Part shown: piece after piece, positions 1 through 64,000 of the stretch
Position numbering within the stretch: the first letter of the stretch is position 1
Layout of the letters: the number at the start of each line of letters is the position of its first letter
Origin: Rhodospirillales bacterium
GTDB taxonomy: Bacteria; Pseudomonadota; Alphaproteobacteria; SP197
Direction of reading: 5' to 3'
Assembly (NCBI GenBank): GCA_014323865.1
Contig: JACONG010000004.1
Location: 27,325 to 91,324, forward strand
DNA length: 64,000 nucleotides
The notes under the pieces: model-generated
What the model saw: the letters and a program-made list of their open reading frames with translations, nothing else
Database searches by the model: none
Told to the model about the DNA's origin: nothing
Position numbers and translations under genes: made by a program

Positions 1-44
1 TCGCGGCTGAAGCGGCATGTTGCCACTATTGGCCGGCTTGCAGA

Positions 45-440
45 TTGTCAGGGCGCGTTCTGATAGGCTCGCTGAACAGCCGGGAGCAGGACGTGTTTTT
101 CGAGGGGAATCAACGGCTTAAGGCACAGGTGTGGATCGACGCCCAAGTCCGGCGCTGCAATCTGCAGGCGCTGCCGTTCTATGTCGTCCGACGTGGCGAT
201 CCGGACGCCGGCATGATCCTCATCAAGCTGATTCGAGGACCAGACAGGGTTCTCATCTTGTCACCGGCACGCGATGAGCAGGGCCGCCCGGCCTGGCAGA
301 GACCGCTGGGTGAGGGGGAAGTGCCTGATTCTGATGGCGAATCCTGGCTGAGCCGGCAGATCGACTACGATCCCGACCTCTGGATCGTCGAAATCGAGGA
401 TGTGGCGGCCGCCTGGTGGCCCGACGAGCCGATTCTCTGA
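45..440 (+). CDS. DUF1491-like conserved alphaproteobacterial protein (true start may be a GTG near 93)
   Basis: ORF 45..440. The pattern RLKAQVWIDAQVRRC...ALPFYVVRRGDPDAGMILIKL resembles DUF1491 family N-termini. Start codon is uncertain. Confidence 0.45.
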   Translation: MSGRVLIGSLNSREQDVFFEGNQRLKAQVWIDAQVRRCNLQALPFYVVRRGDPDAGMILIKLIRGPDRVLILSPARDEQGRPAWQRPLGEGEVPDSDGESWLSRQIDYDPDLWIVEIEDVAAAWWPDEPIL

Positions 441-443
441 ATA

Positions 444-800
444 TCAGTCCCGGTCGCATGGCCGAATCGTATCGATCCAGCCTGCGAGGTCGTGACCGCC
501 ATGGCCGAGCTCTTCGGCGCGGGCCATCAGCGCATCAAGGCTCTCAGGCGTCGACACGTCCGGCCCAGCTCTGGGCCATGACCTGCCTCGGGCCGCCGCG
601 CCGGGCTTCGAGTGTTGCGCCGACCTCGTCGTTGAAGGCTCGGCTTTCGATCGCGACATTCGCGCTACGGGTTGCCAGCGCGTCAGCCTTTCCGGGCTGC
701 GATCCCAGACGGTGACGGCGAAACCGGTGTCGAGCAGGCGGGCGGCGAGCGCACGGCCCATGTTGCCCAGGCTGATGACAGCGACGCGGGCGTCTGGCAT
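444..800 (-). pseudogene. Fragment of an NAD-binding 3-hydroxyisobutyrate/6-phosphogluconate dehydrogenase-family gene, frameshifted and truncated
   Basis: The N-terminus MPDARVAVISLGNMGRALAARLLDTGFAVTVWDRSPERL is a Rossmann GxGxxG dehydrogenase start. The reading then leaves frame; a -1 frame continues as DALATRSANVAIESRAFNDEVGATL... Only about 120 of an expected roughly 290 codons are present. Confidence 0.45.
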
Positions 801-812
801 CGGCCGGGCCCT

Positions 813-1667
813 TCAGCCCGGTGTCAGGTTGAAACCCGTCAACACCATCCCGTCGGGCGTGAACACCATGGTGGCACCAGGCTCGGCCGCCTCCAGGGTG
901 AAGTCGTCGCGTTCGAAGCGCAGGCCGCCCTGGCTGAACACCCAGGTCATGCCGCTGGTATCCGCCAGCGAGGCCCGGGCCGCACTTGTCTGGTCATGTG
1001 CCAGAAAGAGCGGTACGAAGAGCGTGCCCGGCACGTCGATCACCTTGCCGTCGAGCGGCACCGGCAGAATGTCGCCCGAGCGGACCTTGAAGAGCAGCGA
1101 GGTCGCCTCGTCGATCGTGATGGTGCGCGGTTCGACGAAGACTTGGGCGCGCCAGGGAATGCCGTCGGTCACCAGCAGGCTGCCGTCGCCGTTGTCGCTG
1201 AAGCCGAGCGGGCCATTGCCCGCGATCTCGGCGGGATCGCCCAGCAGCGCGGAGACCGGCGAGTCGGGATCGCTGTTCGTATCGGGCACCGCGATCGTGG
1301 CGTTGGTGTCGATATCGAGATCGTCCACTGCGGCTGCCTTGGGCTCGGCGACGTCGGGCTCCGGCGCGGCTTCCTCCGCCGTCCCGGTCGCGAGACCGAT
1401 GATCCAGGGCGAGACCGTGCCGGTCGGGGTGCGGCCCCGGTCGGTCTCGAAGGCTTCGATGGCGGCGCGCGAGCGGCTTCCCATAAGACCGTCGTCGGGC
1501 CCGGGTTCGTACCCCCGGGCCGCGAGATGACTCTGCACGGCGGCGATCTCGTCGGCGGTCTGGGCCAGCGCGGGCGCGCCGAGCACGAGGCCTGTGGCAA
1601 GGAGCAGGGCGGAGAGGAACGAACGTGTCACGGCGGTCACCGAGCGTAGGCTGTGGCGCACCGTCAT
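813..1667 (-). CDS. Secreted protein with a peptidoglycan-binding (PG_binding_1-like) domain
   Basis: Signal-peptide-like N-terminus (MTVRHSLRSVTAVTRSFLSALLLATGLVLGAPALAQT) followed by AAVQSHLAARGYEPGPDDGLMGSRSRAAIEAFE, a typical PG-binding repeat. The start was chosen at the internal Met of ORF 813..1835. Confidence 0.55.
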   Translation of the reverse strand: MTVRHSLRSVTAVTRSFLSALLLATGLVLGAPALAQTADEIAAVQSHLAARGYEPGPDDGLMGSRSRAAIEAFETDRGRTPTGTVSPWIIGLATGTAEEAAPEPDVAEPKAAAVDDLDIDTNATIAVPDTNSDPDSPVSALLGDPAEIAGNGPLGFSDNGDGSLLVTDGIPWRAQVFVEPRTITIDEATSLLFKVRSGDILPVPLDGKVIDVPGTLFVPLFLAHDQTSAARASLADTSGMTWVFSQGGLRFERDDFTLEAAEPGATMVFTPDGMVLTGFNLTPG

Positions 1668-1675
1668 GCCGGAGG

Positions 1676-1975
1676 TCAGGCGGAGGGTCCAGCCTCGGCC
1701 TGCCGTTGCCTCGCTTCCCAGAGGTCGTCGCGGGTCACCGGTATGGCGTCCCGCTCGCGTCCCACCTGCAGGTGAAGCACCGCGTTCGAGCCGTGGCGGA
1801 ACACTCCGGCGGCGGCGGCGAGATAGGGCTCCCACATGCGGCAGAAGCGTTCGTTCATCATCGCGGCGGCCTCGTCGCGATGTTCGGCGAAGCGCTCAGC
1901 CCAGTGCTGCAGGGTCAGCGCGTCGTGCAGGCGCAACACCTCGGCATCGAACATGGCGTCACTTGTCATGAACAA
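1676..1975 (-). pseudogene. C-terminal fragment of a cyclopropane-fatty-acyl-phospholipid synthase-like (Cfa/Mycolic-acid MTase family) gene
   Basis: The 99-aa ORF ends in ...FCRMWEPYLAAAAGVFRHG, matching the conserved C-terminal RMWEYYLAYCEAGF block of Cfa-family SAM methyltransferases. The N-terminal two-thirds is absent. The fragment abuts the low-GC islet. Confidence 0.5.
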
Positions 1976-2041
1976 TGGGCGCTTGTCTTCCTTGCAGAGT
2001 GGAGCTATAACGCTTCTGAGCTACATCAATCGAGGCTAAAA

Positions 2042-3148
2042 ATGGCGACTGAAGTGCGCGACGCTGTTCCTGAAAAGGAGAATGATGATCTTGACTTCAA
2101 AAAAGAAGAAGATGATGAGCTTCACGTCGAATATGACATAGCCAATTATCCATCCGACTACACACTCAGTGTCATTCATGAGATGTGGAAGAATGACGAT
2201 ATTGAAATACCTGAGTTTCAACGCAACTTTGTTTGGACAATTAAGCAGTCATCTCTACTAATCGAATCGTTCCTGAAGGGATTACCAGTCCCTCAGCTAT
2301 TCTTTTACATTGATGATCAGCATAAGAATCTCGTGATTGATGGTCAGCAGAGAGTAATGAGTATTGTCTATTTTCTGGAAGGGTATTTTGGTCCAGAGAA
2401 CCAGACGGGGAGAAGGCAGGTCTTCAGGCTAACAGGATTGGATGAAACAAGCCCTTATCATAGGAAAACGTTCGCTGATCTATCTGAATCTCTGCAGCGC
2501 AAGTTCAAATCTCGGGTTCTACGTGTCGTAAATATTCGTCAAATGAAACCGGAAGGTAAGAACACGAGTATGTTTCATATCTTCGAAAGACTAAACACTG
2601 GTGGCACTCCTCTTCGACCTCAGGAAATTCGTAACTGTGTTTTTTCTGGAGATATTGTTGATCGACTCAAGGAGCTCAATGAGGACAAGAATTGGAGAAA
2701 TGTTATCGGAAAGGCCAACATAGATAAACATCAACGAGATGTTGAGATGGTGTTGCGTGTTTTGGCGCTTGCTGATGGTCACATGAACTATCAAAAGCCA
2801 ATGAAAGAGTTTTTGAACAAGTATATGGATTCTAACAGAAATGGCACGAGTAAAGAGTTTCGGAAACTCCACAAAGATTTCTTGTGTGTTACAGAAATTC
2901 TTGATGAGCATGGCGGTAAACGTGTTTTCCATGTTCACGGCCCAATTAACCGAGCTGCCATGGACTGCATATTTGCTTCGATGTTAATTCATTTGGACAG
3001 AAGAGAGGATTGGAGTAAGCTGTCAAGTCAGATTGAACAGCTATACAAAAATGAAGAATTTCGATCTTGTATTTTCTCTAATACAAGTGACCCAAATATA
3101 GTAAAAAAACGAATGGAAATTGCCTTGGAGTGCATCGGGGCTGAATAA
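2042..3148 (+). CDS. DUF262 (ParB-like, GmrSD N-terminal-type) domain protein
   Basis: The ATG at 2042 sits at the onset of an AT-rich stretch, with GAGG upstream. Motifs FQRNFVW...LIESFLKGLPVPQLFFY...LVIDGQQRV: DGQQR is the hallmark of DUF262. No DUF1524/HNH half is present in this protein. Confidence 0.75.
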   Translation: MATEVRDAVPEKENDDLDFKKEEDDELHVEYDIANYPSDYTLSVIHEMWKNDDIEIPEFQRNFVWTIKQSSLLIESFLKGLPVPQLFFYIDDQHKNLVIDGQQRVMSIVYFLEGYFGPENQTGRRQVFRLTGLDETSPYHRKTFADLSESLQRKFKSRVLRVVNIRQMKPEGKNTSMFHIFERLNTGGTPLRPQEIRNCVFSGDIVDRLKELNEDKNWRNVIGKANIDKHQRDVEMVLRVLALADGHMNYQKPMKEFLNKYMDSNRNGTSKEFRKLHKDFLCVTEILDEHGGKRVFHVHGPINRAAMDCIFASMLIHLDRREDWSKLSSQIEQLYKNEEFRSCIFSNTSDPNIVKKRMEIALECIGAE

Positions 3149-3154
3149 TGTCAT

Positions 3155-3652
3155 ATGAGGAAAAAATTTAGGCTTGCTGATGACTCTCTCCTTCATCTTT
3201 ATGGTCTAATAGATTTGATCGATGATGAGCTTATCAAGCGAAACTACTTGGGGTTCATCTCTGTCTCGGCAGTGACTGCTTGCGAGTTGGCAATAAAGGA
3301 GATCTTTTACGAGTTCGGGGACGATGAGAGCGAATTACTAGGAACGGTCACTCGAAACATATTCCATAAGATAAATGGTCGAATTGCGCCCAATCATTTA
3401 TATAATCATATTTCATGCTTCGGTAAAAAATATGTGGACATATTCAAAGAGAGGCTTCGCTCAACAAATGAGAAGACGCTTCAAGAGTCAGGTGTTAATA
3501 TAATAGAAAGCTATAAATCATTGGTTGACTGCCGAAATCGTTTCGTACATGAAGGTGAAATACTTGACACTATTACCTACGATGAACTAAAGAGATCTTA
3601 TGATTCAGGAAAATCGGTTGTTCACTGCCTTTCGGATTCAATGGTGCGATAG
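3155..3652 (+). CDS. HEPN-like protein (Rx4H motif) partnered with the DUF262 gene
   Basis: 165-aa ORF starting 7 nt after the DUF262 stop, with similar low GC. The C-terminal CRNRFVHEGE fits the HEPN R-x4-6-H motif. The protein is predicted all-alpha. This resembles HEPN families reported next to DUF262 genes. Confidence 0.5.
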   Translation: MRKKFRLADDSLLHLYGLIDLIDDELIKRNYLGFISVSAVTACELAIKEIFYEFGDDESELLGTVTRNIFHKINGRIAPNHLYNHISCFGKKYVDIFKERLRSTNEKTLQESGVNIIESYKSLVDCRNRFVHEGEILDTITYDELKRSYDSGKSVVHCLSDSMVR

Positions 3653-3660
3653 CATTCTGA

Positions 3661-4914
3661 TCAATGGCTCGCCGCCGTCGCCGCCTTGTCGTCGAGCAGG
3701 CGGAAGGAGTTGAAGCGTTCCAGGGAGAAAGCCTTGATCAGGTCGGGCGTCTCGTCCCTGGCGATCAGTTCGGCGTTGGTTTTGCCGCAGACCGGGGTGG
3801 CCTTGAAGCCCCAGGTGCCCCAGCCGGCGTCGAGGTAGTAGTTGCGGACCTCGGACTTGCCCATGATCGGTGAGTAGTCGGGCGTCATGTCGGTCATGCC
3901 GGCCCATTGACGCAGGATCTTGGTTTCGGCGAGGAACGGGAAGAGTTCCAGGGTGCCGACCATCCAGGCTTCCTTCATCTCCAGCGTCGAGCGGGTGTTG
4001 TAGAGCGTGTAGGGATCGCTGCCCCCGCCGATCACCACCTCGCCGCGCGCAGTCTGACTCAAATAGACGTGGTGCTGGGTGCTCGAGATCAGCGGATCAA
4101 GGAAGGGTTTCACGGGCAGGCTGACGCCGGCCTGCAGCGGGAAGGTCTTGATCGGCAGCTTGATGCCGGCCAAACGCGCGATCTCGCCCGACATGCCGGC
4201 GACGCACTGGATCACCTGGCCCGCCTTGATCGTGCCGCGGTTGGTGTGGACCTCGCTGACCTTGCGGCTGCCGTTGTTGCCTGCGAAGCCGAAGCCGGTG
4301 ACCTCGGTCTTCTGGTGGATCTCGACGCCGCGCTGCCAGGCGCCTGAGCCGTAACCCCAGGCGACCGCGTCATGGCGCGCGATCGAGCCCGGGTGATGGA
4401 CCAGCGCGCCCTGGATCGGGAAGCGGGTGTTCTCAGAAAGACCGAGGAAGGGCACCAGCTTGCGCAGTGCCTCCCGGTCGACCAGGTCCGAGGCGATGCC
4501 GAAGTGGCGGCTGACCTCGTTGCGCCAGCGCATCGACCGCACCTGGGCGTCGGTGTGGGCGAGCGTGATCTGGGCGCGTTCGGAGAGCATCAGGTTGAGA
4601 TCGAAGTCGTGCGCCAGGTCGCGGTAGAGCTGGACCGAGGTATCGTAGAAGCGCACGCCGTCGGGCGTCAGGTAGTTCGAGCGGATCACCATGGTGTTCC
4701 GCCCGGTGTTGCCCGAGCCGATGTAGTTCTTCTCCAGCACCGCGACATTCGTGATGTCCCAGTCCTTGGCGAGGTAGTAGGCGGTGGCGAGCCCGTGGCC
4801 GCCACCGCCGACAATGACGACATCGTAAGAGGGCTTGAGCTCGGCCGGTGTCGGCAGGGCGCGGGGCGGGGTGCCGTCCTTGCGGAGGCCCAGCCGAAGC
4901 AGAGAGAACACCAT
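3661..4914 (-). CDS. soxB: Sarcosine oxidase beta subunit (heterotetrameric SoxB, FAD-dependent)
   Basis: 417 aa. N-terminal YDVVIVGGGGHGLATAYYLAK (FAD GxGxxG), internal HHPGSIARHDAVAWGY and overall length are typical of SoxB. No soxD/A/G follows. Confidence 0.8.
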   Translation of the reverse strand: MVFSLLRLGLRKDGTPPRALPTPAELKPSYDVVIVGGGGHGLATAYYLAKDWDITNVAVLEKNYIGSGNTGRNTMVIRSNYLTPDGVRFYDTSVQLYRDLAHDFDLNLMLSERAQITLAHTDAQVRSMRWRNEVSRHFGIASDLVDREALRKLVPFLGLSENTRFPIQGALVHHPGSIARHDAVAWGYGSGAWQRGVEIHQKTEVTGFGFAGNNGSRKVSEVHTNRGTIKAGQVIQCVAGMSGEIARLAGIKLPIKTFPLQAGVSLPVKPFLDPLISSTQHHVYLSQTARGEVVIGGGSDPYTLYNTRSTLEMKEAWMVGTLELFPFLAETKILRQWAGMTDMTPDYSPIMGKSEVRNYYLDAGWGTWGFKATPVCGKTNAELIARDETPDLIKAFSLERFNSFRLLDDKAATAASH

Positions 4915-5045
4915 GCGGTCAAACGTCCGTCACAGGAGAAGATTGAGATAACGCCATCGTGGGCGGTTGGCAATCGGCCCTGATCCCACATCACGTCGGT
5001 GCGGGAACGGTTGCGGTGATTGCCACCGCTGTTACGCTCATTGTG

Positions 5046-8000
5046 ATGACGTCTGGGGAGGCGGTCTTGGCACGACACGATCAGCAACAGGTAGACGAAC
5101 GCATCGACGAGGTGCTGGTCCTGATCGGCGAACGCTTCGCCGGTGACGCCAGCAAGGTGCAGTGTTTTGCCCGCAGCTACTTTGCCGATGTCATCGCCGA
5201 GGACATCGAGGGCGAATCGACCGAGAACCTCTACGGTGCCGTCGCCTCGCTCTGGCAGTTCATGCGCCAGCGCAAGGAAGGAGGACCGAAGGTCCGCGTC
5301 TACAACCCCAATCTCGAGCAGGACGGCTGGCAATCGACCCATACGGCGATCGAGATCGTCAACGACGACATGCCGTTCCTCGTCGATTCCGTGGTCGCCG
5401 CGCTCAACCGCATGGACATCTCCGTCCTGCTCCTGATCCACCCCATCATCAACCTCAACCGCGACGACGCGGGCACCATCGCCACGATCTACAAGCGCGG
5501 TGCGGGCGGCGAGGGCATGACTGCCGAATCGGTGTTGCATGTCGAGATCACGCAACAGCCCGAGGACCCGCGCCACGACGAGATCAAAGCGCGGCTCCAC
5601 GAGGTACTGGGCAATGTGCGGGCCTCGGTCGAGGACTGGCCCGGGATGATTGCCAAGCTCGACGAGCAGATCGCCGCGCTGAAAGACAACCCGCCGCCGA
5701 TTGATGCCGAGGACCTGGCCGAGTGTCTCGATTTCCTGCAGTGGCTCCGGGACAACCACTTCACCTTCCTGGGCCACCGCGAGTACCGCTTCGAACGGCG
5801 TGACGAGAAGGTCTTCGCCCAGATCGTCGACGATGGGAACATGGGCATCCTGCGCGCTGTGACCGATGAGAGCCGGGCGCGCCACGCTGATGCCCTGCCC
5901 GATCACTTCGCTGAGTACATCGACCGCAAGGAGCTCTTCATCATCTCCAAGGCATGGACCCGGTCCGACGTCCACCGCCCGGTCTACATGGACTACATCG
6001 GCGTCCGCCTGTTCGACGACGACGGTACGGTGATCGGCGAGCGCCGCTTCCTGGGACTCCTGACCTCGACCGCCTACAGCGCGGTGCCGTCCCACATCCC
6101 GCTGCTGCGCCGCAAGTTCAAGACGGTGGTCGAGCGCGCCGGCTTCTCGCCCGGCAGCCACAACGACAAGGCGCTCGAGCACATCCTCGACACTTTACCG
6201 CGCGACGAGCTGTTCCAGATGGATACCGACACGCTGGAGCGTATTGCGCACGGCATTCTTCACATGGAGCATCGCCAGCGCATCCGGCTGTTCATGCGTT
6301 CGGACAACTACGGCGAGTTCGTCTCCTGCCTCGTCTTCGTGCCGCGCGATCGCTACACGACCGACCTGCGCGACCGCATCAAGCAGATCCTGATGGAGGA
6401 GCTCGGCGGCGACTCGGTCGACGTCAACACGCAGCTCTCCGACGCGCCCATGGCGCGGGCCCACTACATCGTCCACACGCCGGGTGGTCAGCGCCGGGAC
6501 CGCCGCGTGCGCGACCTGGAGCAGCGCCTGGTCGTGGCCTCGCGCAGCTGGAACGATGACTTCCACGATGCGTTGATGGAAGAATTCGGCGAGGGCCAGG
6601 GCAGCACGCTGTTCCACCGCTTCGCCCATGCGATCCCGGCGAACTACAGGGACCACTTGAGCCCACGGCTGGCGGTCGCCGATGTCGAGCGCATGGAGCG
6701 CACGGTCACCGACGGCATCGCCATGAACCTCTACCGTCGGGTTGATGCCGACGACCACTCGCTGAACTTCAAGGTCTACCATGCCGGAAACCCCGTGCCG
6801 CTGTCGATCATCATGCCGATGCTGGAACACATGGGCCTCGTGGTGATTGAGGAGACGCCCTACGAGGTTGCGCTCAAGGACGAGACGGCGGTCTGGATTC
6901 ACGACTTCCACTGCCACCAGGAGTATGACTGGGAGGTCGATGTCCCGGCGGTACGCAAGCGGTTCCACGACACCTTCCGCCAAGTCTGGGCGGGCGAGAT
7001 CGAGAACGACGATTTCAATGATCTCGTGCTCGCCGGCCTCGACTGGCGCCAGGTCGTGGTGCTGCGCGCCTATGCCAAGTACATGAACCAGGCCAATGTG
7101 CCGTTCAGCCAGAGCTACATCAAGCGCACCTTGGCCGCGAACCCGACCATCGCCAAGCTGCTGATCGATCTCTTCATCGTGCGTTTCGATCCGGACAACC
7201 AGGACGGCATGGCCGAGCGCTCGGATGCGATCCGTGCCGAGATCACCGAGGCGCTCAACCAGGTCGTCTCGCTCGATGAGGATCGCATCCTGCGCCGCTA
7301 TCTCAACCTGATCGAGGCGACGCTCCGCACCAACTTCTTCCAGCTCCGCGAGGACGGCAGGCCCAAGGCCTATGTCTCCTTCAAGTTCGACAGCCAGGCG
7401 ATCGAGGAGCTGCCCGATCCCCGGCCGTGGCGCGAGATCTTCGTCTATTCGTCGCGGGTCGAGGCCGTGCACTTGCGCGGCGGTCCGGTCGCGCGCGGCG
7501 GCATCCGCTGGTCTGACCGGCTGGAGGACTTCCGCACCGAGGTGCTCGGTCTCGTGAAGGCTCAGATGGTCAAGAATGCGGTGATCGTGCCGGTCGGCTC
7601 CAAGGGCGGATTCGTGGTCAAGAAGCCGCCCTTGGAAGGCGGGCGCGAAGCGTTCCAGGCCGAAGGCATCGACTGTTACAAGACCTTCATGTCGGGCATG
7701 CTCGACATCACCGACAACATCGTCGGCGGTGAGATCGTCCAGCGCGAGCGGGTCGTGCGCCACGACGGCGATGATCCCTATCTCGTCGTCGCTGCCGACA
7801 AGGGCACGGCGACCTTCTCGGATATCGCCAACGGCATCGCACGCGACTACGGCCACTGGCTCGATGATGCCTTCGCCTCCGGCGGTTCGGCCGGCTACGA
7901 CCACAAGGCCATGGGCATTACCGCCAAGGGCGCATGGGAAGCGGTCAAGCGTCACTTCCGCGAGATGGGCAAGGACATCCAGAACGAGGACTTCACCGTC

Positions 8001-9887
8001 GTCGGTGTCGGTGACATGGGCGGCGACGTCTTCGGCAACGGCATGCTGCTCTCCGAGCACATCCGGCTGCTCGGAGCCTTCAACCATCTTCACATCTTCT
8101 GTGATCCCGATCCCGATGCTGCGGCGAGTTATGTCGAACGAGCGCGCCTGTTCGAACTGCCGCGCTCGACCTGGATCGACTACAATGCCGATCTCATCAG
8201 CGAGGGTGGCGCGATCTACGAACGCAGCGCCAAGTCGCTAGAGCTCACGCCCCAGATCAAGAAATGCTTCGGCATCAAGGCCGATCACGTCACGCCCAAT
8301 GAGCTGATCAACGCCATGCTCAAGACCGACGTCGAGCTCCTGTGGAACGGCGGCATTGGCACCTACATCAAGGCGTCCGACGAGACCCATGCCGAGGTCG
8401 GCGACCGGGCCAACGACAGCCTGCGCGTCGACGGCAGGCAAGTCGGCGCCAAGGTCTTTGGCGAGGGCGGCAATCTGGGCGCGACCCAGGCCGGCCGGAT
8501 CGAGTTCGCGCTGGCCGGCGGGCGCATCAACACCGACGCGATCGACAATTCCGCGGGCGTCGACTGCTCGGACCACGAGGTCAACATCAAGATCCTGCTG
8601 GGCGATGTGGTCGAGGCCGGCGACATGACGGTCAAGCAGCGCGACCGCCTGCTCGAGGAGATGACCGACGAGGTCAGCGATCTCGTGCTGCGCGACAATT
8701 ATCTGCAGACCCAGGCGCTGACGATCCTGGAGAACAACGCCGACATTCGCGGTGACGAGCAGATCCGCTTCATGCGTGCGGTCGAACAGTCGGGCCTGCT
8801 CGACCGTCGTATCGAGGGCCTGCCCGACGACGAGGAGCTGGCCGACTGGCGCACCCGGGGCCGCCGCTTCACCCGGCCCGAACTTTCGGTGCTGCTGGCC
8901 TACGCCAAGATGGATCTCTATCCGGCGCTGCTCGAGTCCGACCTGCCGGACGATCCTGATCTGCAGGCCGATCTCGTGCGCTACTTCCCGGTCCCGCTGC
9001 AGGAGGGTTTCCGCGACCGGATCATGAACCACCGCCTGCGGCGCGAGATCGCGGCGACTCTCACGACGAACTCCATCGTCAACCGGGCGGGCATCAGCTT
9101 CATCCGCCGCCTGGCCGAGGAGTCCGGTTACGACTTCGCCGATATTGCCCGCTCCTACACGGTGGCTCGCGACGCCTTCGCCCTGCGCGACGTCTGGCTC
9201 GCGATCGAGGCGCTCGACAACCAGGTGCCGACCACCGTGCAGACCGCGATGCTCGAAGAGACCATACTGCTGATCGAGCGCGTGACCGGCTGGATGCTGC
9301 GCCACCGCAGTCAGCCCATGGCGATCGGCGATACCGTCAGCGCCTTCCGGCCTGCCGTCATGGTGTTGCAGGACAGGCTGCCCGAGCTGGTCAGCACGTC
9401 GCGTCGACAATCCATGCAGCGCGCCGCCAAGCGCTACGAGAAGGAAGGCGTGCCCGCCGACATTGCGGCCCAGGTTGCCAGCCTGCGTACGCTGGCCGCG
9501 GTCTGCGACGTGATCGCTACCGCCGAGACGCTCTCGATCGGCGTCATCGACGTCGCCACTGTCTTCTTCGACGTCGGCGAGGAGCTCGGCACCGACTGGC
9601 TGCGCGACATGCTGGTCCGACTCGCCATCGAGGACCGCTGGGACCGCCTGGCCCAGCAGGCCCTGATCGAAGAGAGTTTCCAGCAGCAGCGTTCCATCGC
9701 CGCGGCCGTCCTCCAGGCCAACCGCGAAGGACCGGCCGACAAGGCCACCGCCGCCTGGATCTCAACCAACAAGGCGCGTGTCACGCGCGCTCGCAATGTC
9801 ATCACCGACCTGCAGAGCACCAATACCCCGGTCGACCTCGCCATGGCCTCGGTCGCCAGCCGCGCGCTGCGCGGCCTGGCGGGGTAA
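5046..9887 (+). CDS. gdhB: NAD-specific glutamate dehydrogenase, large (about 1600 aa) GdhB type
   Basis: ORF 4959..9887. It contains RGGIRWSDRLEDFRTEVLGLVKAQMVKNAVIVPVGSKGGFVVKKPP and the downstream catalytic region typical of Bac_GDH large NAD-GDHs. The start is uncertain (Met at 4959, 5046 or later). Confidence 0.85.
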   Translation: MTSGEAVLARHDQQQVDERIDEVLVLIGERFAGDASKVQCFARSYFADVIAEDIEGESTENLYGAVASLWQFMRQRKEGGPKVRVYNPNLEQDGWQSTHTAIEIVNDDMPFLVDSVVAALNRMDISVLLLIHPIINLNRDDAGTIATIYKRGAGGEGMTAESVLHVEITQQPEDPRHDEIKARLHEVLGNVRASVEDWPGMIAKLDEQIAALKDNPPPIDAEDLAECLDFLQWLRDNHFTFLGHREYRFERRDEKVFAQIVDDGNMGILRAVTDESRARHADALPDHFAEYIDRKELFIISKAWTRSDVHRPVYMDYIGVRLFDDDGTVIGERRFLGLLTSTAYSAVPSHIPLLRRKFKTVVERAGFSPGSHNDKALEHILDTLPRDELFQMDTDTLERIAHGILHMEHRQRIRLFMRSDNYGEFVSCLVFVPRDRYTTDLRDRIKQILMEELGGDSVDVNTQLSDAPMARAHYIVHTPGGQRRDRRVRDLEQRLVVASRSWNDDFHDALMEEFGEGQGSTLFHRFAHAIPANYRDHLSPRLAVADVERMERTVTDGIAMNLYRRVDADDHSLNFKVYHAGNPVPLSIIMPMLEHMGLVVIEETPYEVALKDETAVWIHDFHCHQEYDWEVDVPAVRKRFHDTFRQVWAGEIENDDFNDLVLAGLDWRQVVVLRAYAKYMNQANVPFSQSYIKRTLAANPTIAKLLIDLFIVRFDPDNQDGMAERSDAIRAEITEALNQVVSLDEDRILRRYLNLIEATLRTNFFQLREDGRPKAYVSFKFDSQAIEELPDPRPWREIFVYSSRVEAVHLRGGPVARGGIRWSDRLEDFRTEVLGLVKAQMVKNAVIVPVGSKGGFVVKKPPLEGGREAFQAEGIDCYKTFMSGMLDITDNIVGGEIVQRERVVRHDGDDPYLVVAADKGTATFSDIANGIARDYGHWLDDAFASGGSAGYDHKAMGITAKGAWEAVKRHFREMGKDIQNEDFTVVGVGDMGGDVFGNGMLLSEHIRLLGAFNHLHIFCDPDPDAAASYVERARLFELPRSTWIDYNADLISEGGAIYERSAKSLELTPQIKKCFGIKADHVTPNELINAMLKTDVELLWNGGIGTYIKASDETHAEVGDRANDSLRVDGRQVGAKVFGEGGNLGATQAGRIEFALAGGRINTDAIDNSAGVDCSDHEVNIKILLGDVVEAGDMTVKQRDRLLEEMTDEVSDLVLRDNYLQTQALTILENNADIRGDEQIRFMRAVEQSGLLDRRIEGLPDDEELADWRTRGRRFTRPELSVLLAYAKMDLYPALLESDLPDDPDLQADLVRYFPVPLQEGFRDRIMNHRLRREIAATLTTNSIVNRAGISFIRRLAEESGYDFADIARSYTVARDAFALRDVWLAIEALDNQVPTTVQTAMLEETILLIERVTGWMLRHRSQPMAIGDTVSAFRPAVMVLQDRLPELVSTSRRQSMQRAAKRYEKEGVPADIAAQVASLRTLAAVCDVIATAETLSIGVIDVATVFFDVGEELGTDWLRDMLVRLAIEDRWDRLAQQALIEESFQQQRSIAAAVLQANREGPADKATAAWISTNKARVTRARNVITDLQSTNTPVDLAMASVASRALRGLAG

Positions 9888-9900
9888 CGCTTTCGGCTCG

Positions 9901-10451
9901 TCAGAGGGGCTTCAGGTCGATCGGGCCGTCGTGCTCGGCGCAGGTGTGGGTCGCGGACGTGCCGCCCAGGTGCATGAGCAGCACCTTCGCGCCCGTCGCC
10001 GAGGCCTGGGCCTTGACCGTCTCGCAGAGCGTTTCGCCCAACTTGGCGACGTCACCTTCGAGAGGCTTGACAGCGATGCTGACCGCCAGGGCTTTGAGAT
10101 CCATGGTGTCGGAATCCTCGCCGGTTGTTTTGGCAATGGCCTTCATGAAGAGGGCCGGATTGTTCATCAGTGCGGCGCCGACGATGCGTTTGACTTGGCG
10201 CGTGGCCTTGTCGAGTCGATGACGGGATCGGCACTGAGCTCACGCGACGCGGCGATCACCGCCTCAGGGTTCGCGTTGGTCCAGGCCTCCCGACCATCGT
10301 GTGGTCTGGTCTGCACGGTGCCGGCCGGCATGAGCAGGATCTCGCTCGGGACGTTGCCGGCCTCGAGCTCGGTCGCGGCGACGGCCAGGCCCATGTGGTC
10401 GGGCACGGTCCTTGCAAACGCGAGCTGCAGGTCGATCGTTCGTTCGGTCAT
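9901..10451 (-). pseudogene. Two short ORFs (94 aa and 88 aa, TGATG overlap) resembling fragments of Mu-like prophage protein I (protease/scaffold)
   Basis: ORFs 10167..10451 and 9901..10167 on the minus strand total about 180 aa, against about 350 aa for Mu gpI. The motif PAG-x-RPHDGR...AVIAAS is present. Assignment is by pattern only. Confidence 0.35.
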
Positions 10452-10560
10452 CGCGGTCCGGTTCTGTCGCCGGCATTGCGCCGGCCGTCGAGATGGCTGA
10501 CCCTATGACCCGATTACAACCGATGTGACCCGGACAGGTGTCCGGGGGATGAGAGCGAAG

Positions 10561-11238
10561 ATGGCCTACGTCAGGCCGGCGCACAGAGCCGACGCCTTCA
10601 ACTGTCCCTACTGCGGTACTTATGCCGTGATGCACTGGCGCTACCACATTGGGACGGCCCGGGAGGATGGTTGTGAACAAGCTAAGGTGTTTTGGCTCCC
10701 GATCGAGGAGCCTGACTTCGACAATCTCCAGGATCTAGAGACCTCGACCTGCAATCGGTGCAAAGGAATCGCTGTCTGGCACAACGGCGAGATGGTCGAG
10801 CCGCTCGGCGTCTCTGCACCGCCCGCCCATAGGTCGTTGCCGGCTGATTGCCGGGATGACTATGCCGAGGCCCGAGCGATCCTTGAGCGATCGCCGAAGG
10901 GTGCCGCCGCGATGCTTCGTCTGGTGGTGCAGAAGCTCTGTGTGCATCTCGGCGAAGAAGGCAAGAACATCAATCACGACATCGGCGAGCTGGTGAAGAA
11001 GGGTCTGCCCGAAGAGATCCAGATGGCGCTCGATACGGTGCGGGTGGTCGGGAACGATTCCGTCCATCCCGGCCAGATCGATGTACGCGACACGCCGGAG
11101 GTGTGCGCCCGGCTTTTCGAGCTCGTGAACTTCATCGTGCAGCGCATGATACACGAGCCGGCCGAGATCGCGCGGATCTACGGCGCGCTGCCGCCCGACA
11201 AGCGCGCCGGCATCAAGGGCCGAGACGGCAAATCCTGA
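10561..11238 (+). CDS. DUF4145 domain protein (HEPN-like C-terminal domain with N-terminal Cys-rich/zinc-ribbon-like region)
   Basis: ORF 10525..11238 with a start at MAYVRP. CPYCGTY...CNRCKG cysteine pairs, then ...AAAMLRLVVQKLCVHLGEE...ALDTVRVVGNDSVHPGQ, typical of DUF4145. It is on the opposite strand to the prophage fragments and slightly lower in GC. Confidence 0.65.
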   Translation: MAYVRPAHRADAFNCPYCGTYAVMHWRYHIGTAREDGCEQAKVFWLPIEEPDFDNLQDLETSTCNRCKGIAVWHNGEMVEPLGVSAPPAHRSLPADCRDDYAEARAILERSPKGAAAMLRLVVQKLCVHLGEEGKNINHDIGELVKKGLPEEIQMALDTVRVVGNDSVHPGQIDVRDTPEVCARLFELVNFIVQRMIHEPAEIARIYGALPPDKRAGIKGRDGKS

Positions 11239-11386
11239 CCCCCGTCAAAATTGCCCCTAGAGGGCGATGAATACCTCCCCCGGCACCCATACAGCCCGCC
11301 CCTCCGAATCGTTTAAACCCCGTTTAACGCGCAATCCTGGGCGTGTTTGGGTACGCTCCGGTTGCTCCGCGGGCGGTCCGATGCCC

Positions 11387-11959
11387 TCATCTCACGCCGA
11401 GGGGCCGGTGTCCCCCTGTCAAGGACGTGAGGAGCAGGCCCGGCGGTCCGGCGTCGGGCCTTTCTTGCGAACGGCGCCAGGCCAGCGTGCCACGCCGGCG
11501 CTTCTCCAGCTCCCGGGACTTGTCCACCTCGAAGGCCGTCACGCCGCGCCAGCCGTCCGGCGCGACATCCATGACAACCGTGAGGCGGGCGTCCTGGCCG
11601 GGAACGGTCCAGTGCGCGACGTGGTGACGCCGAAGCGTCATCTCGCCGCTGCGTTCCTCCCAGACCCACCATATCTCGTCGGGCTGGCGGATCGTGTCGG
11701 CGATGACACGGATGAACTTCTGGCGTCCGCGCTTGTCGACCTTGTAGGGCCCGCCCGGGAAGAGGCGGAAGAAGGCGTCGGTGATCACGACCGGCTCGCC
11801 GATGACGTCCGTGAAGACGACGGGCTTTCCGGGCGCGGCACCGAACTCTTCCAGGAAGGCACCGACGTACTCGGCGTCGGACAGTCCCGAGGCGGGCATG
11901 ATCCGCGAGGCCGGCACCGGCGGCGGGCCCGATATCGGCGGCGGAGTCAGACCGTCCAT
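11387..11959 (-). pseudogene. MuF-like (phage head morphogenesis) N-terminal fragment
   Basis: 190-aa ORF. It is preceded, in the same frame, by RRIPKGIDPGFAYNVG, which continues from the portal-like frame after a frameshift. It is truncated at 11387. Confidence 0.35.
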
Positions 11960-12419
11960 GTGACGAAGACCGACGTTGTAGGCGAAGCCGGGATCGATGC
12001 CCTTCGGGATGCGCCGGACCTGGCCGGTGCGCCGGTTCTTCCATGCCCATCAACTCGCGGACCTGGCCTTGGCTCACCTTGAAGCCGATCGGAACCAGCT
12101 TCGCCAGAGAGTCGGAGACGCGGACGATGTCGATCGACTCCGCCCGGCTTATACGGATCTTCGGGTAGGCCTTCTGCGGACCACGGTTGAGGTCGATGAT
12201 CGGCCGGACCAGGTCGCGGTTGAGCGTGGCGCAGAGCTGCTTGCAGTCACTGCGCTCGATGTTGGCGCGGACGTCGTTGTGTACGTCGCCCAGAGCACGG
12301 GAGCCGGAGTCACCGACGTCGGTCGTCAGCGTTTGCCCCAGGACAGCCTTCGAGATCAGGCTGTCGATGTAGCCGATGAGCTTCTCGTAGATATCGGCAT
12401 TGGCGCCCGCGCGCCGAAC

Positions 12420-12990
12420 CGTTCGGCATGGACTTCGCCATTGCTGAAGGCGGTCTCAGCCTCACGTTGGGTGGCGGTCAGCTCCCGCTCGAGATCGGCG
12501 GTGTTCTCGACCGGGCGCATGCCGCGCCGTCCACCGCCCCAGCTTGTCTTGAGCATGACCGGATAGCCGACGCCAGCGACCAACGTTGCGGTCTTCGCCA
12601 TGTCTTCGGGCAGGGCGCCGGTCGCCGGCACCGTGGCGACATCCGCTTCGGCAGCCTCCTCGCGCGCGGCGACCTTGCTGCCGGAGCAGGCCCATGGTCT
12701 CCGGCTTCGGTCCGACCCGGATCATGCCCGCGGCGATGACCTCCTCGGCGAAATCGGGGTTCTCAGACAGGAAGCCGTAGACCGGGTGCACCGCATCGGT
12801 TTCGGCGGCGACCCGCAGCATCTCCTCAATGGCAAGGCAGGCCCGCACCGGTCCAAGGCCTTGCCCGACCAGATAGCTCTCGTCGGTCTTGAACCGGTGC
12901 AGGGCCAGCTTGTCCTCGGCCGAATGGACCGCGATTGTCCGGATGCCGAGTTCGTTGGCAGCCCGCATCACGCGGATGGCGATCTCGCCG
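12420..12990 (-). pseudogene. N-terminal fragment of a biotin carboxylase-domain enzyme (pyruvate carboxylase-like), frameshifted and truncated by the prophage remnant
   Basis: Minus-strand frames give IAANRGEIAIRVMRAANELGIRTIAVHSAEDKLALHRFKTDESYLVGQG...VHPVYGFLSENPDFAEEV..GMIRVGPKPETMGLL, then in another frame GYPVMLKTSWGGGRRGMRPV...ELE..ATQREAE.AF.NGEVH.E. These are the classic biotin-carboxylase N-terminal and ATP-grasp blocks. The sequence diverges at about 12420 into phage-like sequence, and a stop lies where the start Met is expected. Confidence 0.6.
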
Positions 12991-13195
12991 CGGTTGGCGG
13001 CGATGAAGGCGTTTTATGGTCACGGTCATAGGCCGGAATCCCCACATATCCGCTGCATTTGCGCGAACTCCAACAGTTTGCCGACTACACCGCGTTGCCC
13101 CCGTGATAGCGTTCTTGCGATATCGGGCCGGCGGTTCCGGTCCGATTCTCGCCCAGCGCCTTCAAACCGTCGTTCTTGTCCCGCAACGAGCGCCC

Positions 13196-14767
13196 ATGAA
13201 TCTTGGCCGTGCCTTTGTGACCGTGAGCGGGCTGACCATCATCAGCCGCATTCTCGGGTTCCTGCGCGACATGCTCTTTGCAGCCGCGCTTGGCGCGGGC
13301 ATTGCGGCCGATGCCTTCCTGGTCGCCTTCAAGCTGCCGAACTTCTTCCGCCGCCTGTTTGCCGAAGGCGCCTTCAATGCGGCCTTTATCCCGATGTTCG
13401 CGGGCAAGCTGGAAGGCGAGGGCAAGGCGGAAGCCAAGCGACTGGCCGACGAAACCATGGCCGTGCTGCTGCTCGTGCTCGTGGTGCTGACGATCCTGTT
13501 CGAGATCGCCATGCCCTGGGTCATGATCGCGCTGGCGCCGGGTTTCGTCGACGAACCCGCCAAGTTCGAACTTGCCATCGAACTCACGCGCATCACCTTC
13601 CCCTACCTGCTGCTGATCTCGCTGGTCTCGCTCTTCGGCTGCATGTTGAACTCGACCGGGCGGTTCGCGGCCTATGCCGCCGCGCCGATCCTGCTGAACC
13701 TCAGCCTGATCGCAGCGGCTCTGATCGCCTACTTCTCCGACACGATCGGTGCCGGACATGCGCTGGCCTGGGGCGTCACGCTGGGCGGTGTCGCCCAGCT
13801 CCTGCTTCTGCTCGCGAACCTCAGCCGCGCAGGTCTGATGCCGCGATTGCTGCTGCCTCGCCTGACCGAGGGCGTGAAGAGCGTGCTCAAGCTGTTCGGC
13901 CCGGCGGCACTGGGTGCTGGCGTCGTCCAGATCAACCTCGTGATCGACCTCTGGGTGGCATCGTTCCTGCCGACCGGCGCGATCTCCTATCTCTACTACG
14001 CCGACCGCGTGAACCAGCTCCCCTTGGGCGTCATCGGCATTGCCGTGGGAACGGTGCTGTTGCCGCTGCTGTCGCGCCAGATCGAGGCGGGCGACGGGGC
14101 CGGTGCCAACGAGAGCCAGAGCCGGGCGGTCGAGCTCGTCATGGTGTTCTGCCTGCCGGCTGCGGTCGCGCTCACGGTGATCGCCGAACCCGTCATCGCT
14201 GTCCTGTTCGAACGCGGTGCCTTCGATGCCGTCGACACTGCCAACAGCGCCGCTGCACTCGTCGCCTTCGCCATCGGACTTCCGGCCTATGTGTTGATCA
14301 AGGTCTTCGCGCCGGTCTTTTTCGCACGCAAGGACACCAAGACGCCGGTCAAGACGGCGATCGTCGGGCTGCTCAGCAACCTCGCGATCATGCTGGCGCT
14401 GATCTGGTCGCTCGGTCATGTCGGCATCGCGCTCGCTACGGCGAGTGCGGCCTGGATCAACGCTGGCCTGCTTTTTGTCATCCTCGTGCGGCGCGGTCAC
14501 TTCATGCCCGACGCGCGCCTCAGGAGGCGCCTGCCGCGCATTTTCTTTGCATCGGCGGCGATGGCGGTCGTCCTGTGTCTGGTCCTGATCGCCGAAGCAC
14601 GCTGGTGGCCGGCGGGTGCCCTGGCCGAGGTTGCCGCGCTCGCGTTGATGATCGCGCTCGGTCTCGGCGCCTACACTCTGGCAGGCCAGGCGATCGGCGC
14701 GTTCCGGCTGGCCGAGGTGCGAGCGATAATGCGGCGCACGCCAAGGGCTTCGAACGACGCGGCCTGA
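13196..14767 (+). CDS. murJ: Lipid II flippase MurJ (MviN)
   Basis: MNLGRAFVTVSGLTIISRILGFLRDMLFAAALGAGIAADAFLVAFKLPNFFRRLFAEGAFNAAFIPMF is a canonical MurJ N-terminus. About 520 aa, with many TM segments. Confidence 0.85.
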   Translation: MNLGRAFVTVSGLTIISRILGFLRDMLFAAALGAGIAADAFLVAFKLPNFFRRLFAEGAFNAAFIPMFAGKLEGEGKAEAKRLADETMAVLLLVLVVLTILFEIAMPWVMIALAPGFVDEPAKFELAIELTRITFPYLLLISLVSLFGCMLNSTGRFAAYAAAPILLNLSLIAAALIAYFSDTIGAGHALAWGVTLGGVAQLLLLLANLSRAGLMPRLLLPRLTEGVKSVLKLFGPAALGAGVVQINLVIDLWVASFLPTGAISYLYYADRVNQLPLGVIGIAVGTVLLPLLSRQIEAGDGAGANESQSRAVELVMVFCLPAAVALTVIAEPVIAVLFERGAFDAVDTANSAAALVAFAIGLPAYVLIKVFAPVFFARKDTKTPVKTAIVGLLSNLAIMLALIWSLGHVGIALATASAAWINAGLLFVILVRRGHFMPDARLRRRLPRIFFASAAMAVVLCLVLIAEARWWPAGALAEVAALALMIALGLGAYTLAGQAIGAFRLAEVRAIMRRTPRASNDAA

Positions 14768-14772
14768 TCGCG

Positions 14773-15192
14773 ATGCTGCGGGAACTCCGGGTCCAGTTTC
14801 TGCCGATCCTGCTGGTGCATGTCCTGCTCGCGATGGTGGTCGTTGTCTCAGGCCTTGTCATTGTCGTCGGAACCGGGGCCGCCGAGGCGGTGCTGACCGC
14901 TCTCTTCACCGTCCTTCTTTCGGTGGTGGGGGTGTTCTTCGTCTGCGCCGCGGTGAGCGCGCATCCCGTGCTGTTCATTCTGTCGAGCTATCGGTCTTCA
15001 CGGCAGCAATGGTCACGGCCTGCCTGTTTGTCGCCGCCGGTCCCGGTCCGGTCCCTGCGTTCAGCATCGCATCAATGTCACCGATGGACAGGGCTTCGCC
15101 GGCGAAGCTCAGCCGGGGTCTGTCGCGTGGCGAGCAGTTCGCGCAGGCGATTGTCCGCCGCGGCCATGCTCAGTCGTCGTCGGGTGCGGTGA
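14773..15192 (+). CDS. Hypothetical small membrane protein (only the N-terminal roughly 75 codons look protein-like)
   Basis: ATG 8 nt after the murJ stop. Two hydrophobic helices (LPILLVHVLLAMVVVVSGLVIVVG; LFTVLLSVVGVFFVCAAVSAHPVLFIL). The tail is low-complexity and overlaps the GST gene, so the real stop is uncertain. Confidence 0.25.
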   Translation: MLRELRVQFLPILLVHVLLAMVVVVSGLVIVVGTGAAEAVLTALFTVLLSVVGVFFVCAAVSAHPVLFILSSYRSSRQQWSRPACLSPPVPVRSLRSASHQCHRWTGLRRRSSAGVCRVASSSRRRLSAAAMLSRRRVR

Positions 15193-15835
15193 AGGTCGCC
15201 GTGGGCGCCACGGTCGTATCCTGCTGCGGCAGCTTGTCGGGGTGATGCCAGCCGGGCAGCAGCGAGAGCCGGCCCATCCATGACAGCATCTTGCGCCAGT
15301 GGGTCAGGTCGAGCCCGGCCTCGTCGGCGATGAAGATGTATCCGACGGCCGAGATGTCGGCGATGGTCGGTCCGTCGGCCGCCAGCCAGTCGCGTTCGGC
15401 GAGGTGGCGGTCGACAAGATCGAAGGCGCTGCGGGCGCGATTCTGCAGGTAGTCCGTGACATCGGGTTCATGCCCGGCAAAGCGCAGGCCGAAACGCGCC
15501 TGGGAGATGCCGGCGGTGAGCTTGTTGCTGGTCCAGGCCATCCACTCCTGAATGCGTCGTGACTCATCGGCGTCGCGGCCGCCGAAGCGTCCCCTGGTGT
15601 CGGCCAGATAGCGCAGGATCACGTCGGACTGGGTGACGACCTTGCCGTCATGCTCCAGCACCGGCACCTCCTGAAAGGTGTTGAGGGCGGTAAAGGCGTC
15701 GGTCCTGGTCCCGCCCGAGAAAATGTCGATCTGTTTCCAGCGGTAGGCCGTGCCGCTCAGCGCCAGGAACAGCGCAACCTTGTAGCAGTTGCCGGACTCA
15801 TGGTGGCCGTGAAGTGTGAAGGCGGGTTCAGGCAT
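15170..15835 (-). CDS. Glutathione S-transferase family protein
   Basis: 221 aa. The N-terminal thioredoxin-like part (LHGHHESGNCYKVALFLAL...VPVLEHDG) plus a C-terminal helical domain is a typical GST. Confidence 0.75.
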   Translation of the reverse strand: MPEPAFTLHGHHESGNCYKVALFLALSGTAYRWKQIDIFSGGTRTDAFTALNTFQEVPVLEHDGKVVTQSDVILRYLADTRGRFGGRDADESRRIQEWMAWTSNKLTAGISQARFGLRFAGHEPDVTDYLQNRARSAFDLVDRHLAERDWLAADGPTIADISAVGYIFIADEAGLDLTHWRKMLSWMGRLSLLPGWHHPDKLPQQDTTVAPTATFTAPDDD

Positions 15836-15844
15836 GTGTTGCTC

Positions 15845-16396
15845 CTATGCGTCGTCGGCTGTTGCACGGGCGCGCGCCCGCAGTCCCAGCCCGATCAGCG
15901 CGAGACCGAAGATGGTAATGCCTGTGGGAAGCCAGGCGGCCTCTGCCCGCGCCGCCTTCAGCCCACCGACCGTCTGGTCGATCGAGACCATGGTGCCCTG
16001 TTCGCTTTCGAACTGCCAGACCAGCATACGGTTCATCTCGTCGTCGGCATCGTCCCAGAGATAGTAAGTTGCCGGCAGTTGCTCGGTGACGCTCGCCCGG
16101 ACCACATCGTAGCCCGGCATGGAGTTGAGATAGAGCACCACCCGTTCGCCGGGATCGAGAGCAATATGAAGCTCCATGGTGTCGTGCTGCAGGAAGCGCA
16201 GCACCGCGCCGCGCCGTTTGTGCACCTCGCGCGCGTCGATCGGTTCGCCCGCGAACGGAACGAGTTCTCCCAGTTCGGGATAGTCGTGACGCCACGGCTC
16301 CCAGGCGAACCAGGCACCGATCCCGGTCAGAATCACGCCGGCCACCAGCGTCGCGGGAAGATGGCGTTGCAGGCTGCTGGCGAACCGTCCGATCAC
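15845..16396 (-). CDS. Membrane protein with one TM helix at each end (DUF3592-like topology)
   Basis: 183 aa. N-terminal TM LPATLVAGVILTGIGAWFAW and C-terminal TM LPTGITIFGLALIGLGL flank a soluble domain. Confidence 0.4.
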   Translation of the reverse strand: MIGRFASSLQRHLPATLVAGVILTGIGAWFAWEPWRHDYPELGELVPFAGEPIDAREVHKRRGAVLRFLQHDTMELHIALDPGERVVLYLNSMPGYDVVRASVTEQLPATYYLWDDADDEMNRMLVWQFESEQGTMVSIDQTVGGLKAARAEAAWLPTGITIFGLALIGLGLRARARATADDA

Positions 16397-16466
16397 GCGG
16401 GCGCCACCCGCGCCCCTCCCCAGCGTCGGGGGGAGGGAACGTCGATTGCAGGAAGGCGCAACATTG

Positions 16467-17831
16467 TCACCCGCGCAGCTTCGGTTCGGCGGCGTCGAGT
16501 GCCGCGGTCAGGGCGTCGATCATCTCGTCGACGTCGCCCCGCGTCATGATGAGCGGCGGAGACATCACCATGGAGTCACCCGTGGCGCGGACAAGCAGGC
16601 CGCGCTGCCAGGCCTCTTCACGCACGACGTAGCCGGCTCTCTTGTCGGTGTCGAAGCCCTGACGCGTGGCCTTGTCTCCGACCACCTCGACCGCAGCCAT
16701 CATGCCGCGGCCGCGCACTTCGCCAACCAGCGGGTGGTCGGCCAGCGCATGCAGGCGCTCCTGGAAGTAGGGACCGATGTCGGACCCCGCATGCTCCACG
16801 ATCCTCTCGCGCTGCAGGATGTTGATGTTCTCGAGCGCCACGGCTGCCGCGACCGGATGGCCGGAATAGGTGAAGCCGGTCTGGCTGTCGCCGCCCATCT
16901 CCTCGAGCACATCGGCCACGCGGTCATGAACCATCAGGCCCGAGATCGGCTGGTAGCCCGAGCTCAGTCCCTTGGCGATGGTCATGAAGTCGGGGTCGAT
17001 CTTGAACTGCTCAGAGGCAAACCAGGTGCCGGTGCGTCCGAAGCCGCAGATCACCTCGTCGGCGATCAGCAGCACGTTGTGCTCGCGGCAGATGCGCTGC
17101 ACCTCGGGCCAGTAGCTCTCCGGCGGCACCAGCACGCCGCCTGCGCCCATGATCGGCTCGCCGATGAAGGCACCGACATTCTCCGCGCCCAGCGCCAGGA
17201 TCATGTTCTCGACCGAACGCGCCGCCTGGATGCCGAACTCCTCGGGGTCCATGTCGCCGCCGAAGCGATACCAGTGCGGACAGTCGGCGTGCACGAAACC
17301 CTGCAGCGGCAGGTCGTAATGCGGGTGCATGGAGCTCAGACCGCACAGGCTCGCGGCCACCATGGTCGCACCATGATAGGCGTTCTTGCGGCTGATGATC
17401 GTCTTCTTGGTTTTCTCGCCCCGGGTGTTCCAGTACCAGCGCACGAGCTTGCAGATCGTGTCGTTGGCGTCCGACCCGGTGTTGCCGAAAAAGACCTGGT
17501 TGAGCCCGTCGGGCGTCACGTCGGCCAGCTTGGCGGCGAGCTCCGTGGTGGGCTGCGTCGTCGTGTGGAAGAAGGTGTTGTAGTAGGGAAGCTCAAGCAT
17601 CTGCTTGTAGGCCACCTCGGCCAGTTCCTTGCGGCCGTAGCCGATGTTGACGCACCACAGGCCTGCCATGCCGTCAAGCACGCGGTGGCCCTCGGTGGTC
17701 CACATGTGGACGCCCTCGGCACGTTCGATGACGCGGACGCCCTTGCCGTTGAGCTCCTTGGCGTCGGTGAAGGGATGCAGATGATGCTGGCGGTCCATGT
17801 CCTGCAGGACCGCGGTCAGGTTCGAGACCAT
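16467..17831 (-). CDS. Class-III (omega) aminotransferase, PLP-dependent
   Basis: 454 aa. Motifs FFGNTGSDANDTICKLVRWY, LLIADEVICGFGRTG and TIAKGLSSGYQPISG (Lys) are diagnostic for the AT-III family. Confidence 0.85.
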   Translation of the reverse strand: MVSNLTAVLQDMDRQHHLHPFTDAKELNGKGVRVIERAEGVHMWTTEGHRVLDGMAGLWCVNIGYGRKELAEVAYKQMLELPYYNTFFHTTTQPTTELAAKLADVTPDGLNQVFFGNTGSDANDTICKLVRWYWNTRGEKTKKTIISRKNAYHGATMVAASLCGLSSMHPHYDLPLQGFVHADCPHWYRFGGDMDPEEFGIQAARSVENMILALGAENVGAFIGEPIMGAGGVLVPPESYWPEVQRICREHNVLLIADEVICGFGRTGTWFASEQFKIDPDFMTIAKGLSSGYQPISGLMVHDRVADVLEEMGGDSQTGFTYSGHPVAAAVALENINILQRERIVEHAGSDIGPYFQERLHALADHPLVGEVRGRGMMAAVEVVGDKATRQGFDTDKRAGYVVREEAWQRGLLVRATGDSMVMSPPLIMTRGDVDEMIDALTAALDAAEPKLRG

Positions 17832-18241
17832 GATGGGGCTCTCCGAAGATAGAGTGTGTCGTGATATGTGAGTGCCGCTCGAACGGCTGGCGGCCCGCCT
17901 CCGGAAACGGGTCGCGGCCTAAGGGTCGAAGTCGATCCGGGCGCATTGCACAAGGAGTTCCTTGTGGCGCGACAGATCGGTGACGTCATGCAGGCGCGGT
18001 GTCATGCGCCGGAGTTTACAGCAGACGGGCAGGACGAATCGAGAGGGTGCTGACAGCCGCGGTGAACCGGTCAGACGTGTTCCTTCGGGCCCACCAGATG
18101 CCGAACTTCGAGCGGGTTCTCACCGCGATGGAAGGCCCGGGCCGCTTCCTGGAGCGTGCGGTCGGCTTCGGTGACACGTTCTTGCTGGCGCAGGTGTCCG
18201 GCGCCTCGGTGTCCTCGAAGACGCGCCAATCGAAGGCACCG

Positions 18242-18650
18242 TCACGGTGGCGTTCCTGGAAGAGGCGTTGAGCGCATCGAGGAGACCTCGGTGTCGGCTT
18301 CGTCCACCCGGCAGATCGACATCGGCCCCAAGCGCACCATATGTGCCCGCGAAGAAGTGGAGCACCTGTGGCTTTTGGACCCGGATGCTGGGGTCGTTCC
18401 GGCTGTATGAGGAACAATGGCTCCCGATCGCCTCGTTGGTCGGTGACGCCATTCCATACTGAGGCGACCACTGATCTGCTCCGGACTCCAGCCTTCACTC
18501 AACTTCGCACCGACCACATGACACAACTCCGGCGCCATCTTTCTCGGAACCGGGGAGGCGTCCCTGCGGCGCTTATCTGCCGGGGCCTGCGCCGACAATG
18601 ACGACACGACAACATGTTTCAGCGGCGGATATGACATGCGGCAGGCCTTT
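18242..18650 (-). pseudogene. IS30-family transposase remnant (N-terminal HTH region only, frames scrambled downstream)
   Basis: A minus-strand frame gives ...RKMAPELCHVVGAKLSEGWSPEQISGRL, the conserved GWSP-QIAGRL block of IS30 transposases. No intact DDE domain was found in any frame. Confidence 0.35.
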
Positions 18651-18746
18651 GGGCGTGGCTTGAAAATGCGAAGAGGTCTGCATAATCTCAGCAGCAGATG
18701 AACCGATGACGTTGACGGACGAAAGTGCAAGTGGAGTGGTGACCAT

Positions 18747-21500
18747 ATGACCGCGGACATACCTCAAGCCTCTTCCGCGGACAAAACGTCCGCCGAAACA
18801 AACAAGACCGACCTCCCTTCTGTCAGCCTCCAAATTGAAATGTCTAAGAGGGTGAACTTCGCCTCGGCACAAAATGATGTTCCTGTTCTCAAGAAGCTGT
18901 TGGTGACCAATAACACCGAAAGCGCGTTGGACAACATAAAAATTACCCTGACCGTGCAGCCAGAGATAATAAAGTCGAAAACCTGGATCATAGATGGATT
19001 GCTCTCGACGGGCAGTATTGAACTCGGTGATCTTTCAACGTCTCTGGACGTTCAAAAATTGAAGGGTCTCAATGAAACCGAAATCGGGCTTTTGACCCTG
19101 ACGGTCTCAACTGACGACGGGCCGCTGGCGTCTGAGACCCTGCGCCTGGAACTGCTGGCCCGCGATCAATGGGGCGGTCTGGATGACATGGACCGGTTAC
19201 TGGCGGCCTTTGTGTCTCCGAACGATCCGGTGGTAGCGGTAATCCTCAAGGAGGCTTCGCTGTTGCTGGAATGCAGCGGGTATGATGGCTCGCTTGAGGG
19301 GTATCAAAACGGTGACCCGCAACGCGCCTGGATGATCGCCGGCGCAATTTGGTCGGCCGTGACCGGTATGGGGCTGACCTATGCCAACCCGCCTGCATCC
19401 TTCGAGGTCGAGGGTCAGAAAATCCGCTCGCCCGAGCGTATTCGCCGCGAAGGGCTTGCCACTTGCCTGGACAGCTCTCTTCTGTTGGCGGCGGCATGGG
19501 AACAGGCCGGGTTGCATCCGGTTATCCTGTTCAGTCACCGCCACGCTTGGGCGGGAGTCTGGATCACCAAGCGGGATTTCGGGCATGTGACCGAGCCCGA
19601 CGTGGTCACCGTGCGCAAGGCAGCGCAGGCCAAAGAGTTCATTCCGGTCGAAACCACACTGTTGACCCAACGCCCAACCGCCGGCTTCGAACAGGCGGTT
19701 GAGGCCGGACGGGCCCGTCTGTCGGAGGACCGAGAACAAGAATTCCTGATGGCTATCGATATCACCCGTGCGCGCTCTGCCCGTATACGCCCGCTGGCCA
19801 GCCATGTGGAGGCTGAGGGCGTTGCGGTCGGGCATGTCGAGGCGACTCCGGCAAAACTACCGGACCCAATCGACTTTGGCCTGCTACCCTCGGAAGTGAT
19901 CGAGCAAGTGCCGGACACTCCCAAAGGGCGGATCGACCGCTGGCAAGCAAAGCTGCTGGACCTGTCGTTGCGCAACCGGCTGTTGAACTTCAAGCCAGGC
20001 AAACAGACAGTGCCCTGCCTGGTGCCCGATGTCGGTACATTGGAAGACGCTTTAGCGGCGGAAAAAGCGTTTCGCGCCTATCCGTTGACGGAGGACGATC
20101 CCTTTCGTGAGCGTCAGCTGTCGCTGGAGGAACGGAACGCGATCATAAGTCGTGTGACCCAGGATGCGTTCAACCGGGGCCAGATCACGGTGCCTCTGGA
20201 TCGCAAGGATACCAACAACCGCTTGCTGGCCCTTTTTCGCAAAGCAAAGAGCGATCTTCAGGAAGGCGGTACCAACACACTTTTTCTGGCGGCAGGGTTC
20301 CTGCGATGGCAACGAGAAGGCGACAAGCGCAGCTACCGCGCCCCGCTTTTACTGATCCCGATCCGGCTGGAACGCAAATCGGCGCGGTCGGATTTTCAAA
20401 TCCTGCATCACGAGGACGAAATTCGGTTCAACTTGACCCTGCTGGAACTTCTCAAGCGTGATTTTGATCTGAACCTGCCGGAGCTTGAGGGCGAATTGCC
20501 CCGCGACGACAGCGGCATCGACCTGCCACGCATCTTTGAACGGATGCGCGCGCAGGTGCGGGATGTGCCGGGGTTTGAAGTTGTGGAAGAGATCGCGATT
20601 TCGACCTTTTCCTTTTCGAAATACCTGATGTGGAAGGATTTGGTCGACCGGACCGATCAGCTGCGAAACAACCGGCTGGTGGCCCATCTGGTCGACAATC
20701 CGGACAAGACCTTCCCCGGCGCGGAAGTGGAGTGGATTCCGGTCGAAGAGATGGACCGCCGTCTTGCGCCCAGGGATTTGGTCACGCCTCTGCCCGCTGA
20801 CAGCTCGCAATTGTCAGCAGTCGTCGCCTCGGCAGAGGGGCGGGATTTCGTATTGATTGGCCCACCCGGCACCGGCAAAAGCCAGACGATTGCCAATATC
20901 ATCTGCCAGTGTCTTGCCCATGGCAAAACGGTGCTGTTCGTGGCCGAGAAAGCCGCGGCTCTGGACGTGGTCCAGCGCAGGCTTGAGGCGCATGGGTTGG
21001 GGGATGCGGTGCTGGAGTTGCATTCCAACAAGGCCGACCGCAAGCGGGTTCTGACCCAGCTTGGCAGGGGATGGGACAGGGCCTCGGCCACCAGCCAACA
21101 GAGCGAACGGGACTGGCTGGATATCACCGGGAAGCTGCGGATCAGGCGCGACCGGCTCAACGCCTATGTGGAGGCGCTTCATGCCAGGGGCGCGCAGGGG
21201 TTTTCGGTCTTTGACGCTATTTCATGGACGGCAGAAGAACCAAAGGGGCTGAGACTGTCCTTTGCGGACAAGGATGCCCATGACCGGCAGAGCTTTGATC
21301 GGTTGCTTGAAATTACGGAAGAGCTTGGCCGTACCCATGCTGCCGTTGGCGGTGATGCGCCACTGGCGTTGGTGGGAGAAGCCAAATGGTCTTATGCTTG
21401 GGAAGAGCAGTTCGTCGAACGGGCCGAGACGCTCAGGGCGTGTCTCGACCGCGCCATGCAGTCTGGCTCGGATCTTGCCGATCGGTTGGCGTTGACCTAG
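18747..21500 (+). CDS. N-terminal part of a giant DUF4011 / SF1 (Upf1-like, AAA_11) helicase protein; ends at an in-frame TAG
   Basis: 917-aa ORF. The DUF4011-like N-terminal region is followed by Walker A VLIGPPGTGKSQTIANII and ...VLFVAEKAAALDVVQRRL. GC is lower at the 5' end. The TAG at 21498-21500 is in the same frame as the next ORF. Confidence 0.7.
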   Translation: MTADIPQASSADKTSAETNKTDLPSVSLQIEMSKRVNFASAQNDVPVLKKLLVTNNTESALDNIKITLTVQPEIIKSKTWIIDGLLSTGSIELGDLSTSLDVQKLKGLNETEIGLLTLTVSTDDGPLASETLRLELLARDQWGGLDDMDRLLAAFVSPNDPVVAVILKEASLLLECSGYDGSLEGYQNGDPQRAWMIAGAIWSAVTGMGLTYANPPASFEVEGQKIRSPERIRREGLATCLDSSLLLAAAWEQAGLHPVILFSHRHAWAGVWITKRDFGHVTEPDVVTVRKAAQAKEFIPVETTLLTQRPTAGFEQAVEAGRARLSEDREQEFLMAIDITRARSARIRPLASHVEAEGVAVGHVEATPAKLPDPIDFGLLPSEVIEQVPDTPKGRIDRWQAKLLDLSLRNRLLNFKPGKQTVPCLVPDVGTLEDALAAEKAFRAYPLTEDDPFRERQLSLEERNAIISRVTQDAFNRGQITVPLDRKDTNNRLLALFRKAKSDLQEGGTNTLFLAAGFLRWQREGDKRSYRAPLLLIPIRLERKSARSDFQILHHEDEIRFNLTLLELLKRDFDLNLPELEGELPRDDSGIDLPRIFERMRAQVRDVPGFEVVEEIAISTFSFSKYLMWKDLVDRTDQLRNNRLVAHLVDNPDKTFPGAEVEWIPVEEMDRRLAPRDLVTPLPADSSQLSAVVASAEGRDFVLIGPPGTGKSQTIANIICQCLAHGKTVLFVAEKAAALDVVQRRLEAHGLGDAVLELHSNKADRKRVLTQLGRGWDRASATSQQSERDWLDITGKLRIRRDRLNAYVEALHARGAQGFSVFDAISWTAEEPKGLRLSFADKDAHDRQSFDRLLEITEELGRTHAAVGGDAPLALVGEAKWSYAWEEQFVERAETLRACLDRAMQSGSDLADRLALT

Positions 21501-21512
21501 GACCCGAGGCTG

Positions 21513-24038
21513 ATGCCCGAACGGCGCAGTATGTTGACCGAACTGTCCCGTCGCATCGCACAGGACGCGGAAGATTTGCGCATGGTGCCGCACTTGCCGG
21601 ATCGTGACATGAACGCCGAAGTGGACCGGTTCGAGACCGCGCTTGTGGCCTTTCAGGGTGCACAGGACCGGTGCCGCGCAACCTATGCCGAGGACGATCT
21701 GAAACGCCTGCCGCTGGATCAGTTGGATGCGGAATGGCGCGCGAGCGAGGCCGCGTTCTGGCCATTTTCGGCTTTGAAAAGGCGGAAAACTCGCAAGCTC
21801 CTTCAGACCTACGCCGAATCGGGGCAAGTCGAGCCGAGCACGGACCTGCCTGCGATAGAAGAGGCACGCAAACAGTTGACGGTACTGGAGAACAGTCCGG
21901 TTGCCGACGCAGCCGGCGTGGACCGGTCGCTGGACAAACTGAAGTTACGGGTCGCACAGGCGATATCCTTGCGCACCACGCTGGCCGGTTTGCAGTCTGA
22001 AACAGACGATACCGTGGCTTTTGGTGCCACCACTGTCGCTGCGTTGGAGGAAGGGCCAGATGGGGCGTTGCATCAGGCGCTGGAGGACTGGCAGGCGGCG
22101 GACAGCGAATTGAATGCGGCAATCACGGAGTTCATAGGGTCAGGCGGCTGCGTGGATACGGACATGTCCCTGGGCGATCTGCTGGCATCCGTGTCCCAGG
22201 CGCTGGCGCAGCGCGCGCGGCTTGCCGGCTGGACCCGCTGGGTTGCCATTCGGAACAAGGCCAAAGCCGCCGGGTTGACGCCTCTGGTCGCCGCGATCGA
22301 GGCGGATCAGTTGAAAGGCGATCCGGTCCTCGAATGCCGTCGTGCCTACGCCCGCTGGTGGTTGCCATTGGCAATGGATGCCTCCGAGCCGCTGCGCCGG
22401 TTCGCCCATTGGGAGCACGATCATATCGTAGCCGCCTTTCGCAGTCTGGATGACAAGGTTGCCGAACACGCCCCGCGCGAAGTGATGCGGCGTATTCATC
22501 ATCCCCTTCCAGCGCGGGATGCTGTGCCCAGAAAATCGGAATTGGGCGTCTTGCGTCATCAGCTGGGTTTGAAACGTCCGTCAATGGCCATACGACCGTT
22601 GCTGGAGAATTTGGGCGAAGCCCTGCCGAAACTGGCGTCTTGTTTTTTGATGTCGCCGTTGTCGATTGCGCAGTATCTTCCGGCCGGGCAGGCCACGTTC
22701 GACGTTGCGATCTTTGACGAGGCCTCGCAGATCACGACCTGGGACGCCATCGGTTCCATCGCGCGGGCGAAACAATCGATCATTGTCGGTGACCCCAAGC
22801 AGTTGCCACCGACCAATTTCTTCGGTCGCAGCGACGAGAGCGAGGATGAAGCCGAGGGCATGATCGCTGACATGCCTTCGATCCTGGATGAGGTGATGAC
22901 CGCCGGTATCCCCACGCGTAGGCTGAATTGGCACTACCGCAGCCGGGATGAGGCGCTGATCGCGTTCTCGAACCATTTCTATTATGGTGGCAAGCTTGTT
23001 ACCTTTCCCGCCCCTGGCACCGGCAGCAAGGCGGTACAGTTCCACAAGATCGATGGCACTTATGCACGCGGGCAAGGGCGCACCAACGCGGAGGAGGCCA
23101 AGGCGATTGTGGCGCAGATCCGCCAGCGTTTGACCGCATGGCTGGACCGGTCCGAGGAGGACCGACCGACGCTGGGCGTGATCACCTTCAACGTGCAGCA
23201 GAAAGACCTTATCCTTGACCTTCTGGACAAGGTGCGGCGCGACTCGCCCGAGCTTGAGTGGTTCTTTGCAGAAGAGCGTGAAGAACCCGTAATCGTGAAA
23301 AACCTGGAGAATATTCAGGGCGATGAGCGTGACGTGATGCTGTTTTCAATTACTTTCGCGCCAGACCTTGCAGGCAAATTGTCGATGAATTTCGGAGCGC
23401 TGAATGCGGATGGCGGCGAAAAGCGTCTGAATGTTGCGGTCACGAGGGCGCGCCGCGAGTTGCACGTGTTCGCCTCGCTGACTCACGATCAGATTGACCT
23501 GAAGCGCACCCGCGCGACCGGGGTGCGTGATCTGAAGACATTTCTGGACTATGCCGAGCGCGGCCCGGACGCTTTGGCTGCGCGCGATGAAGGATCGCTT
23601 GGACCGGCCGAAAGCCCGTTTGAGGAGGCTGTCGCCGAAGCTTTCCGCGCCAAAGGGTGGGAGGTGCGCACTCAGATCGGCGTCTCGGACTTCCGAATTG
23701 ACCTTGGGATTGTCAATCCCGATCGGGCAGGCGCCTATCTGGCCGGGATCGAATGTGACGGGGCCACTTATCACCGCTCTGCCACGGCGCGGGATCGTGA
23801 CAAGGTGCGGCAGGCAGTGCTGGAAGGTCTGGGTTGGACAATCCTGCGCATCTGGTCGACCGACTGGTTCCGCGCCCCGACTGCGGCGGCCGACCGGTTG
23901 CATCAAAGGTTGGTGGCGTTGCTGGAAAAAGACCGCGCGGTGCGTCAGGAAGCCCGGATCGAGGCCTCGGGAAAAGACCCTGGGGAGGAGGCACAGGCCC
24001 TGCCTGTGCCCGAACCGCCACAGCAGGCAGGACAGTGA
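21513..24038 (+). CDS. C-terminal part of the same helicase: AAA_12 helicase C-domain plus DUF3320 / restriction-endonuclease-like (PD-(D/E)xK, Vsr/DUF559-like) domain
   Basis: 841-aa ORF in the same frame as 18747..21500. Motifs FDVAIFDEASQ, IIVGDPKQLPPT, NWHYRSRDEALIAFSN, then C-terminal GWEVRTQIGVSDFRIDLGIVNP...IECDGATYHRSATARDRDKVRQAVLEGLGWTILRIWSTDW, typical of DUF3320. Confidence 0.7.
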   Translation: MPERRSMLTELSRRIAQDAEDLRMVPHLPDRDMNAEVDRFETALVAFQGAQDRCRATYAEDDLKRLPLDQLDAEWRASEAAFWPFSALKRRKTRKLLQTYAESGQVEPSTDLPAIEEARKQLTVLENSPVADAAGVDRSLDKLKLRVAQAISLRTTLAGLQSETDDTVAFGATTVAALEEGPDGALHQALEDWQAADSELNAAITEFIGSGGCVDTDMSLGDLLASVSQALAQRARLAGWTRWVAIRNKAKAAGLTPLVAAIEADQLKGDPVLECRRAYARWWLPLAMDASEPLRRFAHWEHDHIVAAFRSLDDKVAEHAPREVMRRIHHPLPARDAVPRKSELGVLRHQLGLKRPSMAIRPLLENLGEALPKLASCFLMSPLSIAQYLPAGQATFDVAIFDEASQITTWDAIGSIARAKQSIIVGDPKQLPPTNFFGRSDESEDEAEGMIADMPSILDEVMTAGIPTRRLNWHYRSRDEALIAFSNHFYYGGKLVTFPAPGTGSKAVQFHKIDGTYARGQGRTNAEEAKAIVAQIRQRLTAWLDRSEEDRPTLGVITFNVQQKDLILDLLDKVRRDSPELEWFFAEEREEPVIVKNLENIQGDERDVMLFSITFAPDLAGKLSMNFGALNADGGEKRLNVAVTRARRELHVFASLTHDQIDLKRTRATGVRDLKTFLDYAERGPDALAARDEGSLGPAESPFEEAVAEAFRAKGWEVRTQIGVSDFRIDLGIVNPDRAGAYLAGIECDGATYHRSATARDRDKVRQAVLEGLGWTILRIWSTDWFRAPTAAADRLHQRLVALLEKDRAVRQEARIEASGKDPGEEAQALPVPEPPQQAGQ

Positions 24039-24101
24039 CGTAGCAACCAAATGGCATGGAGCGTTCCGGTTGGAAGCTCCATGGCCTGGTCGTTCAGGGC
24101 G

Positions 24102-24536
24102 TCAAACGCCAGCCTCCTGCCGGTGCGTCATGCCGTTCGGGACGGGCACGGTCTTCTCTCTCGCGAGCGCGCGATGGGCCTGGTCGTAGTGTCGCGGAAG
24201 GATGTGCTTGCGTACGATGGCACAGGCATAGGCCAGCACCGAGGCGTCATCAAGAAACCCGGCACCCATCAGAACGTCGGGGACGACATCGGCCGGCATG
24301 ATGAAATAGACCAGGGCGGCGATCAGGATGGCCTTGGCGCTCAGCGGGGTCCTGGGATCGAAGGCGGCGTAGTAGGCCGCCACCAGATCGTCGACAAACG
24401 GCAGCCGTCCAGTGTTGCGGCGCAGCTTGCGCCAAAATCCGTTCTGCACGCGGACCTCATCGGCCTCCCGGTCCTTGCGGCTTTCGGTCCGTTTTCGCAA
24501 CCAGGTGCGGGGGGCGATCATGCTCGTGCCCTTCAT
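24102..24536 (-). CDS. DUF1232 (YkvA-like) membrane protein
   Basis: 144 aa. ...RLPFVDDLVAAYYAAFDPRTPLSAKAILIAALVYFIMPADVVPDVLMGAGFLDDASVL is the characteristic DUF1232 core. Confidence 0.65.
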   Translation of the reverse strand: MKGTSMIAPRTWLRKRTESRKDREADEVRVQNGFWRKLRRNTGRLPFVDDLVAAYYAAFDPRTPLSAKAILIAALVYFIMPADVVPDVLMGAGFLDDASVLAYACAIVRKHILPRHYDQAHRALAREKTVPVPNGMTHRQEAGV

Positions 24537-24829
24537 TTCCTGGCCGCCCGATCCATGAAGCGCGCCATGGCGATGTCGCGTTGCGACAGGCCGTCGACGT
24601 CATGGCTTGTCAGAGTCACCTCGACCCGGCCATAGACGTTGAACCATTCGGGGTGATGGTCGACAACGTCGGCATAGACCGCAACGCGGCCCATGAAAGC
24701 GAACGCGCCCATGAAATCGTCGAACCTGAACGTCTTGCAGATCGCCTCGCGCCCGTCGACCAGCGACCAGCCGTCCAGCGTGGCGAGCGCAGCATCGCGC
24801 GCGTCCTCATCGAGCTTCTGCCCCAACAG
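24533..24829 (-). CDS. phhB: Pterin-4a-carbinolamine dehydratase (PCD/PhhB)
   Basis: The C-terminal 98 aa of ORF 24533..25255: ...ATLDGWSLVDGREAICKTFRFDDFMGAFAFMGRVAVYADVVDHHPEWFNVYGRVEVTLTSHDVDGLSQRDIAMARFMD is a near-canonical PCD. No ATG is present, so a TTG/CTG start near 24826-24829 is assumed. Confidence 0.65.
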   Translation of the reverse strand: MLGQKLDEDARDAALATLDGWSLVDGREAICKTFRFDDFMGAFAFMGRVAVYADVVDHHPEWFNVYGRVEVTLTSHDVDGLSQRDIAMARFMDRAARK

Positions 24830-24904
24830 ACTCTCCCGCGGTTCCGTCGAGGGAGGATGTGGTGCTGGAATATGGCGGGAAAAAGGCACGGGAGCCCCGC
24901 TGCG

Positions 24905-25300
24905 ATGACACGCATGTTCGGAGCACCGCCAAGCGCCGCCGAGTTCGCCGTCATCGCCGAGCAGGCCATCGCGCAGATTCCCGACGGTCTGCGTCGGCAC
25001 GTCAAGGGAATCGCCATCCTGATCGAGGATTTCCCCGAGGCCGAGGTGATGGAGGAGATGGAGATCGACGACTGGTTCGGCCTGCTCGGCCTCTACCAGG
25101 GTATCTCGCTCGATCAGGCCTCGGTTTCCAATGCACCCGAGGACCTCAACCGTATCTACCTCTACAGACGTCCCCTGCTCGATGCCTGGGCGGCCGGAGA
25201 CGACAGCCTCGAAGACCTGATCGCGAACACCATCATCCACGAGATCGGCCACCACTTCGGCCTCTCCGACGACGATATGGATCGCCTCGAGTCCGAGTGA
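24905..25300 (+). CDS. Small putative zinc metallopeptidase (DUF1025-like, HExxH-type)
   Basis: 131 aa, starting at MTRMFGAPPS. Contains ...LIANTIIHEIGHHFGLSDDDMDRLE (HEIGHHFG motif). It converges on phhB. Confidence 0.55.
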   Translation: MTRMFGAPPSAAEFAVIAEQAIAQIPDGLRRHVKGIAILIEDFPEAEVMEEMEIDDWFGLLGLYQGISLDQASVSNAPEDLNRIYLYRRPLLDAWAAGDDSLEDLIANTIIHEIGHHFGLSDDDMDRLESE

Positions 25301-25644
25301 GTGTGTTGACCGCGCCGGCCTCGGCCGGACCGGATCCCGCTTCGCTCAAGCAGGCGCTCGAACACCTGCTCGGTGGCACCTGCCACCATATGTTCGAGGT
25401 CAAGACGACCGACCGCATGACCGTCTGGGGCATGGCGCGCAATCTCTGTCCGGATGCCAACTCTGTCCGGATGCCAAACGGGCGACGCTGGCGGTCCTGG
25501 CAGCCTGCGCGGTGCTCGCCGCGCCGACGCCCCTGATGCAGCCTGATGCAGCCTGAGGTCGTGCCGCCTGGCTGGTCGTCCTGCTGGCTGGGTTCGGCGG
25601 CTGGGCCATCACCCTGGTGCCAACCCTGCTGTAGCGGATCGGCC

Positions 25645-26196
25645 TTATCCGGCCCGCTCGCGCAGCCCGTAGCGCTCGATCTCGCGATAGACCGCACCGT
25701 CGCTGCCGCGGATGCTCTCATAGAGGCTGAAACTCTCGACGCCGAACGGTTGCGACGTCATCAGACCGTTGGCTTCGAGAAAGCGCCCGACGCGATCGGG
25801 CTGCGCGCGGTGCAGACGGGCGAGCGTCACGTGTGGATGATACTTGCGCTCGTCGGCCTTCACGCCCAGGCGCTGCAGGCCAATCTCGATCTTGTCGCGC
25901 AGGCGCTTCAGCGGCTCTCTCGGTGCAAGACCGGTGAACAGAACATGGCTGTCCTTGCGGTTGCCGAAACGGTTGACACCCGCGATGGCGAGCTCGAACC
26001 GCTCGGCCTCGATCTCGGTCAGCACGGCGCAGACATCGTCGGCCAGCGTGCCGTCGAGTTCGCCGAGGTAGCGCAGGGTGACATGCATGTTCTCGGCCGG
26101 CACCCAGCGGGCTCCGGGCACACCACCGCACGTCGCCTCCAGCCTGGTGGCGATCTCAAGCGGCATCGCGATGGCGACGAAAAGCGGTGGCGTCAT
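25645..26196 (-). CDS. thpR: RNA 2',3'-cyclic phosphodiesterase (LigT/ThpR, 2H phosphoesterase)
   Basis: 183 aa. Two H-x-T/S-x motifs (NMHVTLRYLG; YHPHVTLARL) are diagnostic for the 2H family. Confidence 0.75.
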   Translation of the reverse strand: MTPPLFVAIAMPLEIATRLEATCGGVPGARWVPAENMHVTLRYLGELDGTLADDVCAVLTEIEAERFELAIAGVNRFGNRKDSHVLFTGLAPREPLKRLRDKIEIGLQRLGVKADERKYHPHVTLARLHRAQPDRVGRFLEANGLMTSQPFGVESFSLYESIRGSDGAVYREIERYGLRERAG

Positions 26197-26870
26197 GGCT
26201 GGCCCTGGACCCGTTCGAGCAGCGCCACGACGTCCGGGAGGATGCCCTCGACGATCAGGGCCACACCCTCCGCATTGGGGTGAATGCCGTCGGGTTGGTT
26301 GAGCGCGGGCTGAGCAGCGACCCCTTCGAGGAAGAAGGGATAGAGGATGGCATGGTGCGTCTCGGCGAGATCGGGATACATCCCGTCGAAAGCCTCGACA
26401 TAGTCCGGCCCCAGGTTGCGAGGCGCATACATGCCGGCCAGAAGAACAGGGATGCCGCGCTCGCCGAGCGTCACGAGGATGCCGTCGAGATTGGCGCGGC
26501 TCGAGGCCGGATCGATCCCGCGCAGGGCGTCGTTCGCACCCAGCTCCACGATCGCGGCGTCCGCGCCCTCGGCCAGGGCCCAATCGATACGGGCAAGCCC
26601 GCCGGCCGTCGTATCGCCGGACACACCGGCATCGAGCACGACCACGTCGTGGCCGGCCTCACGCAGAGCCTGCTCAAGTTGCGCCGTGAAACCGTCCTCG
26701 GCCTGCAGGCCATAACCCGCGGTCAGGCTGTCTCCCAGAGCGAGGATCCTGATCGGTTCGGCCTGCGCGGTCGTAGCAGGCAGCATCGTCAGGGCCAGCG
26801 TACACACAACCGCCGTAAAGCCTTGCACACTGGCAATCCGCCGTTTCCGCTCCCATGTCCGCTGCGCCAT
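26193..26870 (-). CDS. tesA: SGNH/GDSL arylesterase (TesA-like), secreted
   Basis: Signal peptide followed by ILALGDSLTAGYG (GDS(L) block) and a C-terminal DGIHPNAEG block. It is divergent from the ybbA/ybbP-like pair, as in E. coli tesA-ybbA-ybbP. Confidence 0.75.
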   Translation of the reverse strand: MAQRTWERKRRIASVQGFTAVVCTLALTMLPATTAQAEPIRILALGDSLTAGYGLQAEDGFTAQLEQALREAGHDVVVLDAGVSGDTTAGGLARIDWALAEGADAAIVELGANDALRGIDPASSRANLDGILVTLGERGIPVLLAGMYAPRNLGPDYVEAFDGMYPDLAETHHAILYPFFLEGVAAQPALNQPDGIHPNAEGVALIVEGILPDVVALLERVQGQP

Positions 26871-27546
26871 GTCCGCTCCCATCGTCCGCCTCACCGACAT
26901 TCATCTGAGTCTCACGAGCGCCGCCGGTCCGGTCAACATCCTCCGCGGCGTGAGCCTCGCGGTGGATCGTGGATGCCATATGGCCGTGATCGGCCCGTCC
27001 GGCTCGGGCAAGTCGTCGCTCCTCGCCATTACGGCCGGGCTCGAACGTCCGACCATCGGTTCGGTCGAGATTGCAGGCCAGGACCTCGCCGCACTCGACG
27101 AGGACCAACTGGCCCGCTTCCGGGGAAGCAATATCGGGATCGTCTTCCAGTCGTTCCACCTTGTGCCGACCATGACCGCTATGGAAAACGTGGCGCTGCC
27201 GCTGGAGCTGGCGGGTGGCACCGACGCCCTGAAGCGCGCCGGCATCGCCTTGGGCGAGGTCGGGCTCGGTGATCGTACCGGTCATCTGCCGACCGAGCTT
27301 TCGGGTGGCGAGCAGCAGCGCGTGGCGCTGGCCCGTGCCCTGATCGCGCGACCGCCCCTGCTTCTGGCCGATGAACCGACCGGCAACCTCGACGGCGGCA
27401 CTGGCAACACGATCGTGGCGTTGATGTTCGAGGCGGCGCGGGAAGCGGACGCAACCCTGGTGCTGGTGACCCACAACAGCGACCTGGCCCGGCGCTGCGA
27501 CCGCACCGTCATCATCGAAGACGGCGAACTTCGGGACGCAGCGTGA
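26869..27546 (+). CDS. ybbA: ABC transporter ATP-binding protein (YbbA/LolD-like)
   Basis: Walker A GPSGSGKSS, signature LSGGEQQRVALARAL, Walker B LLLADEPTGNLD. Confidence 0.8.
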   Translation: MSAPIVRLTDIHLSLTSAAGPVNILRGVSLAVDRGCHMAVIGPSGSGKSSLLAITAGLERPTIGSVEIAGQDLAALDEDQLARFRGSNIGIVFQSFHLVPTMTAMENVALPLELAGGTDALKRAGIALGEVGLGDRTGHLPTELSGGEQQRVALARALIARPPLLLADEPTGNLDGGTGNTIVALMFEAAREADATLVLVTHNSDLARRCDRTVIIEDGELRDAA

Positions 27547-30053
27547 CCGGCCTCGTCCCGCGGCTCGCGCGGCGCGATCTTCGGGGAGGCTGGAAGAGCT
27601 TCCGCTTGGCCTTGGTCGGCCTGGCGCTCGGCGTGGCGACCATCGCCAGCGTCGGCAGCTTCGGTGCCGGCCTGGTCGACGGTCTGCGCGAGAACGGCCG
27701 GGTCATTTTGGGTGGCGACATCGCGCTCCAGACCACCATGGTCGAGTTGACCGGGGAGCAGCGGCGCTGGCTCGCCGGCAAGGGTGACCTCTCGGCCACA
27801 GTCGACCTCAACGCCATGGCAACCGCTGCCGACCGCCAGCCCCTGCTGGTCAGCCTGCGCGCGGTCGACGATCTCTGGCCGCTCTACGGCGAACCGGGCC
27901 TGGAGCCCGCCATCACCAGGGACGCGGCGCTGGCGCGCCACGGCGATGCCTTTGGTGCCATCGCCGATCTCGGCTTCCTGGAACGCATGGACCTCGGGAT
28001 CGGCGACCGTTTCTCGCTCGGCGCAATCGACTTCGTGGTCGCGGCCGAACTGATCGCCGAGCCGGACCGGGCGAGCGCACCCTTCCAGCTGGGTCCGCGC
28101 GTCATCGTCTCGGCCGAGGCCCTGGCCGAGACCGGGCTTGCCGGGCCCGGCAGCATGGTGCGCCATCTGACCCGCCTGCGTCTGCCTGAGACCACGACAC
28201 TGTTGGCTTTCTCCGGCGATCTCGCGGCGATCTTCCCGGATGCCGGCTGGCGCGTGCGCAGCCATGAGGATGCCAACCCCCAGCTTCGACGCTTCCTTGA
28301 GGGTCTGCGGATGTTCATCACGCTGGTCGGGCTGGCCGCGCTGCTGGTTGGCGGCATAGGCATCGCCAGCGCGGTCTCGACTTATCTGGAACGCAAGACC
28401 GGCACGGTCGCGATCCTGAAGTCGCTCGGTGCTTCGGCCGGGCTGATCTTTGCGGTCTATCTGTTCGAGGTCGCCGTCATGGCGTCGATCGGTGTTGTTC
28501 TGGGATTGGTCGCCGGCGCAGGCCTGCCGCTTCTGGTGGGAGAACTGGTGCGCGCGGCACTGCCGGTGCCGGTCGAGATCGGGATCTATCCTGTCCCGCT
28601 CCTTCTGGCCTCGGCTTACGGCATGTTGACGGCGATCGTCTTTGCGTTGCTGCCCCTGGCGCGCACCCGCGGCATTACGCCCGCCGCGCTGTTCCGCGAC
28701 CGGATCGCACCATTGGGCACCGCCCGGACGCGCGACATCGTTGTCGTCGCCCTGCTCGTCGCGGTGCTTGCGGGCCTTGCGGTGGGCGCCTCGGACGACC
28801 GTCTGCTCGCCACACTCTTCATCGGTGGAGCCGCGCTCGCGTTCGTGCTCTTCCGTCTCGCTGGCCTTGCCATCATGGCCGCCGCGCGCCTGGCCGGACG
28901 GCCCCGGCGGCTCTCCTGGCGAATGGCGCTGGCCAATCTCTGCCGCACTGGCGCGGCGACGCCGCGGGTGACCGTCGCGTTCGGCATCGGCCTGACCGTG
29001 CTGACCGCCGTGGCCGGCGTGCAGGGCAACCTGCGCCACGAGATCGGCGAGACCCTGCCCCGGGATGCCCCCGCGTTCTTCTTCATCGACATCCAGCCCG
29101 ACCAGATCGAACCGTTCCGCGCGATCGCCGCATCGACCCCCGGCGTCGTCGACGTGCAGTCGGTCCCGAGCCTGCGGGGCCGGATCACGGCCATCGACAG
29201 CGTGCCCGTCGCCGAAGCGGCGATCGCCCCGGACGCACGCTGGTCGGTCGAGGGCGACCGGGGTGTGACCTACACGGCAACGCCGGTCGAGGGGGCCGAA
29301 CTGGTCGCGGGTTCGTGGTGGCCCGAGGATTACAGCGGGCCGCCCTTGCTGTCGTTTGACGCCGAACTCGCCGCGGGCTACGGGCTGGAGATCGGCGATA
29401 CGCTGACCGTCAACATCCTCGGCCGCGAGATCACCGCCGAGATCGCCAACCTGCGGCGGATCGACTGGACGACCATGGGCATCAACTTCACCCTGGTCTA
29501 CGCGCCGGGCTTCCTCGAGAGCGCGCCCCACACGCACATTGCCACGGTCTATGCGGAGCGTACCGCCGAGTCGCCCCTGCGCGGTGCGGTCGCCCGGGCC
29601 TTTCCCAATGTCTCGGCGATCGGCGTGCGCGACGTGCTCGACGATGTGCTGGCCATTCTGGGCAGGATTGACGCAGCCATCGGCGGCATCGCCGCCCTGG
29701 CGCTGGTCGCGGGCGTGGTCGTGCTGGCCGAATCGATTGCCGCCGCCCAGCGTCGGCGGCTCTATGACTCCGTCGTGATGAAGGTCCTGGGCGCGAGCCG
29801 GGGACTGCTCGCCACCGTCTTCACCCTGGAACACCTGCTGCTCGGGTTCGCCACGTCAGCCCTCGCGCTCTGCGCCGGCACCGTGGCGGCCTGGGCGGTC
29901 GTGCGATACGTGCTCTTCACCGCCTGGACGATGCCATGGGGCCCCGTCCTGGCGATCGGTGCGCTCGCGATGACCGTCTCGCTCATCGCAGGCCTGGTTG
30001 CCAGCTGGCGGGCTCTTTCACCGCCTGCGGCCTCGGTTTTGCGTGCAGAATGA
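27543..30053 (+). CDS. ybbP: ABC transporter permease, FtsX-like (YbbP-type, two FtsX domains)
   Basis: 836 aa with multiple TM clusters. It overlaps the ybbA stop, and synteny with the tesA-like gene supports the call. Confidence 0.75.
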   Translation: MTGLVPRLARRDLRGGWKSFRLALVGLALGVATIASVGSFGAGLVDGLRENGRVILGGDIALQTTMVELTGEQRRWLAGKGDLSATVDLNAMATAADRQPLLVSLRAVDDLWPLYGEPGLEPAITRDAALARHGDAFGAIADLGFLERMDLGIGDRFSLGAIDFVVAAELIAEPDRASAPFQLGPRVIVSAEALAETGLAGPGSMVRHLTRLRLPETTTLLAFSGDLAAIFPDAGWRVRSHEDANPQLRRFLEGLRMFITLVGLAALLVGGIGIASAVSTYLERKTGTVAILKSLGASAGLIFAVYLFEVAVMASIGVVLGLVAGAGLPLLVGELVRAALPVPVEIGIYPVPLLLASAYGMLTAIVFALLPLARTRGITPAALFRDRIAPLGTARTRDIVVVALLVAVLAGLAVGASDDRLLATLFIGGAALAFVLFRLAGLAIMAAARLAGRPRRLSWRMALANLCRTGAATPRVTVAFGIGLTVLTAVAGVQGNLRHEIGETLPRDAPAFFFIDIQPDQIEPFRAIAASTPGVVDVQSVPSLRGRITAIDSVPVAEAAIAPDARWSVEGDRGVTYTATPVEGAELVAGSWWPEDYSGPPLLSFDAELAAGYGLEIGDTLTVNILGREITAEIANLRRIDWTTMGINFTLVYAPGFLESAPHTHIATVYAERTAESPLRGAVARAFPNVSAIGVRDVLDDVLAILGRIDAAIGGIAALALVAGVVVLAESIAAAQRRRLYDSVVMKVLGASRGLLATVFTLEHLLLGFATSALALCAGTVAAWAVVRYVLFTAWTMPWGPVLAIGALAMTVSLIAGLVASWRALSPPAASVLRAE

Positions 30054-30178
30054 GCAAGAACCGTCATATTCTGCAGTTCGAATTGCCTTGACGGCGGGCA
30101 ACTCGCCATCCACATAGATACCCGAACTGGTCCGGTCCAAGCTCGGCCAGAAGGCAAAACTAGAGAGGGTTCAGAACA

Positions 30179-30940
30179 ATGGCGTTCGGGAACGTCGATC
30201 CGCGCACGGCAAGCCATACGCAATCCGGTGTCCTTTACGATGAGGGCCTGCGGAGCTATATGCTGCGCGTCTACAACTACATGGGCGTGGGCCTTGCGAT
30301 CACGGGCATCCTGGCCTTCGTGACCGCGCAGCTTTCGGTCGTCACCAACGACGCCGGCCAGATCGTGGGTCTGACCTCGCTCGGCAACATGCTTTATGCG
30401 AGCCCGCTGAAGTGGGTCGTCATGCTGGCACCGCTCGCCATCGTGTTCGCTTTCGCGGCGACCGTGAACAGGATGTCCGCCGTCATGGCCCAGGGTGTCT
30501 TCTGGCTCTTCGCCGGCCTGATGGGCGTGTCGCTCTCGTCGATCCTGATCGTCTTCACCTCCGAGAGTGTGGCGCAGGTGTTCTTCATCACCGCCGCCAC
30601 CTTCGGTGCGATGAGCCTCTTCGGCTACACGACCAGGCGGTCGCTCGCGAACTGGGGTTCGTTCCTGTTCATGGGCCTGATCGGCATCATCATCGCGATG
30701 ATTGTCAACATCTTCATGCAGAGCGAGATGTTGCACTTCGTGATCTCGGTCATCGGCGTGCTCGTGTTCACCGGCCTGACGGCCTACGACACGCAGCGCA
30801 TCAAGGAGAGCTACAGCGTCCACATGTCGGGCGAGATGGCGAGCAAGTCAGCCATACACGGCGCGCTGCGTCTCTATCTCGACTTCATCAACCTCTTCGT
30901 CATGCTGATCCAGCTTCTGGGCGTCGCCCGCGGCGAGTGA
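30179..30940 (+). CDS. Bax inhibitor-1/YccA family membrane protein
   Basis: 253 aa. ...YMLRVYNYMGVGLAITGILAFV... with seven hydrophobic segments; typical of the BI-1 family. Confidence 0.8.
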   Translation: MAFGNVDPRTASHTQSGVLYDEGLRSYMLRVYNYMGVGLAITGILAFVTAQLSVVTNDAGQIVGLTSLGNMLYASPLKWVVMLAPLAIVFAFAATVNRMSAVMAQGVFWLFAGLMGVSLSSILIVFTSESVAQVFFITAATFGAMSLFGYTTRRSLANWGSFLFMGLIGIIIAMIVNIFMQSEMLHFVISVIGVLVFTGLTAYDTQRIKESYSVHMSGEMASKSAIHGALRLYLDFINLFVMLIQLLGVARGE

Positions 30941-31295
30941 TCGCAGACGAAGCATGATCCCGAAGGGCCCGGTGACAACACCGGGTCCTTTGTCTTGTCG
31001 GATCGCCCGCACGCATACGCATCGGAAATTCCTGGCGACGAGGATCGCGGCTGCGACGAAGGCAAGCCGTTGGATCGCCTCCTTGAGGACACCTCTCCAG
31101 CCTTCGAGCAGCCACAGGATGCAGGTTCTGATCGCCATCCGGCCGGCAGGGAACACACGATTGCCGGAGCGCGGCCTGTGCTCGTCGTCATTCCTGTGAT
31201 CGTGCCTGTGATCTCGTGCATGAGACGCTTTCGAAGCCTGACAACACCGCTCGGGTCGGCTACAAGCGCGCCCGTTACGTCGAGTTGGAGTTCCT

Positions 31296-32144
31296 GTGTC
31301 GCATGATTTTCTGCGGATGTCGGCCATGCCCTGGCGCATAGCGGCCGCCGCGCTCGTGGGCTGCGGCGTGACAGCCGCCGGTCTGATCGCCGTGCAGCGC
31401 TCCCTGATCTACCAGAGTGGCCGGGAAGCGCCCGAGATCGAACGCTCGGCCATTCCGGGCTTCCGGGAGGTCACCGTCACGACCGCCGACGGTCTCGATC
31501 TCATTGCCTGGTATCTCGGGGCGTCCGACGGCAAGCCGGTCATCGTCATGTTCCACGGGAACGCCGGTCACATCGGTCATCGCACGGGCAAGCTGGCGGC
31601 CCTGGCCGAGGCCGGTCACGGCCTCTTCCTCATGGAGTATCGGGGCTACGGCGGCAATCCCGGCAAGCCCGACGAAGACGGCCTCTATGCCGACGGACGG
31701 GCCGCACTCGACTGGCTGGCGGCAGAGGGCATCGCGGGTGACGGGATCGTCGTTTACGGCGAATCGCTCGGCACCGGCGTCGCTGTGGCCATGGCGGCCG
31801 AACACGACATTGCCGCCCTGGTTCTGGAGGCTCCCTTCGATTCCCTCGCCAGCGTGGCCGGCCATCATTACTGGTTCGTGCCGTTTGCCGGCCATGCGGT
31901 GTTCGACCGTTATGCCTCCGACGAAAAGATCGCCGGGATCGGTGCACCGGTTCTGATGATGCACGGCACGAAGGATCCGACGATCCCGCTCAAGTTCGCC
32001 GAGGCGCTCCATGAGGCGGCGGTCGAACCCAGGGAGCTCTGGATCGCGCCCGAAGCCGGACACAACGATCTCTACGATCATGGTGCCGCCGAGGTTGTTC
32101 TCGACTTCCTCGGCACCCATGTGGGGAACAACCCCGCAAACTGA
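31296..32144 (+). CDS. Alpha/beta hydrolase (BEM46/lysophospholipase-like)
   Basis: N-terminal TM helix followed by VIVMFHGNAGHIGHR, the nucleophile elbow VVYGESLGTG, and a C-terminal HGTKDPTIP...GHND block. Confidence 0.7.
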   Translation: MSHDFLRMSAMPWRIAAAALVGCGVTAAGLIAVQRSLIYQSGREAPEIERSAIPGFREVTVTTADGLDLIAWYLGASDGKPVIVMFHGNAGHIGHRTGKLAALAEAGHGLFLMEYRGYGGNPGKPDEDGLYADGRAALDWLAAEGIAGDGIVVYGESLGTGVAVAMAAEHDIAALVLEAPFDSLASVAGHHYWFVPFAGHAVFDRYASDEKIAGIGAPVLMMHGTKDPTIPLKFAEALHEAAVEPRELWIAPEAGHNDLYDHGAAEVVLDFLGTHVGNNPAN

Positions 32145-32156
32145 GCCCTGCGTCTC

Positions 32157-33077
32157 GTGCTCCGGACCAGCCTTGCCACACCGCGCCAACGCATCCTCGC
32201 CATTGTCGAGGACCGGCGCTTCACGCGCACGATCACCGTGCTGATCATGATCAACGCGATCCTGCTGGGGCTGGAGACGGTGCCTTCGGTGATGACCCCC
32301 TGGGGTTGGCTGATCGTCGGGCTCGACACCGTGATCCTTGCCATCTTCGTGTTCGAGATTGCGCTGCGCATGATTGCCCACGGCAAGGTCTTCTGGCGCG
32401 ATCCCTGGAGCCTCTTCGACACCGCCGTGGTCGCCGTCGCGCTCGTGCCTTCGGGCGGATCGCTCTCGGTCCTGCGCGCCCTGAGGATCCTGCGTGTGCT
32501 GCGTCTGATCTCCGTCGTGCCGCGCTTGCGGAAGGTGGTCGAGACGCTGATGCGCTCGCTGCCGGGCATGGGCTCGATCGCCCTGTTGCTCGTCATGCTG
32601 TTCTATGTCTTCGCGGTGATGGCCACCAAGCTCTTCGGCCAGAACTTCCCCGAGTGGTTCGGCTCGATCGGTCAGTCGATGTACTCGCTCTTCCAGATCA
32701 TGACGCTGGAGAGCTGGTCGATGGGCATCGTGCGCCCGGTCATGGCGGTTCACCCCATGGCCTGGGCCTTCTTCGTGCCCTTCATCCTGGTCGTCAGCTT
32801 CGCTGTGCTGAACCTCTTCATCGCCGTCGTTGTCGACTCGATGCAGCAGGTTCACCAGGAAGAGCAGGACAGCCTGATCAAGAGCGCCGAGGAGATTGCC
32901 CAGCGCGAGCGCGCCGCCCTGCACGACGACATCCGCACCCTGCGCGAGGAAATCAGCCACTTGCGCGCCGACCTCGACCGCAGGGACGATCGCGCCGCCC
33001 GCTCCAGCGGGTCATACCGGGCAGGACCCGCAAGGCCGCCGATCCGGGTGCCCGGGAGCCCCGAACCTGACGGTTGA
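32157..33077 (+). CDS. Voltage-gated sodium channel, bacterial NaChBac/BacNaV type (single 6TM domain)
   Basis: S4 helix RALRILRVLRLISVVPRLR (Arg every third residue). Pore/selectivity filter LFQIMTLESWSMGI (TLESW is the NaChBac signature). The C-terminal coiled-coil-like tail is rich in E/R. Confidence 0.7.
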   Translation: MLRTSLATPRQRILAIVEDRRFTRTITVLIMINAILLGLETVPSVMTPWGWLIVGLDTVILAIFVFEIALRMIAHGKVFWRDPWSLFDTAVVAVALVPSGGSLSVLRALRILRVLRLISVVPRLRKVVETLMRSLPGMGSIALLLVMLFYVFAVMATKLFGQNFPEWFGSIGQSMYSLFQIMTLESWSMGIVRPVMAVHPMAWAFFVPFILVVSFAVLNLFIAVVVDSMQQVHQEEQDSLIKSAEEIAQRERAALHDDIRTLREEISHLRADLDRRDDRAARSSGSYRAGPARPPIRVPGSPEPDG

Positions 33078-33123
33078 GGTCCCGGCTCGCGCTTCGCTTG
33101 GCCGGGCTGACACGATCCCGGGT

Positions 33124-34008
33124 CTAGGAACCCGCTCGCCACGCGGCCAGCGCCCGGTCGAAGCGGTCGCGGTTTTCGGCCGTGTAGGCGACGTAGTCGA
33201 CATCAAGGTCGGAATGGACCTCCTGAACCATCGACCACATGGCCTCGCGCAAGAGCGAGGCACACATCATCGCACCCAGGCGGCGGCGATCCGCTTCGGT
33301 CACCTCGCGGTCCAGCAGCAGCGCCATCAGCCGGTCGCACGGGCCTGCATCGAGCTGGTTGTTCGAGGCCAGGTTGGCGATGTCGAAGAGCGGCGTGTCG
33401 TAGCCCGCATACTCCCAGTCGACCAGCCACAGGCGGCTGCCGTCGTCGATGAAGTTCGCGGGCAGAAGATCGTTGTGGCAGAGCGCCAGTTCGACCGGCC
33501 CGAGCGCCGTCTCGAGTTCATCGGCGATCGCCATCAGCCCGGGCACATCGTCCTTCAGGCGATGGTCGTCGTCGATCATGCGATGGCCGTAGTCACGCAC
33601 GACATGAAACACCCAGAAGAGCGGTGCCCGGCCACGCAGGTGCCGCGCGCCCTCATCATGCAGCCGGCGCAGCAAATCGGTGATGCGTTCGAGGTTCGCG
33701 TGTTCCCGAACGTCGTCTTCGCCGAAGGTCTTGCCGTCGATCCAGTCCAGAACCAGGGCACCCCTGGCGGTGAATACCACGGCGGGCGCCACGCCGACCG
33801 CCTGGGCCGCGCGGCTGCACGCGGTCTCGTATGTTCGGCGGATGCCATGGACGGGAATGTTCCCGCCGATGCGGACCATGTAGCTCCTGTCGGCATCGTC
33901 GATGCGGAAATTCGTGTTGGTGATGCCGCCCGGGACCGGTTGCGGATCGACCGGCCCGCTCCAGCACGGCAGGGCGGCGGCCTTTGCGGCGGCGTCATCA
34001 ATCGACAT
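33124..34008 (-). CDS. Choline/ethanolamine-kinase-like aminoglycoside-phosphotransferase-fold protein (LicA-like)
   Basis: GGITNTNFRIDD (nucleotide-binding), HNDLLPANFIDD (catalytic HxDxxxxN) and WEYAGYD (Brenner motif-like). Confidence 0.7.
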   Translation of the reverse strand: MSIDDAAAKAAALPCWSGPVDPQPVPGGITNTNFRIDDADRSYMVRIGGNIPVHGIRRTYETACSRAAQAVGVAPAVVFTARGALVLDWIDGKTFGEDDVREHANLERITDLLRRLHDEGARHLRGRAPLFWVFHVVRDYGHRMIDDDHRLKDDVPGLMAIADELETALGPVELALCHNDLLPANFIDDGSRLWLVDWEYAGYDTPLFDIANLASNNQLDAGPCDRLMALLLDREVTEADRRRLGAMMCASLLREAMWSMVQEVHSDLDVDYVAYTAENRDRFDRALAAWRAGS

Positions 34009-34214
34009 GGAGGCGGCTCCCGACGGTTTCAGATGCCCAATCTAGTCCGCCGCCGCAAGCCTTCAAGCGCCCGGGAACTCTGCTATAACAGCCTCGACTT
34101 CTGCGTTGGCGGACATCCATGGCGTTGCTGGCTCCCACGAACGAATGTTAGAAGCAATCTCAAGGCCCATATGGAGAAGGGCCGTCACGAACAACCTTTG
34201 AGGAAGGGCATGTC

Positions 34215-35621
34215 ATGAGTGACGACGTGAAAATGTGGGGTGAGGAGGCGTACTTCGGCATCGGCTACGAGTACGATCCGCAGTTTTTCCTGACCGACAG
34301 GCAGAAAGGGATTCAGAAGGACCTGATCGAGCTGTGCCGCACGACGCTGAGCGTCAACGCGATCGAGTCCGACAAGGGTTACATCTTCCCGCGCAAGAAC
34401 TTCGAGGCGCTGGCATCCAGGGGTCTGCTCGGCCTCTTCGTTCCCGAAGAGCTCGGCGGCATGGGCGAGAACCATGTCTGCATGGCGATGGTCGTCGAGA
34501 CCGTCGCGCGCTACGGCTGCCCGTCGACCGCCATGTGCCTGACCATGCACTACGGCGCCTGCTCGGCGGCGCTGTTCCGCTACCACGACAATCCCGCGAT
34601 CCAGGACATCATGCGCCGGATCGACAGGGACTGCCTGATCGGCACCCTGAGCTACTCCGACCCCGAGACCGGTTCGCACTTCTGGTATCCGATCTCGTCG
34701 GGTGCCGAGGAAACCGAAGACGGCTGGAAGGTCATGAAGAAGGCCTCGTGGACGACCTCGGGCGGCTTCGCCGACTGGTACGTTGTGCAGACCACGAGCC
34801 CCGGCTTCGGCGGTGACTTCTCCGATCTCTCGGTCTGGCTGATCATGGCCGACGAGGTGCAGGCCGATGTGGCCGGCTGGGATGGCATGGGTATGCGCGG
34901 CAACCAGTCCGGCGCGCTTCTGGTCGACAACGTCACCATTCCTAGGAACCGCATGGTCGGTCCGAAGGGCGACGGCGCGGTCTCGAACGACGAGACGGTC
35001 GACCCGTTTTTCCTGATCAACTCGTCCTGCGCCTGGAACGGCATCGGCATGGCGATGATCGATCTCGCCAAGCGCCACACCACCCGCAAGCGCCACGTCG
35101 ACGTCGGTCTTCGGGTTTGTGACTACCCGACCATCCAGGACTATATCGGCGAAGCGATCATCGGCACCAATGCCAGCCGCATGAACGTCTTCGGCATGGC
35201 CAGGGCTCTCGATGAGCTGACCGACAACTGCGACTGGTCGATGCACAGCGATCTGGAGGCTGTGCCGCGTTCGGCGCTGCTGAACCAGCTCTGGCAGATC
35301 AAGTTCCAGGCGGCCAAGCAGGTCCACGAGACCTCCGACAAGATGCTGCACGCCTGCGGCGGCACTGCCTACAAGGCGGGCCTGGGCATGGAGCGCCTGC
35401 TGCGTGACGCCAAGGCCGGCTGGGTCATGGGCCCGACAAACGAGGTGCTGCGCCAGTTCGTCGGCAAACACGCGCTGCTCGGCTTCGACTCGCTCGACTA
35501 CTGGAATACCGCGATCAACCACCGTTCGATCGATAACGAGGTCAGGAAGATGTCGCCCGACGAGAAGCGCGCCCTGGCCGACCGCCTGCTCTCGGAGGCC
35601 ACCGCGACCGCCGCCGAGTAA
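34215..35621 (+). CDS. Acyl-CoA dehydrogenase family protein
   Basis: 468 aa. The ACAD N-terminal, middle and C-terminal signature regions are all present (e.g. GLLGLFVPEELGGMG; the catalytic-base region near ...CGGTAYKAG). Confidence 0.8.
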   Translation: MSDDVKMWGEEAYFGIGYEYDPQFFLTDRQKGIQKDLIELCRTTLSVNAIESDKGYIFPRKNFEALASRGLLGLFVPEELGGMGENHVCMAMVVETVARYGCPSTAMCLTMHYGACSAALFRYHDNPAIQDIMRRIDRDCLIGTLSYSDPETGSHFWYPISSGAEETEDGWKVMKKASWTTSGGFADWYVVQTTSPGFGGDFSDLSVWLIMADEVQADVAGWDGMGMRGNQSGALLVDNVTIPRNRMVGPKGDGAVSNDETVDPFFLINSSCAWNGIGMAMIDLAKRHTTRKRHVDVGLRVCDYPTIQDYIGEAIIGTNASRMNVFGMARALDELTDNCDWSMHSDLEAVPRSALLNQLWQIKFQAAKQVHETSDKMLHACGGTAYKAGLGMERLLRDAKAGWVMGPTNEVLRQFVGKHALLGFDSLDYWNTAINHRSIDNEVRKMSPDEKRALADRLLSEATATAAE

Positions 35622-35630
35622 GGCGTCCGA

Positions 35631-35660
35631 CAGATATTCACAGATATTCACAGATATTCA
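35631..35660. repeat. Perfect 10-bp tandem repeat cagatattca x3
   Basis: Read directly from the sequence. It sits immediately after the ACAD stop, before the terminator hairpin and the IS left end. Confidence 0.9.
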
Positions 35661-35661
35661 G

Positions 35662-35695
35662 GGGCCGGTTCGAAAGGGCCGGCCCTCTTTACTTT
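35662..35695 (+). terminator. Rho-independent terminator candidate downstream of the acyl-CoA dehydrogenase gene
   Basis: GC stem gggccgg / ccggccc with a roughly 10-nt loop, followed by tctttacttt. Confidence 0.45.
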
Positions 35696-35777
35696 GGGGG
35701 ATTATAGGGAATAGTGCCATTTTCTTGTTGTCCCCGGCCCGAACTCGTCATAGGGTAGTGCCAATAGAGGACGAGCG

Positions 35778-36740
35778 ATGAGCAACAAAGCATCGGGCAA
35801 AGCCTACCGCAAGGGCATCAGCCTCAAGAAGCTGGGCAAGATGTTTCCGGACGACGACAAGGCGCGGGAGTGGCTCGAAAAGCAGATATGGCCGGACGGG
35901 CCGCACTGTCCGCATTGCGGGTCGTTCAATGTCCAGTGCGGGATCGCGCACAAGACGATGACGCATCGCTGCCGGGACTGCCCGAACCGGCCGCGTTTCA
36001 GCCTCAAGATGGGGACCATCATGCAGGCGTCGAACCTTGGCTATCGGGATTGGGCCATCGCCATCTACCTTCTGACGACGAACCTCAAGAGCGTGTCGGC
36101 CATGAAGCTGCACCGCGACTTGGAAATCTCCTATACCAGCGCATGGCATTTGGCGCACAGGCTTCGGGAAGCGTTCGCGGGCGACGCCGCCGCGCCCTTC
36201 CACGGCCCCGCCGAGACGGATGAGACCTACATGGGCGGGAAGCGGAAGAATATGAGCAAGGCAAAGCGGGCCGAGCTCAAGGAGGAAGGCGCGGGCCGGG
36301 GAACGGTGGGGAAGACCATCGTGGCCGGCGTGAAGGACCGAGAGACAGGCCAGATTGTCGCCCGTAAGGTTCCGGGAACGGACAAGCCTACGCTGCAAGC
36401 CTTCGTGCGGGAGAATGTCGAGGAAGGCGCGACGTTCTACACCGATGAGCATGGCGCTTACACCGGAATGCCGGAATACGACCACGAGGCCGTGAACCAC
36501 AGCGTCGGGGAATATGTCCGCGACATGGCACACACGAACGGCATTGCGTCGTTCTGGTCGATGCTGAAGCGGGGTTATCAGGGAACCTTCCACCACTTCA
36601 GCGAAAAGCACATGGACCGCTACATCGGGGAGTTTGCGGGGCGGCACAATATCCGCGAGGCGGACACCGAAGACATGATGGCGGCCATTGCCCGGCAGGG
36701 TGTCGGCAAGCGGCGGCGCTACGCGGACTTGATCGCATGA
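35778..36740 (+). CDS. IS1595-family transposase (N-terminal zinc-ribbon plus DDE domain)
   Basis: 320 aa. HCPHCGS...CRDCPNRPRF zinc-ribbon, ISXO2-like core, DDE-type residues; architecture and length match IS1595-family Tnp. Confidence 0.75.
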   Translation: MSNKASGKAYRKGISLKKLGKMFPDDDKAREWLEKQIWPDGPHCPHCGSFNVQCGIAHKTMTHRCRDCPNRPRFSLKMGTIMQASNLGYRDWAIAIYLLTTNLKSVSAMKLHRDLEISYTSAWHLAHRLREAFAGDAAAPFHGPAETDETYMGGKRKNMSKAKRAELKEEGAGRGTVGKTIVAGVKDRETGQIVARKVPGTDKPTLQAFVRENVEEGATFYTDEHGAYTGMPEYDHEAVNHSVGEYVRDMAHTNGIASFWSMLKRGYQGTFHHFSEKHMDRYIGEFAGRHNIREADTEDMMAAIARQGVGKRRRYADLIA

Positions 36741-37591
36741 TGCTGGCAACGGCGGAAACACCCCTGTTTGACGAGCTTGCACCATCCACTACCGTTCTGA
36801 ACGGAGACTGCCGCGAAGCCCTGAAAAGTGTCGCAGAGTCTTCTATTCAGTGTTGTGTCACGTCTCCCCCTTATTGGGGGTTGCGGGACTATGAACACGA
36901 GGCGCAAATCGGATCGGAAGATTCGCCGGTCGAGTATATTGAAAACCTTGTTGAGGTGTTTCAAGAAGTTCGGCGAGTGCTGCGGGATGACGGTCTGGTA
37001 TGGCTTAATCTCGGGGACGGATACGCTCGCAACGGCGGCACGGGTAAGCACGGCCCGAATGCCATAGTTGGCAACACGCGCAAGATGATCCAGCGCCGGA
37101 ATTGCAAGGTTCCGCCAGTCTGGGGCCTTAAGCCGCTCGACCTGATGGGCCTTCCCTGGCGGGTTGCTTTTGCGCTACAGGAAGACGGCTGGTTCTTGCG
37201 CTCGCATATTACATGGGTAAAGACTGCGCCTATGCCGGAGAGTGTTAAAAACCGGCCTACACGCTCGACCGAAGACATTTTTCTGCTGTCAGCTTCCCCC
37301 AAATATTTCTACAACTCGAATGGCGTCCGACAGGATTCCGGCGCTAACCTTCGGAACTGTTGGGTCATCGGCCCTGACGGCAATAGTGCGGGTCATCCGG
37401 CTGCGTTTCCGCGCGAACTTGCGCGGCGGTGCATATTGCTTGGTTCCCGAATCGGGGATACCGTTTTAGACCCTTTTGGAGGATGCGGAACAGCAGGGGT
37501 TGTCGCCAAAAGCTTAAGTCGCGATTCCGTTCTGGTGGAAATCTCGAAAAAGTGGAGCGACGTAATCGAGAGCCAGGTCAATGGCTCGTAA
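36737..37591 (+). CDS. DNA methyltransferase, beta-class amino-MTase (N4-cytosine or N6-adenine), SPPY motif
   Basis: Motif IV CCVTSPPYWGLRDY lies at the N-terminus and motif I VLDPFGGCGTAG at the C-terminus, the beta-class circular permutation. There is an ATGA overlap with the transposase stop. Confidence 0.8.
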   Translation: MMLATAETPLFDELAPSTTVLNGDCREALKSVAESSIQCCVTSPPYWGLRDYEHEAQIGSEDSPVEYIENLVEVFQEVRRVLRDDGLVWLNLGDGYARNGGTGKHGPNAIVGNTRKMIQRRNCKVPPVWGLKPLDLMGLPWRVAFALQEDGWFLRSHITWVKTAPMPESVKNRPTRSTEDIFLLSASPKYFYNSNGVRQDSGANLRNCWVIGPDGNSAGHPAAFPRELARRCILLGSRIGDTVLDPFGGCGTAGVVAKSLSRDSVLVEISKKWSDVIESQVNGS

Positions 37592-38144
37592 GGACGGCTC
37601 GAAGGCGCGCATCCTCAACTACTTTCTGGCCAATCCCGGAAAGGTTCTACAGTCGCAGGACATTCAGGAAGCAAGCGGCGGCGCGGTCGAATGGGCGCGG
37701 CGCTTGCGCGAATTGCGCTCGGCAGGCTGGCGCATTCTCACCACGAATGACCGAGCAGGCTTGAAGCCTGGCGAATACATCCTGGAAGACCCGACACCGC
37801 CGCCGCAATATCGCTTTGAGTGCCCTATATCTAAGCGGCTGCGTGCGGAGGTCTTTGAGCGAAACGGGATGACCTGCCAGATGTGTGGGATCGGTGCTGG
37901 CGATTTGACGGAAGACGGCCGCAAAGCCCGGTTGCATGTCGGCCATATCAAAGACCGCTCACACGGCGGCAGGGACGAATTGTCCAACCTTCGCGCTTTG
38001 TGCAGCGACTGCAATCAGGGGGCGAAGAACCTTGTCCAGGAGCCGCCTAGCTGGACTTGGCTGCTGGGCCAGTTGCGGCGAGCAACACAGGATGACCAGC
38101 GGGCGGCGCTCGACTGGCTCAAACGTAAATTCGGGGAGGACTGA
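37581..38144 (+). CDS. HNH endonuclease, putative restriction endonuclease partner of the MTase
   Basis: 187 aa. CQMCG...HVGHIKDRSHGG...SNLRALCSDCN is an HNH (His-Me finger) motif with zinc-binding cysteines. The N-terminus is winged-helix-like. It overlaps the MTase gene by 11 nt. Confidence 0.75.
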   Translation: MARKDGSKARILNYFLANPGKVLQSQDIQEASGGAVEWARRLRELRSAGWRILTTNDRAGLKPGEYILEDPTPPPQYRFECPISKRLRAEVFERNGMTCQMCGIGAGDLTEDGRKARLHVGHIKDRSHGGRDELSNLRALCSDCNQGAKNLVQEPPSWTWLLGQLRRATQDDQRAALDWLKRKFGED

Positions 38145-38146
38145 CC

Positions 38147-38320
38147 ATGACCATCGAGCGCCGCAAGGTGCGGTTGCGGCCGCACGGCTACCAGCCGACG
38201 AAGGCCGAGCTTGAGGCCGACATGAGCATCCGCCGCGCGGACGACTCGCGCCCGACGCCGGAGGAAGTCGCCCGCGTCGCGCTGGCGCAAGTCAGGATTG
38301 TCGAGGAGTCGCGAGATTAG
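38147..38320 (+). CDS. 57-aa hypothetical ORF, third gene of the R-M operon (function unknown)
   Basis: ATG 3 nt after the HNH stop, with a GGGGAGGA Shine-Dalgarno 7 nt upstream. Translation MTIERRKVRLRPHGYQPTKAELEADMSIRRADDSRPTPEEVARVALAQVRIVEESRD. It ends 10 nt before the right IR. It is absent from the supplied ORF track, which starts at 60 aa. Confidence 0.35.
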   Translation: MTIERRKVRLRPHGYQPTKAELEADMSIRRADDSRPTPEEVARVALAQVRIVEESRD

Positions 38321-38355
38321 CAGCCACCTTGGCACTATTCTCTATAATCTCCTTT

Positions 38356-38386
38356 TTTGCGCGTGACTCATCTTTGCGCGTGACTC
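38356..38386. repeat. 14-bp direct repeat tttgcgcgtgactc x2 separated by 3 nt, flanking the IS right end
   Basis: Read directly from the sequence. Confidence 0.9.
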
Positions 38387-38698
38387 GGCGATCTCCCGGC
38401 TTCACTGCGTCACTGGCCGGGGATGAGCGTCTGTCTGCAAGAAGGGGCCTCAGGATGGCCGCATCCCGGATCGCAATCGGAGCCCCGGATCATATTGCAG
38501 ATGTACCGGGGCCAGCCACGTGCTCGGGCAGAACCATCGCCGAGGCCGTCATCCACGCCGCCCCCGCTGCCCACATGCGCATGATCGGCGAGGCCGAGGC
38601 CGCACGCAGCTGACGGCAGACCCCTTGCGGCCTCGTCGGTTCAATCCTAGAAGTCGCGACGGGACACAACATCTGCTTGCAGGGGACATACGCGGCAC

Positions 38699-39685
38699 AT
38701 GGGAGAGTTACTGAGTCTGGCCGGCGATAACATCCTGTCGCCGCCGATCCTGTTCTTCGCTCTCGGGTTCGTCGCCGCCCTTCTTCGTTCCGATCTCGCC
38801 ATCCCGGAAACCATCGGCAAGACGATCGCGCTCTATCTGATGTTCGCGATCGGCTTCAAGGGCGGGGCATCGCTCGCGACCGAAGGCCTCGATGTTCTCG
38901 CGCTCTGGGCCGCCCTGCTCGGCATCGCCATGAGCTTCGTCATCCCGATCGTCAGCTTCCGCTTGCTGCGCATGGTCTCGCGTCTGACACGTGTCGATGC
39001 GGCTGCGGTCTCTGCCCACTACGGTTCGGTCAGTGTCGTGACCTTCGTGACCGCGGCGAACTTCCTGGATATCGAGAACATTCCCTACGAAGCCTGGATC
39101 ATCGCCGTTCTGGCGTTGATGGAAACACCCGCGATCGTGACCGGCCTGGCATTGGCCCGCGAGCGCGGCAAGCACGGCGGCCAGGCGCTGTTCTCGACCG
39201 AGGTGCTGCGCGAGGTCCTGCTGAACGGCAGCATCGTCATGCTGCTGGGTGCCTTCGCGATCGGCTGGGCGACCGGCGAACAGGGCCTCACCGATGTCGC
39301 GCCCTTCATCGTCGATCCCTTCAAGGGTGTGCTCTGCCTCTTCCTGCTCGACATGGGGCTGGTCGCCGCGCGCCAGCTCCACAAGGCCGAGGGCATGGGT
39401 CCGTCGACGGTCGCCTTCGGTCTCTACATGCCAATCGTCGGCGGCCTGTTTGGGCTGCTGGGCGCCTGGGCCATCGGCCTTTCGCTCGGCGGCACCACGC
39501 TGATCGCTGTGCTGGGTGCCAGCGCCTCCTACATCGCGGTGCCCGCCGCCCTGCGCATGACCCTGCCCCAGGCCAACGCAGCGATCTACCTGACGATGTC
39601 GCTCGGCATCACATTCCCGTTCAACGTCCTGATCGGGATCCCGCTTTACCTTGCTGCGGCGGAGTATCTCTACGGCGTGGTCTGA
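38699..39685 (+). CDS. SbtA-family (DUF897) sodium-dependent bicarbonate-transporter-like permease
   Basis: 328 aa with about 10 TM segments. ...IGKTIALYLMFAIGFKGG... and overall length/topology are typical of SbtA/DUF897. No SbtB-like PII gene is adjacent. Confidence 0.6.
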   Translation: MGELLSLAGDNILSPPILFFALGFVAALLRSDLAIPETIGKTIALYLMFAIGFKGGASLATEGLDVLALWAALLGIAMSFVIPIVSFRLLRMVSRLTRVDAAAVSAHYGSVSVVTFVTAANFLDIENIPYEAWIIAVLALMETPAIVTGLALARERGKHGGQALFSTEVLREVLLNGSIVMLLGAFAIGWATGEQGLTDVAPFIVDPFKGVLCLFLLDMGLVAARQLHKAEGMGPSTVAFGLYMPIVGGLFGLLGAWAIGLSLGGTTLIAVLGASASYIAVPAALRMTLPQANAAIYLTMSLGITFPFNVLIGIPLYLAAAEYLYGVV

Positions 39686-39691
39686 CGCGCG

Positions 39692-42103
39692 TCACGATCG
39701 CGGTCGCTCCTTCTTCGGATCGTAGAACGGGAACGGCACGACCGTTGCGGGGATGCGCTTGAGGTGACCGTCCATCTTGCCGACCTCGACCTCGGTACCG
39801 ACCTCCGCATGGGTCACGTCCATGCGGCAGAGCGCGATGTTCTTCCCGAGGATCGGCGAGATCGTGCCCGATGTGATGACACCGACCTGGGCGCGACCGA
39901 TGCGCACGCAGTCGCCGTGGGCGGCGGGCTCGCCACCCTCGACCTCAAGGCCGACCAGCGTCTTCTGCGGGCTTGCCTTGCGCCGCTCCAGCGCCGCGCG
40001 GCCGATGAAGTCCTCGTCGGTCGACTTGAGCGCCACAGTGAAGCCGATGCCGGCCTCATAGGGGTCGGTCTGGTCGTCGAACTCGTGGCCCGCGAAGATC
40101 AGGCCCGCCTCGATACGCAGCATGTCGAGCGCGTCGAGCCCGAGCGGCACGATTCCGCAAGGCGCACCCGCCTCGAAGACAGCATCCCAGACCTGTTCGG
40201 CATGTCTGGGATGACACCAGACCTCATAGCCCAGCTCACCGGTGTAGCCGGTGCGCGAGACGACCAGAGGGATGCCGTTGTGATCACCGATGCGGCCGAT
40301 GGTCGAACGGAACCAGTCGATCTCGTCGAGCGCCGGGCGTGCGGACGCGGTCCAGACGATATCCTTCAGGACGTCGCGGCTCTTCGGCCCCTGGACCGAG
40401 ATGTTGTGGAGCTGGTCGGTCGAGTTGCGCACCAGGGCACGCAGGCCCCATTCGCGAGCCTTCTGGCGCAGCCATTCGGCACCATGGTCGGAGCCGCCGA
40501 TCCAGCGATAACCGGTCTCCGACAGACGGAACAGCGTGCCGTCGTCGATCATGCCACCGTGCTCGTAACACATGGCGGAATAGACGACCTCGAGATCGCT
40601 GAGGCGCCGGACATTGCGCGTCAGCGTGCGCTGCATCAGCTCGGTCGCATCGGGACCGTTGATCTCGACTTTTCTGAGGGCCGAGAGATCCATCGCGATG
40701 ACACCCTCGCGGGCCGCCCAGTACTCTTCGATCGCACCGTGCCTGGTGTAGCTCGTCGGCAACCAGTAGCCGTTGTAGTCGGTGATGTTGCGGGTCAGTG
40801 CAGAGGTCCGGGAATGGAACCCGGTCTCCTTGGTCGGCTGGGGATCGGAATCGGGCATGGCTCGGAACGCAATCGATGTCTTGAAGACGTTTTCGGGGCG
40901 GTAAACGCGGACCAGGATGTCGGTCGGGTTCCAGCCGTTGGCCGGATCGAGCGCGTCGCCGCAGGCGGAGCTGACACAGACCATATCCTGCATGGCGCGG
41001 CTCAGGACATAGTCTCCCGGGCGTGACCAGGGCTCCTCCAGGTAGATCTGGTTCCGGTCGTCGACCCGGGTATTGTAGAAGTAGTTCATCGCCCGCCAGC
41101 CGGCTCGCGGCCTGATGCCCCAGGAAGCGAGCGCCATGTTGAAGTTGTCCGTGCAGTTCGGATGGCCGGGATAACCGGCCTCGTCGTAGTAGCGCGACGT
41201 GCAGGCGTAGTTGAAAGCGTCGTGCCGACCGACCGTGTCCTGGATGAACTCGATGGACGGCTGCAGCGCACGGTCGAAGAGCTTCGCGTTCAACCCGGGC
41301 TTCGTGTAGAGCGTGCCGGTCAGCGTCCGGGTCGCGGTGGGGTCGAGATCGTACTCCTCGCCCTTGTCGAGCCCCTTCAGCGCAATCGCCTGGTAGTCGG
41401 TGCACTCGCGGCCCGCGACATCGATGATCTGGATGTATTCGCCCTTGTAGACCTCGTAGGCGTGCGCCGTGGCCGGCTTGATCAGATATTCGTAACGCAC
41501 GTCGGCGAGCGGCTCGGGAATGGTCTTCTCGGCCGCGACCCCAGGGTCGATCCGGGTGATGAAGAACTCCAGCCCGGTTGGCGGGTTCTGGTCGGAGACC
41601 TCCATGTCCCCGCCGGGCGCCGCGACCACCATGACGCCGTCCCGCTCGACCGTGAAGCCGGTCTCCTCATGGGCCGGGGTCTCGGCGTTGAAGCGCCTGA
41701 TCGACCGCTCGAACCGGGCCGGCAGGCCCCTGGCCTTCAGCGCCGCGAGCAGGCTCCCGGCATTCTCGCCACCCTGCGCCAGCGTTGTGCGCAGGCCTTC
41801 GGCGGGTCCGTCGCCGGTCTGGCCGAGAATGCCCGGTTCCTCGCGACCGTCAGCGCTCATCGCGACGACCTCGCAGACCTGGCCGCCCTCGCGGTTCACG
41901 ATGCGCACGGTGTCGCCCGCGAAGATCCTGACGACGACCGAACCGCCGCCATCCATGCTGTAGCGTTCGACACCCGGCGGCAGCATCGCAAAGCCCCGGT
42001 TCAGGATCCGGGGACGGCCGCGCACAGGCTCTTCGAGGGGAAGCGTTCCAATCGTCGCCCCAGTCATGGCCCCAGTCATGGCCCCAATCGTCGCCCCAGT
42101 CAT
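39692..42103 (-). CDS. Fusion protein: DUF1989 domain plus glycine-cleavage T-protein/aminomethyltransferase (GcvT) family domain
   Basis: The start is assigned to ATG 42103, with AAGGAGGTG 8 nt upstream. The N-terminal half resembles DUF1989 (urea-carboxylase-associated family). The C-terminal 370 aa has GcvT-fold motifs (ISVQGPKSRDVLKDI..., GYTGELGYEVW..., LGLDALDMLRIEAGL). The N-terminus carries the peptide repeat MTGATIG-AMTG-AMTGATIG, encoded by 12-bp tandem units. Confidence 0.65.
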   Translation of the reverse strand: MTGATIGAMTGAMTGATIGTLPLEEPVRGRPRILNRGFAMLPPGVERYSMDGGGSVVVRIFAGDTVRIVNREGGQVCEVVAMSADGREEPGILGQTGDGPAEGLRTTLAQGGENAGSLLAALKARGLPARFERSIRRFNAETPAHEETGFTVERDGVMVVAAPGGDMEVSDQNPPTGLEFFITRIDPGVAAEKTIPEPLADVRYEYLIKPATAHAYEVYKGEYIQIIDVAGRECTDYQAIALKGLDKGEEYDLDPTATRTLTGTLYTKPGLNAKLFDRALQPSIEFIQDTVGRHDAFNYACTSRYYDEAGYPGHPNCTDNFNMALASWGIRPRAGWRAMNYFYNTRVDDRNQIYLEEPWSRPGDYVLSRAMQDMVCVSSACGDALDPANGWNPTDILVRVYRPENVFKTSIAFRAMPDSDPQPTKETGFHSRTSALTRNITDYNGYWLPTSYTRHGAIEEYWAAREGVIAMDLSALRKVEINGPDATELMQRTLTRNVRRLSDLEVVYSAMCYEHGGMIDDGTLFRLSETGYRWIGGSDHGAEWLRQKAREWGLRALVRNSTDQLHNISVQGPKSRDVLKDIVWTASARPALDEIDWFRSTIGRIGDHNGIPLVVSRTGYTGELGYEVWCHPRHAEQVWDAVFEAGAPCGIVPLGLDALDMLRIEAGLIFAGHEFDDQTDPYEAGIGFTVALKSTDEDFIGRAALERRKASPQKTLVGLEVEGGEPAAHGDCVRIGRAQVGVITSGTISPILGKNIALCRMDVTHAEVGTEVEVGKMDGHLKRIPATVVPFPFYDPKKERPRS

Positions 42104-42572
42104 TACTATAGCCACCTCCTTGGCTGGCCGCACCTTAGAACCGGTCGCTACATCTGACAATCGCGCAACCTGGCCGCAGAACCTGCCCGCCCCGATAAGG
42201 AATCCTGACGGCCCCCCAGAATTTATCGTTTGCCGGTTCCGTCATCATGCGCTATCGCATGGTCCGAAAGCGCCGATTTGATCCTCAGCTTGCGGGCGCT
42301 CCAGAAATACGGCTAAAGCGATGGGCGCGTTGCCCATCACACGGATCGGGCGGCTTTTTGTGCCCGCGATCCGGCCGGATGACCCGCAGGCAGGCCCGGG
42401 ACGGTGCCCCGACGAAACGGAGATGCGCCATGTTCCAGACCCGCCCCGGACCCCTGAGCCTTGCCGATCGTCATGACCTCTCGTTACGACCTCTGCGGTG
42501 TTTGTGCCCGCACGGGCCGCGCGATGGCCATGGGCGATATGGATATGTGTGATCGCGCGGGGAGGGTCTGAC

Positions 42573-43133
42573 ATGCTCCCCATTCAGCTCGATTCGGCGC
42601 GCCTGTCATTCGCCGTGGTGGGCCGTGGTGCCGCCGCCGCGCGCAAGGTCGAAACACTGCGGAACGCGGGAGCCCGCGATCTCACGGTCTATGCCGACCG
42701 CGCCAATGATGCCCTGACCCGCGCGGCCGGTGACGATCTCGTCCGCCACCTTCCGGGCAACGCGGAGTTGGCCCGCGCCCATGTCGCGATCTCGGCCGGT
42801 CTGGCACCTGACGAGGAGGTTGCCCTGGCCGAGCGATGCCGCGCCCTGCGCGTGCTGGTCAACATCGAGGATCGCCCGGAGTACTGCGACTGCCACCTGC
42901 CTGCCGTCGTGCGTCGGGGCGACCTGACCCTCGCGATCTCGACCAACGGAAAGGCACCGGGGCTGTCGGGCCTTCTGCGGCGTCATCTCGAAGCCCTGTT
43001 CGGTCCGGAATGGGGCGGGCGCATCGACGAGGTTGCCGAGGCGCGCAGGCGCTGGCGTGCCCAGGGTGCCGACATGGCTGCTGTCAGGCAGCGGCTGTGC
43101 CGCTTCGTGGAGGAACGGCAATGGCTGACCTGA
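42573..43133 (+). CDS. sirC: Precorrin-2 dehydrogenase / sirohydrochlorin ferrochelatase (siroheme synthase N-terminal domain, SirC/Met8-like)
   Basis: MLPIQLDSARLSFAVVGRGAAAARKVETL (Rossmann), ...VNIEDRPEYCDCHLPAVVRRGDLTLAISTNGKAPGLSGLLRRHLE is a typical CysG N-domain. No uroporphyrinogen methyltransferase domain is attached. Confidence 0.65.
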   Translation: MLPIQLDSARLSFAVVGRGAAAARKVETLRNAGARDLTVYADRANDALTRAAGDDLVRHLPGNAELARAHVAISAGLAPDEEVALAERCRALRVLVNIEDRPEYCDCHLPAVVRRGDLTLAISTNGKAPGLSGLLRRHLEALFGPEWGGRIDEVAEARRRWRAQGADMAAVRQRLCRFVEERQWLT

Positions 43134-43200
43134 ACGGCTGGCACCACCGCCGCAGCCGGTTCGGGTCTGGCCCGCATGGCGCAGCCTTCCATCGCAGCCC

Positions 43201-43251
43201 TGAACCCACTGGACCTTGAACCCACTGGACCTTGAACCCACTGGACAAGAG
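43201..43251. repeat. 17-bp perfect tandem repeat tgaacccactggacctt x3 (last copy variant) upstream of the large oxidoreductase gene
   Basis: Read directly from the sequence. It overlaps the first Met (43232) of the ORF, favouring a start at 43292. Confidence 0.9.
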
Positions 43252-43291
43252 CGCGCGCCGCAGTGGCGAGACCGATGACCTCCGGATCCCG

Positions 43292-46200
43292 ATGACCGAG
43301 CTTTCCCTGGCCCACGGCCTGGCCTTCGACGACCTCTACGACCGCGACGGACTCGTGCGCCTCGACCGGCTTTTCGTCGACGCGCTCAGGGACCGCGACA
43401 CGGCCCTCTTCAATCGCCTGATGACCGGGCGTGCCGATCCGACGGCGCTCGACGACAGGGACCACTCCGATCTGCTGACCGAACTCGGCCCCTTTGTCGA
43501 GGACTTCGTGGCCGGGCTCTTCGGCGTGACGGCGGAGGTCGCCGGGCACCGTGCCGAGCGGGATCGGCTCGATCCGATCTACAAATGCAAGCTGATCTTC
43601 GTGCGCCGTCGGGCCGCCAGGGCCTTCAGGCCCGATGAACTGGCGGCGGCCGACGGCACGGCCCTGCGCCGCGAGGTCGAGTCGCTGATCGGCGGGACGC
43701 TGAATGAACTCTCCTTCGCCCGCGCCGTCATGGCCTGGCTGGAGGACGAGGAGGCCAACGCCGACAGGCTCGACAGCGCGGCCCGCTTCGCCGCCTGGGC
43801 GACGCTCACGGCCGCCGGCCAGGAGCGCTATCGCAAGAGCCCGCTCTTCCATCTGCCGGGCAAGGTCGATCCCGCGAATCTGGTCGCCCTCGATACGGTG
43901 GTCATCGACGGTGTCACCATGCTGCGGGCGCACGATGAGCACCTGCGCCTGCGCGAGGGCTTCGGCCTGACCGACAACGGCATGGATCTGGAGCGCGCGC
44001 TCGACCACGCCAACTACTGCATCTTCTGTCACAACCAGGGCAAGGACAGCTGCTCGAAGGGCCTCAGGGAGAAAGACGGCAACGCCTTCAGGGTCTCGGC
44101 CCACGGCGTCACGCTGGCGGGATGTCCGCTCGACGAGAAGATCGGTGAGATGAACATGCTGAAGGCGCAGGGCCACGGCCTTGCCGCGCTCGCTGTCGCC
44201 ATGGTCGACAACCCGCTCTGCGCCGCCACGGGCCACCGCATCTGCAACGACTGCATGAAGGCGTGCATCTACCAGCGCCAGGATCCGGTCGACATCCCGC
44301 AGATCGAGACCCGCACGCTGAAGGACATTCTGGCGCTGCCCTGGGGCTTCGAGATCTACAGCCTGCTGTCGCGCTGGAATCCGCTGAACCTCGACCGGCC
44401 TCTGCCGCGGCCCGCCACCGGGCGGCGCGTGCTGGTGGTCGGGACGGGGCCGGCCGGCTTCAACCTCTCGCACCATCTGATCAACGACGGCCACACGGTG
44501 GTCGCGGTCGACGGGCTCAGGATCGAGCCGCTCGACCCCGGGATCTCCGGCATCGACATCATGGGCCAGCGCCAGGCCTTTGCCCCGATCCGCGACGTCG
44601 AGGCGCTTTACGAAGCGCTCGACGACCGGGTCATGGCCGGTTTCGGCGGCGTTGCCGAATATGGCATCACCGTGCGCTGGGACAAGAACTTCCTGAAGCT
44701 CATCCGGCTGCAGATCGAACGTCGCCGGAGTTTCCGCATGTACGGCGGCGTACGCTTCGGTGGTACGCTGACGATCGAGGATGCCTTCGGCTACGGTTTC
44801 GATCACATCGCTCACTGTGCCGGTGCCGGACGGCCAACCTGTATCGACATGCCCAACGCCCTCGCCCGTGGTGTGCGCATGGCCTCCGACTTCCTGATGG
44901 CGCTCCAGCTGACCGGTGCGGCGCGCGCGGTCTCGGTCGCCAATCTGCAGCTCCGCCTGCCGGCGGTCGTGATCGGCGGCGGCCTCACGGCGATCGACAC
45001 GGCCACCGAGGCGCTGGCCTACTACCCCGTCCAGGTCGAGAAGTTCCTCAGCCGTTACGAAACGCTCTCCGCCGAAATCGGAGAGGACGCCGTTCGCGCG
45101 GGCTGGAACGCCGAGGAGACGGAAATCGGCGACACGTTCCTCGAACACGCCCGTGCCCTTCGTGTCGAACGTACCGCCGCGCGGAACGGGAATCGCGAAC
45201 CTCGCATTCTCGACCTGCTCGACGGCTGGGGCGGCGTCACCATGGCCTACAGGCGCGATCTCGTCGATGCGCCGAGCTACCGCCTCAACCACGAGGAGGT
45301 CGCGCTCGCCATGGAGGAGGGCATCCGGATTGCGCCGGGCCTGTCGCCCGTGGCGATCGACACCGACACACGCGGCCATACCGAAGCGATCCGCATGACC
45401 GATGGCGCGGGCGCAGAACACGTTCTTCCCGCACGCGCCGTTCTGGTCGCCGCAGGCACGCAGCCGAACACGGTGCTCGCGCGCGAGGATCCCGATCGTC
45501 TCGGCCTCGACGGCAGGTTCTTCCAGGCCCTCGATCTCGACGGCAACCCGGTCTCGCCCGAGCGGCTGGCCAAGCCGGTCGACACGCATGTCCTGATGCA
45601 TCGCGCCGCCGACGGTCGGGCCGTGAGTTTCCACGGCGATCTCCACCCCAGCTTTGCCGGCAACGTCGTGAAGGCCATGGGCGGCACCAGGCGAGCCTAC
45701 CCGGTCATCTCGCAGGTGCTCAGGCGGCTGGGGCCCCACGATGCCGTCTCCGACGACTCCTTCTTCAACCGGCTCGACGGTCGGCTGCTCGCCACCGTTG
45801 TCGCGGTCGAGCGGCTGACGCCGACCATCGTCGAGGTGGTGATCGAGGCACCGGCTGCCGCGCGCGCCTTCCGCCCCGGCCAGTTCTACCGCCTGCAGAA
45901 CCACGAGCGCTTCGCACCCAGGGGAGCCGACGGCACGCTGCTCTCCATGGAACCGCTGGCCATGACCGGCGCGGCGATCCCGGTCGAGGGTGCGCAGGTC
46001 TCCGTGATCGGCCTCGAGATGGGCGGGTCGTCGGACCTCATGGCGCATCTGCATCCCGGCGAACCCGTCATCCTGATGGGTCCCACCGGCACGCCGACCG
46101 TGATTCCGTCGGACGAGACCGTTCTGCTGATCGGCGGCGGCCTCGGCAACGCCGTGCTGTTCTCGATCGGCAAGGCCATGCGCGAGGCAGGCTCCCGCGT

Positions 46201-46810
46201 GCTTTATGCCGCGGGCTACAGGCAGCTTGAGGACCGCTACAAGGTCGGGGAGATCGAGGCCGCATCCGACACGACGATCTGGGCCTGCGACGAGGCACCC
46301 GGCTTCACGCCGGGCCGTCCGGGCGACCATGCCATCGTCGCCAACATCGTCGAGGCCCTTGTGGCCTATCAGGAGGGCCGGCTGGGCGACAGGACGATCG
46401 ACCTCCCGGACGTCGACCGTATCGTCTGCATCGGCTCCGACAGGATGATGGCCGCGGTGAAGTCAGCCCGCTTCGGCGTTCTGAAACCCTGGCTCAAGCC
46501 CGACCACATCGCGATCGGCTCCATCAACAGCCCCATGCAGTGCATGATGAAGGAGATTTGCGCCCAGTGCCTGCAGCCCCGGGTCGACCCCGGGACCGGC
46601 GAACGCCGGCCCCCGGTCTTCTCCTGCTTCAACCAGGATCAGGCGATGGACAAGGTCGACTTCGGCGGGTTGGGCGACCGGCTGGCGCAGAACGGCGTGC
46701 AGGAAAAACTTGCCGCGCTCTGGATCGACCGCACCCTGCGCGGCCTGGCCCTGCGCGACGCCGCGAAGGACGGTGCCTGCGGCGCGAACGGGCTCAGCCA
46801 GAAAAAATGA
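43292..46810 (+). CDS. Large multidomain FAD/NAD(P)H oxidoreductase: GltD-like (glutamate synthase small-subunit-type) region fused to a PyrK/ferredoxin-NADP-reductase-like domain with C-terminal Cys cluster
   Basis: ORF 43232..46810. Cys-rich YCIFCHNQGKDSCSKG; dinucleotide-binding VLVVGTGPAGFNLSHHL... and a second VVIGGGLTAIDTA...; C-terminal FNR-like FRPGQFYRL...VLLIGGGLGNAV... ending in CMMKEICAQC. The start is uncertain (43232 or 43292). Confidence 0.6.
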   Translation: MTELSLAHGLAFDDLYDRDGLVRLDRLFVDALRDRDTALFNRLMTGRADPTALDDRDHSDLLTELGPFVEDFVAGLFGVTAEVAGHRAERDRLDPIYKCKLIFVRRRAARAFRPDELAAADGTALRREVESLIGGTLNELSFARAVMAWLEDEEANADRLDSAARFAAWATLTAAGQERYRKSPLFHLPGKVDPANLVALDTVVIDGVTMLRAHDEHLRLREGFGLTDNGMDLERALDHANYCIFCHNQGKDSCSKGLREKDGNAFRVSAHGVTLAGCPLDEKIGEMNMLKAQGHGLAALAVAMVDNPLCAATGHRICNDCMKACIYQRQDPVDIPQIETRTLKDILALPWGFEIYSLLSRWNPLNLDRPLPRPATGRRVLVVGTGPAGFNLSHHLINDGHTVVAVDGLRIEPLDPGISGIDIMGQRQAFAPIRDVEALYEALDDRVMAGFGGVAEYGITVRWDKNFLKLIRLQIERRRSFRMYGGVRFGGTLTIEDAFGYGFDHIAHCAGAGRPTCIDMPNALARGVRMASDFLMALQLTGAARAVSVANLQLRLPAVVIGGGLTAIDTATEALAYYPVQVEKFLSRYETLSAEIGEDAVRAGWNAEETEIGDTFLEHARALRVERTAARNGNREPRILDLLDGWGGVTMAYRRDLVDAPSYRLNHEEVALAMEEGIRIAPGLSPVAIDTDTRGHTEAIRMTDGAGAEHVLPARAVLVAAGTQPNTVLAREDPDRLGLDGRFFQALDLDGNPVSPERLAKPVDTHVLMHRAADGRAVSFHGDLHPSFAGNVVKAMGGTRRAYPVISQVLRRLGPHDAVSDDSFFNRLDGRLLATVVAVERLTPTIVEVVIEAPAAARAFRPGQFYRLQNHERFAPRGADGTLLSMEPLAMTGAAIPVEGAQVSVIGLEMGGSSDLMAHLHPGEPVILMGPTGTPTVIPSDETVLLIGGGLGNAVLFSIGKAMREAGSRVLYAAGYRQLEDRYKVGEIEAASDTTIWACDEAPGFTPGRPGDHAIVANIVEALVAYQEGRLGDRTIDLPDVDRIVCIGSDRMMAAVKSARFGVLKPWLKPDHIAIGSINSPMQCMMKEICAQCLQPRVDPGTGERRPPVFSCFNQDQAMDKVDFGGLGDRLAQNGVQEKLAALWIDRTLRGLALRDAAKDGACGANGLSQKK

Positions 46811-46891
46811 GCGCTGCAGAGAATATGGCTTGACACCCGCGCCTCGATTGGCCATACGCCCCAGTGTCAAAAACCCAGCGGGGGGTTAACC

Positions 46892-48967
46892 ATGAACAAG
46901 TTGTCAAGCGTTGTTGCAAGTGTGCTCCTGATTGCAGGTGTTTCCGCCTGGGCTCAGGAGAGTACGACCGATCCCGCACCGCGCGTTGAAATCCAGCACG
47001 GTGCAGATGGTCGGGCAGCTACTCGGGAAACCGGTCGGAATGTAACCATCACCTCGCCCGTATATCGTCAGCAAGTCACCAACTTCGGCAGGATCGATAC
47101 CGCCGTCGGTGCTGGCACTCTCGCAGCCCCGCAGGATCTCTCGGCCATGAGAGGCAGCATGACGGGATACGTGAGGATGAACTGGCACGCGGGCGGATTC
47201 GTCGCCGCCGATCGCGATATCATTGGCCATCTTCTGGTCGATGCCGATTTCAGTGCCGGTACGGTCACGACGTTTGCCGGCAATTTTCGTCAGTTCCGAC
47301 GTTCCGGCGATCAGCCTGTGATCGGTGGCTGGAATGACCGTGGCAGGATTTACGGCACCCTTTCGGGTGGCGGAACCATCTCCCGAACGACAATTGCAAG
47401 CAAGCTGCAAGGTATTCTCGATGACGGTGGAGACAGGAACGTCGTCGTCAATGTCGGCATGTCAGGTCAGGTTTACGACAACGACGGTGCAACCCTGGTG
47501 CACGGGGACGTTACGGGACAGTATGACTTAACCAAACGTAACCGCCGCACAGGGGATAGCCGTGGCCCTGGACGGTACATAGAAAACGTGAGCGGTGAGT
47601 TTTTCGCCACCGCGAAGAGAAACGGTCGCGGGCCCGGTCTGGCCCTCGTCGCCGACAGGGGACCTAGGGTAAAGGCAACCATCGACCTGAGCAGGGACAG
47701 GTATCTCAGGCAAATCGGTAACTTCGCTTTGATCGATGCCGCCGTCGAATCTGGCCGTCTTGAAGCCCCGAGGTCTCTCCCGGCCGGGAGGGGCATCCTG
47801 ACGGGTTATATGAGGACGGACTACTTTGCATCGTCGGAAGACGACATCTTGCCTGCCACCAGAAACTATCTCGTTGGCCGTCTCCTGGTGGGCGCCAATT
47901 TCGATGACGGTACGGTCAGGACATTTGCGGGCAATTTCCGCGAGTTTGTCGCCGGCAACCCCAGGGATCAACTGACCAGCCTGGACATTTCCCAAAGTGG
48001 TCTCGACACCAATTCTGACCACTGGCAGCAATACGTTTGGTCGGGCAGAGGTGAGGCGAAGAATGGCTGGAACGGTCGTGGCAGGATCTACGGGACCCTT
48101 TCCGGTGATGGAACCATCACTGCAACCGGGATTGCCAGCACCCTGGATGGCAAACTCAGTGACGGCAGAGTTGGTGACATAACCGTCGATGCCAACATGG
48201 CAGGCGGGGTTTACAGCAACGGCAACAAAATCCTGGTGCACGGAGATGTTACAGGAACCTACACGCCTGCGACCGAGAACAGCCTTAGAGGCAAAAAGAA
48301 GGCCTCAGGCAGAACAAACGTCAGGATCGCCAATGGAGCAGCGCCAGCACCTCTCACTCTCGGTGATGGCGACGGTGAGTTTTTCGCCATCCAGAATTAC
48401 GACGTACTGCGGATTCTGAACGGTCTCAAAATCCCGTCCGGTACAGGTTCGACAATCAGGCCGCTCGCACATATCCGGCAAATCGACAATATGGGTTTCA
48501 TCGATGCCGCTGTCGAGCATGGCCATCTTGAAGTCCCGGTTGCTCTCCCGGAGGGGGAAGGCACATTGACGGGATATGTCAAGGCTGACAATGCTTTCTC
48601 GGATCGCCGTGTCATTGGCAATCTCACGATCGATGCCGATTTCGGTGCAGGTACGGTCACGACATCTGCCCAGAATTTCCGCGACCCTCGCGGCGACGTG
48701 TCGGGAGGATTTCTTACGGGTACCGGAACGATCACGGCAACCGAGATCAACAGCGGCCTGAATGGTAAGATCTTCCTCGGGGCGTTGGGAGACCCCGACC
48801 GGAGGTCTACTACAGTCGACGGGACCATGGCAGGTAACGTGTACGATCACGCCGGGTCGTTGCTGGTACACGGAGACCTGACAGGAAACTTCAGGGAGGG
48901 CCCACGTCGCGGCCCTGATATCGAAGGCGGGGCGTTCTACGCTATCCAGAACGATCCCCAGAACTGA
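46892..48967 (+). CDS. Secreted protein with three tandem roughly 200-aa repeats resembling TbpB/fHbp-type 8-stranded lipoprotein beta-barrel domains
   Basis: Sec signal MNKLSSVVASVLLIAGVSAWAQ. Each repeat contains LTGY(V/M)..., IG(H/R/N)L(L/T)(V/I)DADF.AGTV(T/R)T(F/S)A.NFR, GRGRIYGTLSG.GTI, LVHGD(V/L)TG and a closing GEFFA / GEFFA / GAFYA block. The gene is visibly lower in GC than its flanks. Confidence 0.55.
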   Translation: MNKLSSVVASVLLIAGVSAWAQESTTDPAPRVEIQHGADGRAATRETGRNVTITSPVYRQQVTNFGRIDTAVGAGTLAAPQDLSAMRGSMTGYVRMNWHAGGFVAADRDIIGHLLVDADFSAGTVTTFAGNFRQFRRSGDQPVIGGWNDRGRIYGTLSGGGTISRTTIASKLQGILDDGGDRNVVVNVGMSGQVYDNDGATLVHGDVTGQYDLTKRNRRTGDSRGPGRYIENVSGEFFATAKRNGRGPGLALVADRGPRVKATIDLSRDRYLRQIGNFALIDAAVESGRLEAPRSLPAGRGILTGYMRTDYFASSEDDILPATRNYLVGRLLVGANFDDGTVRTFAGNFREFVAGNPRDQLTSLDISQSGLDTNSDHWQQYVWSGRGEAKNGWNGRGRIYGTLSGDGTITATGIASTLDGKLSDGRVGDITVDANMAGGVYSNGNKILVHGDVTGTYTPATENSLRGKKKASGRTNVRIANGAAPAPLTLGDGDGEFFAIQNYDVLRILNGLKIPSGTGSTIRPLAHIRQIDNMGFIDAAVEHGHLEVPVALPEGEGTLTGYVKADNAFSDRRVIGNLTIDADFGAGTVTTSAQNFRDPRGDVSGGFLTGTGTITATEINSGLNGKIFLGALGDPDRRSTTVDGTMAGNVYDHAGSLLVHGDLTGNFREGPRRGPDIEGGAFYAIQNDPQN

Positions 48968-48981
48968 AGTGCGTTAAGGAC

Positions 48982-49020
48982 GATTTCAGGCGGCATGGCC
49001 GCCTGAAATCCTCTGTGTCT
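48982..49020 (+). terminator. Rho-independent terminator candidate after the repeat-protein gene
   Basis: Perfect 13-bp stem gatttcaggcggc / gccgcctgaaatc with a 3-nt loop, then ctctgtgtct. A second perfect 13-bp hairpin lies at 49057-49094 (gcacccggctggaa / ttccagccgggtgc). Confidence 0.5.
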
Positions 49021-49042
49021 CCCGATTCTGTGTCTCCCGATG
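49013..49042. repeat. 15-bp tandem repeat tctgtgtctcccgat x2
   Basis: Read directly from the sequence. Confidence 0.9.
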
Positions 49043-49099
49043 CAGAGCGGATTGCCGCACCCGGCTGGAATCCCATCAGGTTCCAGCCGGGTGCAGTCC

Positions 49100-49147
49100 G
49101 TTCTGGCCCCCCGATGTTCTGGCCCCCCGATGTTCTGGCCCCCCAAT
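49100..49147. repeat. 16-bp tandem repeat gttctggccccccgat x3 (third copy has one mismatch)
   Basis: Read directly from the sequence. Confidence 0.9.
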
Positions 49148-49417
49148 GTCCTAGTCTGACAGGGATCGCAGAGGCAGGCCGCTGCTGCCCGCGCGCCGCG
49201 ACGCCCGATGAAAAGACGCCTGACGACAAGCCGCCCGTCAGGGAGCCGACTCCCTGTTCGCTTGTAACCGGTGACATGTCGCAATGCTGTGGGTGGTCAC
49301 AAACGTGACGTCTGGATCCAGGTGGATGCGCAGGCTTTTGACATTGTTCCCTCCCCGGAAGCAGCCCGGTCGCATCCGGCGACCGCTGGCATGGCACGCG
49401 AGGGCAGGGGAAGAGTC

Positions 49418-50485
49418 ATGACGAATTCGCTTGCATCGGGATGGACGCGCCGCGGGGCGCTGGCCCTGGCTGCCGGCAGCATGGCTGCGGGCCTGCCGTG
49501 GCCTGCCCGATCCCAGGACATGACCTTCTTCCGTATTGCCACGGGCGGAACCGCCGGCACCTACTATCCCGTCGGCGCGCTGATCGCGAATGTCATCTCC
49601 AACCCGCCGGGCTCGCGCGCTTGCGAGGACGGCGGCAGTTGCGGCGTACCGGGTCTGGTGGCCACCGCACAGTCGTCCGAGGGGTCGGTCGCCAACATCG
49701 AAGCGATCGTATCCGGTCAGGTCGAATCGGGCTTCTGCCAGTCCGATGTCGTGTTCTGGGTCTACAACGGCACCGGCATCTTCGAGGGTGCCGCACCGAA
49801 GCGGAACCTGCGACTGATCGGCAGTCTCTATCCCGAGGTTGTCCAGATCGTCGTGCGCCACGATTCCGGCATCCGGTCGATCCCGGATATGGCCGGCAGG
49901 CGTATCTCGCTCGGTGCCGAGGGCTCGGGAACGCTGGTCGACGCGCGCATCATCCTCGACTACTTCGGGCTCTCCGACAGCGATATCGGGGCGGAGTACG
50001 TCAAGCACGGTCCCTCGGTGACCATGCTGCGCGAGGGCGACCTCGACGGCTTCTTCGTGATCGCGGGTTATCCCACCAATTCGGTGTTCGATCTCGTCCA
50101 GGACGGGATCGCCGAGGTCCTGCCGATCCCGTCCGGGGACGCCCTGCAGATCCTGATCGGCCATCCGTTCTTTTCGCTCTCGGCGATTCCGGAGGGCACC
50201 TATCCCGGCCAGGGTCACGCTTCGACACTGGCGATCGGCGCGCAGTGGATCGTCTCGCCCGATGTGCCCGACGATCTGGTCTATGGCATCGCGGCCGCAC
50301 TGTGGCACGGGAACAGCCGGGCCCTGCTCGATTCCGGTCATCCCGCGGCCCGCCAGCTCAAGCTGGAAAATGCCCTGCTCGGCGCTTCGATCCCGCTCCA
50401 TCCCGGGGCGCGTGCGTACTACGAAGAGGCCGGCCTCGATCTTGCGGACGTGCCGCTGCCGGTCGAAGGCGACGACATCGCCTGA
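49418..50485 (+). CDS. TAXI-family TRAP transporter solute-binding protein
   Basis: Tat/Sec-like signal (TRRGALALAAGSMAAGL), then FRIATGGTAGTYYPVGALIANVI, a TAXI hallmark. No fused permease gene follows in this window. Confidence 0.7.
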   Translation: MTNSLASGWTRRGALALAAGSMAAGLPWPARSQDMTFFRIATGGTAGTYYPVGALIANVISNPPGSRACEDGGSCGVPGLVATAQSSEGSVANIEAIVSGQVESGFCQSDVVFWVYNGTGIFEGAAPKRNLRLIGSLYPEVVQIVVRHDSGIRSIPDMAGRRISLGAEGSGTLVDARIILDYFGLSDSDIGAEYVKHGPSVTMLREGDLDGFFVIAGYPTNSVFDLVQDGIAEVLPIPSGDALQILIGHPFFSLSAIPEGTYPGQGHASTLAIGAQWIVSPDVPDDLVYGIAAALWHGNSRALLDSGHPAARQLKLENALLGASIPLHPGARAYYEEAGLDLADVPLPVEGDDIA

Positions 50486-50599
50486 CACCTGAATTCTCTC
50501 GCCCGCCCGGCACCGTCGCGCGCTTCGGACCGGGGACACCGACACCTGCGCGACGCCCTTCGCCCACGTCTTCGCTCACGTCTTCGCCCGGATCTTCGC

Positions 50600-52219
50600 T
50601 CAGGTCGCGCTCGAGGCCGACCACAACGGGTGCGCATTTGCCGCGGCCATCAGGGTCTTCGTGTAGTCGGTCTGCGGTGCGTCGAAAATGGCGTCACTGG
50701 TGCCGCTCTCGACGACCTTGCCGTCCTTCATGACCATCACGTGGTGGCTCATGGCGCGGACCACGCGCAGGTCGTGGCTGATGAAGAGATAGGCGAGATC
50801 GTGATCCTTCTGGAGCTGGCGCAGCAACGCGACGATCTGGGCCTGCACCGACATGTCGAGCGCACTGGTCGGCTCGTCGAGCACGACGAAACGGGGGCGC
50901 AGCACCATGGCGCGGGCAATGGCGATGCGCTGGCGCTGACCGCCGGAGAACTCGTGCGGATAGCGGTCCATCATGGCGGGTTCCAGCCCGACCTCCTCCA
51001 TCGCTTCGCCCACCAGTGTCCGGCGCCCGGCGTCGTTCCCGCCCATGCCGTGAACCCTCAGCCCTTCGCCGACGATATCCCTGATCGCCATGCGCGGGCT
51101 GAGCGAGCCATAGGGATCCTGGAAGACGACCTGGAGTTCCCGTCGCAGGGGGCGCAGATCGCTGAAATCGAGACCCTGCAGCGGCCGGCCGTCGAACGCG
51201 ATACCCCCGTCGCTCGAAATCAGGCGCAGAATCGCCATGCCGAGCGTTGTCTTGCCGGAGCCCGACTCGCCGACGACGCCGACGGTCTCGCGCGGGCGCA
51301 CGGAGAGGTCGATGCCATCGACCGCCTTCACATGGCCCTGCGTGTGACGCAGCACGCCGCGCCGGATCGGGAACCAGACCCTGAGATCGTCGGTTTCGAC
51401 CAGCGTGCCGCTTCCTTCGGGCACGGGATCGGGCCTGCCGCGTGGCTCCGAGGCGATCAGGTGTCTGGTGTATTCATGCCGCGGGTTTTCGAAGACGGTC
51501 GCGACATCGCCCTGCTCGACAATGAGCCCGTCGTTCATCACGCACACCCGGTCGGCGAAGCGCTGCACGATCGTGAGGTTGTGGGTGATGAAGAGGATCG
51601 CCATGCCCATGCGTGCCTGGAGCGCCTTCAGGAGTTTCAGGATCTGGGCCTGCACGGTGACATCGAGTGCGGTGGTCGGCTCGTCCGCGATCAGCAGATC
51701 GGGTTCGTTGGCGAGCGCCATGGCGATCATCACACGCTGACGCTGGCCGCCCGAGAGTGTGTGCGGATAGTCGCGCAGGCGGTGCCTGAGATTGCCCAGG
51801 CCAACGAGCTCCAGCAGTTCACGCACCCGCTGCCGTGCCTGACCGCGCGCCATGCTCTTGTGCAGGATGAGCGACTCGGCGATCTGCCTCTCGATGCTGT
51901 GGAGCGGATTGAGCGAGGTCATCGGCTCCTGGAAGATCATCGAGACCCGGTTGCCGCGCACGCTGCGCAGCGTCTTCTCGTCCGCACCGATCATCTCATG
52001 GCCGTCGAACGCGATGGACCCCCTCGGGTGGCTTGCCATCGGCTGCGGCAGGAGCTGGAGCACCGAAAGCGCGATTGCCGATTTGCCGGACCCGGACTCA
52101 CCGACGAGCGCCAGCGTCTCGCCTCTTTCGATTCCGAAGCTGACGCCACGCACCGCATCCAGGTGGCGGCCTTCGACGGTGAAGCGAATGGCGAGATCGT
52201 TGACCTCGAGCAGGGTCAT
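50600..52219 (-). CDS. yejF: ABC transporter ATP-binding protein with duplicated ATPase domains (YejF-like)
   Basis: Two Walker A motifs (GESGSGKS x2), two LSGGQRQR signatures and two Walker B motifs. The start MTLLEVNDL overlaps the permease stop (ATGA). Confidence 0.8.
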
Positions 52220-53256
52220 GATGGCATCTTCCTCGGATCGAAAGCGTCGCGCACCGCCTCGCCGATGAAGGTCAGCAGCGAAAGCATCGCGGCCAGAACG
52301 ACAAAGGCCGAAAGGCCGAGCCAGGGCGCCTGGAGATTGTTGCGGCCCTGGTTCAGCAACTCGCCCAGCGACGGCGATCCCGGAGGCATGCCGAGTCCGA
52401 GAAAATCGAGGCCGGTGAGGGTCGTGACGGAGCCGTTGAGGATGAAGGGCAGGAACGTCAGCGTGGAGACCATGGCGTTCGGCAGGACATGACGCACCAT
52501 GATGACACGATCGGTGACGCCGAGCGCGCGGGCGGCCCGGACGTAATCGAAGTTGCGTGTGCGCAGGAACTCCGCACGCACCAGCCCGACCAGTGCGGTC
52601 CATGAGAACAGCACCATCAGGCCCAGAAGCGTCCAGAAGCTCGGTACGATCACGCTGGCGAGGATGATCAGGATGTAGAGCACCGGAATGCCGCTCCAGA
52701 CCTCGAGCGCGCGCTGTGCCAGAAGATCGATCCAGCCGCCATAATAGCCCTGTACGGCACCCGCGGCGATGCCGATGACCGATGCGCAGAAGGTCAGGGC
52801 GAGGCCGAACAGCACCGAGATGCGGAAGCCGTAGATCAGCCGGGCCAGCACATCGCGGCCCTGATCGTCGGTGCCGAGCCAGTTGTCGGCCGACGGCGGT
52901 GACGGCGCGGGTGTCGGCAGATCGTAGTTGATGGTCTGGTAGCTGAACGGGATCGGCGGCCAGACGATCCAGCCGTCTTTCCCGGCGATGAGCTCCTGAA
53001 CGAAGGGGTCGCGATAGTCGGCTTCGGTCTCGAAGTCGCCGTCGAACGCGGTCTCCGGATAGGCGACGAACACCGGGATATGGGGCGCGCCGTCGTACCA
53101 GACGAAGAGCGGCTTGTCGTTGGCGATGATCTCGGCCGGCAGGGTCAGGGCGAACAGGGCGACGAAGACCCGGAACGACCAGTAGCCCCGCCGGTTGCCC
53201 CGGAAGTTGGTCAACCGCCGCCGGTTCATCGGGTCGAGAGTGCGCAACAGGGCCAT
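52216..53256 (-). CDS. yejE: ABC transporter permease (YejE-like, BPD_transp_1 family)
   Basis: 346 aa; six TM segments plus a long periplasmic N-loop typical of YejE/OppC-like permeases. Confidence 0.75.
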   Translation of the reverse strand: MALLRTLDPMNRRRLTNFRGNRRGYWSFRVFVALFALTLPAEIIANDKPLFVWYDGAPHIPVFVAYPETAFDGDFETEADYRDPFVQELIAGKDGWIVWPPIPFSYQTINYDLPTPAPSPPSADNWLGTDDQGRDVLARLIYGFRISVLFGLALTFCASVIGIAAGAVQGYYGGWIDLLAQRALEVWSGIPVLYILIILASVIVPSFWTLLGLMVLFSWTALVGLVRAEFLRTRNFDYVRAARALGVTDRVIMVRHVLPNAMVSTLTFLPFILNGSVTTLTGLDFLGLGMPPGSPSLGELLNQGRNNLQAPWLGLSAFVVLAAMLSLLTFIGEAVRDAFDPRKMPS

Positions 53257-54362
53257 CAGCCGACGTTCCGGCTCTCGAAATCGATCCGCGGATCGACGAC
53301 GACATACATGAGGTCCCCGATGAGGTTCATCAGCAGCCCCAGCAGGGTGAAGACGTAGAGGGTCGCGAACATCACCGGGTAGTCGCGATTGATCGCGGCC
53401 TCGTAGCCCAGCAGCCCCAGGCCATCGAGCGAGAAGATGATCTCGATGAACAGGGCACCGGTGAACAGGATGCCGACGATAGCACCCGGGAAACCGGCGA
53501 TGATGATCAGCATCCCGTTGCGGAAAATGTGGCCGTAGAGCACGCGACGCCCGGTCAGACCCTTGGCGCGGGCGGTGACGACATACTGGCTGCGGATCTG
53601 ATCGAGGAAGGAGTTCTTCGTCAGCATCGTCAGCGTCGCGAAGCCGCCGATTGCCAGCGCCGTCAGGGGCAGTGCCAGGTGCCAGAAGTAGTCACCGATC
53701 TGCTGCCACGTCGTCATGTCGTCGAAGCCCGGTGACGTCAGGCCGCGCAGCGGGAAGATTTTCCAGTAGGAGCCGCCGGCGAACAGCACGACCAGAAGGA
53801 TCGCGAACAGGAAGCCGGGAATGGCGTAGCCCAGGACGATGGCACCGCTGGTCCAGACATCGAACCGGCTGCCGTCCCTTTGCGCCTTGGCGATGCCGAG
53901 CGGGATCGAGACAAGATAGACGATCAGCGTGGTCCAGAGCCCGAGCGATATCGAGACCGGCAGCTTGTCGATCACGAGATCGACCACGGCCTGATCCCGA
54001 AAGGCGCTGTCGCCGAAGTCGAGGGAGAGATAGTTTCCCATCATGAGCAGGAACCGTTCGACCGGCGGCTTGTCGAGGCCGTACATCCGTTCGAGTTCTT
54101 CGACGAACCCGTCGGGCAGGCCCTGCGCGCCGCGATAGAGGCTGCGGCCCTCGCCGCTGGTGTTCGAACCGGAACGGGACGCGAGCTCGGACGTGCTGCC
54201 GCTGACCCGCGCTGTCGCCCCGACATCAGCACCCTGCATCTGCGCCATGATCCGTTCGACCGGACCGCCCGGCACGAACTGGACGATCGCGAAGTTGATC
54301 GTCATGATCGCGAACAGCGTCGGCACGATGAACAGCAGTCGACGGACGATATAGGCGAGCAT
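53256..54362 (-). CDS. yejB: ABC transporter permease (YejB-like)
   Basis: Starts at MLAYIVRRLLFIVPTLFAIMTINFAIVQ, a typical OppB/YejB N-terminus. Contains an EAA-loop-like segment. Confidence 0.75.
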   Translation of the reverse strand: MLAYIVRRLLFIVPTLFAIMTINFAIVQFVPGGPVERIMAQMQGADVGATARVSGSTSELASRSGSNTSGEGRSLYRGAQGLPDGFVEELERMYGLDKPPVERFLLMMGNYLSLDFGDSAFRDQAVVDLVIDKLPVSISLGLWTTLIVYLVSIPLGIAKAQRDGSRFDVWTSGAIVLGYAIPGFLFAILLVVLFAGGSYWKIFPLRGLTSPGFDDMTTWQQIGDYFWHLALPLTALAIGGFATLTMLTKNSFLDQIRSQYVVTARAKGLTGRRVLYGHIFRNGMLIIIAGFPGAIVGILFTGALFIEIIFSLDGLGLLGYEAAINRDYPVMFATLYVFTLLGLLMNLIGDLMYVVVDPRIDFESRNVG

Positions 54363-54399
54363 GATCGAAGAACTCCGGCGCGTATGACGACGAGCCGCT

Positions 54400-56265
54400 C
54401 TAGCCGTCTTCTTCCTCAAGCAGGGCGTCGAGTTCGGCCTGCTCCTCGGCGTCGATCCACCAGGTGAAGAAGACGATGCCGTCGTCGGGGATCGTCTCGG
54501 GATGGGCAAACTTGTCCCAGTAGGCCACGCGGTCATGGCGGCTGTGCCAGTTGGGAACGACATAATGGCCCGCGCGCAGCACGCGGTCGAGCGCCCGCGC
54601 TGCCGTCACCAGCGCGTCCCGGGTGTCGGAGAAGATGAGCGTCTCCACCAGGGCATCGACCGCCGGATCCCTGATGCCGATCAGGTTGCGGCTGCCTTCG
54701 ATCCCGGCGGCCTCGGAAGTCCAGTATTCGCGCTGCTCGTTGCCCGGCGAACGGGACTGCCCGAAACTCGCGACGGCCATGTCGAAGTCGAAGGTCTCCA
54801 GGCGACGCTCGTACTGCGCGGCGTCGACGATGCGGATATCGACGCGCACGCCGAGGCGTTCCAGGTTGCGCGCAAAGGGCTGGACGATGCGCTCGAAGGC
54901 CGGCTGCACGAGGAGGATCTCGAAGGCCATGGCGTCGCCCTCCGGCCCGACCAGGACGCCGTCCTGCACGGTCCAGCCGGCGTCCTCAAGCAGCGCCTTG
55001 GCCTCGCGCAACTGGCTCCGGATGTTGCCGCTGCCGTCTGTGACGGACGGCATGGCGGGCTCGCCGAAGACCTCTGCGGGAAGCCGGTCGCGGAAGGGTT
55101 CGAGCAGCGCCAGTTCTGCCTCGCTCGGCATCCCCACGGCGGCGAGATCGGAGTTCGAGAAGTAGCTCGTGGTGCGAGCGTACTGGCCGTAGAACAGGTT
55201 CCTGTTCGACCATTCGAAGTCGAAGGCATGGCCCAGCGCCCGGCGCACGCGGGGATCGGCGAAGATCGCCCGGCGCGTGTTGAAGACGAAGGCCTGCATG
55301 CCGGTCGGGCGCTGGTGATGAAGTTCTTCCCTGACGATCAGACCGTTGTCGAAATCGGGTCCGTTGTAGGCCGTGGCCCAGCGCTTCGAGTTGTTCTCGA
55401 TGCGGAAGTCGTACTGGTTGGCCTTGAACGCTTCGAGAGCGATGTCGAAGTCGAGATACTCGTCGTAGCGCACGGTGTCGAAATTGTTGAAACCGACGTT
55501 CACAGGGATATCGGCACCCCAGTAGTCCTCGACCCGCTCGTAGGTCACCGACCGTCCGGGATCGACGTCGATCACCCGATAGGGCCCGCTGCCGAGCGGC
55601 GGTTCCAGTGTCGTTTCGTTGAACACGCGGTCGGCCCACCAGTGTTTCGGCAGCACCTGCATCTGGCCCATGATCAGCGGCAGTTCCCGATTGCCCGGGG
55701 CGTCGAAATCGAAGCGCACCCAGCCGCCGCCGCCGTCGGTCGCGCCGACGACATTGGCGTAATAGGCAGCGTAGTAGGGATGGCCCTCGGTGGTCAGGGT
55801 CTCGAAGGTCCAGATCACATCCTCGACCGTGACCGGCATGCCGTCATGCCAGCGCGCTTCCGGGCGCAGCTTGAAGGCGACCCACGAGCGGTCCTCCGGC
55901 ATGAGAATCTCCCCGGCCAGCAGGCCGTATTCGGAAAACGTTTCGTCAGACGCACTCTTCAGAAGGGTATCGTAGACTTGGCCCAGGCCCGGTGCCGCCT
56001 GGCCCTTGAGCGTGAAACCGTTCAGCGTGTCGAAACCGCCGAACGACCACATCCTGACGTCGCCGCCCTTGGGCGCATCGGGGTTGACATAGTCGAAGTG
56101 CGGGAAGTCGGCGGGATACTTGAGGTCGCCATAGATCGAGATGCCGTGGCCCCCCCGGATCTGTTCGTCCCGGATCTGTTCGTCGTATATCTGTTCGTCC
56201 TGTGCGGTCGCAGGCACGACAAGCAGCAGGCCGGCGAAAAGGGCGGTCAGGGCACGCATCGTCAA
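54400..56265 (-). CDS. yejA: ABC transporter substrate-binding protein, family 5 (YejA-like); N-terminus contains the peptide repeat DEQIY-DEQIR-DEQIR
   Basis: 621 aa with signal peptide MRALTALFAGLLLVVPATA. SBP_bac_5-type sequence throughout. The peptide repeat is encoded by a 15-bp tandem repeat at 56156-56200. Confidence 0.75.
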   Translation of the reverse strand: MTMRALTALFAGLLLVVPATAQDEQIYDEQIRDEQIRGGHGISIYGDLKYPADFPHFDYVNPDAPKGGDVRMWSFGGFDTLNGFTLKGQAAPGLGQVYDTLLKSASDETFSEYGLLAGEILMPEDRSWVAFKLRPEARWHDGMPVTVEDVIWTFETLTTEGHPYYAAYYANVVGATDGGGGWVRFDFDAPGNRELPLIMGQMQVLPKHWWADRVFNETTLEPPLGSGPYRVIDVDPGRSVTYERVEDYWGADIPVNVGFNNFDTVRYDEYLDFDIALEAFKANQYDFRIENNSKRWATAYNGPDFDNGLIVREELHHQRPTGMQAFVFNTRRAIFADPRVRRALGHAFDFEWSNRNLFYGQYARTTSYFSNSDLAAVGMPSEAELALLEPFRDRLPAEVFGEPAMPSVTDGSGNIRSQLREAKALLEDAGWTVQDGVLVGPEGDAMAFEILLVQPAFERIVQPFARNLERLGVRVDIRIVDAAQYERRLETFDFDMAVASFGQSRSPGNEQREYWTSEAAGIEGSRNLIGIRDPAVDALVETLIFSDTRDALVTAARALDRVLRAGHYVVPNWHSRHDRVAYWDKFAHPETIPDDGIVFFTWWIDAEEQAELDALLEEEDG

Positions 56266-56516
56266 TTCCTTTGGAAGAGCGGGGAGTTCGGGATCCTATC
56301 GTAGCGATTGCGGCGTTTTGTGCCACCGGCCGGGGCAAAAGATGGCGGAAGCGGTCACAGTCATGTCATCGGTCACGCGACAGCAGAGCCAGAGCCGGCT
56401 CCGGCATCGCGGGATCGCCCACCGGTGCCGCCGATGTCATCTGCCGCATCGCCTGCGACGAACAAGGATCCTGAGGTCAGACATGGCACGCACACCCGCG
56501 CGTCACCACCTTGAGG

Positions 56517-56570
56517 ACCATCGAGCCGGGCACCATCGAGCCAGGGACTATTGAGCCAGGCACCATTCAG
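56517..56570. repeat. 15-bp degenerate tandem repeat accatcgagccgggc, about 3.6 copies
   Basis: Read directly from the sequence, in the yejA / NUDIX divergent intergenic region. Confidence 0.85.
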
Positions 56571-56585
56571 AAGGAACAACCGGGC

Positions 56586-56762
56586 ATGACCGTGTTCACC
56601 ACGCTCCGCCACACCGCGCCTGCCCTCGCCGCTGTCACCGTTCCGGCGCTGCCCGCCGCGGCGTCCGGTGACACCTGCGACAAGGCCTTTGAGGCGTACA
56701 ATGAGGCATACAATGGTTCCGCGGAGCGTCTGAACGACGCCTGCGCCGCACTGACGGAATAG
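56586..56762 (+). CDS. Hypothetical 58-aa secreted peptide
   Basis: MTVFTTLRHTAPALAAVTVPALPAAASGDTCDKAFEAYNEAYNGSAERLNDACAALTE: signal-peptide-like N-terminus, two Cys. AGGAA lies upstream. Weak evidence. Confidence 0.25.
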   Translation: MTVFTTLRHTAPALAAVTVPALPAAASGDTCDKAFEAYNEAYNGSAERLNDACAALTE

Positions 56763-56767
56763 CGCCG

Positions 56768-57316
56768 ATGGTCGATGACAGGGAGCCCAGGGGGCCAATC
56801 AACAGGTCGGTGCCGCCGGGTGACAACAGGGAACGGCTGGTCTGCAACGACTGCGGTTTCATCCTCTACGCCAACCCCAAGGTGGTGGTGGGCAGTGTCG
56901 CGCAGTGGGACGGCAGAATTCTCCTGGGTCGGCGCGCCATCGAGCCGCGCAGCGGTTTCTGGACCCTGCCCGCCGGTTACCTCGAGAACGGCGAGACGAC
57001 CGAGCGGGGCGCCTTGCGCGAGGCGCGCGAGGAGACCGGTGCCGACCTGCGGCTTGATCGCCTGCTCGCCGTTTACAACATCCCGCGCATCGGCCAGGTG
57101 CAGGTGATCTATGCCGCGAGCCTGCTGTCACCGGAGATCGCCGCCCGGCAGGAAACGCTTGAGGTCGGGCTCTTCGCCTGGGACGACGTGCCATGGCAGG
57201 AGCTCGCCTTCCCGTCGGTCCACTGGGCGCTCAACCACTGGCGCGAGGCGCAGGACACCGGCGACATGACCGCCCGCACCAATCCGCCGGGCGACCTGGG
57301 CGAATTTGCCGCTTGA
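56768..57316 (+). CDS. NUDIX hydrolase
   Basis: NUDIX box GFWTLPAGYLENGETTERGALREAREETG. Upstream CNDCGF suggests a small zinc-ribbon. Confidence 0.8.
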   Translation: MVDDREPRGPINRSVPPGDNRERLVCNDCGFILYANPKVVVGSVAQWDGRILLGRRAIEPRSGFWTLPAGYLENGETTERGALREAREETGADLRLDRLLAVYNIPRIGQVQVIYAASLLSPEIAARQETLEVGLFAWDDVPWQELAFPSVHWALNHWREAQDTGDMTARTNPPGDLGEFAA

Positions 57317-57400
57317 CCCTCCTTGTCGTTTCGTGTTGTACTAGGGCTCTGGATAGTCTATATGAGGCGACACTAGAAACGGCAACTTAGGAGTATACCG

Positions 57401-57810
57401 ATGCCAGCACTTCACGATTATCGGCTGTTCATAAGCCATGCTTGGACATATGGCGGAGCATATGACCGCATGATTTCCTTTCTTGATAATGCTAACAACT
57501 TCAAGTACAGCAACTACTCGGTACCCGTCAATAAGGCGTTCGAAGGAATGTCAAAACTCAGCTAGAGGAGCAGCTCAGACGTCAAATCAGGCCGGTTGAA
57601 GTCGTGATAATATTATCTGGCATGTATGTTTCTTACAGTGACTGGATTCAGTTTGAAATCGACTTTGCTGAATATCTCGGCAAACCGATCCTGGGCGTGC
57701 GGCCATGGAGTTCGTCAAGGATCCCCTCAGCGGTAACCCGTGCTGCGGATGAGATTGTGCGCTGGAACACCAGTTCTATCGTTGATGCTATAAGGAGGCT
57801 GGCGCGATGA
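57401..57810 (+). CDS. TIR-like (DUF1863/ThsB-type) domain protein, interrupted by a -1 frame change at an A4 tract (57553-57556)
   Basis: AGGAG lies 8 nt upstream of ATG 57401. Frame A gives MPALHDYRLFISHAWTYGGAYDRMISFLDNANNFKYSNYSVPVNKAFEGMSK..., then a stop. Frame B continues ...TQLEEQLRRQIRPVEVVIILSGMYVSYSDWIQFEIDFAEYLGKPILGVRPW.... Joined, this gives a roughly 135-aa TIR-like fold pattern (FISH...D, hydrophobic core strand VVIILS, S.W..E). The islet has about 43% GC. Confidence 0.55.
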
Positions 57811-58685
57811 CAAAGATCACATATCCAGCCATTTATGAAGCTGCCGATAAAGGGTCGAAGTCGGCACAATCTTGGTACTTAACTCTGGTAAGATTTGAGT
57901 ATTTGTTTCTGATTATCTTGGCCATACTTTCAATGGAGCTGTTTAACTCCGAATTGTATTATTTCGGCTTTGTTATGGTCCTGCTTACATCATTGGCAAT
58001 TTTGTTCTGGATGTGGTTTCGAAAGCCCGAACAAGCATGGTACCGCTGCCGAGCTCTTGCCGAATCAATAAAGACCATAAGCTGGCGATACATGATGCGG
58101 TCAGAGCCATTCGAGGATGCTCAGAGCGTTAGCGTGCCACGATCTGAACTGCGGAATATACTCAAAGGCTTGCTGTACAATAACGAGAACCTCGGAGAAC
58201 ATATTATTCAGCGAGACGATCAGCTCGATCAAGTTACCCATGAAATGGACACTGTACGAGAGTCTGAACTCGAAAGACGCAAGCACATATACTTGGAAGA
58301 GAGAATTAAAGAACAGCGCCTTTGGTATACAAAGAAAGCTTCCAGTAACAAAAAGTCATACAAATGCTGGATGTGTTTTTGTGTGTTGATTTACGTCGCT
58401 GCTTTCTTCCTAATCATCTTGCGCGCTATGTACTGGGATGAAAGCTGGCAAATCTGGCCGTTGGAGCCTCTTATTGTAATCGCATCTGCGATTGTCGGAT
58501 GGATTCAGATCAAGAAGTTCAACGAACTGACCGCAGCCTATACTTTGACTGCACACGAAATTGGATTCCTCCAAGCTGGAATAAGCGAAATTAACAATGA
58601 GAAAGAACTGTCAGATTTTGTGAATGAGGCTGAGCTCGCGTTCTCGAGAGAACATACCCAGTGGAAGGCCCGACAATCTAGCTAG
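57807..58685 (+). CDS. Membrane protein with two tandem SLATT (DUF4231-like, 2TM each) domains
   Basis: 292 aa. ATGA overlap with the TIR-like gene. TM pairs at about residues 28-70 and 205-250, each followed by an amphipathic W..YR..AE.IK....Y-type helix characteristic of SLATT domains. AT-rich codon usage. Confidence 0.55.
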   Translation: MTKITYPAIYEAADKGSKSAQSWYLTLVRFEYLFLIILAILSMELFNSELYYFGFVMVLLTSLAILFWMWFRKPEQAWYRCRALAESIKTISWRYMMRSEPFEDAQSVSVPRSELRNILKGLLYNNENLGEHIIQRDDQLDQVTHEMDTVRESELERRKHIYLEERIKEQRLWYTKKASSNKKSYKCWMCFCVLIYVAAFFLIILRAMYWDESWQIWPLEPLIVIASAIVGWIQIKKFNELTAAYTLTAHEIGFLQAGISEINNEKELSDFVNEAELAFSREHTQWKARQSS

Positions 58686-58697
58686 CGTTGCCGGGCG

Positions 58698-59327
58698 CTA
58701 CTGAACCTCGTCGATCCTGTCGACGATATGAGCGACGATGCCGTAGTCCCTGGCTTCCTCCGGACCCATCCAGTAGTTGCGGTCCGTGTCCTTCGCGACG
58801 CGTTCGATCGGCTGGCCGGTCTCTTCGGCAATGATGCGGTTGAGCCGGTCGCGCATCTTGAGGATTTCCCTGGCCTCGATGTCGATCTCGGTCGCCTTGC
58901 CGCCGATGCCGCCCATCGGCTGGTGCAGCAGAAAGCGCGTGTTGGGCGTGCAGTAGCGGTTGTCCTTCTCGGCCGAGAGATAGATGTGGGCGCCGGCGCT
59001 GGCGACCCATCCCGTGCCGATCGCCTTCACCGGGGCCGAAACGAAGCGGATCGTGTCGTGGATCGCATCACCCGATTCCACGTGGCCGCCGGGCGAGCTG
59101 ATCATCAGCCTGATCGGCTTGTCGCTTTCCTCGCTCATGGCGATCAGCTGGCCGCAGGTCTCGCGTGCGGCCTTCTCGTCGATCTCCCCGAACAACAGGA
59201 TCATGCGCGATTCGAAGAGGATCCTGGCCGCCGGACGGCTCCGGGGCTCCTTCTTCCCGGCCTTTTCGTCCTTGCCGTCGTCATCGTCGTCGTCGTCGGC
59301 AGCGTGGGGCAGGTCGAAATCGATCAT
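58698..59327 (-). CDS. clpP: ATP-dependent Clp protease proteolytic subunit (ClpP paralog) with an Asp-rich N-terminal extension
   Basis: ...RILFESRMILLFGEID...ISSPGGHVESGDAIHDTIRFV...GWVASAGAHIYLSAEK...LHQPMGG is canonical ClpP (Ser-His-Asp). N-terminal MIDFDLPHAADDDDDDDGKDEK. No clpX is adjacent. Confidence 0.75.
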   Translation of the reverse strand: MIDFDLPHAADDDDDDDGKDEKAGKKEPRSRPAARILFESRMILLFGEIDEKAARETCGQLIAMSEESDKPIRLMISSPGGHVESGDAIHDTIRFVSAPVKAIGTGWVASAGAHIYLSAEKDNRYCTPNTRFLLHQPMGGIGGKATEIDIEAREILKMRDRLNRIIAEETGQPIERVAKDTDRNYWMGPEEARDYGIVAHIVDRIDEVQ

Positions 59328-59397
59328 CGGGGTGTCCTGATTGCGGCGAAATCTCAAGGCCCCACATAGGAGCCGCGCCAGCCGAATGCAAGCTGAC

Positions 59398-60039
59398 TCA
59401 GGCGTCCTCAAGCTCCGCAAGCGGCAGGGAGACGCCGATCATGCAGTCGCGGGTGACGATGGAGGCGAGTGCGTCTTCGTCCCACCCCCCGGTGCCGGCG
59501 GGTCGGGCGGGCAGGACCATGTAGCGCATGTCGGCAGTGGAATCGTGGACCCGGATTTCGACGCTGTCGGGCAGATCGGTGCCGAACTCGGCCAGCACCT
59601 TGCGCGGTTCGACCGCGACGCGGGAGCGGTAGGCGCGTGCCTTGTACCAGGCCGGCGGGATGCCCAGGACGTAGCGCGGATAGCAGGAGCACAGCGTGCA
59701 GACGATGACGTTGTGGAGATTGCCGGTGTTCTCGACGACGATGAGTCGCGTCGGGCCGATCTCGAGGCCGAGCTCCCGCACCGCCGCACTGCCGTCGGCC
59801 AACAGACGTTGCTTGTAGGCCGGATCGGTCCAGGCGCGCGCAACGACCCGGGCACCACCGGTCGGCGAGATGGCATCCATGCGCTCGATCGCTCGGCGCT
59901 CGTCCTCGGCGCTGTAGACGCCCTTTTCGACCAGAAGTTCGCGCATGGCGCGGACCAGCAGCATGTGTTCGGTCTGACCGCCGGCGTCGTCGTCGGGCTG
60001 GAATGGGTGAGAATGCGCGTGGTCGCGGGTCTCGCTCAT
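59398..60039 (-). CDS. Nitrile hydratase alpha-subunit-like / thiocyanate hydrolase gamma-like metalloprotein (Co-type VCTLCSCYP motif)
   Basis: 213 aa. The metal-binding VCTLCSCYPRYVLG motif (C-T-L-C-S-C) is diagnostic for the NHase alpha / SCNase gamma family. Confidence 0.7.
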   Translation of the reverse strand: MSETRDHAHSHPFQPDDDAGGQTEHMLLVRAMRELLVEKGVYSAEDERRAIERMDAISPTGGARVVARAWTDPAYKQRLLADGSAAVRELGLEIGPTRLIVVENTGNLHNVIVCTLCSCYPRYVLGIPPAWYKARAYRSRVAVEPRKVLAEFGTDLPDSVEIRVHDSTADMRYMVLPARPAGTGGWDEDALASIVTRDCMIGVSLPLAELEDA

Positions 60040-60326
60040 GACGCCTGCTCCAGCCAGTTCTCGTAGACTTCGACCTCGACCGTGTCGGCCGCGACCTCCG
60101 CGCGCGTGCCCCACAGGTGGCCCATGGTGAAGCGCACCCGGTAGAGCGGCTGGTCGGGCTTGCCGTCGCCGCCATGGCCCAGGGTCTCGGGGTTGCCGAA
60201 TGTGCCGCAGATGCGCTCGACCACGCCGGTGCGGCCCTTGATGTAGTCGGGTGCGCGGTGGTGATGGCGCGGGTAGCGACGGACCACCGTGACCCGATCG
60301 CCGGGCGCGAAGCGCGGCCCGCTCAT
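60036..60326 (-). CDS. Nitrile hydratase beta-subunit C-terminal-half homolog (SCNase alpha-like)
   Basis: 96 aa. GDRVTVVRRYP...GHGGDGKPDQPLYRVRF...LWGTRA aligns with the C-terminal SH3-like half of NHase beta. ATGA overlap with the neighbouring gene. Confidence 0.6.
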   Translation of the reverse strand: MSGPRFAPGDRVTVVRRYPRHHHRAPDYIKGRTGVVERICGTFGNPETLGHGGDGKPDQPLYRVRFTMGHLWGTRAEVAADTVEVEVYENWLEQAS

Positions 60327-60643
60327 GATGCGGTCTCGCGCAGGGCGGCGATGCGCGCGGCGATCTCGTCCTCGGTGACGATGCCTTTCTCGACCATGAC
60401 GGTGCGGATCGATTCGATCCAGCGCTCGTAGTAGCTCATGCGGTCGTAGGCATCGGGCGGCAGGCTTTCGATACCGCGGCGCAGCTCGTCGACACGCATC
60501 GCGCCACGCTGCGGGTCGGCCAGCAGGATGAGCATGGCATCGACCTGCTTTTCCCAGTGGGCCAGCGCATGTTCGTGGCGCTCGATCTCACCGGCCTCGC
60601 GGCCCGCGAGATCGTGATGGGGACGATAGGGTTCTTCAGTCAT
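60323..60643 (-). CDS. Nitrile hydratase beta-subunit N-terminal-half homolog (SCNase beta-like)
   Basis: 106 aa. ...MSYYERWIESIRTVMVEKGIVTEDEI resembles the N-terminal helical half of NHase beta (SYYTHWL...). The order N-half / C-half / alpha mirrors scnB-scnA-scnC. Confidence 0.6.
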   Translation of the reverse strand: MTEEPYRPHHDLAGREAGEIERHEHALAHWEKQVDAMLILLADPQRGAMRVDELRRGIESLPPDAYDRMSYYERWIESIRTVMVEKGIVTEDEIAARIAALRETAS

Positions 60644-60694
60644 GGCAGGATCATGGCCCTTGCTACAGGATGCAGCAAGCAGCGCTTGCGCCGG

Positions 60695-61630
60695 CTATGG
60701 CGCGGGCCGGTCGAGCCCCATGAGCGAGCGGGCGAAGTCGTTGGCGTCGAAGGGCCGAAGGTCTTCGGCACCTTCGCCGACGCCAATGGCGTGGATCGGC
60801 AGGCCGAACCTGTCGGCCAGGCCGACAATGACGCCGCCGCGGGCCGAGCCGTCGAGCTTGGTCACGATCAGCCCGCTGACGTCGCACATGCCCCGGAAGG
60901 CTTCGACCTGGGCGTTGGCGTTCTGGCCCGTGGTGGCGTCGAGCACGAGGATGCGGTCGTGCGGCGCGGTTTCGTCGAGCTTGCCGAGCACACGCACGAT
61001 CTTCTGCAGCTCGGCCATCAGGTCGTCCTTGTTGTGGAGCCGGCCTGCCGTGTCGATCAGCAGGATATCGGCGCCGTCCTCGCGCGCGGTCTCCAGTGCG
61101 CCATAGGCCAGGCCGGCCGCATCGCCGCCCTGCTTGCCCGCGACCACCGTGCAACCCGTGCGGCTGCCCCAGATCCGGAGCTGCTCGATCGCGGCGGCAC
61201 GGAAGGTGTCGCCCGCGGCGAGCACGACCGTCTTGCCGTCGTCGACATGGTGCCTGGCGAGCTTGCCGATCGTTGTCGTCTTGCCCACACCGTTGACGCC
61301 CATGACCAGAACGACATGCGGTTTGTGCGCCGGATCGGGATTGAGCGGAACGGCGAGCGGTTCGAGGATCGTCGCGATGTGTTCGGCAAGGTCGCCGCGC
61401 ACCTCCTCGTCGGTGACTTCCCTGTCGAAGCGCTTGCGCGCGAGCTCCGCCGACAAAGTCGCGGCCGTCGCGACGCCCAGGTCGGCGGCGATCAGCGCCT
61501 CTTCCAGTTCCTCGATCGCCTCGTCATCCAGCTTGCGTTTCGTGAAGATCGAGCCGATCGACTGCGTCAGGCGGTCAGACGAACGGTTGAGGCCCGCCCG
61601 CAGCCTCGAGAACCAGCCACCCTCGCTCAT
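60695..61630 (-). CDS. ftsY: Signal recognition particle receptor FtsY
   Basis: NG domain: VVLVMGVNGVGKTTTIGKLA, DTAGR, TKLDGSARGG. Confidence 0.85.
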   Translation of the reverse strand: MSEGGWFSRLRAGLNRSSDRLTQSIGSIFTKRKLDDEAIEELEEALIAADLGVATAATLSAELARKRFDREVTDEEVRGDLAEHIATILEPLAVPLNPDPAHKPHVVLVMGVNGVGKTTTIGKLARHHVDDGKTVVLAAGDTFRAAAIEQLRIWGSRTGCTVVAGKQGGDAAGLAYGALETAREDGADILLIDTAGRLHNKDDLMAELQKIVRVLGKLDETAPHDRILVLDATTGQNANAQVEAFRGMCDVSGLIVTKLDGSARGGVIVGLADRFGLPIHAIGVGEGAEDLRPFDANDFARSLMGLDRPAP

Positions 61631-62868
61631 CGGGCCGCCTCGGCCAGCAGGGTCGTGCCGTCGCGTCCGGCGATGGTGAGACGGGCGAGCGTGCCGGCGG
61701 CAAGCCCGGTCGGTGTCGTGACCGGTGCGAAGTGTTCGCTGTGGCCGCGCCCCTCCGCTTCGACCAGGACATCGGCACCCTGTCCGATCCTGCCGTCGAG
61801 GAACGCGGCGACCGCACGGTCGCCCGCATCGCGCAGGCGTGCGGCGCGTTCCTTGCGCAGGGCCTTGTCGACCCCGGGCATCCGGGCAGCGGGCGTGCCG
61901 GGCCGTTCCGAATAGGGGAAGACGTGCAGCCACGTCAGGCCGCAGTCGGCGACATGCTGCAGGGTGTTTTCGAACATGGCGTCGGTTTCGGTCGGGAAAC
62001 CGGCGATCAGGTCGGCACCGAAGACGGTTCCCGGCCTCAATGCGCGCACGGTCTCGCAGAACGCCACGGCCTCCGCGGGCCTGTGGCGCCGCTTCATGCG
62101 CTTGAGCACCATGGCATCGCCCGCCTGCAGGCTGAGATGGAGATGCGGCATCAGGCGCTCCTCCTCGGCAATGGCGCGCATCAGGGCCTCGTCGGTCTCG
62201 GCGATGTCCAGGCTGGTGACGCGCAGGCGGGGCAGTCCGGGCACCAGCTTCAGGATGCGGCGCACGAGATCGCCGAGGGTCGGGTTGCCCGGCAGGTCGT
62301 CACCCCATGAGGTGATGTCGACTCCGGTCAGTACGACCTCGCGATAGCCTGCTTCGACCAGGCCCCGGATTTCCTGCACCACCGCGCCGGCGGGCACGCT
62401 GCGGCTCGGCCCGCGGCCATGGGGGATGATGCAGAAGGTGCAGCGATGGTCGCAGCCGTTCTGGACCTGCACGAAGCTGCGCACCCGGTCCTCGAAGCCG
62501 TTCGGCATATGGGCGGCGGTCTCGCGCACCTCGGCGATGTCGTTGACGCTGATCCGCCCGGTCGCCGGTGCGCTCCAGGTCTCGGCCTGGAGCTTCTCGA
62601 TGTTGCCCACCACCCGGTCGAGCTCCGGCAGAGCGGCCCAGGCTGCGGGGTCGATCTGCACCGCGCAGCCGGTCGCCACGATCGTGGCGTCGGGGTGTTC
62701 GCGGCGTGCGCGGCGGATCGCCTGGCGCGCCTGGCGTTCCGCCTCGGCGGTCACGGCACAGGTGTTGACGACGATCGTGTCATGATCGTCGGCGTCTTTC
62801 AGATGGCCGCGGATAACCCCGGTCTCATAGGCGTTGAGGCGGCAGCCGAAGGTCAGGACATCGCCCAT
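61627..62868 (-). CDS. mtaB: Radical-SAM methylthiotransferase MtaB (MiaB-like tRNA-modifying enzyme)
   Basis: N-terminal FGCRLNAYE (MTTase domain); radical SAM CDHRCTFCIIP (CxxxCxxC); TRAM-like C-terminus. dapF-mtaB-ftsY synteny is conserved in alphaproteobacteria. Confidence 0.8.
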   Translation of the reverse strand: MGDVLTFGCRLNAYETGVIRGHLKDADDHDTIVVNTCAVTAEAERQARQAIRRARREHPDATIVATGCAVQIDPAAWAALPELDRVVGNIEKLQAETWSAPATGRISVNDIAEVRETAAHMPNGFEDRVRSFVQVQNGCDHRCTFCIIPHGRGPSRSVPAGAVVQEIRGLVEAGYREVVLTGVDITSWGDDLPGNPTLGDLVRRILKLVPGLPRLRVTSLDIAETDEALMRAIAEEERLMPHLHLSLQAGDAMVLKRMKRRHRPAEAVAFCETVRALRPGTVFGADLIAGFPTETDAMFENTLQHVADCGLTWLHVFPYSERPGTPAARMPGVDKALRKERAARLRDAGDRAVAAFLDGRIGQGADVLVEAEGRGHSEHFAPVTTPTGLAAGTLARLTIAGRDGTTLLAEAAR

Positions 62869-62880
62869 CTCGATTCGTCC

Positions 62881-63708
62881 TCAATCCGCCAGATAGGGTG
62901 CCAGTGTGCCCTCGTAGGCCAGGGTGGCCGGTCCGGCCATCAGGACGTGACCGTCGTCGCGCCACTGCATGGTGAGATCGCCACCGGGCAGCGTGACGGT
63001 GACGGCGCGTTCCGTCAGGCCGCGCCTGACGCCCGCGACGGCAATGGCGCAGGCGGCCGAACCGCAGGCCAGCGTCGCGCCGGCGCTGCGTTCCCAGACC
63101 CGGGCCCGGACGCGGGTCGGGCTTTCGACCGTGCAGAAGCTGATGTTGGCGCGTTCGGGCAGCATCGCGCTGTGCTCCAGCGCAGCGCCGGTGACCGCAA
63201 GATCGACCGCGTCGCAATCGTCGACGAAAAGCACCGCATGGGGATTGCCCATGTTGACGCAGACGGCGGGTTCCGGCGCTTCGGGACCCAGATCGACATG
63301 AAGCGTGTCGTTCTCGGTCGCCAGCGGGATCTCGCGCCAGCCGAGCCTGGCCTTGCCCATGTCGACATCCACCATGCCGGTGCCGTTCATCTGGCTCGGC
63401 AGCACACCCGCCACGGTCTCGACGTCGATGGCGTTGCGCCCGGTCTCGTCCATGACCAGACGGGCGACGCAGCGCGTGGCATTGCCGCAGGCCTCGGCCT
63501 CGCTGCCGTCCGGGTTCCAGATACGCATGAAGACGTCGCCACCGGCACTGGGCTCGATCCGGACAAGCTGATCGCAACCCACGCCCAAGCGTCGGTCCGC
63601 GATCGTGCGGATCGCGCCCGGTGTCAGCGGGATGTCACGGCTCCTGGCATCGACGATGACAAAGTCGTTGCCCAGCCCGTGCATCTTGAGAAAAGCGAGG
63701 CCGTTCAT
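62881..63708 (-). CDS. dapF: Diaminopimelate epimerase
   Basis: MHGLGNDFV... and the two catalytic-Cys regions (ACGNATRCV; LACGSAACA) are diagnostic. Confidence 0.85.
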   Translation of the reverse strand: MNGLAFLKMHGLGNDFVIVDARSRDIPLTPGAIRTIADRRLGVGCDQLVRIEPSAGGDVFMRIWNPDGSEAEACGNATRCVARLVMDETGRNAIDVETVAGVLPSQMNGTGMVDVDMGKARLGWREIPLATENDTLHVDLGPEAPEPAVCVNMGNPHAVLFVDDCDAVDLAVTGAALEHSAMLPERANISFCTVESPTRVRARVWERSAGATLACGSAACAIAVAGVRRGLTERAVTVTLPGGDLTMQWRDDGHVLMAGPATLAYEGTLAPYLAD

Positions 63709-63720
63709 GGCGCGCTGTCC

Positions 63721-63758
63721 CGGATCATCACGGATTATCACGGATCATCACGAATTAT
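63721..63758. repeat. 10-bp tandem repeat cggatcatca, about 3.8 copies (with variants cggattatca / cgaattat), just upstream of dapF
   Basis: Read directly from the sequence. Confidence 0.85.
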
Positions 63759-63900
63759 ATAGGCCCGCACCGTGCAGCCGTCCAACCTGTCAGAACTCGC
63801 AGATGTCGCCAATCTCGGCCCAACGCCGTAACGCGGCATCGTGTCGGTTGCCCCATCCGGACGACCGTGGTCTTGTCCGTGTCCCCACGAAGGGCCCCGT

Positions 63901-64000
63901 CATGACCACGCTCAACCGTCTTCCCATTCTGGAACGCCGCCGCATTCAGGCCGAGGTGATCAAGCCGATCTATGAGTCGCTCAAGACGGAGGTCGGTGAG
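63901..64000 (+). CDS. 5' end of an unidentified CDS running off the window
   Basis: ATG at 63901 followed by an open frame (MTTLNRLPILERRRIQAEVIKPIYESLKTEVGE...). Partial; function unknown. Confidence 0.25.

Follow-up and report, generated by a model that had tools for sequence, protein, structure and literature searches.

A low-GC islet in a Rhodospirillales genome encodes a DUF262 and HEPN pair, a probable anti-phage module of the PD-T4-2 type

The islet at 1976 to 3660 probably arrived by horizontal transfer as a self-contained anti-phage module of the PD-T4-2 type, with two genes, of which the first (gene A) encodes a DUF262 protein and the second (gene B) a HEPN protein. Positions are those of the window, the 64-kb stretch of a GC-rich alphaproteobacterial metagenome-assembled genome (MAG) that was analyzed. 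The features referred to below are as follows.

444 to 800, minus strand: dehydrogenase-like ORF, ~1.2 kb from the islet (NAD-binding Rossmann domains)
1676 to 1975, minus strand: left flank, host DNA; remnant of a cyclopropane-fatty-acid synthase gene (cfa), C-terminal ~90 codons (Pfam CMAS, NCBIfam NF053839)
1976 to 3660, plus strand: low-GC islet with the whole two-gene module inside (GC composition)
1983 to 2035, plus strand: candidate expression signals, found by eye; TTGTCT (1983-1988), 17-nt spacer, TATAAC (2006-2011) and Shine-Dalgarno GAGG (2032-2035)
2042 to 3148, plus strand: gene A, 368-aa ParB-like DUF262 (GmrSD_N) putative NTPase with a C-terminal helical domain (PF03235, PADLOC)
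2216 to 2236, plus strand: motif I of gene A, FQRNFVW (QRxxxW); F, Q, R, V and W invariant in family alignment A1
2339 to 2353, plus strand: motif II of gene A, DGQQR, predicted NTP-binding/hydrolysis center; invariant in A1
2582 to 2596, plus strand: motif III of gene A, FERLN (FxxxN); invariant in A1
3155 to 3652, plus strand: gene B, 165-aa RiboL-PSP-family HEPN protein, putative RNase effector (PF18735)
3533 to 3550, plus strand: HEPN Rx4H motif of gene B, R127-N-R-F-V-H132 (in CRNRFVHEG), predicted catalytic; codons of R127 at 3533-3535 and of H132 at 3548-3550
3661 to 4914, minus strand: right flank, host DNA; intact sarcosine-oxidase-beta-family flavoprotein gene (TIGR01373, Pfam DAO)

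The islet and its insertion site

The base composition of the islet is foreign. Its GC content was 0.405, compared to a mean of 0.643 (sd 0.035) for segments of the same length elsewhere in the window (z = −6.8), the lowest of which was 0.487. The steps in GC were located at ~1940 to 2000 on the left and ~3630 to 3690 on the right, in agreement with the first-pass annotation, which had placed the fall at about 1976 and the recovery at about 3660. The islet is a 1.7-kb AT-rich insert within a GC-rich Rhodospirillales genome. Flanking direct or inverted repeats were sought in 1500 to 4200 and gave just short matches of chance size, no tRNA gene was found in 1 to 12000, and no integrase or transposase was present among the ORFs inspected around the islet. 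At the 5′ end, the TTGTCT-17-TATAAC arrangement is, from its sequence, a possible promoter of the islet's own; the final C of its −10 element kept it out of the consensus promoter scan of this end, in which no site passed. The GAGG Shine-Dalgarno sequence lies 6 nt ahead of the ATG of gene A, and no terminator was found in a scan of the islet.

The cfa remnant on the left spans positions 212 to 272 of 273 in Pfam CMAS and 319 to 403 of 410 in NF053839 (CFA synthase), and the missing 5′ three-quarters of this gene would fall at the islet's present position. The similarity of the ORF at 444 to 800 to NAD-binding Rossmann domains covers just their initial ~45 residues, and the ORF was therefore deduced to be a truncated or frameshifted remnant. 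Both had been described previously as decayed flanks, and this description stood. The name soxB given to the right-hand neighbor did not: this gene, which is convergent with gene B (stop codons 8 nt apart), matched Pfam DAO and also TIGR01373 at 8e-140, but its 466 bits are under the 529-bit cut-off, and it is therefore best named a sarcosine-oxidase-beta-family flavoprotein.

The metagenome scan returned no relatives of a neighboring 340-aa PG-binding protein, and with the oxidase it returned one close contig (L084), on which the oxidase is 81% and a glutamate dehydrogenase 75% identical. The C-terminus of the oxidase is identical in the window gene and this homologue. The oxidase of the related contig is followed by two cold-shock genes, with neither a cfa gene nor an islet, and since the gene order differs past the oxidase, synteny was deduced to stop at the oxidase stop codon. 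On the basis of the two gene remnants and this one related contig, the earlier reading of the site as an insertion/deletion hotspot is reasonable. A fitting annotation for the islet is a PD-T4-2-like defense module whose insertion at the sarcosine-oxidase-family gene's 3′ end was accompanied by the loss of most of cfa.

The two proteins

The first ATG of gene A is at 2042 rather than 2039, in the frame given earlier, and the resulting 368 aa equal the length of the NCBI-annotated protein (P0008). The 369 aa first reported had counted one upstream Lys codon; the remainder of that description, namely a DUF262 protein with FQRNFVW and DGQQR and with no DUF1524 partner, was borne out. PF03235 (GmrSD_N/DUF262) was the sole Pfam match (6.4e-29), and the Pfam scan detected no DUF1524/HNH nuclease domain in gene A or any neighboring ORF. 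Of the PADLOC models, NsnA (3.6e-67, 225 bits, profile positions 25 to 378 of 385) scored higher than PD-T4-2_A (PDLC04027; 5.4e-53, 178 bits, positions 17 to 360 of 363), and the latter score exceeded those of two other E. coli variants (142 and 132 bits). Gene A was assigned as a putative PD-T4-2_A/NsnA-like sensor, with the DUF262 NTPase part of the ParB/sulfiredoxin fold.

Inactivating lesions in gene A, for which a check had been proposed, were not found: every one of the 93 columns that are invariant in the 26-sequence family alignment (A1) is retained. Motif I follows the published DUF262 definition (PMC12065111), and the role of DGQQR as the NTP center of gene A is predicted by analogy with work on GmrSD, BrxU, SspE, and HEC-06. 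The AF2 model of gene A (pLDDT 80) gave BrxU as its best Foldseek match (4.9e-5), followed by SspE and ParB/Noc CTPases, while the PDB profile search aligned BrxU to gene A over residues 31 to 88 alone. The nearest homologue of gene A is 59% identical.

Gene B starts after a gap of 6 nt (3149-3154) rather than the 7 nt first counted, and the earlier identification of a 165-aa HEPN-like protein with a CRNRFVHEG motif held. It matched PF18735 (HEPN_RiboL-PSP) at 1.8e-15, scoring 57.8 bits where the gathering threshold is 28.4. Among 74 partner proteins from other loci, the sole invariant columns are E44 (3284-3286), N74 (3374-3376), R127, and H132. The AF2 model is confident and all-alpha with seven helices (pLDDT 90.1, pTM 0.86), and R127 and H132 lie at the end of the helix spanning residues 116 to 133. 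The nearest PDB folds found by Foldseek were the HEPN proteins HepT and AF_0298 (best E 0.47), and the best viral fold match (BFVD) was a MAE_28990-like HEPN protein (prob 1.0, TM 0.61, E 0.014); none of these matches is statistically significant. No solved structure was found for the family of either gene. The nearest gene B homologue is 46% identical. The PADLOC PD-T4-2_B model (PDLC04028) gave no match to gene B at E ≤ 0.1 and matched just 1 of the 74 partner proteins, at 2e-4; it was concluded that the clade of gene B is divergent from the prototype and that the model is narrow.

The assignment of gene B as the effector can be set against a DNA-targeting alternative, in which the DUF262 domain itself would nick or cut (modified) DNA, as the older label "ParB-like nuclease" suggests, and the HEPN protein would be a noncatalytic adaptor or an RNA-binding regulator. 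In its favor, ParB-like domains are regarded by Anantharaman et al. (PMC3710099) as the DNases of R-M-type systems, and BrxU and SspE, which act on DNA, are the nearest relatives with solved structures. Against it, BrxU, GmrSD, and SspE cut with a DUF1524 HNH domain, for which there is no counterpart here, and use DUF262 as the NTPase/sensor; moreover, R127 and H132 are invariant in 74 proteins, which favors a catalytic HEPN protein over a passive adaptor. We consider this alternative highly unlikely and retain gene B as a putative RNase effector.

The pair across genomes and its proposed function

The two genes are a system, as seen in their tight operon, strict co-occurrence, and co-evolution. 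Eighty loci with a gene A homologue were collected from other genomes over many bacterial phyla, and 77 of them have DNA downstream of this homologue. At 74 of these 77, a PF18735 gene follows directly, which answers in the affirmative the co-occurrence check put forward in the first-pass annotation, and PF18735 was matched by all 74 partner proteins. In 70 of 72 pairs, the spacing between the two genes ranges from −11 to +19 nt. Pairwise identities among the A proteins were correlated with those among the B proteins (matrix r = 0.79), a value reached in none of 2000 Mantel permutations. No third conserved gene accompanies the pair, as no other flanking family occupies a fixed position beside it in the 71 loci analyzed for flanking genes. 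The commonest such family is a generic ABC-type ATPase (9/71 loci, on either side and at varying positions), which is never directly downstream of the pair in these loci, and a type I R-M methylase-like family, judged from reading of the sequences rather than by Pfam, is near the pair in 4/71.

At E ≤ 1e-20, the A-protein search returned >7,000 clusters formed at 90% identity, which may include DUF262 proteins outside the pair, and the B protein returned 277 clusters at 50% identity. The islet's own clade, in which the HEPN partner has a length of ~168 aa and usually begins with MAYxDHFRLADD, was found in many lineages of bacteria, among them MAGs of Omnitrophota and Chloroflexota and one of Bifidobacteriaceae. 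Variants of the pair also occur on conjugative plasmids of enterobacteria and, in E. coli, within a prophage. At two loci (L057 and L076), in-frame fusions of GlnRS and DUF262 were observed without a HEPN gene.

The median GC of the pair is 12.7 points under that of its flanks, and it is lower by >5 points in 60 of 70 loci. A low-GC islet of the same kind in so many other genomes bears on whether the present one could be a nonfunctional relic or a MAG assembly artifact, that is, stranded foreign DNA or a chimeric join. Such an origin would agree with the truncated cfa that adjoins the islet and the truncated dehydrogenase gene ~1.2 kb off, with the promoter and terminator scans that yielded no passing site, and with closest homologues just 59% (A) and 46% (B) identical. 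It is opposed, in addition to the shared composition, by two full-length ORFs with every invariant family residue, by the canonical gene order and spacing, and by the location of both junctions within the interior of a 253-kb contig. The chance that the islet is a relic or artifact is deemed very slight.

A functional role in addiction was also considered. As a toxin-antitoxin module, by analogy with HEPN-MNT, the pair would consist of a constitutively active HEPN RNase toxin and a DUF262 NTPase acting as antitoxin or modifier, and its main role would be stabilization of the mobile DNA bearing it rather than phage defense. This is supported by the small, tightly coupled two-gene operon, by the strong co-evolution of A and B, and by one variant that adjoins the replication initiator gene of ~40- to 50-kb enterobacterial conjugative plasmids. 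HEPN toxins neutralized by a partner enzyme are known, and HepT/MntA structures were the top fold matches. The PD-T4-2 prototype, however, guards against T4 from its native chromosome, most of the 80 loci are chromosomal islets with no plasmid or phage genes close by, and the leading position of the larger, conserved, putatively DNA-binding NTPase in the operon would be unusual for an antitoxin. Addiction as the function of the pair is accordingly judged unlikely, and the toxin-antitoxin and defense roles do not exclude each other.

For the anti-phage reading, the most likely mechanism as a whole, as we infer it, is that an NTPase sensing nucleic acid licenses a HEPN RNase. Protein A would recognize some feature of nucleic acid entering the cell, which may be modified phage DNA by analogy with GmrSD/BrxU/SspE, and its helical domain may bind DNA as it does in the relatives BrxU, SspE, and NsnA. 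Protein A would then bind and hydrolyze NTP at the DGQQR center, and the conformational change would release or activate the HEPN dimer of protein B. Cleavage of RNA (tRNA or mRNA) by protein B would stop translation, so that the phage would not replicate, and the outcome would be growth arrest or abortive infection. Control of an RNase effector by a sensor NTPase, with abortive infection, is plausible for this islet.

We further raise, as a speculation that is much more likely to be wrong than right, that the islet's clade is a very widespread and essentially unannotated DUF262 and HEPN branch whose mechanism may not be that of the E. coli prototype selected with T4, for instance in sensing a nucleic-acid cue other than hypermodified cytosine and gating a tRNA-directed HEPN RNase via NTP hydrolysis. 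The GlnRS-DUF262 fusions would fit a link to tRNA. To our knowledge, a switch from a ParB-fold NTPase to an RNase has been demonstrated in no system, and the pair is a clean target for the question of how such an NTPase controls a HEPN RNase. Few two-gene immune modules are as compact or as widely transferred as the DUF262 and RiboL-PSP-HEPN pair, and since the PD-T4-2_B profile misses nearly all of the partner proteins, tools relying on it will under-count these systems. For the window itself the consequence is small, a change of annotation; the comparative result is the more useful.

Comparison with known systems

The architecture had initially been taken to match no characterized system, a claim that was not sustained. 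The entry "Ribo L-PSP-HEPN ... operon with ParB" was tabulated by Anantharaman et al. in 2013 (PMC3710099, Table 1), and PD-T4-2 ("DUF262, HEPN") was validated as an anti-T4 system of E. coli ECOR65 by Vassallo et al. (2022; PMC9519451). As the architecture was predicted in 2013 and found in 2022 to guard E. coli from phage T4, the islet joins a known kind rather than presenting a new one. A 2025 review of DUF262 systems describes PD-T4-2 as "largely uncharacterized," and our literature search found no mechanistic study of PD-T4-2, of DUF262 with HEPN, or of RiboL-PSP.

Menshen (NsnABC) was rejected despite NsnA being the best match of gene A. The likeness is in gene A, which is NsnA-like with DUF262 and a C-terminal helical "ParBDB" domain, and in the proposed logic of a DUF262 sensor with mostly RNase effectors (Millman et al. 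2022; PMC12065111). Neither NsnB nor NsnC is present in the islet or the homologous loci: instead of the NsnB ABC-ATPase (AAA_15 and DUF3696), gene A is followed by the HEPN gene and then the convergent oxidase, and instead of NsnC, with its inactive N-terminal PIN domain and effector, gene B is a single-domain HEPN protein of 165 aa. Furthermore, the effectors of Menshen are shuffled, whereas the pairing of A and B is fixed and the two proteins co-evolve.

A GmrSD/BrxU-type restriction enzyme was rejected because the DUF1524 domain is absent. GmrSD, BrxU, and SspE share with gene A the N-terminal DUF262 domain with DGQQR, and BrxU and SspE are its best structural matches, but they are ~560 to 770 aa with a fused DUF1524 HNH DNase, whereas gene A is 368 aa and the presumed RNase effector is separate.

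HEPN-MNT (HepT/MntA) resembles gene B in that its HEPN RNase is small, stands alone, and carries Rx4H, and in supplying the top PDB fold neighbors of gene B. There, a nucleotidyltransferase partner AMPylates the toxin, whereas here the partner is DUF262; the sequence family, PF18735, also differs, and the Pfam scan of window ORFs found no MNT-like ORF beside gene B. PD-lambda-5, the MAE_28990-type ParB-HEPN system, differs in its associated DNA methyltransferase gene, which the same scan did not detect in or adjoining the islet. DARNA, which is PD-T7-3, is a different HEPN system.

Relatives of the pair were found by blastn of E. coli complete genomes, which revealed two other DUF262 and HEPN variants, one plasmid-borne (L081/L082, conjugative plasmids) and one in the NRG 857C lambdoid prophage (L083). 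These have the same two-gene architecture with gaps of 0 to 4 nt, and RefSeq labels them "GmrSD/DUF262 domain-containing protein" and "HEPN domain-containing protein." Their A proteins are 45% identical to gene A, while their HEPN partners (180 to 182 aa) are just ~20 to 23% identical to gene B, and they lie on recognizable mobile elements, unlike the islet. The operons of Anantharaman et al. show the same association and a conserved Rx4-6H motif; they differ in being a computational note without a phenotype, and the founding RiboL-PSP-HEPN members are fused to an endoribonuclease L-PSP domain, a fusion that gene B does not have.

The closest correspondence is to PD-T4-2. HHpred assigned its A protein to PF03235 (99.7%) and its B protein to PF18735 (97.8%, residues 23 to 162), and its deletion in native ECOR65 restored T4 plaquing (PMC9519451, with HHpred results in Tables S1 to S3). 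The prototype comprises RCO39066.1 and an unannotated ORF, at QOYX01000002: 338334-339873. The islet differs in that gene B is outside the PADLOC PD-T4-2_B model, in its host, a GC-rich alphaproteobacterial MAG, and in that the anti-phage phenotype is that of the prototype. The likeness is in the same order on the same strand, with a ~360-aa PF03235 protein free of DUF1524 followed by a ~165-aa PF18735 protein, in the extent of the two ORFs (1540 bp in the prototype and 1611 bp here), and in the full-length fit of gene A to the PADLOC PD-T4-2_A model. By Pfam-level family identity and architecture, rather than by direct alignment to the prototype, we assign the islet with good confidence to the PD-T4-2 type.

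A low-GC islet and its two genes

The GC content of window positions 1976-3660 was 0.405, compared to a mean of 0.643 (sd 0.035, minimum 0.487) for equally long windows from the rest of the 64-kb window (z = −6.8), with sharp transitions at about 1940-2000 and 3630-3690. The low-GC islet proposed in the first-pass annotation is therefore real. It was filled by two plus-strand ORFs, gene A (DUF262) and gene B (HEPN), and the features of the islet and its flanks were as follows.

444-800, minus strand: dehydrogenase remnant, a 118-codon ORF
1676-1975, minus strand: cfa remnant, left flank
1983-2011, plus strand: candidate promoter TTGTCT-17-TATAAC
2042-3148, plus strand: gene A, 368 aa, first ATG at 2042 with GAGG 6 nt before it
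2216-2236, plus strand: FQRNFVW motif of gene A
2339-2353, plus strand: DGQQR motif of gene A
3155-3652, plus strand: gene B, 165 aa, identical to 'hypothetical protein GDA49_00800'
3533-3550, plus strand: R127 to H132 of the CRNRFVHEG motif of gene B
3661-4914, minus strand: sarcosine-oxidase-beta-family flavoprotein gene, right flank, intact and convergent

All three motifs quoted in the first-pass annotation were located in these ORFs. Its reading frame for gene A was correct, while the length of 369 aa becomes 368 aa from the first ATG, matching identically an NCBI-annotated 368-aa 'DUF262 domain-containing protein' of a Rhodospirillales MAG; the two genes are 6 nt apart rather than 7 nt. 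The candidate promoter is readable in the 66 nt preceding gene A and failed a consensus promoter scan.

Both domain calls proved right. The sole Pfam match of gene A was GmrSD_N/DUF262 (6.4e-29). Full-length matches were obtained to the PADLOC defense profiles NsnA (3.6e-67) and PD-T4-2_A (5.4e-53), and a PHROG family without assigned function was matched at 5e-76. The predicted model of protein A (pLDDT 80) showed an alpha/beta domain at the N terminus and a helical one at the C terminus, and its closest structural matches were BrxU (4.9e-5), SspE, and ParB/Noc CTPases. Gene B matched PF18735 (HEPN_RiboL-PSP) at 57.8 bits, compared to a gathering threshold of 28.4, and had no noteworthy match in PADLOC, NCBIfam, or PHROG. 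When the PDB was searched with family profiles, no solved member turned up for A or B; the sole match for A covered 58 residues of BrxU, and for B there was none at E ≤ 0.1. Inactivating lesions in gene A were sought by aligning 26 A proteins, and the window's copy retained all 93 invariant columns, including the three DUF262 motifs; that the islet is a dead relic or an assembly artifact was judged very unlikely.

The decayed flanking fragments reported previously were both confirmed as partial-domain matches. Of the cyclopropane-fatty-acid synthase models, the cfa remnant covered just the final ~90 positions, and the left islet border cuts the cfa gene, the missing 5′ three-quarters of which would fall where the islet sits. 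The ORF at 444-800 was deduced to be a second gene remnant near the islet, no more than 1.2 kb away, because just ~45 N-terminal residues are left of its NAD-binding domain, which is of the 6-phosphogluconate/3-hydroxyisobutyrate-dehydrogenase type; a DUF1491 gene and a PG_binding_1 gene close it in on either side. The neighbor named soxB does belong to the sarcosine-oxidase-beta family but scored below the TIGR01373 cutoff. Its stop codon lies 8 nt past that of gene B, and the right islet border is within 8 nt of it. Neither repeats nor a tRNA gene, an integrase, or a transposase was found at the borders. In the sole close relative found (contig L084), the oxidase (81% identical) and glutamate dehydrogenase (75%) keep the same divergent arrangement. 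There, two cold-shock genes follow the oxidase and both cfa and the islet are absent, so synteny stops exactly at the oxidase stop codon. These sequence comparisons fit a variable spot, short of reconstructing the event.

A second low-GC islet was seen at window positions 57400-58700 (GC ~0.51-0.53 compared to 0.64). Its only gene (57807-58685, plus strand) encodes 292 aa with SLATT_3 (4.6e-36) and SLATT_1 (2.5e-33) 2TM effector domains and is flanked by a NUDIX hydrolase gene and clpP. No SMODS/SLOG partner was seen nearby, and the gene may be a further orphan from a conflict system.

Co-inheritance of genes A and B

A pattern scan in which each species was represented by a single genome gave 482 confirmed relatives of gene A, of which the best 80 loci were kept. 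By record titles, these came from Alpha-, Beta-, and Gammaproteobacteria, Deltaproteobacteria, Desulfobacterales, Campylobacterales, Acidobacteriota, Verrucomicrobiota, Nitrospirales, Bacteroidota, Ignavibacteria, Chloroflexota, cyanobacteria, Bifidobacteriaceae, Omnitrophota, Zixiibacteriota, and Latescibacterota. The suspicion that the two genes belong together was borne out: in 71 of these best 80 loci, an HMM of B homologues placed a complete B gene directly 3′ of A, and in another 3 the B gene was cut off by the contig end, making 74 of the 77 loci having any downstream DNA. The three exceptions were L032, where the A gene is disrupted, and L057 and L076, where A is fused in frame to glnS. 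The A-B gap ranged from −11 to +19 nt in 70 of 72 pairs. Across 72 pairs, the matrix of identities among A proteins was correlated with that among B proteins (r = 0.79), a value reached in none of 2,000 Mantel permutations. A evolves more slowly than B (mean identity, 57% versus 46%).

When all ORFs lying up to 5 kb from the pair were clustered (71 loci), no third gene recurred. The commonest family was a generic ABC-type ATPase (9/71, at varying positions), and a family resembling a type I R-M methylase subunit flanked the pair in 4/71. The GC content of the pair was lower than that of its flanks by a median of 12.7 points, and by >5 points in 60 of 70 loci. From co-occurrence, spacing, coevolution, lack of a third gene, and low GC, it was concluded that the pair is a self-contained, frequently transferred two-gene unit. 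A toxin-antitoxin or addiction role for the pair was considered improbable. The window's copy, with nearest relatives 59% (A) and 46% (B) identical, is a typical and intact, though divergent, instance.

At least two further DUF262 plus HEPN variants were found in E. coli, with A proteins 45% and B proteins ~20 to 23% identical to those of the window. One (L081, 2980-5494, and L082; 365 aa and 180 aa) adjoins the replication initiator gene of ~40- to 50-kb conjugative plasmids, which also occur in Salmonella, and begins within the 3′ end of that gene with an 8-nt overlap; among the 12 E. coli plasmids carrying it, identity was 99.9 to 100% in 11 and 95 to 99% in the twelfth. The other (L083, 4840-6556; 387 aa and 182 aa), in a lambdoid prophage of the E. 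coli O83:H1 NRG 857C chromosome, directly adjoins a truncated major capsid gene (annotated partial, N terminus missing), with a second, complete head-gene set downstream, and looks like a defense cassette inserted into prophage structural genes.

In two unrelated MAGs, Methylotenera sp. (L057, 4147-7017) and Thiohalobacterales (L076, 14-2428), glutaminyl-tRNA synthetase runs stop-free into a full-length DUF262 relative (HMM E ~1e-166 and ~1e-170, respectively). A HEPN gene is absent downstream, where the adjacent genes, by eye from translations, were cysK-like and msrA-like, respectively. These may be real fusions, hinting at a tRNA link of gene A's sensor family. In a betaproteobacterial MAG (L032, 5887-7394), DUF262 homology breaks off near the C terminus, and an overlapping ORF resembling an HNH endonuclease stands where the HEPN gene would be. 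This may be a decayed or remodeled copy.

Proposed mechanism

Protein A is an intact ParB-fold NTPase with a DGQQR centre and a helical domain resembling that of BrxU/SspE. Its partner is an intact Rx4H HEPN protein, encoded in a tight operon, co-inherited and coevolving with A, with no other component. In GmrSD, BrxU, SspE, and HEC-06, DGQQR binds and hydrolyzes NTPs and is required for defense, while HEPN domains are dimeric, metal-independent RNases in which the motif Arg and His are required. Among 74 aligned partner proteins (the window's B, 71 from homologous loci, and two from E. coli), all of which matched PF18735, the only invariant columns were E44, N74, R127, and H132. An arrangement in which the ParB domain acts on DNA and the HEPN protein is noncatalytic was thought quite unlikely. 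We hypothesized instead that protein A would sense invading, perhaps modified, DNA and that its NTP turnover would release or activate a protein B dimer. Protein B would then cleave tRNA or mRNA and arrest translation, and growth arrest or abortive infection would therefore follow. This specific gating of the RNase by the sensor is regarded as evenly balanced between right and wrong. The comparative data (the four invariant residues, A-B coevolution, and absence of a third gene) provide clear handles for experiments.

Comparison with known systems

The architecture was initially said to match no characterized system; it is in fact already known from two earlier descriptions. Anantharaman et al. 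2013 (PMC3710099) have the entry 'Ribo L-PSP-HEPN: ... operon with ParB' in their Table 1, and PD-T4-2 was obtained from E. coli ECOR65 by functional selection against T4 (Vassallo et al. 2022, PMC9519451). In the latter study, PD-T4-2 is labeled 'DUF262, HEPN' (Table S1) and has two ORFs across 1540 bp (Table S2), with HHpred matches of PD-T4-2A to PF03235 (99.7%) and of PD-T4-2B to PF18735 (97.8%, residues 23-162) (Table S3). T4 plaquing in ECOR65 was greatly raised once PD-T4-2 was deleted, and this prototype is experimentally shown to defend against T4. Later reviews place it among DUF262 systems without DUF1524 that 'remain largely uncharacterized', and our literature search found no mechanistic paper on PD-T4-2-type DUF262 plus HEPN systems. 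PD-T4-2 is cited in work on DARNA, but DARNA corresponds to PD-T7-3, another HEPN system that consists of one protein. The residual value of the islet lies partly in this family mechanism, still to be solved.

Other classes were excluded by missing components: Menshen because NsnB and NsnC are absent, the GmrSD/BrxU/SspE restriction enzymes because there is no DUF1524, and HEPN-MNT because there is no MNT partner. The PADLOC-DB v2.0.0 model PDLC04028 (PD-T4-2_B) detected only 1 of the 74 RiboL-PSP HEPN partners, weakly (2e-4); rule-based defense finders needing both subunits would therefore miss most such modules. The window's clade is very widespread, yet its B subunit goes unrecognized by this profile. 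The islet is very probably a PD-T4-2-type defense module, agreeing with the prototype in architecture, gene order, sizes, Pfam families, and A-subunit profile and differing in that gene B is not matched by PD-T4-2_B. Since that profile was unmatched and the likeness was drawn through architecture, published domain hits, and the A profile rather than by direct alignment to the prototype, the islet was filed as a divergent PD-T4-2-type clade and not as a prototype orthologue.

Follow-up and report, generated by a model that had tools for sequence, protein, structure and literature searches.

Positions 18747-24038 of the window (the whole stretch of DNA analysed, 64,000 nt from a Rhodospirillales bacterium) carry a single large gene divided by an in-frame TAG codon. 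We characterized it as a gene of the ProA family that was probably acquired horizontally and then recently inactivated by the TAG and by a truncation of its 3′ end, so that it is most likely non-functional. Coordinates of the features discussed below are collected in Table 1.

Table 1. Features of the interrupted ProA-family gene and of its upstream flank (coordinates in the window; aa, residues of the repaired protein)
Feature	Position	Strand	Evidence or remark
Non-syntenic spacer from the conserved aminotransferase promoter region to the ProA start	18045..18746	.	Synteny with related MAGs stops near 18045
Possible decayed IS30-family transposase fragment, ~50 aa, ‘WSPEQISGRL’	18443..18601	-	NF033563
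5′ ORF, 917 aa: N-terminal domains, DUF4011, start of helicase lobe 1 with Walker A	18747..21500	+	NF058533 positions 1-883, 988 bits
Ig-like beta-sandwich, predicted, aa ~25-136	18819..19154	+	AF2 model, pLDDT 80; Foldseek
Transglutaminase-like alpha/beta core, predicted, aa ~150-345	19194..19781	+	AF2 model, Foldseek
DUF4011, aa 402-569	19950..20453	+	Pfam PF13195, 150.5 bits, E = 5e-44
Walker A / helicase motif I GPPGTGKS, aa 705-712	20859..20882	+	AAA_11 match aa 685-754
In-frame TAG, codon 918	21498..21500	+	In the poorly conserved ~600-aa insertion between helicase motifs I and II
3′ ORF, 841 aa: remaining insertion, helicase motifs II-VI, Vsr-like nuclease	21513..24038	+	NF058533 positions 893-1725, 965 bits
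Motif II DEAS to AAA_12 / lobe 2 (VGDPKQLPP, QGDERD, VAVTRAR)	22689..23474	+	Pfam, motif scan
MTES_1575 Vsr-fold restriction-endonuclease-like domain	23619..23912	+	PF18741, 120.1 bits against a cut-off of 38.2
Breakpoint; last codons and TGA stop from unrelated sequence, DUF3320 tail (~190 aa) missing	24024..24038	+	

The two ORFs share one frame, with the TAG plus 12 nt between them (GAC CCG AGG CTG, followed by the ATG at 21513), and in the translation of the entire interval codon 918 was the sole internal stop. Twelve homologs (1751-2008 aa) aligned across the junction without a gap or a lost residue. The preliminary description of this DNA had claimed a single in-frame TAG between collinear halves and had named such an alignment as the check; the translation and the alignment both bore the claim out. 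In the column of the stop the aligned homologs had P, S, Q, Q, P and similar residues, with a sense codon in 12 out of 12. At the DNA level, two intact relatives had CAA at this place and the closest relative had CCG. A nonsense change in a Gln codon is therefore the best explanation of the TAG.

It could be argued that the organism has an intact gene and that the TAG arose as an error of sequencing or assembly, or represents a minority variant taken into the consensus. Indeed, a single C-to-T substitution in CAG would produce the lesion, the DNA comes from a metagenome contig and the remaining sequence is undamaged (dN/dS 0.13, zero frameshifts). However, identical 917-aa and 841-aa products also occur in a second deposited assembly, the NCBI MAG that encodes MBC6438973.1 and MBC6438974.1; its contig measures 253 kb and is distinct from that of JGI metagenome 3300017829, which measures 112.7 kb. 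Because of this second assembly the TAG allele is probably real, even if the two assemblies may share the same reads. Consensus substitution errors are also rare, and the changes at conserved sites cluster 3′ of the TAG (see below). We consider an artifact of this kind quite unlikely. A 32-nt query across the junction, in which N stood for the T of the TAG, gave zero matches in a set of metagenome contigs from which the source contig itself was absent. In the deposited annotation the locus is represented by a separate ‘DUF4011 domain-containing protein’ and ‘hypothetical protein’; these two entries ought to be combined into a single one and marked as a disrupted ProA/PDC-S37 defence gene without the DUF3320 tail.

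The model of the ‘anti-phage protein ProA’ in NCBIfam (NF058533) is an equivalog model with a cut-off of 1500 bits. The repaired protein, with the TAG read as Gln, scored 1971 bits in a single stretch (aa 37-1744 aligned to profile positions 1-1725), whereas the halves alone (988 and 965 bits) were both under the cut-off. The halves also matched the PADLOC model PDC-S37 (PDLC05009) collinearly, with 372.7 bits over profile positions 9-529 and 741.1 bits over positions 565-1353. Judged by its sequence, the locus is a stand-alone gene of the ProA family, or PDC-S37 in PADLOC. The ProA protein from Ruegeria (1947 aa, 2065 bits) is 84% identical to the repaired protein and has the same domain order and stand-alone arrangement; the window copy differs from ProA by the TAG, which breaks the otherwise uninterrupted frame, and by the missing profile positions 1726-1903 (DUF3320). 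The layout of PDC-S37 is that of a single gene, with neighbours that vary among five relatives. Metallophos and AAA_27 genes follow ProA in Ruegeria, but they do not stand beside the other homologs and were rejected as conserved partners. The matches to NF058533 and PDC-S37 agree with the initial claim that the gene belongs to a defence-gene family. In the literature searched we found no experimental description of ProA, the anti-phage role of which rests on the NCBIfam name, and the PDC candidates, including PDC-S37, were described there in general terms only.

Every helicase and nuclease motif was present. The helicase motifs are located at aa 705, 1324, 1347, 1524 and 1563 (Walker A, DEAS and motifs III-VI, with DEAS at aa 1324-1327, positions 22716-22727) and, together with the AAA_11 and AAA_12 Pfam matches, identify an Upf1-like SF1 helicase, the core of which is divided by the TAG between motifs I and II. 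Besides MTES_1575, DUF559 gave a weak Pfam match. Out of the architecture proposed in the preliminary description, DUF4011, the Upf1-like SF1 helicase and the Vsr-like PD-(D/E)xK nuclease were recovered by Pfam and by motifs, while DUF3320 was not, as there was no Pfam match to PF11784 in the gene product.

The predicted Ig-like beta-sandwich had Foldseek matches to CARDB, to pilus chaperones and to the N-terminal sandwich of transglutaminase; in Pfam the predicted transglutaminase-like region had no match. In the latter region C240, D242 and D285 are invariant across the ProA family and H266 is nearly invariant. ProA proteins have a conserved N-terminal module, predicted to be Ig-like and transglutaminase-like, with invariant Cys and Asp and a near-invariant His, and this module may aid later mechanistic work on an uncharacterised family.

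Several known systems share parts of this architecture. Hhe (NCBIfam NF042953; PADLOC Hhe) is a single-gene defence that has in common with the window gene DUF4011, the Upf1-like SF1 helicase and the Vsr-like C-terminal nuclease. The helicase-nuclease half aligned with Hhe profile positions 1093-1693; however, identity with Hhe was rejected on the score (791.5 bits against a cut-off of 2000), which makes the two sister families, and the N-terminal 400 aa (Ig-like and transglutaminase-like) aligned to ProA only. MTES_1575 REases have been described as fusion partners of a transglutaminase domain and of winged helices overlapping DUF3320 (Anantharaman et al. 2013, PMC3710099). The window protein shares with such proteins the Vsr-fold MTES_1575 REase, and its predicted transglutaminase-like N-terminal domain fits the theme; on the other hand, no HEPN domain was detected in it and the winged-helix tail is absent from this copy. 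The nearest solved structures by sequence are those of the Upf1-like SF1B helicases IGHMBP2, Sen1 and Dna2. Motifs I-VI are conserved, but these structures were matched very weakly, with E values from 1e-3 to 6e-5, and ProA has the ~600-aa insertion between motifs I and II along with extra sensor and nuclease domains. Nhi (nuclease-helicase immunity) is a stand-alone helicase-nuclease defence protein, a general concept common to the window gene, which was at first compared with it. The comparison did not hold at the family level: domain order and nuclease type differ, and no Nhi model was among the PADLOC matches at E ≤ 0.01, the family being ProA / PDC-S37.

The 3′ end of the gene is truncated. 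The nearest relative is homologous up to 24023, a point inside a linker, 12 nt before the stop codon. DUF3320 (tandem winged helices, ~190 aa) is present in the three closest homologs, and tblastn searches with the DUF3320 tails of two homologs found none anywhere in the window. Relative to the three closest relatives its absence appears to be a second lesion, one that had not been included in the preliminary description. The downstream in-frame ORF 24051-24635 was rejected as a candidate for DUF3320; it had no Pfam match and is antisense of a DUF1232 gene. Since DUF3320 is also absent in ~14% of the top 120 homologs, some of them on Mb-scale contigs, the loss of the tail may be tolerated rather than be damage.

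The gene appears to be foreign and horizontally acquired because its GC3 is 0.70 as compared with 0.85-0.89 in the neighbouring genes; GC3 of the Ruegeria copy is 0.69. Homologous loci in relatives were located on a repABC plasmid, within islands rich in transposases or beside an integrase. Four MAGs share synteny over the left flank, which places the left boundary at ~18045; looking for an empty site, we saw the right flank (DUF1232, pterin dehydratase onward) near the left flank in none of the four. Horizontal acquisition had been claimed earlier, and GC3, the synteny break and the mobile settings of the relatives support it. The low GC of the 5′ end, offered as a sign of acquisition, turned out to be common to most of the compared homologs and therefore is no mark of an insertion edge. 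As for the IS30 remnant reported upstream, a possible fragment was seen, but with a sub-threshold score against NF033563 (21.8 bits with a cut-off of 80, E = 1.3e-4, 50 of 267 profile positions), and tblastn gave no match to it in plasmids. Promoter and terminator scans remained at shuffle level and were uninformative.

The dN/dS value determined against the Ruegeria ortholog was 0.127 (0.133 in the 5′ half and 0.121 in the 3′ half). The 5.3 kb contained neither frameshifts nor additional stops, and the near-invariant columns were changed in 5 cases out of 490, inside the range of intact homologs. Because the rest of the gene is nearly undamaged, the inactivation is most likely recent. These values, along with the intact state of all catalytic motifs, stand against an old decaying pseudogene remnant without recent function, a reading to which the presence of two lesions (the TAG and the missing DUF3320) and of a possible decayed IS fragment upstream could otherwise point; it is disfavoured and, in our opinion, highly improbable. 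Some relaxation downstream of the TAG is suggested by the columns with conservation of 95% or more among homologs, where we observed 0/288 deviations upstream of the TAG and 7/283 downstream (p = 0.007), and by the non-synonymous excess on the window branch, most of which falls in the 3′ half, with an odds ratio of 2.8 (p = 0.0025). Private substitutions overall were unskewed (33 upstream and 31 downstream of the TAG). The open downstream frame of 841 codons, with no further stop or indel, would be expected if the event was very recent or, alternatively, if selection still acts on the downstream ORF.

One could speculate that the gene works in a split form: translation would stop at the TAG and restart at the ATG 21513, or partially read through, and the 917-aa and 841-aa pieces would associate through the helical insertion to give an active helicase-nuclease. 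The break falls where conservation is low, in the insertion that separates motifs I and II, which is a plausible permissive site, and the downstream frame is fully open, with dN/dS of 0.12 in the 3′ half. The ATG is only 12 nt past the stop; however, this Met codon is inherited, as the intact Ruegeria gene has the same one. It is preceded by GAGG, a sequence peculiar to the window, as relatives show GGAC or GGGC at that place, but the spacing of 3 nt is poor for a Shine-Dalgarno sequence. Furthermore, a naturally split homolog was not encountered, each ORF product forming a singleton cluster, and the changes at conserved sites build up downstream of the TAG. We consider a working split gene unlikely. 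Regulated read-through, suggested previously together with a check for a suppressor tRNA, was not supported either: no tRNA genes, and hence no suppressor, were found in the window, TAG is a normal stop that ends ~10 other ORFs there, and the homologs have a sense codon at this place, as mentioned above. Reassignment of TAG was rejected on account of the same ORFs and the same absence of tRNA in the window. In a more specific version of the split gene, the TAG would have made ProA a two-polypeptide system, in which termination at 21500 is coupled to re-initiation at the ATG via the lineage-specific GAGG, and an N-terminal sensor/Walker-A piece and a C-terminal motor/nuclease piece reassemble across the helical insertion. 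We regard it as very doubtful; if true, it would represent a natural defence helicase split between motifs I and II.

We favour recent inactivation of an acquired gene, which may have proceeded as follows. A marine Rhodospirillales-like alphaproteobacterium would have taken up a ProA gene from a Roseobacter-like gene pool. The intact product would have had, in order, the Ig-like and transglutaminase-like domains, DUF4011, the Upf1-like SF1 helicase with its large helical insertion, the Vsr-fold nuclease and the tandem winged helices (DUF3320); judging from these domains, it would load on foreign nucleic acid, translocate in an ATP-driven manner and cut with the nuclease. With the Gln codon changed to TAG at codon 918, ribosomes would free a 917-aa fragment that keeps Walker A and is devoid of motif II, lobe 2 and the nuclease. 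The 3′ end is also cut at 24023, with loss of the DUF3320 tail. It is because of the released fragment and the 3′ truncation that the gene is most likely non-functional.

The significance of this case beyond annotation is small. It would be a clean case of a recently acquired defence gene that has been switched off, which is the ordinary fate of such genes and fits their rapid gain and loss.

Translation of the segment 18747-24038 gave 1764 codons with a single internal stop, and the coordinates and junction (ADRLALT-stop-DPRLMPERR) of the preliminary description were reproduced exactly. At the DNA level the junction reads TTG ACC TAG GAC CCG AGG CTG ATG CCC. An alignment with 12 homologs crosses it without a gap, confirming the collinearity of the two halves; the stop column is occupied by residues such as P, S, Q, Q and P, and at this position two intact relatives have the codon CAA, Ruegeria CCG. 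Given the gap-free junction and the sense codons in relatives, the two halves belong to one gene with a nonsense change, which would most simply have arisen as CAG to TAG.

Features of the ProA locus and its surroundings
Feature	Position	Strand	Remark
DUF4145 gene	10561-11238	+	
PBECR2 gene	11387-11959	-	phage Barnase-EndoU-ColicinE5/D-RelE-like nuclease
GST, MurJ			left flank
Class-III aminotransferase	16467-17831	-	left flank
IS30-like fragment	18443-18601	-	~50 aa
5' ORF	18747-21500	+	917 aa (ORF listing)
Premature stop TAG	21498-21500	+	codon 918
3' ORF	21513-24038	+	841 aa, same frame as 5' ORF (ORF listing)
DUF1232, pterin-4a-carbinolamine dehydratase, LigT			right flank

Pfam searches confirmed most of the domains expected from the preliminary description: DUF4011 (aa 402-569, 150 bits) and the start of AAA_11 in the 5' ORF product; the end of AAA_11, AAA_12, MTES_1575 REase (120 bits) and a weak DUF559 in the 3' ORF product; DUF3320 was matched in neither. 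The top PADLOC model was PDC-S37, matched collinearly at profile positions 9-529 (373 bits) and 565-1353 (741 bits), with Hhe clearly weaker. The PDC models stand for candidate systems, predicted from their embedding within known defence loci (Payne et al., preprint 10.1101/2024.01.29.577857; 10.1101/2024.09.26.614923). The top NCBIfam model was the equivalog NF058533, 'anti-phage protein ProA', of whose 1903 positions the ORFs cover 1-883 and 893-1725. Once the TAG was translated as Gln, the joined protein scored 1971 bits in one stretch (cut-off 1500). Membership in Hhe was rejected, as the joined protein reached 791 bits versus a cut-off of 2000, and the suggested Nhi-like assignment gave way to ProA/PDC-S37, the gene having no match to Nhi. 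A search of 5.8 billion proteins returned 2611 relatives, the best being a 1947-aa 'DUF3320 domain-containing protein' from Ruegeria sp. HKCCD7559 (84% identity). On these profile matches the gene is a disrupted member of the known ProA family and nothing categorically new; in the literature searched we found no experimental source behind the anti-phage name of NF058533.

The C-terminal DUF3320 that had been described is absent, both by Pfam and by tblastn of the window with the DUF3320 tails of two homologs. The protein ends with PEPPQQAGQ within the variable linker past the nuclease domain, while the three closest homologs run on for ~190 aa through DUF3320. Nucleotide homology to the Ruegeria locus begins at 18746, the base preceding the ATG, and breaks off at 24023; the TGA lies 12 nt farther, within unrelated sequence. 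An in-frame ORF at 24051-24635, considered as a remainder of DUF3320, had no family match and is antisense to the DUF1232 gene. By sequence comparison, absence of the domain is a second lesion beside the TAG. DUF3320 overlaps tandem winged-helix domains located C-terminal to the MTES_1575 Vsr-type REase (Anantharaman et al. 2013, PMC3710099). About 17 of the best 120 homologs (~14%; 2611 relatives in all) also have no DUF3320 (e.g. P0004, P0025, P0030, P0040, P0049, P0062, P0110 and P0111 of our homolog list), some of them on Mb-scale contigs. Since their end points in the linker differ, and since by three-taxon distances the window gene groups with the DUF3320-bearing Ruegeria copy and not with tail-less P0004, the tail is lost recurrently; it may be dispensable and its loss tolerated.

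The gene has no frameshift and no further stop. Comparison with 118 homologs gave 490 columns with at least 97% conservation; the gene departs from the conserved residue at 5 of them, against a median of 3 for intact homologs, 35% of which have at least five such differences. The Nei-Gojobori dN/dS against the Ruegeria ortholog was 0.127 for the whole gene (0.133 for the 5' half, 0.121 for the 3' half). When changes were assigned to branches with the P0004 gene as outgroup, the window branch carried 78 non-synonymous and 199 synonymous changes and the Ruegeria branch 33 and 173 (odds ratio 2.05, p = 0.002); the main share of the excess came from the 3' half (2.8, p = 0.0025), with a weaker one in the 5' half (1.6, p = 0.18). 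At columns at least 95% conserved, a threshold picked after the data were seen, the window gene has no deviation among 288 columns upstream of the TAG but 7 among 283 downstream (p = 0.007), and the closest intact homologs have the opposite pattern or none; three of these changes, P1298S, V1300F and V1321A, lie just ahead of motif II. Lineage-private substitutions, 33 upstream and 31 downstream, are balanced and count against relaxation. We take this to mean that the part downstream of the TAG has been under weaker constraint, but for a short time only; such a pattern speaks against a pure sequencing artefact as well as an old pseudogene. An old relic is very improbable.

A consensus error at the TAG is improbable too. 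Both ORF products are exact singletons in a collection of 15 billion proteins, found in JGI metagenome 3300017829 (contig Ga0189853_1000014, 112.7 kb); they are also found in an NCBI MAG labelled Rhodospirillales bacterium (MBC6438973.1 and MBC6438974.1, 253-kb contig). Thus, the TAG is present in two assemblies, which may share reads. The junction had no match in the metagenome contigs scanned, a set that does not include the source contig.

Could the TAG be used productively? Regulated read-through or a suppressor tRNA, proposed earlier, found no backing: the 64-kb window holds no tRNA gene, TAG is an ordinary stop there (ending ~10 of 45 crude ORFs, including the JGI-called gene 15845-16396), and none of the 12 aligned homologs has a stop at the codon-918 position. 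For a two-piece protein made by re-initiation speaks the ATG at 21513, 12 nt past the stop and preceded 3 nt ahead by GAGG, by its sequence a weak Shine-Dalgarno-like element; this Met, however, is inherited from the intact ancestor, the GAGG-ATG spacing is poor, and nothing positive supports re-initiation. The GAGG (within 21501-21515) is lineage-specific, relatives having GGAC or GGGC. A functional split or read-through is therefore unlikely; the probable interpretation is a ProA/PDC-S37 defence gene that was acquired horizontally and inactivated recently, with a nonsense codon and without its DUF3320 tail.

The flanks of the gene are housekeeping genes. The left one keeps its synteny in four related MAGs of marine alphaproteobacteria (aminotransferase 78-82% identical), with conservation stopping near 18045; the next ~700 nt (within 17832-18746) hold broken ORFs only. 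The right flank, DUF1232 onward, was not nearby in any of the four MAGs; as it never adjoins the aminotransferase in the related genomes retrieved, the locus marks a point of rearrangement rather than a simple insertion. The IS30 remnant noticed earlier would be a fragment among the broken ORFs that scores 21.8 bits against a cut-off of 80, with no tblastn match in plasmids; its assignment is plausible but weak. GC3 is 0.70 in the window gene and 0.69 in the Ruegeria copy, versus 0.89, 0.87, 0.86 and 0.85 in the aminotransferase, GDH, FtsX and MurJ. The first 600 nt do have a lower GC, taken earlier as a sign of acquisition; most homolog loci compared share it (L001 of Ruegeria, L005 and L024; marginal in L025, absent in L027), so it belongs to the gene itself and is no scar of an insertion. 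Relatives occur right after repABC on the Ruegeria plasmid, amid transposases, beside integrase and ParDE, or among chromosomal housekeeping genes, and no conserved partner gene was seen in the neighbourhoods compared, which matches a mobile single-gene system.

On the Ruegeria plasmid contig (L001, 6329-25844) the closest intact ProA stands directly behind repA/repB/repC, its end overlapped by 23 nt by a Metallophos (SbcD-like) gene. Next come a 1144-aa AAA_27 (SbcC-like) gene and, in convergent orientation, a DEAD+UvrD helicase of >1870 aa. The arrangement resembles a defence cluster carried on a plasmid; the Metallophos/AAA_27 pairing was not seen beside the other homologs compared. In the window, the DUF4145 and PBECR2 genes, ~7 kb upstream of ProA between a giant NAD-glutamate dehydrogenase and MurJ and with small hypothetical genes nearby, may form a second small mobile or defence-related islet.

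The nearest solved structures are the Upf1-like helicases IGHMBP2, Sen1 and Dna2, with none closer. An intact ProA would combine an N-terminal sensor or regulatory module and DUF4011 with an ATP-driven SF1 translocase, a Vsr-fold nuclease cutting the tracked nucleic acid and winged helices helping DNA binding. Walker A (aa 705) and DEAS (aa 1324) fall on opposite sides of the stop, which would leave the primary translation product unable to hydrolyse ATP or cleave. The N-terminal 400 aa are Pfam-silent in the family; an AlphaFold model of aa 1-400 (pLDDT 80, pTM 0.74) has an Ig-like sandwich and, after it, an alpha/beta core predicted as transglutaminase-like, the two together spanning aa 25-345 (window 18819-19781). 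Top Foldseek matches include transglutaminases 2 and 3, factor XIII and protein 4.2 (E = 1e-4 to 1e-3, low TM-scores); C240, D242 and D285 are invariant in the family and H266 nearly so. A transglutaminase fusion was noted in the MTES_1575-type protein class (PMC3710099). The finding amounts to an annotation correction, with a side note that the N-terminal module of ProA could be a catalytic or sensor module, unannotated for this family in current domain databases.

Follow-up and report, generated by a model that had tools for sequence, protein, structure and literature searches.

Defence-cargo transposons and integron cassettes combine a conserved mobility backbone with a set place for unrelated defence or addiction genes. 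Transporter insertion sequences (tIS) were first defined in the IS1595 family (PMC3129680), and both PMC3129680 and PMC9330008 cite Siguier, Gagnevin & Chandler (2009) for the concept. PMC3467074 likewise gives Siguier 2009 as its source for IS-linked restriction-modification (R-M) genes. Furuta, Abe & Kobayashi 2010 (PMC2853133) described a type II R-M unit of X. oryzae with inverted repeats (IRs) and an 8-bp duplication, as well as an R-M unit of N. gonorrhoeae with a COG3677 transposase-like gene, a homologue of IS1/IS1595-type transposases. These units were single cases in which the transposase was missing or degenerate, and their mobilisation in trans was left open.

We analysed a 64,000-nucleotide stretch of a Rhodospirillales contig (hereafter the window) that an earlier note had suggested to contain an IS1595-family element carrying R-M genes. 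Read as a whole, the locus is very likely a tIS of the IS1595 family with R-M cargo, and as such it is a further case of a known type rather than a new type. Like other IS1595 tIS, it has a zinc-ribbon DDE transposase (PF12760/PF12762, NF033547), short IRs with the motif GGnnATTAT and passenger genes inside the IRs, 3' of the transposase, and its relatives are flanked by 8-bp target-site duplications (TSDs). In contrast to them, the window copy lacks both a TSD and the presumed catalytic Glu. The element resembles the PMC2853133 units in that R-M genes lie within imperfect terminal IRs and insertion is accompanied by an 8-bp duplication; unlike those units, relatives of the window element possess a full transposase, occur in multiple identical copies and constitute one lineage with interchangeable cargos. 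A backbone with a defined cargo place is likewise shared with defence-cargo transposons and integrons, but the lineage has no integrase, attC, attI or Tn7-type machinery; its slot is a spacer of ~30 bp that separates two backbone genes in an IS of 1.25 kb.

Boundaries and gene content of the element

The top-ranked inverted repeat of the region in a repeat search had 23-nt arms at 35697-35719 and 38330-38352, complementary at 21 of 23 positions (91%). A degenerate pattern of this repeat matched just two sites in the 64-kb window, compared to an expectation of 0 in 100 shuffles. Because the arms reach these positions, the element spans 35697-38352 (2,656 bp; ~2.66 kb). The IRs placed at 35698-35719 and 38330-38352 by the earlier note are real and not a product of chance, although the left end lies one base further out. 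The left repeat (IRL, 35697-35719, + strand; GGGGATTATAGGGAATAGTGCCA) bears the end motif GGnnATTAT and is identical to both IRs of the related element L118; the right IRs of L123 and L085 have this sequence as well. The right repeat (IRR, 38330-38352, + strand; TGGCACTATTCTCTATAATCTCC) departs from the consensus of its relatives by C>T changes at 38341 and 38350. In the right-end alignment (A6), 7/7 relatives finish ...CTATAATCCCC, and both the left- and right-end alignments indicate that the IRs are kept across relatives. The ISNwi1 subgroup has GGnnATTAT ends and a DDEK+ER4 catalytic signature. The window ends (GGGGATTAT and GGAGATTAT) together with the D...D...E-x7-K...E-x4-R pattern conserved in the relatives fit this signature, and in both respects the element resembles that subgroup.

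Several features of the flanks had been noted before and were recovered here. On the left, three copies of the 10-bp tandem repeat ACAGATATTC(A) occupy 35630-35660 (repeat search, family D5) and are followed by a terminator hairpin (35661-35686); on the right, a 14-bp direct repeat (TTTGCGCGTGACTC), read off the sequence, occurs at 38356-38369 and 38373-38386. The reported absence of a clean TSD at the window element also stands, the adjoining 8-mers being TTACTTTG on the left and TTTTTTGC on the right. A degenerate TSD was considered and rejected: the best cross-end 8-mer pairing reached just 5/8, in T-rich sequence, and provides no evidence for one. The insertion locus is an acyl-CoA-dehydrogenase/Sbt_1 intergenic region. 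No empty insertion site was recovered, and exact copies of the flanking genes were found on the source contig alone.

Four co-oriented genes lie between the IRs. They encode, in order, an IS1595 transposase, a methyltransferase of the SPPY N6_N4 type, a nuclease with wHTH and HNH parts and a 57-aa protein. The first two genes overlap at ATGA, the second and third share 11 nt, and 2 nt separate the third from the fourth. ORF calls and family matches thus agree with the earlier description of co-directional genes with overlapping or ATGA junctions, and since the four genes overlap or abut, they would probably be expressed together from a single operon in which M precedes R. The transposase (35778-36740, + strand; 320 aa; alignment A3) has a zinc ribbon at its N-terminus and matched PF12762 (1.3e-37), PF12760 (3.2e-09) and NF033547 (4.8e-52; cut-off of 75 bits), upholding its assignment to the IS1595 family. 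Its homologues number roughly 8,000. A tblastn search of plasmids with this protein returned relatives of <45% identity only, labelled generically 'IS1595 family transposase'.

A promoter-like element immediately internal to IRL (35728-35756, + strand) consists of a -35 hexamer TTGTCC (35728-35733), a 17-nt spacer and a -10 hexamer TAGGGT (35751-35756). A consensus promoter scan reported zero promoters in the window, and the element is a putative promoter. Overlapping the -10 hexamer, and just 5' of the Shine-Dalgarno (SD) sequence GAGGA (35767-35771), the IR core recurs in a subterminal copy (ATAGGGTAGTGCCAAT; 35750-35765, + strand). In relatives the internal copy covaries with the IR core (GTGCCA, GTCCCA, TTCCA), consistent with a second transposase-binding site that could confer autoregulation.

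The methyltransferase-HNH pair

The first cargo gene (36737-37591, + strand) encodes a 284-aa beta-class SPPY DNA methyltransferase (PF01555, 5.6e-43; PADLOC MTase_II, 1.6e-84), and is translated from the ATG of the conserved GCATGA that closes the transposase gene. The protein has the features of a type II modification enzyme, with the catalytic SPPY motif (TSPPY, residues 42-46) preceding an AdoMet-binding FGG motif (DPFGGCGT) near the C-terminus. This beta-class order, SPPY motif IV before FxGxG motif I, is shared with HNH/beta-class type II systems (M.PvuII-type; 2zie, 8s9m, 1boo). Among solved structures the nearest match was 2zie (4.2e-21); the N4-cytosine enzymes 8s9m and 1boo matched as well, alongside the N6-adenine enzymes CcrM and DpnA. 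The target is predicted to be N4-cytosine, probably. GC content at the methyltransferase is 0.56, compared to 0.63-0.66 in the flanks.

The second cargo gene (37581-38144, + strand) encodes a 187-aa wHTH-HNH endonuclease (PF01844, 2.2e-10; PADLOC REase_II, 4e-08 and 1.4e-06) that is predicted to be a type II restriction enzyme and to cleave DNA. In alignment A1, 49/49 invariant residues were present in the window protein, including CxxC...CxxC and H/N/N. As in other type II systems of the HNH (beta-beta-alpha-Me) class, M precedes R with overlapping ends, and the HNH core binds zinc through CxxC...CxxC. Linkage to a methyltransferase is strongly conserved: at 76/80 loci of HNH homologues a co-directional ORF ends at the HNH start, and in 76/76 of these it encodes a DNA methyltransferase. 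The partners comprise 67 C5 and 9 N6_N4 enzymes in a set that includes the window; in most genomes (67 of 77) the nuclease family is paired with short C5 methyltransferases, unlike the beta-class partner found here. The pair is also present on a small plasmid. No close characterised restriction enzyme was found among the solved structures searched. Sequence matches were confined to the HNH core (IscB, McrA, Cas9), and the best fold match of the AF2 model (pLDDT 78.5) was the modification-dependent McrA (EcoKMcrA; TM 0.32). Since both kinds of match reach just the generic HNH core, the specificity of the enzyme is not predictable from them. The R and M genes have dN/dS values of 0.05-0.18 and all conserved residues are kept; the window pair is probably still active.

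Mobility of related units and the cargo slot

Homologous transposase-methyltransferase-HNH units were found in many phyla, with intact IRs beginning GG(G/N)(A)ATTAT and perfect 8-bp TSDs. Such duplications flank at least 17 related insertions, including CAGTTTTT at L012, TATCGAAA at L013, CAATATTT at L021, TAAATTTG at L035, CTAATTTG at L037, AATATTAT at L044, AAATAATT at L047, CAATAAAA at L062, AAACATTG at L068 and ATTGCATA at L118, indicating that the absence of a TSD is specific to the window copy. Two genomes each contain two copies that are 99.9% identical and sit at different sites with their own TSDs (L021/L035 and L044/L047). Homologous IR-bounded units do occur at other loci with different flanks, which the earlier note had advised looking for. 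As expected of a tIS, the methyltransferase and HNH genes lie inside the IRs; movement of the whole unit was seen in relatives only, and since the window copy has no TSD, we infer from these relatives that its unit was inserted at these exact ends. No second copy of the element was detected in the window or in the 112.7-kb contig. When JGI metagenome contigs were scanned for exact occurrences of the window IR pattern, 0 matches were obtained, though the window DNA was itself taken from a JGI sample, and a megablast search of PLSDB plasmids with the whole element also gave 0 matches.

Comparison of the window with L085, whose transposase is 88% identical, revealed homology limited to element positions 1-1044 and 2439-2656, and the breakpoints were the same for L086 and L090. 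The right end of L085 (orf57 plus IRR) is 87.6% homologous to that of the window, and the right ends of L086, L090, L118, L120 and L123 are homologous as well. The slot so defined is limited by the transposase stop codon (ATGA) and the orf57 ribosome-binding site, and corresponds to a ~30-bp spacer; the ATGA junction at the transposase stop is common to unrelated first cargo genes. The backbone reads IRL, promoter-like element, transposase ending in GCATGA, slot, SD, ~57-aa protein, IRR. In the nearest transposase relatives (70-88%) the same slot holds R-M genes with Eco29kI/GIY-YIG, MvaI/BcnI or unnamed partners, and in more distant relatives EcoRI-like and BglII cargo; KilA-N/P63C and unknowns are further cargo at this place. 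In some cargos (L042, L062) a separate Vsr repair nuclease lies 3' of HNH. R-M genes were the commonest identifiable cargo among the sampled relatives of the window transposase; the earlier note's remark that reports of transporter ISs with R-M cargo are uncommon does not carry over to this lineage. Cargo is presumably swapped between related elements by homologous recombination within the common backbone arms.

The small ORF, orf57 (38147-38320, + strand; 57 aa), ends ~10 bp 5' of the IRR and returned zero family matches in Pfam, NCBIfam, PADLOC and PHROGs. Its family comprises 203 representatives at 50% clustering, nearly all of 40-100 aa, with dN/dS values of 0.21-0.44; the AF2 model is poor (pLDDT 62, pTM 0.27). 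In the cargo-less 1,255-bp element L095-97, orf57 lies directly 3' of the transposase, and elsewhere it stands immediately 5' of the right IR behind at least 6 unrelated cargos. Because copies without cargo have it too, and because it follows cargos unrelated to one another, orf57 is, on comparative sequence grounds, a conserved gene of the IS backbone in this lineage and not part of the R-M cargo to which it had been ascribed. The possibility that it is an R-M controller (C) protein was ruled out by its occurrence in cargo-less ISs and with non-R-M cargo (L090, L095). The proposal of a single mobile R-M unit holds insofar as relatives move as a whole and the IRs enclose the methyltransferase and HNH genes; what needs correcting is the inclusion of orf57 in the cargo.

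The window copy and its lineage

Although the window copy has the zinc-ribbon DDE transposase and terminal IRs of the IS1595 family, it has neither an 8-bp TSD nor, presumably, an intact catalytic triad. Transposase position 257 is Ala (codon GCG, 36546-36548), whereas relatives carry Glu: among the 120 closest homologues, 118 have E and 1 has D, and A occurs only in the window copy. We presume E257 to be the third catalytic residue, based on its conservation and on the DDEK+ER4 signature of the family. Residues D148, D223, K264, E285 and R289 are all retained. The E257A change involves a single base and could be an assembly or population variant. In addition, one of the two IRR substitutions sits in the terminal GGGG, and in the left-end alignment (A5) the -35 hexamer of relatives is TTGACC or TTGACG, with A>T in the window. 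On account of E257A, the two IRR C>T changes, the weakened -35 and the missing TSD, we consider it likely that the window copy is an immobilised fossil, unable to move alone, and the term 'self-mobilising' used for it previously is doubtful.

The opposing view, that the element is an autonomous, active tIS in which Ala257 is tolerated or a variant, the IRR ends are still recognised and the TSD has eroded in a T-rich tract, appears improbable. It can draw on the full length of all four ORFs, on the retention of 21/23 IR positions and on a transposase dN/dS of 0.16 relative to L085, which is similar to that of intact relatives and indicates no prolonged relaxation. Both flanks are also T-rich like the targets of relatives: L120 is inserted in CTTTTTTG, and the right flank of the window element reads C, then TTTTTTG. 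Against these points must be set the uniqueness of Ala257 among 120 homologues, a change in a terminal GGGG that is invariant in 7/7 relatives, the loss of TTGACC in favour of TTGTCC, and the presence of a single copy with no TSD. A more radical alternative, in which a plain IS1595 element inserted by chance beside an R-M operon already present in the chromosome, the right 'IR' being fortuitous, is effectively refuted. The methyltransferase/HNH pair does occur with neither transposase nor IRs at 61/80 loci, for example L003 (HNH 85%), and the window unit is not bracketed by a TSD. The earlier note had held that such free-standing pairs would speak against a mobile unit; they exist, yet they do not make the IRs a matter of chance, and they mark the pair as a captured, independently existing module. 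Juxtaposition by chance is contradicted by the homology of orf57 and IRR to the right ends of the six elements named above, by the recurrence of the order Tnp-MTase-HNH-orf57-IRR with whole-unit TSDs and identical copy pairs within genomes, and by a chance expectation of 0 for the IR.

A further question concerns the HNH protein, which might be a McrA-like modification-dependent enzyme, a nicking or repair nuclease acting as partner of the methyltransferase, or a nuclease serving the mobility of the element, instead of a classical type II enzyme. Its best structural match is EcoKMcrA, its sequence matches to solved structures are limited to the HNH core, and some homologues are labelled McrA in JGI. 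We nevertheless regard this as quite unlikely, since near-obligate linkage 3' of a methyltransferase (76/80 loci) holds for C5 and N4 types alike and the PADLOC REase_II models match most of the HNH length. A methyl-dependent nuclease would be self-toxic beside a methyltransferase; the addition of a separate Vsr nuclease in L042 and L062 argues against a repair partner, and a role in transposition is disfavoured because 61/80 homologues have no transposase nearby. The REase_II matches themselves are modest. Together with its linkage, they favour reading the HNH protein as a type II restriction enzyme.

Assuming this reading of the pair, the life cycle of such a unit could be as follows. The transposase would bind the IRs and insert the entire unit at 8-bp targets rich in A/T. 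Once inserted, the R-M pair would cut unmethylated DNA entering the cell, and loss of the unit would be punished by post-segregational killing, stabilising the insertion.

In the present analysis we observed a fixed cargo slot, a conserved small ORF at the right end and a series of different R-M cargos; the cassette-like backbone may be undescribed. We tentatively propose, short of favouring it, that an undescribed, ISNwi1-like lineage of the IS1595 family acts as a cassette shuttle spread across bacterial phyla, in which whole type II R-M systems with at least six unrelated nuclease folds (HNH, Eco29kI/GIY-YIG, EcoRI-like, MvaI/BcnI, BglII and unknowns) and other genes swap at the same two breakpoints, and that the small protein is a new accessory or regulatory factor of transposition.

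R-M systems have been argued to be selfish mobile units, yet there are few clear examples of a minimal transposon with such a system on board. In this lineage, complete R-M pairs recur on an IS backbone of 1.25 kb, with exact boundaries and with both intact and decayed siblings. For annotation, the four genes should be treated as one element, in which the small ORF is to be assigned to the IS rather than to the R-M system. The lineage offers a simple system for asking whether R-M addiction stabilises IS insertions, and it is equally suited to questions about the exchange of cargo between elements and the role of the 57-aa protein.

Structure of the element and its flanks

A repeat search returned, as the top inverted repeat of the region, 23-nt arms at 35697-35719 (IRL) and 38330-38352 (IRR) that are complementary at 21 of 23 positions and delimit a unit of 2,656 bp; a scan of the window with a degenerate IR pattern found no further occurrence within the 64 kb, where none is expected by chance. 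Between the arms lie four co-oriented ORFs, which encode a 320-aa transposase with an IS1595 zinc ribbon and DDE domain, a 284-aa methyltransferase of the N6_N4 type (36737-37591) in which TSPPY precedes DPFGGCGT, the beta-class order, a 187-aa HNH protein, and a 57-aa product, orf57 (38147-38320), with no family match in Pfam, NCBIfam, PADLOC or PHROGs. The transposase and methyltransferase genes meet at ATGA, the methyltransferase and HNH genes overlap by 11 nt, and 2 nt separate the HNH gene from orf57.

To the left, outside the IS, the stop codon of an acyl-CoA-dehydrogenase-like gene is followed by three exact copies of the tandem repeat ACAGATATTC(A) (35630-35660) and then by the terminator hairpin of that gene (35661-35686). 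To the right, two copies of the 14-bp direct repeat TTTGCGCGTGACTC with a 17-bp period (38356-38386) begin 4 bp beyond the IS end, upstream of an Sbt_1-family membrane protein gene (38699-39685); this repeat is absent from the ends of related ISs, and may be an operator. No 8-bp duplication surrounds the element (left TTACTTTG versus right TTTTTTGC). Our analysis reproduced the earlier note's description of the IRs, four genes, junctions, flank repeats and missing target-site duplication (TSD), except that the left IR starts one base earlier. The IR core also recurs inside the element at 35750-35765, over the -10 region and directly before the transposase SD. Because this internal copy changes in step with the IR in relatives (GTGCCA, GTCCCA or TTCCA at the left ends of loci L085, L118, L120, L086 and L092 from other genomes), comparison of these sequences suggests that it is a putative second transposase-binding site for autoregulation.

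The nuclease and its methyltransferase partner

A protein search identified more than 1,800 HNH homologues. Among the 80 loci listed, a sample of GTDB genomes whose frequencies are indicative only, 76 contain an ORF in the same direction that stops where the HNH gene starts, and all 76 of these ORFs encode DNA methyltransferases, a partnership that holds whether or not the IS is present. The loci listed come from many phyla of bacteria and from two ammonia-oxidising archaea, and their partners, with the window included, comprise 67 short C5-cytosine and 9 N6_N4 enzymes. PADLOC assigned the window methyltransferase to MTase_II (1.6e-84) and the HNH protein to REase_II (4e-08). An AF2 model of the latter (pLDDT 78.5) displays a winged helix at the N-terminus, the HNH core and a pair of helices at the C-terminus, and McrA was the best solved match, albeit a weak one, in a fold search. 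We read the two proteins as a predicted type II restriction-modification (R-M) pair. A rough NJ tree groups the nucleases with N4 partners, the window's among them, into one clade, and GC content falls to ~0.56 over the methyltransferase gene (36737-37591) compared to 0.62-0.66 in the transposase and HNH genes and the flanks; the clade and the GC drop are consistent with a swap of the methyltransferase partner, from C5 to N4, within the cargo.

The HNH-methyltransferase pair also resides on a 14-kb Acidithiobacillus plasmid. On the Pandoraea oxalativorans plasmid NZ_CP011518.2 (L084), the gene at 75122-76480, directly behind one for a C5 methyltransferase, is annotated as Vsr; its 452-aa product includes a region homologous to the wHTH-HNH nuclease (35% identity, 76% of the query covered) and looks like a fusion of Vsr with HNH. 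HNH homologues with C5 partners were likewise observed in Nitrosopumilus and Thaumarchaeota MAGs (L041, L067), and the R-M module therefore spans the boundary between bacteria and archaea. Many bacterial carriers of HNH homologues are MAGs with sponge-derived names (Poriferihabitaceae). In two transporter IS (tIS) cargos the HNH gene is followed by one for a Vsr mismatch endonuclease (L042:7577-8182, L062:7386-7970), fitting a C5 methyltransferase partner, and another HNH-type cargo includes an added SocA/Panacea antitoxin-domain protein (L037:8007-8576).

Mobility, backbone and probable cargo exchange

An IS1595 transposase lies directly upstream of the HNH locus, in matching orientation, in 19 of the 80 loci listed, again an indicative frequency. 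Two MAGs, of Pseudohongiella (L021/L035, 3.17 kb) and Dehalococcoidia (L044/L047, 2.57 kb), each contain two copies of such a unit at separate sites with 99.9% identity, all of them bounded by perfect IRs that start GGGAATTAT and each flanked by an 8-bp duplication of its own (CAATATTT, TAAATTTG, AATATTAT and AAATAATT). Further complete units with 8-bp TSDs were found at L012, L013, L037, L062 and L068, as well as at L118 (TSD ATTGCATA), whose two IRs are both identical to the window IRL. Insertion targets are for the most part A/T-rich. The duplicate copies and TSDs therefore bear out, for this kind of element, the earlier proposal of an IS that moves together with its R-M passenger as one unit.

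The 57-aa ORF, which the earlier note had counted as R-M cargo, belongs instead to the IS. Iterative searches recovered its homologues only beside these IS1595 transposases or their remnants; it stands behind other cargos in relatives of the transposase, and at L095-97 it follows the transposase by 31 bp in a cargo-less IS of 1,255 bp (TSD CTGCTGTC). With 203 representatives at 50% clustering, almost all of 40-100 aa, the orf57 family is small, and a dN/dS of 0.21-0.44 indicates that orf57 is evolving as coding sequence.

In the elements whose transposases are nearest to that of the window, other cargos occupy the space between transposase and orf57. These comprise a 337-aa N6_N4 methyltransferase with a 273-aa unknown protein (L085, transposase identity 88%, TSD TTCATAG(G)), a methyltransferase-like protein with Eco29kI/GIY-YIG (L086, 83%, IRL lost), KilA-N/P63C, split by IS21 (L090, 79%, TSD TTTGGAAC), a C5 methyltransferase with GIY-YIG (L120, 73%, TSD CTTTTTTG), a methyltransferase with a 164-aa unknown protein in at least three different flanks (L124-128, 70%), a methyltransferase with Eco29kI (L098, 60%, TSD TTTTATTT), an N6 methyltransferase with an EcoRI-like enzyme (L101, 58%) and, behind a 5'-truncated transposase, an N6_N4 methyltransferase with MvaI/BcnI (L123). 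The L092 contig holds a second IS1595 tIS with N6_N4 and BglII cargo. Nested insertions are present in the L090 cargo (IS21 IstA/IstB, 5917-8550) and the L092 element (IS66, 5654-7420).

At the DNA level, the window element matches L085 in a left block from IRL to the final base of the transposase stop (element positions 1-1044, 86.9%) and a right block from 12 nt ahead of the orf57 ATG to IRR (2439-2656, 87.6%), with no homology between 1044 and 2439; the breakpoints with L086 and L090 are the same. The transposase gene closes with a conserved GCATGA, and in several elements with unrelated cargos the ATG within it is the start codon of the leading cargo gene. Similarity in the transposase does not track similarity in the cargo: L085 combines an 88% identical transposase with a different cargo, L013 a 58-60% transposase with a 79% HNH protein, and L118 a 72% transposase and identical IR with a C5 partner. 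The simplest inference from these alignments is that cargo would have been swapped by recombination inside shared backbone arms.

The tIS concept was defined on the IS1595 family by Siguier et al. 2009, as the citing passages of PMC3129680 and PMC9330008 have it, and a passage from Kobayashi's group names the same work as the source for 'RM genes flanked by IS elements' (PMC3467074). Units in which IRs and 8-bp duplications enclose R-M genes were also described by that group, and one of them retains the remnant of an IS1-type transposase (PMC2853133). Given these precedents, the window element represents a known kind of element rather than a new one. What may be new, with a probability somewhat below one half, is the view of the lineage as a whole: a backbone that stays constant and ends in a small conserved gene, with a precise slot that holds many different R-M systems.

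Probable decay of the window copy

Position 257 of the window transposase is Ala (GCG, 36546-36548), compared to Glu in 10 of 10 aligned tIS transposases; among the best 120 homologues, 118 have Glu and one has Asp. In relatives, Glu257 lies 7 residues ahead of an invariant Lys, and D148, D223 and E285-x3-R289 are also present, a pattern that would fit the 'DDEK+ER4' signature of ISNwi1. E257 is a putative catalytic residue, based on conservation and on that signature. The window IRR ends ...ATTCTCTATAATCTCC versus ...ATTC(C/G)CTATAATCCCC in 7 relatives, owing to two C>T changes at 38341 and 38350, one of them within the terminal tetranucleotide; both transitions fall inside C-runs of the + strand. 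The -35 of a conserved promoter-like element reads TTGTCC in the window versus TTGACC/G in relatives. The absent TSD is a fourth feature that distinguishes this copy from its relatives.

Later stages of decay of this IS type were observed elsewhere, namely a remnant consisting of only the HNH 3' end, orf57 and IRR (L121:5890-6225), a 5'-truncated transposase followed by intact R-M genes, orf57 and IRR (L123:3841-4040), and a copy without IRL (L086:2440-2510).

The window HNH protein retains 49 of 49 invariant family residues, the methyltransferase retains its motifs with 78-85% identity to its nearest relatives, and dN/dS places both under strong purifying selection. Most likely, the window copy inserted long ago into the terminator's T-rich tail and is losing its transposition functions but keeping the R-M pair, as would be predicted for addictive or useful cargo.
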